From sequence record PV189403.1: a stretch of 59,532 nt of DNA; one strand, written 5' to 3'. Shown piece after piece: positions 1-59,532 of this stretch; within the stretch, counting starts at the first letter, position 1, and each line of letters begins with the position of its first letter. This stretch comes from Escherichia phage vB_EcoP_phi315. The position numbers and the translations under genes are program-made. Below the pieces are notes generated by a model. It had not been told where the DNA came from and searched no databases. It was given only the letters and a program-made list of their open reading frames with translations.

Positions 1-1707
1 ATGACATTCCGGAAGAATGAACCGCGATGTGATGAGCCGTCAGAAATGACCGAGGCTGAACAACGTCTGTTCATCATGACTAAACTGAGCAATCCCTGGT
101 GGCGGCTCAATCATCTCTACAAAATACAGAACGAAAAAGGTGAACTGGTCACCTTCAGAATGCGACCGGCGCAGCGCCAGTTGTTCCGGAGCATGCACAA
201 TAAAAATATTATCCTGAAAGCGCGCCAGCTGGGATTTTCCACAGCCATTGATATTTATCTTCTCGACCAGGCATTATTCATTCCGCATCTCAAATGCGGG
301 ATCGTCGCTCAGGATAAACAGGCTGCCAGTGAAATTTTCCGCACAAAAATTGCTGTACCGTTTGATCATCTCCCTGACTGGCTGAGAGCCTCATTCACCA
401 TCGTTGAACGTCGTAGCGGTGCCAGCGGTGGCTATATCCTGTTTGGTCACGGCTCGAGTATCCAGGTGGCAACCTCATTCCGTTCAGGTACGGTGCAGCG
501 CCTGCATATCTCAGAGCACGGCAAAATTTGCGCGAAATATCCGGCTAAGGCGAAAGAACTGCGAACCGGTACGCTTAATGCCGTCTCTGATGAATGCATT
601 ATTTTTGATGAGTCCACTGCTGAAGGCGTGGGTGGTGATTTTTACGAGATGAGTAACCGAGCACAGGAGATCACTGCATCAGGCTTATTGCTGACGGCAC
701 AGGATTATAAATTCCATTTTTACGCCTGGTGGCAGGATCCTAAATACAGCGCCAGAGTGCCGGAAAGCGGGCTGAAGCTGTCACGGGAAAAAATGACGTA
801 TTTTTCTGCGGTTGAGAAGGCAATGAACATCACGCTTACTGATGAACAGAAGCAGTGGTACATCAATAAGGAAACTGAACAGCGTGAGGAAATGAAGCAG
901 GAGTTTCCCTCAACGCCACAGGAGGCGTTTCTGACGTCCGGACGACGTGTGTTCAGTGCCGAAAGTACGTTGCAGGCAGAATCATTCTGTTCGCCACCGA
1001 TGATTGTTTATGACATTGAACCTGTTACAGGAGCGAAGACTAAAGCTCAGTCTCTGCGTGAAGGAAATAAAAACGAGTTGCAGCGGACGCTGATGAATTA
1101 TCTGCTGGTATGGGAACTGCCGGATCCGGATGAAGAGTATGTTTGTGGGGCAGATACTGCCGAAGGGCTGGAGCACGGAGACCGCTCATCGCTGGATGTT
1201 GTCAAACGCAGTAATGGCGAGCAGGTGGCTCACTGGTTCGGGCATCTCGATGCTGAACTTTTTGCTCATCTCATTTCGCAGGTCTGTCGTATGTATAACA
1301 ACGCGTTTGTGGGGCCGGAGCGTAATAATCACGGACATGCAGTTATCCTGAAACTCCGGGAACTCTATCCGACACGTTATATCTACAACGAACAGCATCT
1401 TGACCAGGCATATGACGACGATACGCCCCGCCTTGGCTGGCTGACAACCCGTCAGAGCAAACCTGTTCTGACCGAAGGAATGAAAACGCTTCTGAATAAT
1501 GGAATATCAGGGATCCGCTGGTCAGGCACATTATCGGAAATGAACACCTACGTTTATGACGCGAAAGGCTCCATGAATGCACAGGAAGGCTGCTTTGATG
1601 ATCAGCTCATGAGCTACATGATTGCCCAGGAGATGCGCGCCAGAATGCCGGTGAGGGTAAAACAGAAAACGGATAAACGCAGAACCACACACTGGATGGC
1701 ACACTGA
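1..1707 (+). CDS. terminase large subunit
   Basis: 568-aa ORF starting with ATG at nt 1, directly after the terS-like ORF by wrap-around and before the portal gene (ATGA overlap at 1707). Size and position typical of TerL. Confidence 0.75.
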   Translation: MTFRKNEPRCDEPSEMTEAEQRLFIMTKLSNPWWRLNHLYKIQNEKGELVTFRMRPAQRQLFRSMHNKNIILKARQLGFSTAIDIYLLDQALFIPHLKCGIVAQDKQAASEIFRTKIAVPFDHLPDWLRASFTIVERRSGASGGYILFGHGSSIQVATSFRSGTVQRLHISEHGKICAKYPAKAKELRTGTLNAVSDECIIFDESTAEGVGGDFYEMSNRAQEITASGLLLTAQDYKFHFYAWWQDPKYSARVPESGLKLSREKMTYFSAVEKAMNITLTDEQKQWYINKETEQREEMKQEFPSTPQEAFLTSGRRVFSAESTLQAESFCSPPMIVYDIEPVTGAKTKAQSLREGNKNELQRTLMNYLLVWELPDPDEEYVCGADTAEGLEHGDRSSLDVVKRSNGEQVAHWFGHLDAELFAHLISQVCRMYNNAFVGPERNNHGHAVILKLRELYPTRYIYNEQHLDQAYDDDTPRLGWLTTRQSKPVLTEGMKTLLNNGISGIRWSGTLSEMNTYVYDAKGSMNAQEGCFDDQLMSYMIAQEMRARMPVRVKQKTDKRRTTHWMAH

Positions 1708-3851
1708 TGAAAAATGAAATTAACACCACAGCGATGAAAAACGATCATGGATCCACGCCGCGTTTTTCTCAGCGTCAGTTACTGTCTCTCTGTTCTGATA
1801 TTGACAGTCAGCCTCTCTGGCGTGATGCCGCAAACAAGGCCTGTGCGTATTATGATGGCGACCAGCTGGCACCGGAAGTTATCCAGGTACTGAAAGATCG
1901 CGGTCAGCCCATGACCATCCATAACCTCATTGCCCCCACGGTAGATGGTGTACTGGGAATGGAGGCAAAAACAAGAACGGACCTGATAGTGATGTCAGAC
2001 GATCCGAACGATGAAACAGAGAAACTGGCAGAGGCCATTAATGCGGAGTTTGCTGATGCGTGCCGTCTTGGCAACATGAATAAGGCCCGCTCCGATGCCT
2101 ATGCGGAACAAATCAAGGCGGGCCTCAGTTGGGTGGAGGTCAGACGAAACAGTGATCCGTTCGGGCCTGAATTTAAGGTGTCTACTGTCAGCCGGAATGA
2201 GGTTTTCTGGGACTGGCTGAGCCGGGAGGCTGATTTAAGTGACTGCCGCTGGCTGATGCGTCGCCGCTGGATGGATACCGATGAGGCAAAAGCTACATTC
2301 CCGGGAATGGCTCAGGTTATCGATTATGCCATTGATGACTGGCGTGGTTTTGTCGATACCACGGTTACTGAAGGCCAGCCCAGTCCGTTGATGAGTGCAT
2401 GGGAAGAGTATCAGTCATGGGATCGACAGCAGAACGAATGGCTTCAGCGTGAACGCCGTCGTGTGCTGCTTCAGGTGGTTTATTACCGTACATTCGAGCG
2501 TCTTCCGGTGATTGAACTCAGTAATGGACGGGTGGTGGCCTTTGATAAAAATAATCTGATGCAGGCGGTAGCTGTGGCATCCGGGCGGGTTCAGGTGAAA
2601 GTCGGGCGGGTAAGCCGTATTCGTGAAGCCTGGTTTGTCGGGCCGCACTTTATTGTGGATCGCCCCTGTAGTGCTCCGCAGGGGATGTTTCCGCTGGTTC
2701 CTTTCTGGGGATACCGAAAGGATAAAACCGGGGAGCCATACGGGCTAATTTCCCGCGCCATTCCGGCACAGGATGAGGTGAATTTTCGTCGTATCAAGCT
2801 GACCTGGTTGCTTCAGGCCAAACGTGTGATTATGGACGAGGATGCCACCCAGTTGTCAGACAACGACCTGATGGAGCAGCTCGAACGTCCGGATGGCATT
2901 ATTAAACTGAATCCGGTCCGAAAAAATCAGAAAAGTGTCGCAGATGTTTTTCGGGTTGAGCAGGATTTTCAGGTTGCCAGCCAGCAGTTTCAGGTCATGC
3001 AGGAATCGGAAAAACTTATCCAGGATACCATGGGAGTGTATTCCGCATTTCTCGGGCAGGATTCAGGTGCGACGTCAGGCGTGGCTATCAGTAACCTGGT
3101 GGAGCAGGGGGCCACAACCCTTGCGGAAATCAACGATAACTACCAGTTTGCCTGCCAGCAGGTGGGAAGACTGTTGCTGGCTTATCTTCTCGATGACCTG
3201 AAAAAACGCCGTAATCATGCAGTGGTGATTAATCGCGATGATCGCCAGCGTCGCCAGACCATTGTCCTCAATGCTGAAGGTGATAATGGTGAACTGACCA
3301 ATGATATTTCAAGGTTAAATACACATATTGCGCTGGCTCCTGTTCAGCAGACACCGGCGTTTAAGGCACAGCTTGCACAGAGAATGTCAGAGGTTATTCA
3401 GGGGCTGCCGCCTCAGGTGCAGGCTGTTGTGCTCGACCTGTGGGTTAATCTTCTGGATGTGCCGCAGAAACAGGAGTTTGTTGAGCGTATTCGTGCTGCG
3501 CTGGGGACGCCAAAATCACCGGATGAAATGACGCCGGAAGAACAGGAAGTAGCGGCACAACAACAGGCACTTCAGCAACAACAGGCAGAACTCCAGATGC
3601 GCGAGATGGCTGGCAGAGTGGCAAAACTGGAAGCTGACGCCGCCAGGGCACATGCAGCTGCACAACGGGATAATGCCAGTGCACAGCGGGAAGTCGCCCT
3701 GACACAGGGGCAGCGTTATGTGGATGCGCTTAACCAGGCACATACGGCAGAAATCATTACCGGCGTACAGAATATGGAACAGGAGCAGGACGTTCTTCAG
3801 CAACAGATGCTGTATACGTTACAACAGCGGATGAATGAAATGTCGCTCTGA
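1707..3851 (+). CDS. portal protein
   Basis: 714-aa ORF between TerL and scaffold; Gln/Ala-rich coiled-coil C-terminus as in podoviral portals. Called by size and position. Confidence 0.7.
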   Translation: MKNEINTTAMKNDHGSTPRFSQRQLLSLCSDIDSQPLWRDAANKACAYYDGDQLAPEVIQVLKDRGQPMTIHNLIAPTVDGVLGMEAKTRTDLIVMSDDPNDETEKLAEAINAEFADACRLGNMNKARSDAYAEQIKAGLSWVEVRRNSDPFGPEFKVSTVSRNEVFWDWLSREADLSDCRWLMRRRWMDTDEAKATFPGMAQVIDYAIDDWRGFVDTTVTEGQPSPLMSAWEEYQSWDRQQNEWLQRERRRVLLQVVYYRTFERLPVIELSNGRVVAFDKNNLMQAVAVASGRVQVKVGRVSRIREAWFVGPHFIVDRPCSAPQGMFPLVPFWGYRKDKTGEPYGLISRAIPAQDEVNFRRIKLTWLLQAKRVIMDEDATQLSDNDLMEQLERPDGIIKLNPVRKNQKSVADVFRVEQDFQVASQQFQVMQESEKLIQDTMGVYSAFLGQDSGATSGVAISNLVEQGATTLAEINDNYQFACQQVGRLLLAYLLDDLKKRRNHAVVINRDDRQRRQTIVLNAEGDNGELTNDISRLNTHIALAPVQQTPAFKAQLAQRMSEVIQGLPPQVQAVVLDLWVNLLDVPQKQEFVERIRAALGTPKSPDEMTPEEQEVAAQQQALQQQQAELQMREMAGRVAKLEADAARAHAAAQRDNASAQREVALTQGQRYVDALNQAHTAEIITGVQNMEQEQDVLQQQMLYTLQQRMNEMSL

Positions 3852-3872
3852 AAACTCTGGCTTCAACTGAAC

Positions 3873-3897
3873 CCCGTCATCGTACGGGGTTTTTTGT
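3873..3897 (+). terminator. intrinsic terminator after portal gene
   Basis: CCCCGT / ACGGGG 6-bp stem followed by TTTTTTGTTT. Confidence 0.55.
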
Positions 3898-4008
3898 TTC
3901 CGGAGGTAAGCGTTCCGGGAGCGGTGCGCTTATTCGCGGGGGCAGCGATAAGCCTTATTTACTCAACCATTCGGATCTGTCCGATAAACAGACCATGCGG
4001 AGTTATTT

Positions 4009-5016
4009 ATGGATTTTGAATTTACGGGTGAAGAAACCCCGGAACAACTGGAAAAAATGCTGGAAGGACTTGGGGATGTGGATATTGACAGTCACGCACA
4101 GGACGTCGTGACGGAAGATACCACGGAAAAACATGCGGATGAGGAAGCACAGACTCAGACGGGCGAAAACAATGTGGCACCGACGCCGGATGCCAGTGTG
4201 GAGCAGACGCAGGACGTGAAGGAGCCGGAAGCGAAGGGGGTGCTCACCCGCGACGGTAAACACGTTATTCCCTATGAAGTCCTTGAGGCTGAACGTTCCG
4301 GTAAGCAACGGGCCGAACAGGAAGCCGCACTTCTTCGTGGGCAGATAGCTGAAGAAAAACGCAGGGTGGAACTGCTGACGTCTCAGATCCACCAGGCCGG
4401 TATGAAGCCCACACCGTTACCGGAAAACGAAAAAATTTCTGATGAGCAGATTGCCCGTATCAGGGAGATGTATCCGGAAATTGGTGACGCGGTGGCTTCG
4501 CTCATCCGTAAAAATAACTATCTCCAGTCCCGTGTTCAGCAATCAACACAGCAGGCAGAAGGTAATGGTGGTGAGGATTTATCACCGGTTCTTGATGCGA
4601 TGAATGCCGTGCCGGTGCTGAAAACGTGGCAGGAGTCCGATCCGGATCGCTTCTCGGTTGCCGTATCCATCGACGGGAAGCTCCAGAATGACCCCGCATG
4701 GAAAGACAAAACGCTCACTGAACGTTTCGCTGAAGTGGCCCGTCGTACGCAGGTTGCTTTCGGTGAAGTCAGTGAGTCGTCTGCTGACAACAAGGCAGAC
4801 AAAACGGATATCCGGAAAACGGCGGAAGAGAAAGTGAAGACCGCTGAACAGGAGCAGGCAGTACCTGCTTCCCCGTCAGATTTAGGCACCACGGCCTCCG
4901 TCGGAATCGGTGATAATTTTGAACGGTTACTTGGTGCTTCTCATTCAGAGGCAGAGGCGATTATGCGTGGTATGACGAATGCTGAAATAGACGCACTTCT
5001 GGAGAAGCTAGGGTAA
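4009..5016 (+). CDS. scaffolding protein (putative)
   Basis: 335-aa highly acidic, helix-prone (E/A/K/Q-rich) protein between portal and coat genes. Confidence 0.55.
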   Translation: MDFEFTGEETPEQLEKMLEGLGDVDIDSHAQDVVTEDTTEKHADEEAQTQTGENNVAPTPDASVEQTQDVKEPEAKGVLTRDGKHVIPYEVLEAERSGKQRAEQEAALLRGQIAEEKRRVELLTSQIHQAGMKPTPLPENEKISDEQIARIREMYPEIGDAVASLIRKNNYLQSRVQQSTQQAEGNGGEDLSPVLDAMNAVPVLKTWQESDPDRFSVAVSIDGKLQNDPAWKDKTLTERFAEVARRTQVAFGEVSESSADNKADKTDIRKTAEEKVKTAEQEQAVPASPSDLGTTASVGIGDNFERLLGASHSEAEAIMRGMTNAEIDALLEKLG

Positions 5017-5039
5017 CTTACTGAAGGAGTACTGAAGTA

Positions 5040-6254
5040 ATGACGACTGTAACATCAGCCCAGGCGAATAAGCTGTATCAGGTGGCGCTTTTTACTGCTG
5101 CCAACCGCAACCGCTCGATGGTTAATATCCTTACTGAACAGCAGGAAGCGCCAAAAGCGGTTTCGCCGGACAAGAAAAGCACGAAGCAGACCAGCGCAGG
5201 TGCGCCGGTTGTCCGTATCACAGACCTTAACAAACAGGCCGGTGATGAAGTGACCTTCAGCATCATGCACAAACTCTCAAAACGTCCGACGATGGGAGAT
5301 GAGCGTGTTGAAGGTCGTGGTGAGGATCTCAGCCATGCTGACTTCTCCCTGAAAATCAATCAGGGACGTCACCTGGTGGATGCAGGCGGACGTATGAGTC
5401 AGCAGCGCACGAAGTTTAACCTGGCATCCTCAGCCAGAACGCTTCTGGGGACGTACTTTAATGACCTGCAGGACCAGTGTGCGATAGTGCATCTTGCTGG
5501 AGCTCGTGGTGATTTTGTTGCTGACGACACTATTCTGCCGACAGCGGAGCACCCTGAATTCAAAAAAATCATGATCAACGATGTACTGCCTCCGACACAT
5601 GACCGTCACTTTTTTGGCGGTGATGCGACAAGCTTTGAGCAGATTGAAGCGGCAGATATTTTTTCTATTGGCCTGGTGGACAATCTCTCCCTGTTCATTG
5701 ACGAAATGGCGCATCCGTTACAGCCGGTTCGTCTGTCCGGTGATGAACTTCACGGAGAAGATCCATATTACGTCCTGTACGTCACGCCGCGTCAGTGGAA
5801 TGACTGGTACACCTCGACGTCCGGTAAGGACTGGAACCAGATGATGGTTCGTGCCGTGAACCGTGCAAAAGGTTTTAATCATCCGCTGTTCAAAGGTGAA
5901 TGTGCGATGTGGCGCAATATACTGGTTCGTAAGTATGCGGGTATGCCGATACGTTTCTATCAGGGGTCAAAGGTTCTTGTATCAGAGAATAACCTGACGG
6001 CAACCACGAAAGAGGTCGCTGCTGCAACCAATATTGACCGCGCCATGTTACTGGGGGCTCAGGCGCTGGCAAATGCTTACGGTCAGAAGGCGGGCGGTCA
6101 CTTCAACATGGTTGAGAAGAAAACGGATATGGATAACCGTACTGAGATAGCAATCAGCTGGATCAACGGTCTGAAAAAAATCCGTTTCCCCGAGAAGAGC
6201 GGCAAGATGCAGGATCACGGTGTGATTGCCGTTGATACAGCAGTGAAGCTCTGA
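5040..6254 (+). CDS. major capsid protein (putative)
   Basis: 404-aa ORF directly after scaffold with a strong RBS; followed by a partial terminator as is common after coat genes. Confidence 0.6.
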   Translation: MTTVTSAQANKLYQVALFTAANRNRSMVNILTEQQEAPKAVSPDKKSTKQTSAGAPVVRITDLNKQAGDEVTFSIMHKLSKRPTMGDERVEGRGEDLSHADFSLKINQGRHLVDAGGRMSQQRTKFNLASSARTLLGTYFNDLQDQCAIVHLAGARGDFVADDTILPTAEHPEFKKIMINDVLPPTHDRHFFGGDATSFEQIEAADIFSIGLVDNLSLFIDEMAHPLQPVRLSGDELHGEDPYYVLYVTPRQWNDWYTSTSGKDWNQMMVRAVNRAKGFNHPLFKGECAMWRNILVRKYAGMPIRFYQGSKVLVSENNLTATTKEVAAATNIDRAMLLGAQALANAYGQKAGGHFNMVEKKTDMDNRTEIAISWINGLKKIRFPEKSGKMQDHGVIAVDTAVKL

Positions 6255-6270
6255 TTTTTCCTTTCCCCAT

Positions 6271-6293
6271 GCCGGGTTTTCGCCCGGCTTTTT
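6271..6293 (+). terminator. intrinsic terminator / attenuator after coat gene
   Basis: GCCGGG-ttttcg-CCCGGC hairpin followed by TTTTT. Confidence 0.5.
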
Positions 6294-6308
6294 CAGGAGT
6301 CATTAATT

Positions 6309-6698
6309 ATGGCAAAGACTATCCTTGCCCCGTCACTGAGTGAACGGGTCTATACGGGTACGCACGGTAATGAGTCGGTGGCAGAAGGCGTATTTACGGT
6401 GAATGCTGCGGAAGCGGACAGTGTTATTCATCTTCTCTCACTGCCAGTGGGCATCCGTATCAACTCACTCCAGCTGGTTTCAACGGGCGGTCTGGGTACT
6501 GCAACCGTCAGCATTAAGTCCGGTGAGCATGTTCTCATCGATAACAGCGAAGCTGTTTCTGCAAAATTTGCCAGATATGTGCCAGTGGAGCCGTACACCA
6601 CACAGCGTGACGGGGAGCTGGTTACTGTCACCATTAAGACTGCCGCTGCAACCGGCACCCTGAATGTTCTGCTGCGTTATACAGTGGTGGGATACTGA
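6309..6698 (+). CDS. hypothetical virion protein (possible head decoration)
   Basis: 129-aa ORF with RBS, directly downstream of coat; Gly/Thr/Val-rich, beta-rich composition. Confidence 0.45.
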   Translation: MAKTILAPSLSERVYTGTHGNESVAEGVFTVNAAEADSVIHLLSLPVGIRINSLQLVSTGGLGTATVSIKSGEHVLIDNSEAVSAKFARYVPVEPYTTQRDGELVTVTIKTAAATGTLNVLLRYTVVGY

Positions 6699-6747
6699 TT
6701 AAAACCTTCCGGCCCGCGTCATGCGGGCTTTTTATCCGGGGAATTAT

Positions 6748-7209
6748 ATGAGTGAGAAAATTGCCGTTGTCTATATCGGCCCAAAACCCGTGAAAAAGGA
6801 CACCATTACCGGAAGCCGCACATTGTTCCCACGTCTTGAGCCGGTGCATGTTGACAGTGCGATGGCCTGGCAACTGCTGGGGTTTCCGGATGTCTGGGTT
6901 CGTCATGAAGAGCTTGATGATGTTCTGAAAAAGCAACAACAGAATGAGCAGTTGCGGCGGGCACAGCAGGCGCAGGAAAGAGTGCTTGCTGCGCGGGCAG
7001 AAGCGGAGAACAGTTTTGTTGTTTCTGTTAACGGGCAGGAGGTGGATTTAAGTAAGCTCACCTCAGCACGGCTGGCGACGCTGTGTGAGGCAGAAGAGCT
7101 GGATATTCACAAAGACCCGAAAGAAACGGCTGAGGCATTCCGTATCCGGGTGCGTGAGGCATTTTGCCGTCGTGTTGCGGAGACTGAACAGCATGGCGGA
7201 ACTGAGTGA
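6748..7209 (+). CDS. hypothetical head-completion protein
   Basis: ATG at 6748 (MSEKIAVVYIG) with upstream GGGGAA; in-frame part of track ORF 6721..7209. Confidence 0.45.
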   Translation: MSEKIAVVYIGPKPVKKDTITGSRTLFPRLEPVHVDSAMAWQLLGFPDVWVRHEELDDVLKKQQQNEQLRRAQQAQERVLAARAEAENSFVVSVNGQEVDLSKLTSARLATLCEAEELDIHKDPKETAEAFRIRVREAFCRRVAETEQHGGTE

Positions 7210-7756
7210 TTTTTTACCGTATGTCCGTCGTCATATCAGCGGTCCACTGAACATTATGATGACGGATGCTCTGTCAATGGCTGCCGTGGCATTCAGCCGC
7301 CAGTCGTTGGTGTGCCGTCGGGAGGTTACTGTTGTACCAGTAGCAGGAAAAGAAATCGTGCTTCCGTATGACAAAGATGATGAGGAGTGCGTTCATATCA
7401 TCCGTATCTCTGACGATAATCATGAGCTTTTTGTCGGTCGGGATGTGGATATCAGCTCCGGACGCTCCCTGCGATTTGCCTGTTCTCCCGGTGAGGTGAG
7501 CGTGCTTTATGCCGTCGCTCCGAAAGCCGGACGCAGCCAGATACCGGATGAACTCCTCACATGGCCTGAAGAAGTGGCTGCGGGGGCACTTGAGCGGTTG
7601 TTCATGCAGACTGGTGTTTCATGGTCAGATCCGTTACGCGCACAGTATTTTTCTGTGCAGTTTTCTGAGGGGATCCGTCGGGCATATCGTCATACACTGG
7701 CGACAAGTCCGTACTCCTCATACCGCAATCCTGCCCGCAGACAAAGGTTTTACTGA
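7193..7756 (+). CDS. hypothetical head-tail connector protein
   Basis: Internal ATG at 7193 (MAELSDF) overlaps the stop of the preceding gene; track ORF 7085..7756 begins upstream inside that gene. Confidence 0.45.
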   Translation: MAELSDFLPYVRRHISGPLNIMMTDALSMAAVAFSRQSLVCRREVTVVPVAGKEIVLPYDKDDEECVHIIRISDDNHELFVGRDVDISSGRSLRFACSPGEVSVLYAVAPKAGRSQIPDELLTWPEEVAAGALERLFMQTGVSWSDPLRAQYFSVQFSEGIRRAYRHTLATSPYSSYRNPARRQRFY

Positions 7757-8406
7757 TGACGACGATTACTGAAATCATCGGACGAGTGAACACGCAACTG
7801 GTTGACCCGATGATGGTGCGCTGGCCTCTGGCTGAGCTGTGTGATTATTACAATGATGCTGTGCGGGCGGTGATTCTGGCAAGGCCGGATGCAGGCGCAA
7901 GTCTGGAAACGCTCAGTTGTGTCCCTGGCGCACGCCAGACTTTACCTGATGGCGCAATACAGCTTCTTGACGTGATATGCCTCAGCGATGGCAGTGCGAT
8001 TAAACCAGTATCCCGGGAGGTGCTTGATGCACAGTATCCCGACTGGCACATGCTGAGGGGAAAACCGGAATGCTTTATCAGCAGTGACCTTGCTCCGCGC
8101 GTGTTCTGGCTGTTTCCTGCACCGGAGGAGGCTGTGAGTGTTGATGCTGTGGTCAGCCGCATTCCGGAGGCGGTGTATGTTCTGACACAGGATGATGACA
8201 CGCCTGTACCGCTGGAAGAGGCTTATGTTAACCCGCTGGTTGACTGGATGTTGTTCCGCGCATTCAGTAAGGATGCTGCCGGTGGCGCAGAGTCAGGACT
8301 GGCAGCACAACATTATCAGAGTTTTGTTGAGCAGCTCGGGATTAAACAGGGGGCTGACAGTACATTGTCGGCCCGCAAGAAGGTGTTTAACGGAGGTGAA
8401 ATGTGA
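7756..8406 (+). CDS. hypothetical tail/neck protein
   Basis: 216-aa ORF coupled by ATGA overlap to the preceding gene and overlapping the tail fiber start. Confidence 0.45.
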
Positions 8407-10424
8407 GTGTTGTTGTTTCGGGGACGCTGAAATCGCCTGATGGTCAGGTTGTATCAGATGCGAACATTACGCTGACGGCGCTGACTGTTTCACCGGATGC
8501 ACTCAGTGGCACCAGCGCGTCGGCAGTCACCACGTCAACAGGTTATTACGGCATGACGATGGAGCCGGGGGAGTATGCGGTTTCCGTAACGGTGAGAGGT
8601 AAAAGCCAGGTCTATGGCCGGGTACGCATTGACGGAACGGAAAGTTCGGTGACGCTCAACATGCTGCTGAGGCGCAGTCTGGTCGAGGTGAGTATCAGTG
8701 ATGAACTGCTGACAGATTTCCGGCAGATACAGAACAACGTTGCAGATGACCTTACCACTATCCGGGAACTGAAAGAAGAGTCAGTGAAGAACAACACCGG
8801 ACTCACGCAGGCCAGGGAAAGTGCGGAAGCCAGTGCCCGGTCGGCATCGGAGAGTGCTGCGACAGCAACGGCCCGCGCCGAAGAGACAGAACAGAAAGCA
8901 GAAGAGGCCAAAGCGTCTGCGACAAATGCGGCTGCGAGTGCGGAAGAGGCCAGACAGCACGCGGAAAATGCGCAGAGTGCACAGGCGACTGCCGAAGATG
9001 TCCTTGAGCGGGCAGAGGCCGCAGTAGTCAGCGCAGAGGAAGCCCGAAGCATGGCTGAGAATGCCAGAGGCCCCAAAGGTGATACCGGACCGAAAGGTGA
9101 TACGGGTCCTCGAGGGGAAACAGGTCCGGCGGGCCCTCAGGGGCCAACAGGTGCGCGCGGTGAGACAGGTCCTCAGGGTAGTGTCGGCCCGGCAGGTCCG
9201 CGGGGTGAGAAAGGCGAGCAGGGGGAGCGTGGACCACAGGGATTACAGGGGCTGAAAGGTGAAACCGGAGAACGTGGACCTCAGGGGGTACAGGGCCCGG
9301 CAGGCCCGACAGGAGCAACCGGACCGGCGGGTCCACGGGGTGAACGTGGTGAACAGGGCATACAGGGGCCAGCCGGAGCAACAGGACCTGTTGGGCCACA
9401 AGGAGAGCGCGGTATTCAGGGGCCTGCAGGTCCTGCGGGCCCGCGAGGTGAAACCGGAGCCAGAGGTGAAAAAGGAGACCCCGGGGACCCCGGCGGCCCA
9501 CCGGGACCAAAGGGTGATACCGGACCTGCTGGCCCTGCCGGTGAAAAAGGCGAACCCGGTGAGCGTGGGCCTCAGGGATTACAGGGGCCACCGGGTCCAG
9601 CCGGAGAGAGAGGGCCGACAGGCGAAGCCGGACCTGCGGGTCAACCGGGGCCCAAAGGAGACCCGGGTCCTGCTGGCCCACAGGGACCGGCGGGAGAGCG
9701 GGGACCTCAGGGGCCACAGGGTGTAGCTGGTCCTGTCGGCCCGGCAGGTGCAGCGGGCGCGAAAGGCGATAAAGGTGACCCCGGACCTGCTGGTCCTCAG
9801 GGGCAGCCCGGTCCTCAGGGACCTGCTGGCGAAACCGGACCCGCGGGTGAACCCGGGCCAAGAGGTGAGCCCGGTCCACAGGGACTTAAAGGTGACAGGG
9901 GCGAGCCAGGACCTACAGGCCCACAGGGACCGGCGGGAGAGCGGGGACCTCAGGGGCCACAGGGTGTAGCTGGTCCTGTCGGCCCTGCAGGCGAACCGGG
10001 AGCGAAAGGCGATAAAGGTGACCCCGGAGGAACCGAACTGCTTGCTTCAGCCAATACATGGACTCAACCACAAACTATTAATGGCGATTTGACGGTAACC
10101 GGAAACGGCTCATTTAACGATGTTCAGATCCGTTCGGATAAACGTAACAAGCGAAATGCAATACGAATAGATAATTGTCTGGAGAAGCTTGACCTGCTAA
10201 CGGGTTATTTGTATGAAATACAGAATGCTGATGGCAGTTGGCAACAATCTGTGGGATTATTTGCACAGGATGCGTTAAAGGCTCAACCAGAGTTAGTTAC
10301 ATCTGATACAGATATCATATCTGGAGAAGAGAGATTTCGATTAAATTATAATGGTGTTATTGCACTGTTAGTTGAAGGAATAAAAAATCTGCGTAAAGAG
10401 ATTAGCGACCTTAAAGAGAAATAA
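8403..10424 (+). CDS. tail fiber protein with collagen-like Gly-X-Y repeats and C-terminal intramolecular chaperone (peptidase S74-like) domain
   Basis: 673 aa: N-terminal fiber domain, ~320 aa of uninterrupted GXY triplets, then an S-D-x-R-x-K motif (IRSDKRNK) and GYLYE typical of self-cleaving chaperone domains. Confidence 0.75.
9061..10020 (+). repeat. coding collagen-like GXY triplet repeat tract (GC-rich) with an internal ~100-bp duplication
   Basis: Continuous GGN-NNN-NNN periodicity; segment [25 protein letters not shown] occurs twice. Confidence 0.8.
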
Positions 10425-10499
10425 TAAAACAATCAGAGAACCATTAGTCTGAGGCAGAAGATAGTTGGTGTTATCGTCCGAATGACAGGAGGATGTTAA

Positions 10500-11045
10500 A
10501 TGGGGGTTGCTTCCGGATGGGTTGGCTCCTCTGCCGTTAGTGTAACTGGTGAAAGGTCAATGAAATCGGCAGGTGCCAAACTTAAGCTAAGTACACCGTT
10601 TTATATGTCGCAAATGGTTGGGAAAAGTGTACAGGACTTTTCTATCACTGTAGGTCGTTCAAATTTTGTTGTTTTAGTTCAGGCAACAAATATACAAATT
10701 GTTCCTGTAAACAATAACTATGGAGGGTATTCTAATAACTCAACAACGACAGGTGCTGGCTCTGCCGTTTCCAGCCGTGTGCAAACACAAAATCCGGCTG
10801 GTTCAATAAATGGTTCGTTGTTAGGTTGTTCAATTACGCATCTTTCTCAAACGCAAGACTCTACCAAGATGTATCTGGGCTTAACGAACGGGCCTAATCA
10901 AAACTTTACTCTATCATTTGATGGAACCAATATCTCATTCACACCATCATCATTTGCAAACAATACTCGGCATTATAGTGCAATAGTTTCTAAAAACTGG
11001 CTCTTTAATCAAAACGGAAAAACTATATCTGTTTATAAGGTTTAG
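10500..11045 (+). CDS. hypothetical Ser/Thr/Asn-rich protein (possible distal fiber/adhesin moron)
   Basis: 181-aa ORF with near-perfect RBS (AGGAGGA + 7 nt + ATG); AT-rich, low-complexity N/S/T tract. Confidence 0.5.
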   Translation: MGVASGWVGSSAVSVTGERSMKSAGAKLKLSTPFYMSQMVGKSVQDFSITVGRSNFVVLVQATNIQIVPVNNNYGGYSNNSTTTGAGSAVSSRVQTQNPAGSINGSLLGCSITHLSQTQDSTKMYLGLTNGPNQNFTLSFDGTNISFTPSSFANNTRHYSAIVSKNWLFNQNGKTISVYKV

Positions 11046-11057
11046 AAGGAGTTGATA

Positions 11058-39914: not shown

Positions 39915-39972
39915 ATATCACCTCAAATAAGTGGTTTGCTGCCTAATTTCATTTTCTGGCGACCAACACAAG

Positions 39973-40358
39973 TCATCTTGCCGTCAGTTGTTTTGATTTC
40001 CGGTAGCCTGCCGCGTAAAGAGCTACGTTTGGAAGACATACACCAGTTTCTGGTTGCTTATGTCCAAACTCATTCGCGTACACAATGGCCGCTCGCTCCA
40101 GATTGCGTCTGTATTCTTTCTGTTGCCAGATCACGTCCTGTGCCATGAACTTAATTGGCTTAGCGTCTTCTATGCGCTCAGGCGTTTCGTGAGTACCTTT
40201 AGCCTGAATCTGCGCTCTGCTTAGAGTAGGGCGGTGTAATACTTCTGAACTTATTGCTTCTTCGCGGGCCAGCACGCCGTTAGCTAATGCCTTTGCCTTT
40301 AAACGCTCACGACGACGAGAACGTGAATTGCCTTTGAACTGAGTTCTGCGTGTCATAT
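39973..40358 (-). CDS. N: N antitermination protein (P22/21 type)
   Basis: ATG at 40356-40358 with AGGAGG RBS; N-terminal Arg-rich motif SRSRRRERLKAKA; C-terminus VALYAAGYRKSKQLTAR resembles P22 N. Confidence 0.7.
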
Positions 40359-40511
40359 AGACCTCCTGATGAACTTTGGTGGTGTGGTAGGTGGGAGACC
40401 CATTTCGACCTACTTCAATTCGGCAATAGTCCCGCAGGCCTCGCCGCTTTACGTGCGACATATTCCCGTCCATGAACCCTTCACCACACCCCAAAGTTCA
40501 CTTTGGTTATT

Positions 40512-40526
40512 GCGCTTTGTCAGCGC
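40512..40526 (-). promoter_or_regulatory. nutL boxB hairpin (GCGCUGACAAAGCGC)
   Basis: 5-bp stem with GACAA pentaloop on the leftward transcript between the pL region and N. Confidence 0.6.
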
Positions 40527-40810
40527 CGTAGATTCATATTCGAATCGTTGTATATTCACCGCCCTGGTGAGTAATGCGTCCTGCTGATGACGATAATAAT
40601 GAACCAATAGTTCGACATTATCAAGAACTATTGGTACGAATTTTGGTGATTTATTAACTCTACGAAGTATGATTCTGATATATAAGGAAATTTATTTTTG
40701 AAAATGTGGCTGATGAAGGTTATGCGGCAGGGATCATAACTGCATGGTTTAGCGAGTTACATCAATAAATACAATTGGTTATGTTTTTTAGGTGGGGGGA
40801 TCGTGAGGCA

Positions 40811-40834
40811 AAGAAAACCCGGCGCTGAGGCCGG
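40811..40834 (-). terminator. intrinsic terminator ending the cI-distal (rex-position) operon
   Basis: CCCGGC-gctga-GCCGGG hairpin followed on the minus strand by TTTTCTTT. Confidence 0.6.
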
Positions 40835-40835
40835 G

Positions 40836-41000
40836 CTAGATTTTAAAGTATTTATCTTTTAGAGATGTAGATGTAAAACTTTTCGCCTTTGAAAATTTTT
40901 TGTCATCAGAAGGGCTTATGAACTCATCTTTTTTGTAGGGAACCGCTAATGCTGCATCACGTCTGCGAGGCAGCTTGCTTACTTCCTCGCGCTTTTTCAT
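40836..41000 (-). CDS. small Lys-rich ORF downstream of the kinase gene
   Basis: 54-aa ORF not in the track, starting 2 nt after the kinase stop with AAGGA RBS; ends at the terminator. Confidence 0.3.
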   Translation of the reverse strand: MKKREEVSKLPRRRDAALAVPYKKDEFISPSDDKKFSKAKSFTSTSLKDKYFKI

Positions 41001-41002
41001 GA

Positions 41003-42049
41003 TCAGTTATCCTTTAATAACCTATACAGTTTTGTAGGGGTACATCCTGAGGATATTGTTAAGTTCGTAGCACGCCTTTTCCGCCCATCATCGTATAAAC
41101 GAAAACCAGTAGTAGACGAATTTTCTGCGTCAAAAACTATAGACAGTATAGCGTCCCCAGACTTTTTTTGCCATTCGCATGTGCCGTTAGTTGGTTTCGT
41201 CATCTGTAGACGCCAGTCAAGAACGCCATCACTTATAGCTGAGAGATCGTTTAGTACATCTAGTACGGATTGATATCTTTCATTTGGATCTACATGAATG
41301 CATTTGTTCACTATTGTTATTAATTTTTTATGTATATGGGGAGGATACTCTTTTAATGGATAGCAGCCATTAATTATCGACTCTCTGAGTTGTTCAATCG
41401 TGCTAAATGCAGATCTTTCTCTTTCAAAATTATCATGTCCAACACACATTCTATATATGGTTAATCCTGCCTGATATATGTCATATGTGAAATTATAATC
41501 ATTTGTTGATAAAGAAAAATATTCCGGTGGCACATGAAAATGATATCCAAACTCAGGCGCAGCTCTCGATTCCTCATTGACTAACTGAGATAATCCAAAG
41601 TCAGATAGCATGGCCTCATTTCTGTTTGATATCATAATGTTATTAGGTTTTATATCAAAATGCATAAGACCTTTTGAGTGTATATGATAAAGTCCACTTA
41701 AAAATTGAATGGAATACCGTATTATCTCCCTGCTTGTAAGATTATTTTTTTTCATTAATTGGTTTAGCGAACCATTATGATAAAATGGCATGGCTATATA
41801 GATATTGCTCTCACATTGAGCAGCATACTGAACTTGCACAATATTTGGATGTGCATGTTTATAGAGAAGCCTTGCTTCATTAAAGTAGTCGTCGTGGTTA
41901 GTGTTTTCTTTTTTTTCTATTTCTTTAATCACCAAGTCATGAGCTAGGTGTCTGTCATGAGCCAGATATACTTTTGAAAAACAACCCTGTTCTTCTAGAT
42001 CACTAATCCATTCGAATTCTACATCAGCTCTTTTGTATGGAGTTAGCAT
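41003..42049 (-). CDS. stk: Hanks-type Ser/Thr protein kinase (Stk-like)
   Basis: 348 aa with kinase subdomains: VIKEI (Lys), HFDIKPNN catalytic loop, DFG, PEY; AT-rich; start overlaps upstream gene stop. Confidence 0.8.
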   Translation of the reverse strand: MLTPYKRADVEFEWISDLEEQGCFSKVYLAHDRHLAHDLVIKEIEKKENTNHDDYFNEARLLYKHAHPNIVQVQYAAQCESNIYIAMPFYHNGSLNQLMKKNNLTSREIIRYSIQFLSGLYHIHSKGLMHFDIKPNNIMISNRNEAMLSDFGLSQLVNEESRAAPEFGYHFHVPPEYFSLSTNDYNFTYDIYQAGLTIYRMCVGHDNFERERSAFSTIEQLRESIINGCYPLKEYPPHIHKKLITIVNKCIHVDPNERYQSVLDVLNDLSAISDGVLDWRLQMTKPTNGTCEWQKKSGDAILSIVFDAENSSTTGFRLYDDGRKRRATNLTISSGCTPTKLYRLLKDN

Positions 42050-42504
42050 CCCCTTACCTCCGCAGATAGTGCAGCCAAAACAGCTTCATTTGTTTCAGTT
42101 GTAAAACCAGAATTATCGATTCCATTTATATTGCGGTGTGACTTCAATATTTCTTTATACTCGATCTCTGTTAGGTTCAATGATGATTTCATGCCAGATT
42201 TTCTAATAGTGTAATATTTTCTTACATCACTGCTTGAAAATGCTTCTTGAATAACAGCTTCTATATAAAGGCGGTCAATGCTAAGATTATCAGAGTTTGA
42301 TTCAGTAACGCGTATGGCAGCTAATTCAACATTATATAAATTAAGAATGTCGAGGATGTTATTTCTCACATACTTTAATTTTTCTGGTGTGTCTAAGGTC
42401 GAAGGTATTTTAATAACATCAACACATTTGAGTGCAGACTCATTAGTGCAATATACAACAAAAGATGTAACTTTGGGCGCCGCTCTAACACCTAGTATTC
42501 TCAT
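42043..42504 (-). CDS. hypothetical protein, kinase-cassette partner
   Basis: 153-aa AT-rich ORF (MRILGVRAAPKVTSFVVY...) overlapping the kinase start by 7 nt. Confidence 0.5.
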   Translation of the reverse strand: MRILGVRAAPKVTSFVVYCTNESALKCVDVIKIPSTLDTPEKLKYVRNNILDILNLYNVELAAIRVTESNSDNLSIDRLYIEAVIQEAFSSSDVRKYYTIRKSGMKSSLNLTEIEYKEILKSHRNINGIDNSGFTTETNEAVLAALSAEVRGC

Positions 42505-42571
42505 TTTTTATATCCTATTTTAGAATCAGGCCGCATCTCTGCGACCATCCATCATCCAAACGTCTCTTCAC

Positions 42572-42913
42572 TCATCCGAAGAAGCAGCAATCCGGGTCAG
42601 CACGCACAAGCTCAAGCGCATCAGTCAGCGAAAGTTCAGTACTGTACTGATGCCATTTCATATCCTTCCGCATCCAATAGATTTTCCATCTATCCAGAGA
42701 ACGTATGTACTTGATTCTTGCTGATGGCAGGATGTTTGTTTCACCTGGATTGCCCTGCCACACGGGGCGCTGTTCGCCGATATCTATCGTTTGGTCATTG
42801 ATGCTATAAACAATATCCAGTTCATTGCGGATATGTTCAGGCGGCCTTATGCTTTCAATGAATTGGTGAACTTCTTTTTTTACTGCTTGATATTCAAGGT
42901 CATTGAACGCCAT
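42572..42913 (-). CDS. hypothetical protein, first gene downstream of cI
   Basis: 113-aa ORF with AAGGAGGA RBS, 60 bp downstream of the cI stop on the same strand. Confidence 0.5.
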   Translation of the reverse strand: MAFNDLEYQAVKKEVHQFIESIRPPEHIRNELDIVYSINDQTIDIGEQRPVWQGNPGETNILPSARIKYIRSLDRWKIYWMRKDMKWHQYSTELSLTDALELVRADPDCCFFG

Positions 42914-42973
42914 CTATCCTCCTTACCCAAACGTCTCTTCAGGCCACTGGTTACCAGCTATGTGACGATGAAG

Positions 42974-43681
42974 TCACGAACTTTTCAGCCACTCCCTTGC
43001 CTCGATGTCATCCAGATGGCGAGATTGCTTCAGAATACCAGCTACATACTCCACCTTTGCTACTTGATGATAAGGCAACGTTATAGGCCTGTGATCCTGG
43101 TTAATGCTTGTAAATTGGTATTCTCCATCTCTGTCATAGCCAAGAACCTTAATCATGTTGTGTCCTTCAACGGTTCTGACAAACACCTCATCACCCGGGA
43201 ATACTTTGGTGTTAGGCTCAATGAGTACATATTCTCCTGATTTTATTCTGGGCCACATGCTGTCTCCTTTCACACGAAGACCAAAGGCATCTGGATCATC
43301 GCTATAAATTTTGAGCCACCCATCGCGCTCTTCGGTCATCTCGATGGCACCATCAACACCAAGAATTGCCTCACCAACCACGCGCACTAACCCTTTTTTT
43401 AATTTGCCAACAAATGAAAGAGTATCTTCATCATTCGCTCCATTTAACGAAGTGCCGTGCTGAAGCCAAACAACATCAACGTTTAGAAATTTCGCAAGCG
43501 CATTCATTTTTTCCTGACGCGGTAAAGACTCAGCATTAAACCATTTGCTAACGCCTTTGGACGAAAGAGAAAGGGCACGGGCTATAGCCATTCCCCTACC
43601 ATGTTCATCAAGACCAGCTTCTTTACAGGCTTGCGCTAGCCGCTGGGCGAATTCTTTGCGCACTTTTTCATTCTGAACCAT
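42974..43681 (-). CDS. cI: CI-type prophage repressor (HTH + LexA/S24 peptidase-like domain)
   Basis: 235 aa; N-terminal HTH; C-terminal GDSMWPRIKSGEYVLIEP Ser-Lys autocleavage motif; divergent from cro. Confidence 0.85.
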   Translation of the reverse strand: MVQNEKVRKEFAQRLAQACKEAGLDEHGRGMAIARALSLSSKGVSKWFNAESLPRQEKMNALAKFLNVDVVWLQHGTSLNGANDEDTLSFVGKLKKGLVRVVGEAILGVDGAIEMTEERDGWLKIYSDDPDAFGLRVKGDSMWPRIKSGEYVLIEPNTKVFPGDEVFVRTVEGHNMIKVLGYDRDGEYQFTSINQDHRPITLPYHQVAKVEYVAGILKQSRHLDDIEAREWLKSS

Positions 43682-43759
43682 GAGTACGATACTAAAGCAC
43701 TTGCAAAAACTTTCAGTTCAACCATAATACGTACTGAAAGTACGAAAAAGGATATTCCT
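43682..43759. promoter_or_regulatory. OR operator/promoter region (pR, pRM)
   Basis: 78-bp cI-cro intergenic; pR-like -35 TTGCAA (43701-43706) and -10 ATAATA (43724-43729); palindrome CGTACTGAAAGTACG at 43729-43743; GTACGA half-site motif recurs. Confidence 0.55.
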
Positions 43760-43987
43760 ATGCAAAATCTTGATGAGCCGATTAAAGGTGTCGGCATCCC
43801 TGAAGTTGCGAAGGCTTGTGGAGTTAGCGAAAGGGCTGTCTATAAGTGGCTCAAAAACGGCTTCCTCCCTAAGACTGAGTTTTTTGGGAAAACTAAATAC
43901 GCATCAAAAATCGAAGAGATTTCTGGTGGCAAATATCAAGCAAGCGAAATGCTTGAAATAAGCAAAAAGAACCTTCTGGCTGCATAA
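43760..43987 (+). CDS. cro: Cro-like HTH repressor
   Basis: 75-aa ORF divergent from cI with HTH (VAKACGVSERAVYKWLKNG). Confidence 0.65.
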   Translation: MQNLDEPIKGVGIPEVAKACGVSERAVYKWLKNGFLPKTEFFGKTKYASKIEEISGGKYQASEMLEISKKNLLAA

Positions 43988-44025
43988 GTAACACCGCTAT
44001 TTTCACAATGGACATTCGTCCTACG

Positions 44026-44040
44026 TCGCTGACAAAGCGA
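44026..44040 (+). promoter_or_regulatory. nutR boxB hairpin (UCGCUGACAAAGCGA)
   Basis: Same GACAA pentaloop hairpin as nutL, located between cro and cII. Confidence 0.55.
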
Positions 44041-44070
44041 GTCCCAATATATCTGACCAACTAAGGCCAT

Positions 44071-44093
44071 ATGCGTTTCCACGCATACCTTTC
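44071..44093 (+). terminator. possible tR1 terminator
   Basis: ATGCGT-ttcc-ACGCAT hairpin followed by a weak U-tract. Confidence 0.35.
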
Positions 44094-44125
44094 AACTAGC
44101 TATTCACTATTGGAAATCTTAAGAA

Positions 44126-44422
44126 ATGGAACAAACAAGTTACAGCAAACTATCCCAGCGTGACGTTGATCGCGCAGAAACAGATTTACTCATCAACCTG
44201 TCAACGCTTACCCAGCGCGGTCTGGCAAAGATGATTGGCTGTCATGAATCGAAGATAAGCAGAACAGACTGGAGGTTTATAGCTTCGGTCTTGTGTGCTT
44301 TCGGAATGGCATCAGACATCAGTCCGATTAGCAGGGCTTTTAAGTATGCGCTTGATGAAATCACAAAGAAAAAATCCCCGGTGGCCGCCGGGGACTCTAA
44401 GCAAATTGATATGCAATTCTGA
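44126..44422 (+). CDS. cII: CII-like transcriptional activator
   Basis: 98 aa; C-terminus [18 protein letters not shown] resembles lambda CII; position after cro/nutR. Confidence 0.65.
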
Positions 44423-44454
44423 GGGAATTACTGGATCAATCCACAGGAGTCATT

Positions 44455-44601
44455 ATGACAAAACAACTCAGTCCTTACCAGGACAAAATTCACAAACACA
44501 TACTACGTGATCGCTTCCTGTCCAGCTTCAAGCAGCCTGGTCGATTCCGGGCTGAGTTGGAAAAAGTGAAGCTGATGCAGAAGGAGAAAGGTCATGAGTA
44601 A
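44455..44601 (+). CDS. hypothetical small protein
   Basis: 48-aa ORF not in the track, with AGGAG RBS, overlapping the O-like gene start. Confidence 0.3.
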
Positions 44602-45493
44602 CATATCTAATCTAGCCGAAGCCAGAGAGGCCAGAAGGCTACAACAACCGCATCAAAGCAGCGGTAAGGGGTATGCCTTGCTGCACCGTAAAATTATGGA
44701 TGTGCCGTTTTACAAGGACGCAGAAGCTGCGCATCTGTGGGTTCACTTAATCCTCAAAGCAAAGCATACGCCTGAGTATGTAATGACTGACGCAGGAGAA
44801 ATTCTGGTAGGCAGAGGGAAGCTACTTGGCGGTAGAAACTCTCTGGCGTTTGAAACAGGACTCAAACCAGATCGCGTTCAGTACCTGCTTAGAAAGTTCA
44901 AAAAACTCGGCATGATTGACTGGGTTTCACACGGTAAATTCTCAGTTTTCTCGGTAGAGAAATATGACGATTATCAGTCAAATTTTGTACCAGCAGATTA
45001 CCAGCAAATTACCACCTCAAAGCCAGCAATACCAATGCATGCAAGCAATACTGTACCAGCAGATTACCAGCAAATTACCACAGATAAAGAATATAATAAT
45101 ATTATCTCTAATACTGACGTATTAGAGAGTGCCACAGCAGACAAAAAGTCTGACAAGAAAAAACCTTCCGTCAGCTGTCAGGATGTTGTCGATGCTTACC
45201 ACGAAATCCTTCCTGAAGCGCCAAGAATCCGCGCACTGAATGACAAGCGTAAAAACCAGATCCGAACGTTCTGGCGCAAAGCCGGAGTGATAACACGCCA
45301 GCTTGACGGGCATGGGTTCACGATGCAGGACTGGAGAAATTATTTGAGCTACGTAGGCGAAAATTGCCGATGGATGTTCGAAGAGCGTCCAAACCATCAA
45401 CGCGGAACTATCTGGCACAAAAAGGGATTTGATTTCCTGCTTAACGATAATACCTACCTGAAAGTTCGTGAGGGTGAACACGATGACCGATAA
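44594..45493 (+). CDS. O: replication initiator (O-like) containing ori iterons
   Basis: 299-aa ORF after cII; contains two identical 29-bp direct repeats that encode the repeated peptide [10 protein letters not shown]. Confidence 0.65.
44987..45125 (+). repeat. origin of replication: iterons plus AT-rich tract
   Basis: GTACCAGCAGATTACCAGCAAATTACCAC at 44987-45015 and 45053-45081 (four ACCAGCA core copies), followed by an AT-rich stretch to about 45125. Confidence 0.65.
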
Positions 45494-46919
45494 TTTTTAT
45501 GCGCCGCCCCATAGCATCGAGGCAGAGCAGGCGGTGATTGGTGGATTGCTTCTGGATGATGACAGCAGTGAGCGCGTCCAGAAAGTTCTGGCGATGCTGA
45601 AGCCTGATTCATTTTACAGCCGACCACACAAAATCCTTTTCGAAGAAATAACCAGAATGCACCGGGAGCAAAAGCCAGTAGATGGCCTGACGCTTTTCGA
45701 TGAACTGGAGCGTAAATCGTTAACGGTGTCTGTTGGCGGTTTTGCTTATATCGCTGAGATCGCAAAGAACACGCCAAGCGCAGCAAACATCGTTGCCTAT
45801 GCAATGCAGGTTCGTGAAACCGCAATGGAACGCTACGCCATCAACCGCATGACTGAAGCGACGGAATTGCTCTATTCCCGCAACGGAATGACTGCGACGC
45901 AGAAGTACGAAGCTATTCAGGCGATTTTCACGCAACTGACAGACCATGCAAAAACCGGATCGCGTCGCGGCCTTCGCTCATTTGGCGAGGTCATGGAAGA
46001 CTGGGTTAGCGACCTTGAGAAGCGATTTGACCCATCAGGCGAACAACGGGGAATGAGCACAGGGATCCCATCGCTGGACAGGATGCTGTCACCGAAAGGT
46101 CTGGTGAAAGGCTCTCTGTTTGTCATTGGCGCTCGCCCTAAGATGGGGAAAACGACGCTATACAGCCAGATGGCAATCAATTGCGCAGTGCATGAGAAAA
46201 AGCCCGCTCTGATGTTCAGCCTTGAAATGCCAGGTGATCAGATACTGGAAAAACTGGTAGGGCAGAAGTCTGGTGTTAACCCGAATATTTTTTACCTTCC
46301 GGCGACAAATGACGCCGATGACGGCTATCAGGGTGATTACGATGGTGACTTCAACAGGGCGATCGAAACAGCCAATCGCTTGAGTGAAATCGACATGCTT
46401 TACATCGACGACACGCCGGGATTATCTCTGGCTCAAATCGTCAGCGAAAGCCGTCGAATCAAGCGAGAAAAAGGATGTGTTGGCATGATTCTGGTCGATT
46501 ACCTGACACTAATGACCGCTGAGAAGGCCGATCGCAACGACCTTGCTTACGGCATGATCACCAAAGGACTGAAGAACCTTGCCAAAGAGCTTGATTGCGT
46601 TGTTGTGCTTCTGACGCAACTTAACCGCGCACTGGAAAGCCGAACCAATAAACGCCCATTACCAAGTGACTCACGAGATACAGGGCAGATTGAACAGGAT
46701 TGCGATTATTGGGTGGGGATCCATCGTGAAGGTGCTTTTGATGACAGTGTTCCACCTGGTGAAACCGAACTAATCCTTCGTCTCAATCGTCATGGCAATA
46801 CCGGCACGGTGTATTGCATTCAGGCAAATGGCGCTATTTATGACACAGACCAACAGTCTGCTGAAATGCGCCGACGTGAACGCGAGGAACCGCAGTCCAA
46901 GAAGAAAGGAGGATTCTGA
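45483..46919 (+). CDS. DnaB-family replicative DNA helicase
   Basis: ATG at 45483 overlaps the O stop; Walker A GARPKMGKTT; DnaB-like N-terminal EAEQAVIGGLLLD. Confidence 0.8.
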   Translation: MTDNFYAPPHSIEAEQAVIGGLLLDDDSSERVQKVLAMLKPDSFYSRPHKILFEEITRMHREQKPVDGLTLFDELERKSLTVSVGGFAYIAEIAKNTPSAANIVAYAMQVRETAMERYAINRMTEATELLYSRNGMTATQKYEAIQAIFTQLTDHAKTGSRRGLRSFGEVMEDWVSDLEKRFDPSGEQRGMSTGIPSLDRMLSPKGLVKGSLFVIGARPKMGKTTLYSQMAINCAVHEKKPALMFSLEMPGDQILEKLVGQKSGVNPNIFYLPATNDADDGYQGDYDGDFNRAIETANRLSEIDMLYIDDTPGLSLAQIVSESRRIKREKGCVGMILVDYLTLMTAEKADRNDLAYGMITKGLKNLAKELDCVVVLLTQLNRALESRTNKRPLPSDSRDTGQIEQDCDYWVGIHREGAFDDSVPPGETELILRLNRHGNTGTVYCIQANGAIYDTDQQSAEMRRREREEPQSKKKGGF

Positions 46920-47188
46920 TGAATAAAAAACAATTAGCCATTCTCGAAAAGGCATGGGATGCGCAAATATCATACGCTTTGAAAGAACAGGCACTACCAA
47001 TAATCCAGACCAAATCGAAAATAGCCAGGCAGTTATGCGATGACGGATTCCTGAACGAAGTTGAGATTACGCACCAGATGGTAACGTTCAAAGGGTATGA
47101 GATAAATCATCATGGTATAGCGGCGTATTGCTCCCATCTTCCTGATGACGTTGACATTGATGAAATGGAAAGGGAGATGAAGCAATGA
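46919..47188 (+). CDS. hypothetical nin-region protein
   Basis: 89-aa ORF coupled by ATGA overlap to the helicase gene. Confidence 0.4.
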   Translation: MNKKQLAILEKAWDAQISYALKEQALPIIQTKSKIARQLCDDGFLNEVEITHQMVTFKGYEINHHGIAAYCSHLPDDVDIDEMEREMKQ

Positions 47189-47261
47189 CCATCTACATCA
47201 CTGAGCTAATAACAGGCCTGCTGGTAATCGCAGGCCTTTTTATTTGGGGGAGAGGGAAATC

Positions 47262-47702
47262 ATGAAAAAACTAACCTTTGAAATTCGATCTCCAGCACAT
47301 CAGCAAAACGCTATTCACGCAGTACAGCAAATCCTTCCAGACCCGACCAAACCAATCGTAGTAACCATTCAGGAACGCAACCGCAGCTTAGACCAAAACA
47401 GGAAGCTATGGGCCTGCTTAGGTGACGTCTCTCGTCAGGTTGAATGGCATGGTCGCTGGCTGGATGCAGAAAGCTGGAAGTGCGTTTTTACAGCAGCATT
47501 AAAGCAGCAGGATGTTGTTCCTAACCTTGCCGGGAATGGCTTTGTGGTAATAGGCCAGTCAACCAGCAGGATGCGTATAGGCGAATTTGCGGAGCTATTA
47601 GAGCTTATACAGGCATTCGGTACAGAGCGTGGCGTTAAGTGGTCAGACGAAGCGAGACTGGCTCTGGAGTGGAAAGCGAGATGGGGAGATCGGGCTGCAT
47701 GA
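47262..47702 (+). CDS. ninB: NinB (Orf-family recombination mediator)
   Basis: ATG at 47262 (MKKLTFEIRSPAHQQNAIHAVQQILPDPTKP...), recognised as lambda NinB. Confidence 0.85.
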   Translation: MKKLTFEIRSPAHQQNAIHAVQQILPDPTKPIVVTIQERNRSLDQNRKLWACLGDVSRQVEWHGRWLDAESWKCVFTAALKQQDVVPNLAGNGFVVIGQSTSRMRIGEFAELLELIQAFGTERGVKWSDEARLALEWKARWGDRAA

Positions 47703-48226
47703 CTATCAAATCAAATACGCCAGCACACGACAAGGACTGCTGGCAAACGCCGCTTTGGCTTTTTGATGCACTGGATATTGAGTTTGGATTCTGGCTGGAT
47801 TCGGCAGCGAGCGACAAAAATGCTCTGTGTGCTCACTGGCTAACTGAGGCCGACGACGCGCTCAATTCTGAGTGGGTAAGCCACGGTGCAATCTGGAATA
47901 ACCCACCGTACAGCAATATCAGGCCGTGGGTGGAAAAAGCCGCTGAGCAGTGCATACAACAGCGACAGACGGTAGTTATGCTTGTACCAGAGGATATGTC
48001 AGTCGGATGGTTCAGCAAGGCTCTGGAGAGTGTTGACGAAGTTCGCATCATCACTGATGGACGGATTAATTTTATCGAACCATCGACAGGGCTGGAGAAG
48101 AAGGGAAACAGCAAAGGCTCCATGCTGCTGATTTGGCGACCGTTCATCAGTCCTCGACGAATGTTTACTACTGTATCCAAAGCGGCATTGATGGCGATCG
48201 GGCAGGGCGTCAGGAGGGCGGCATGA
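47699..48226 (+). CDS. DNA N6-adenine methyltransferase (phage Dam-type, NPPY motif)
   Basis: ATG at 47699 overlaps the ninB stop; motif IWNNPPYSN. Confidence 0.7.
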
Positions 48227-48417
48227 GGCGACAGCAAAGAAGCATCACCGACATCATCTGCGAAAACTGCAAATACCTTCCAACGAAACGCTCCAGAAAT
48301 AAACGCAAGCCAATCCCAAAAGAATCTGACGTAAAAACCTTCAATTACACGGCTCACCTGCGGGATATCCGGTGGCTAAGACATCGTGCGAGGAATACAA
48401 GGGGATTGACGCGATGA
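48223..48417 (+). CDS. ninE: NinE
   Basis: ATG at 48223 ([23 protein letters not shown]...), recognised as lambda NinE-like. Confidence 0.65.
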
Positions 48418-48496
48418 TTTATCCGGGGCTATATTCCTCACACGCCAGCAAAATCTGGCGTCGGGATTGGCGTCCCGGATGAAAAAGGCGACAACA

Positions 48497-48516
48497 GACG
48501 CGCCAGCGTCTTTTTT
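48497..48516 (+). terminator. intrinsic terminator in nin region
   Basis: GACGC-gcca-GCGTC hairpin followed by TTTTTTATT. Confidence 0.55.
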
Positions 48517-48673
48517 ATTGTCGTTTGCACAGTCACATCTCAATGGTGGGCTGTGTGGGGGCGGAGCAATCCGCGCCGGTTCCTTTTTCCCGGTTACGCC
48601 AACCCTGCACAGTTCACCACCAAGCGATTGGCGTCGCAGGTGGTGATGATTCACAAAGAAAAAGGATCATCTT

Positions 48674-49348
48674 ATGGCCACCAAAATCGCAGTTGAAACT
48701 CTTTCCCCGATTACCCACAACCAGATCCCTGTCATAACCACCGAGCTATTGGCGCATCTTTATGGAACGGATGTTGCCAACATAAAAATGAATCATTCAC
48801 GTAATCAAACTCGTTTTCTGGAAGGGAAGCATTATTTCAAAATCGTTGGCGATGATCTGAAAAATTTGCGAGTAACTTTTAGTTACCTGCAAATTTCCCC
48901 CAAAACCCGCTCCCTCATCCTCTGGACTGAACGCGGCGCTGCCCGTCACGCCAAAATGCTCGAAACCGATCAGGCGTGGGAAGTGTTCGAAAAACTGGAA
49001 GACTGCTATTTCAGCCAGTGCAAGAAAAATACTGGCAAACAAGAGAAGAAGCCCAACGGGCTTTCCGCAAAAGAAACAGACAGCCTTGTTTGGCTGTGGG
49101 ATTATGCCAACCGCTCACAGGCATTGTTCCGTGAGTTGTATCCCGCATTAAAACTGATTCAGTCTGGCTATTCCGGCATATGCCACGACTACGGCTATGA
49201 GTTCTCGTATATCATCGGGAGGGCGAGGGGCGTTTTAATTAATCACACGCGGGATATAGATATTTATGAGCCTGACGGGCCGACGAACCTTCTGGCATGG
49301 GAAAGGCTTAAGAACAAAGAGTTGCCGCCTTCACTGCATCGCTACTGA
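48674..49348 (+). CDS. ORF6N/KilA-N-type DNA-binding protein (Roi-like)
   Basis: 224 aa; N-terminal [37 protein letters not shown]. Confidence 0.5.
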
Positions 49349-49367
49349 CAATTGACAACTTAACAAA

Positions 49368-59532: not shown

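Follow-up and report, generated by a model that had tools for sequence, protein, structure and literature searches.

The classic single-gene Stk defence of Shiga toxin phages is probably a three-part system with a separate fourth gene

We analysed the genes downstream of the cI repressor in Escherichia phage vB_EcoP_phi315 (record PV189403.1; the window is the whole stretch of 59,532 nucleotides). Judging from the sequence, this cassette is the already-known Stk abortive-infection locus of 933W-type Stx phages, and what has been regarded as a classic single-gene defence probably has three parts, the fourth gene being a separate add-on. Among the prophage kinases that stop a rival phage by killing the cell it infects, Stk is one of the oldest examples, and the Stk of 933W and its exclusion of HK97 are reportedly the subject of studies by Tyler and Friedman (2004) and by Friedman and colleagues (2011). 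The DNA of positions 40600-43000 (2,401 nt) is 99.8% identical to 933W (AF125520/NC_000924) and 100% identical to the Stx2 phage 86/phi419. Both stk and cI are annotated in the 933W and phage 86 matches, and both are also annotated in phi24B. The gene order is that of 933W (cI, L0084, L0083, stk, L0081) and nothing sets the two loci apart in sequence terms. The comparison with the 933W immunity region suggested by the initial annotation thus led to the same locus, not to an analogue. Since the cassette is the 933W stk locus, the kinase-based exclusion proposed in that annotation agrees with what is published for Stk and is, for the same reason, not new. The locus is present in 258 of the 5,426 complete genomes of E. 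coli. Where the literature that we searched treats Stk as a lone kinase, we find it here to be the central one of three invariably linked genes. Our literature searches returned no description of a three-component architecture around Stk, no relevant description linking RuvC, a kinase and anti-phage activity, and, in full texts, no mention of PD-T4-6 together with 933W. We are moderately confident that this region makes up the accessory part, expressed in lysogens, of the 933W-type Stx phage immunity operon, and that it holds two independent units, a DUF3024 moron and a three-gene kinase system.

Table 1. Features of the cI-N interval, with positions in the window.
Feature	Position	Strand	Remarks
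cI repressor, 235-aa ORF	42974..43681	minus	First gene of the operon; Pfam HTH_3 and Peptidase_S24
14-nt direct repeat, upstream copy	42927..42940	minus	cI/DUF3024 junction
DUF3024 gene, 113 aa (933W L0084/p24)	42572..42913	minus	ORF
14-nt direct repeat, downstream copy	42556..42569	minus	DUF3024/trio junction
RuvC-fold protein gene, 153 aa (933W L0083/p23)	42043..42504	minus	Trio component 1
stk, 348-aa Hanks-type kinase	41003..42049	minus	Trio component 2
Small basic protein gene, 54 aa (933W L0081)	40836..41000	minus	Trio component 3
Intrinsic terminator (tRM/tImm equivalent)	40816..40837	minus	Hairpin and T-run directly after the 54-aa stop
pL/oL	about 40596-40660		Putative; consensus match and annotation of related records
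N gene	39973..40494		Beyond the terminator relative to the cassette

The four open reading frames that the initial annotation had placed downstream of cI are all on the minus strand and their coordinates were exact. They fill the slot of lambda rexAB, between cI and pL/N, as had been proposed. The operon runs from pRM, annotated with OR just upstream of cI in the records of phi24B and 933W, through cI and the DUF3024, RuvC-like, stk and small genes to a terminator. The latter, also expected from the initial annotation, consists of a stem of 8 pairs (6 GC) followed by TTTTCTTT, and the phi24B record has tRM annotated at the same site. The 7-nt overlap between the 153-aa gene and the kinase gene (42043-42049) was confirmed, and only 2 nt separate the kinase stop from the start of the 54-aa gene. 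A scan for internal promoters gave sites no more numerous than in shuffled sequence, and thus no evidence for such promoters. The cassette had been described as a block of lower GC than cI (0.452). This holds for the 54-aa (0.376), kinase (0.354) and 153-aa (0.348) genes, which together reach 0.355, and fails for the 113-aa gene, whose GC content (0.447) is that of cI.

Expression in the lysogen, which had also been put forward, matches published data. In lysogens of phi24B, products of genes downstream of cI were detected with masses of 17,096 and 13,472 Da, and the qPCR profiles of these genes are cI-like (Riley et al. 2012, PMC3342100). The masses that we computed for the 153-aa and 113-aa products equal these values, the latter mass (13,473 Da) being that of the lysogen protein P3 of Riley. 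In the account of Friedman 2011 given by PMC3681748 and PMC8008677, Stk is expressed in lysogeny and is activated by HK97 infection, which results in exclusion.

The product of stk is a Hanks-type kinase, and its catalytic motifs are all intact in the sequence. The Pfam profile Pkinase (PF00069) matches residues 21-260 with E = 2e-46 (158.8 bits for a gathering cut-off of 31.7), and the motifs VIKE (K42), HFDIKPNN (130-137), DFG (150-152) and PPEY (174-177), on which the initial annotation had relied, were all found. Residues K42, E58, H130, D132, K134, N137, D150-F-G, P174-P-E, W279 and W293 are kept in at least 26 of the 27 homologues. Beyond the kinase domain lies a C-terminal domain of about 85 aa to which no family was assigned. 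Stk resembles the staphylococcal Stk2 and PD-T4-6 in being a Hanks-type abortive-infection effector kinase triggered by a phage protein. These are said to have been described as single-gene defences, Stk2 by Depardieu (2016) and PD-T4-6 by Vassallo (2022), whereas the 933W subfamily has two obligate neighbours without PADLOC models and a C-terminal domain of its own, the one that includes W279 and W293. The PADLOC models mad6 and PD-T4-6 match the kinase domain only, with mad6 scoring higher, and the likeness to PD-T4-6 is limited to this domain even for the best match to that model (1e-37, 128 bits). PD-T4-6 is described as a stand-alone gene, whereas the present kinase always has the RuvC-like gene on one side and the small ORF on the other.

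The trio of the 153-aa gene, stk and the 54-aa gene is invariant, and its linkage is obligate across phyla. Starting from the RuvC-like protein, we found 24 genomic loci, from GTDB species of gamma-, beta- and alpha-proteobacteria, Bacteroidota and Firmicutes. In all 24, a Stk-like kinase of about 342-355 aa overlaps or abuts the 153-aa homologue on its downstream side. Starting from the kinase, we found 80 loci in viral contigs, of which 78 are informative for the upstream gene. The RuvC-like gene lies directly upstream of the kinase in every one of these 78, the other two contigs having no sequence upstream. The trio keeps its order in three phyla, even where identity has fallen to about 29-35% in the RuvC-like protein and 34-40% in the kinase, and everything around it varies. 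The trio lies behind unrelated repressors in prophages of Klebsiella, Proteus and E. coli, it adjoins the Wadjet genes JetC/JetD in a metagenomic contig, and its flanks otherwise include integrases, methyltransferases, MobA, YoeB, and SmpB. No fusion of the RuvC-like protein with the kinase, which would have pointed to an interaction, was found among the best 150 of the 446 family representatives.

The 54-aa ORF had been mentioned only in passing in the initial annotation. It turned out to be the universal third component of the trio. Its product has a pI of 10.0 and belongs to PHROG 4063. All homologous loci with sequence beyond the kinase have a basic ORF of 47-65 aa (pI 9.3-11.5) that starts close to the kinase stop. 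Among the genomic loci, 23 reach that far, and the start of this ORF is within -3 to +29 nt of the stop in 22 of them and about 130 nt downstream in the other (L038). These small proteins have in common an N-terminal MKK, a motif of the type [LS][TS]R, and an aromatic-hydrophobic C-terminus.

These linkages bear on the simplest view of the locus, in which Stk, like Stk2 or PD-T4-6, would need no other gene to abort infection, and its neighbours would be unrelated morons carried on the pRM transcript. In line with this view, Stk made from plasmids autophosphorylates, the PADLOC models match only the kinase and, separately, DUF3024, and a defence inventory of O157:H7, covering one strain, gives PD-T4-6 and PDC-S43 as separate single-gene systems. 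PMC3681748 and PMC8008677 also name only Stk, and the published genetics ascribes exclusion to stk. However, an order kept at such divergence, with frames that overlap or abut and surroundings that vary, makes chance co-travel of unrelated morons untenable, and we consider it unlikely that Stk works alone. As the kinase always lies between a RuvC-shaped protein and a tiny basic one, this "single-gene" defence is probably three-part.

The initial annotation regarded the partners of the kinase as unrecognised, which proved incorrect: the 113-aa protein belongs to a Pfam family (see below), and the 153-aa protein has an RNase H-like RuvC fold. Public records name the latter "RuvC-like" or "RuvC family protein". 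The sequence itself is far from RuvC, with an identity of about 12-15%. It falls outside the Pfam family RuvC (PF02075), which gave 14.2 bits for a cut-off of 22.2 and covered the N-terminal half only, and outside the NCBIfam RuvC family (12.5 vs 163). The profile of the 153-aa family found no RuvC among the PDB sequences, and single-sequence and profile searches of the protein against the PDB returned only chance matches, to MinE and ALIX. The alignment to E. coli RuvC by hhalign is weak (E 0.04) and served for the residue register only. In this register, the catalytic tetrad (D7, E66, D138 and D141 in E. coli) is not preserved. The position of D7 is an Arg in all 26 homologues and in 141 of the 142 representatives with a residue there, that of E66 aligns with R/K65, with E68 close by as possibly the retained acid, and E140 may stand for D141. 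The family-wide loss of the metal-binding Asp means that the protein is not a resolvase, and we ruled out an active Holliday-junction resolvase on this ground. Unlike the gene of the RuvC resolvase, the 153-aa gene is always paired with the kinase and never with ruvAB. We predict that the protein is catalytically inactive, i.e. a pseudo-RuvC. Given the invariant acidic residues of the family (E68, E82, E87, and E140), it may nevertheless have some unconventional catalytic activity.

In a model with reversed roles, the kinase would serve as sensor or switch, and phosphorylation would turn the RuvC-fold protein into an active nuclease effector that degrades phage or host DNA. Arg at the metal-binding position, Arg or Lys at the second catalytic position, and a Pfam RuvC score under the cut-off all argue against such a nuclease. 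Moreover, the lethal event reported in PMC3681748, and reportedly in Friedman 2011, is a broad kinase-dependent phosphorylation. We find the reversed roles improbable.

The DUF3024 gene is a separable moron, independent of the kinase. Its product matches Pfam DUF3024 (2e-31, 108.9 bits for a cut-off of 24.9) and fits the whole PADLOC model PDC-S43 (5e-42, end-to-end over residues 1-113), PDC-S43 being itself only a PADLOC candidate. AlphaFold2 predicts an alpha+beta fold (pLDDT 91.7), and the model gave no informative structural match. DUF3024 was not mentioned in the literature that we searched. Only one of the 24 genomic trio loci has the gene, and it is missing from 46 of the 80 viral ones. 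Prophages carrying the trio only do exist, and DUF3024 occurs without the kinase, alone or upstream of other, unrelated cargo, in Rahnella, in P22-like prophages of Salmonella, and in E. coli 95NR1.

The borders of the gene are consistent with this independence. They are marked by two exact copies of the 14-nt direct repeat GAAGAGACGTTTGG, for which 0.05 would be expected by chance in the window. Most of the E. coli loci that we fetched have DUF3024 between the same two copies, a few having one exact copy only, and HK97 has one copy, at the cI stop. Partial matches in E. coli split at the downstream repeat, since trio-only matches cover positions 1-1755 of the query and DUF3024-only matches cover 1718-2131. 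Both the contrast in GC content (0.447 vs 0.355 for the trio) and the repeats on either side speak for DUF3024 having an origin of its own, and the moron has probably been inserted with a copy of a conserved junction sequence at each border.

In the initial annotation, all four genes were taken as one kinase-based system. They do presumably share one transcript, from cI to the terminator, and they are found together in 223 of the 5,426 complete E. coli genomes, in Proteus penneri, and, at a different prophage position, in Erwinia aphidicola. In Erwinia, however, the DUF3024 homologue is 60% identical and the adjacent RuvC-like protein 86% identical, which suggests that the two genes have separate histories. 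Together with the many trio loci lacking DUF3024, this makes a single four-gene system very unlikely, and we rejected it given the independence of DUF3024. The kinase does have dedicated partners, as the initial annotation had supposed, and its overall interpretation is thus partly supported.

The locus shares with lambda rexAB its place (downstream of cI, on the pRM transcript, and with a terminator before pL/N) and its logic, that of an abortive-infection function expressed by the prophage. The components differ: Rex is made of a sensor and a membrane ion channel, whereas the Stk system comprises a soluble kinase accompanied by a small basic protein and by a partner with the RuvC fold. The RexA and RexB families were absent from the Pfam matches of the four proteins at E <= 1, and a RexAB homologue was ruled out for lack of homology.

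A further possibility is that the trio is mainly an addiction module of the kinase toxin/antitoxin type and serves to stabilise the prophage or island, with the small protein, the RuvC-like protein, or both, as antitoxin, and with exclusion as a side effect. Its layout resembles that of three-gene kinase toxin-antitoxin modules such as HipBST, which likewise have three small, tightly coupled genes around a kinase that is harmless until released. This likeness would be architectural only. The kinase of HipBST is HipA-like whereas Stk is Hanks-type, and the trio has no HTH antitoxin. The presence of the trio on many kinds of mobile elements, beside YoeB, integrases and MobA, would suit an addiction module, as would the silence of Stk until it is triggered, reported in PMC3681748. 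On the other hand, HK97 exclusion via Stk is documented (PMC3681748 and PMC8008677) and one homologous trio adjoins a Wadjet defence system. We regard a role mainly in addiction as unlikely. Addiction and exclusion are compatible readings, as many abortive-infection systems are toxin-antitoxin-like.

We tentatively propose, with somewhat less than even confidence, that Stk serves as the catalytic subunit in a mobile three-component defence, widespread but hitherto undescribed and carried by prophages and islands in Proteobacteria, Bacteroidota and Firmicutes, in which a dead RuvC-derived sensor of phage recombination (an Erf-type protein or its DNA intermediates) switches on a promiscuous kinase. 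Regarding the partners, we infer a sensor and regulator in the pseudo-RuvC, the effector in Stk, and an inhibitor or adaptor in the small protein. The pseudo-RuvC would be a regulatory or sensing subunit, holding Stk in check in the lysogen and detecting the trigger. Once released, Stk would phosphorylate many host proteins, and the infected cell would stop supporting phage growth. The small basic protein would be the third subunit, translationally coupled to Stk, and most likely an inhibitor, a pseudosubstrate or an adaptor.

The suggestion of a recombination signal comes from HK97, whose gp41 is said to be the trigger of Stk. By gene order and numbering in AF069529, gene 41 is erf, even if its product is entered there as "Gp40", apparently by a typing error. 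Its product matches Pfam ERF (2e-44) and is an Erf-family single-strand-annealing recombinase. If gp41 is the trigger, then the recombinase or its DNA products may be the signal, and the sensed entity may be the Erf protein of HK97 itself or the branched or annealed DNA that it makes. We found no description of gp41 of HK97 as the trigger in the literature searched. The resident phage has Bet (RecT-type), not Erf, and only Bet was seen among the recombinases near the trio in E. coli loci, within short flanks.

Shiga-toxin phages of E. coli O157:H7 and its relatives carry the locus. The partners of stk would be dispensable if this gene sufficed for regulated exclusion. If instead the kinase never occurs without its RuvC-shaped and small basic partners, these become obvious candidates for the sensor and the brake. 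Should this be true, the defence-finding tools that now class the kinase among single-gene systems (PD-T4-6) would miss two of its three genes.

By megablast, positions 40600-43000 are 100% identical in Stx2-converting phage 86 and phi419, and 99.8% identical in 933W, phi24B, Stx2 phage I, and many others. The matching phage records annotate the same genes, in the order cI, L0084 (DUF3024), L0083 ("RuvC-like Holliday junction resolvase"), stk, and L0081, and the phi24B record places pRM upstream of cI and the tRM terminator directly after the small ORF. Because of this identity and of the shared annotation, the comparison with the 933W immunity region suggested in the initial annotation resolves to identity: the cassette is the 933W locus itself. 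Among 5,426 complete E. coli genomes, 258 have a match and 223 the whole cassette. Some copies are damaged. That of E. coli UTAK-2 (NZ_CP157162.1, 788432-791875; locus H43) is interrupted by an IS3-family transposase, and several viral-contig copies (L074, L075, and L078) have a kinase ORF truncated at the 5' end, which is consistent with a frameshift. Such damage may mean that the kinase is costly to carry.

The gene coordinates first read from the sequence are matched exactly by the ORF list. The 153-aa gene and the kinase gene overlap by 7 nt, and 2 nt separate the kinase stop from the start of the 54-aa gene. The whole block had been described as lower in GC than cI, which holds for the AT-rich 54-aa (0.376), kinase (0.354), and 153-aa (0.348) genes but not for the 113-aa gene (0.447), indistinguishable from cI (0.452). 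Directly downstream of N lies a second AT-rich ORF (39444-39914, minus strand; 156 aa, with a local GC of about 0.34-0.39) that matches no Pfam family. According to the phi24B record it is common to HK97, where Gp45 is equally long (471 nt), and it may be a further lysogeny or early-operon moron.

Features of the cassette and its surroundings
Feature	Coordinates	Strand	Source
cI	42974-43681	minus	ORF list
113-aa ORF	42572-42913	minus	ORF list
153-aa ORF	42043-42504	minus	ORF list
348-aa kinase	41003-42049	minus	ORF list
54-aa ORF	40836-41000	minus	ORF list
Terminator-like hairpin and T-run	40837-40816	minus	
pL-like promoter	about 40624-40596	minus	
N	39973-40494	minus	

[quoted passage not shown] In phi24B lysogens, 2D-PAGE revealed two phage proteins, P2 (17,096 Da, "p23 of 933W") and P3 (13,472 Da, "p24"), whose genes lie downstream of cI and have cI-like qPCR profiles (Riley et al., PMC3342100). 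The computed masses of the 153-aa and 113-aa products are 17,096 Da and 13,473 Da, so both partners that had seemed unrecognised are made in lysogens, as the initial annotation expected of the cassette. Expression of the operon in lysogens and the role of Stk as the Abi effector against HK97 are shown or published. Relative to cI, transcript levels were about five orders of magnitude higher for the DUF3024 gene and about one for the RuvC-like gene, and no promoter was evident between the two despite these levels (Riley et al., PMC3342100). Our promoter consensus scan found no excess of sites over shuffled sequence. An internal promoter, mRNA processing, or mRNA stability may cause the excess over cI.

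The decisive observation is an invariant unit of three genes. We scanned one genome per GTDB species from the RuvC-like side and obtained 24 loci, in hosts including Xenorhabdus, Proteus, Marinobacter, Psychromonas, Acinetobacter, Pseudoxanthomonas, Lampropedia, Pontixanthobacter, Terasakiella, Sphingobacterium, Pedobacter, Cytophagales, Clostridium carboxidivorans, and Lachnoclostridium. In all 24, a Stk-like kinase starts at, or overlaps, the stop of the RuvC-like gene. In the reverse test, from the kinase side in viral contigs, the RuvC-like gene is directly upstream in 78 of 80 loci; the two exceptions have the kinase at or close to the end of the contig. The kinase itself matches Pfam Pkinase (2e-46) with all catalytic motifs present, as initially reported, and its homologues keep the catalytic residues and two Trp of the unassigned C-terminal domain invariant. 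The third gene is weakly conserved in sequence but universal in position and character: an ORF of 47-65 aa (pI 9.3-11.5), with an N-terminal MKK, an [LS][TS]R-type motif, and a C-terminal aromatic-hydrophobic motif, starting -3 to +29 nt from the kinase stop in 22 of the 23 genomic loci with sequence beyond the kinase gene. The exception (L038) has it about 130 nt downstream. Alternative readings are that Stk acts by itself or that the three genes make up a kinase toxin-antitoxin addiction module.

The repressors ahead of the RuvC-like gene differ in prophages of Klebsiella and Proteus, where a 345-349-aa kinase and then a 53-59-aa ORF come after it every time and no DUF3024 gene lies alongside. 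The genes around the trio include S24 repressors, integrases, methyltransferases, MobA, YoeB, and SmpB. Since everything around it varies, the trio behaves as a self-contained mobile module. A distant homologue (L010, 1-4585; RuvC-like protein 43% identical) is immediately downstream of a Wadjet JetC-like SMC gene and JetD, a defence-island context.

The 113-aa partner did not stay unrecognised in profile searches, which identify it as Pfam DUF3024 (2e-31) and as the PADLOC candidate PDC-S43 (5e-42). Its predicted structure is confident (pLDDT 91.7), with a helix, a five-stranded sheet, and a helix, and this model gave no informative structural likeness. The initial annotation treated the cassette as one module, and the alternative that all four genes form one system follows it, but DUF3024 accompanies the trio in only one of the 24 genomic loci. 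DUF3024 occurs alone in Rahnella, adjoining DinI and tail-fibre genes, and trio-only prophages occur in E. coli, where partial matches end precisely within the 67-nt gap separating the DUF3024 gene from the trio. Two exact direct copies of GAAGAGACGTTTGG (42927-42940 and 42556-42569, minus strand; 0.05 expected by chance) bracket the gene, as in most E. coli loci with DUF3024, and HK97 has a single copy at the cI stop. This repeat looks like a conserved post-cI junction for module exchange. Salmonella P22-like prophages (L013/L014) have DUF3024 between cI and a 357-368-aa ParA/AAA_31-type ATPase (5448-6554), and in E. coli 95NR1 (L040) it follows the same 933W-type cI and precedes an unrelated 173-aa gene without Pfam match (1871-2392). 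Such different cargo downstream of DUF3024, where our phage has the trio, marks the cI-DUF3024 position as a variable cargo hotspot. In Erwinia aphidicola (L011, 4071-7130), DUF3024 and the trio stand together beside DinI and tail-fibre genes, away from cI. Identity to our phage is only 60% for DUF3024 there, against 86% for the RuvC-like protein, suggesting separate histories of DUF3024 and the trio.

The 153-aa partner was unrecognised in part: it remains below the Pfam cut-off and had no matches in the PDB by sequence, but its N-terminal half weakly resembles RuvC (E 0.042, 14.2 bits, cut-off 22.2). In both the Pfam and hhalign registers, RuvC Asp7 aligns with Arg7 ("ILGVR" for "ILGID") and Glu66 with R65. 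The residues R7, R47, R65, E68, E82, Q86, E87, S92, and E140 are invariant in 26 homologues drawn from three phyla. We took a census of 149 cluster representatives from a library of 1.84 billion proteins: Arg occupies position 7 in 141 of the 142 with a residue there, position 65 is Arg or Lys without exception, E68 is found in 147/149, and E140 in 127/131. As the first metal-binding Asp of the RuvC fold is Arg family-wide, a conventional resolvase would not be expected, which bears on the alternative of an active nuclease effector; the protein may have an unconventional activity. The E66/R65 equivalence seems less certain than that of D7/R7, since E68 lies three residues further on. With 446 representatives at E <= 1e-3, the family is of modest size, and among the best 150 of these, full-length matches are mostly about 150-165 aa (longest 243 aa) and always stand-alone.

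We propose that the pseudo-RuvC protein and the small basic protein would be subunits controlling Stk. Friedman et al. reportedly found the activator to be HK97 gp41. In the original HK97 record, the gene order (40, erf, 42, kil = 43) makes erf gene 41, although its product field reads "Gp40", apparently a typo; the product belongs to the ERF superfamily (2e-44), and the resident phage carries Bet instead. A fold that binds recombination junctions and a kinase triggered by a foreign recombinase could then form a sensor-effector pair, a coherent picture that we regard as a lead.

As initially annotated, the finding is a rediscovery, because both the locus and its main function were known before. 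What is added is the architecture of three genes, the RuvC fold with its altered catalytic residues, and the split between DUF3024 and the trio, none of which was found in the searchable literature, which leaves most subscription journals outside. A PADLOC inventory of the O157:H7 strain ECRC101 lists both PD-T4-6 and PDC-S43 (bioRxiv 10.64898/2026.07.23.740414). This would be the expected output for the cassette, with two calls of one gene each and neither the RuvC-like gene nor the small gene recognised. Multi-gene Abi systems are common, and the trio is not surprising in kind, but with it the long-standing question of how Stk is kept silent and then activated becomes directly testable.
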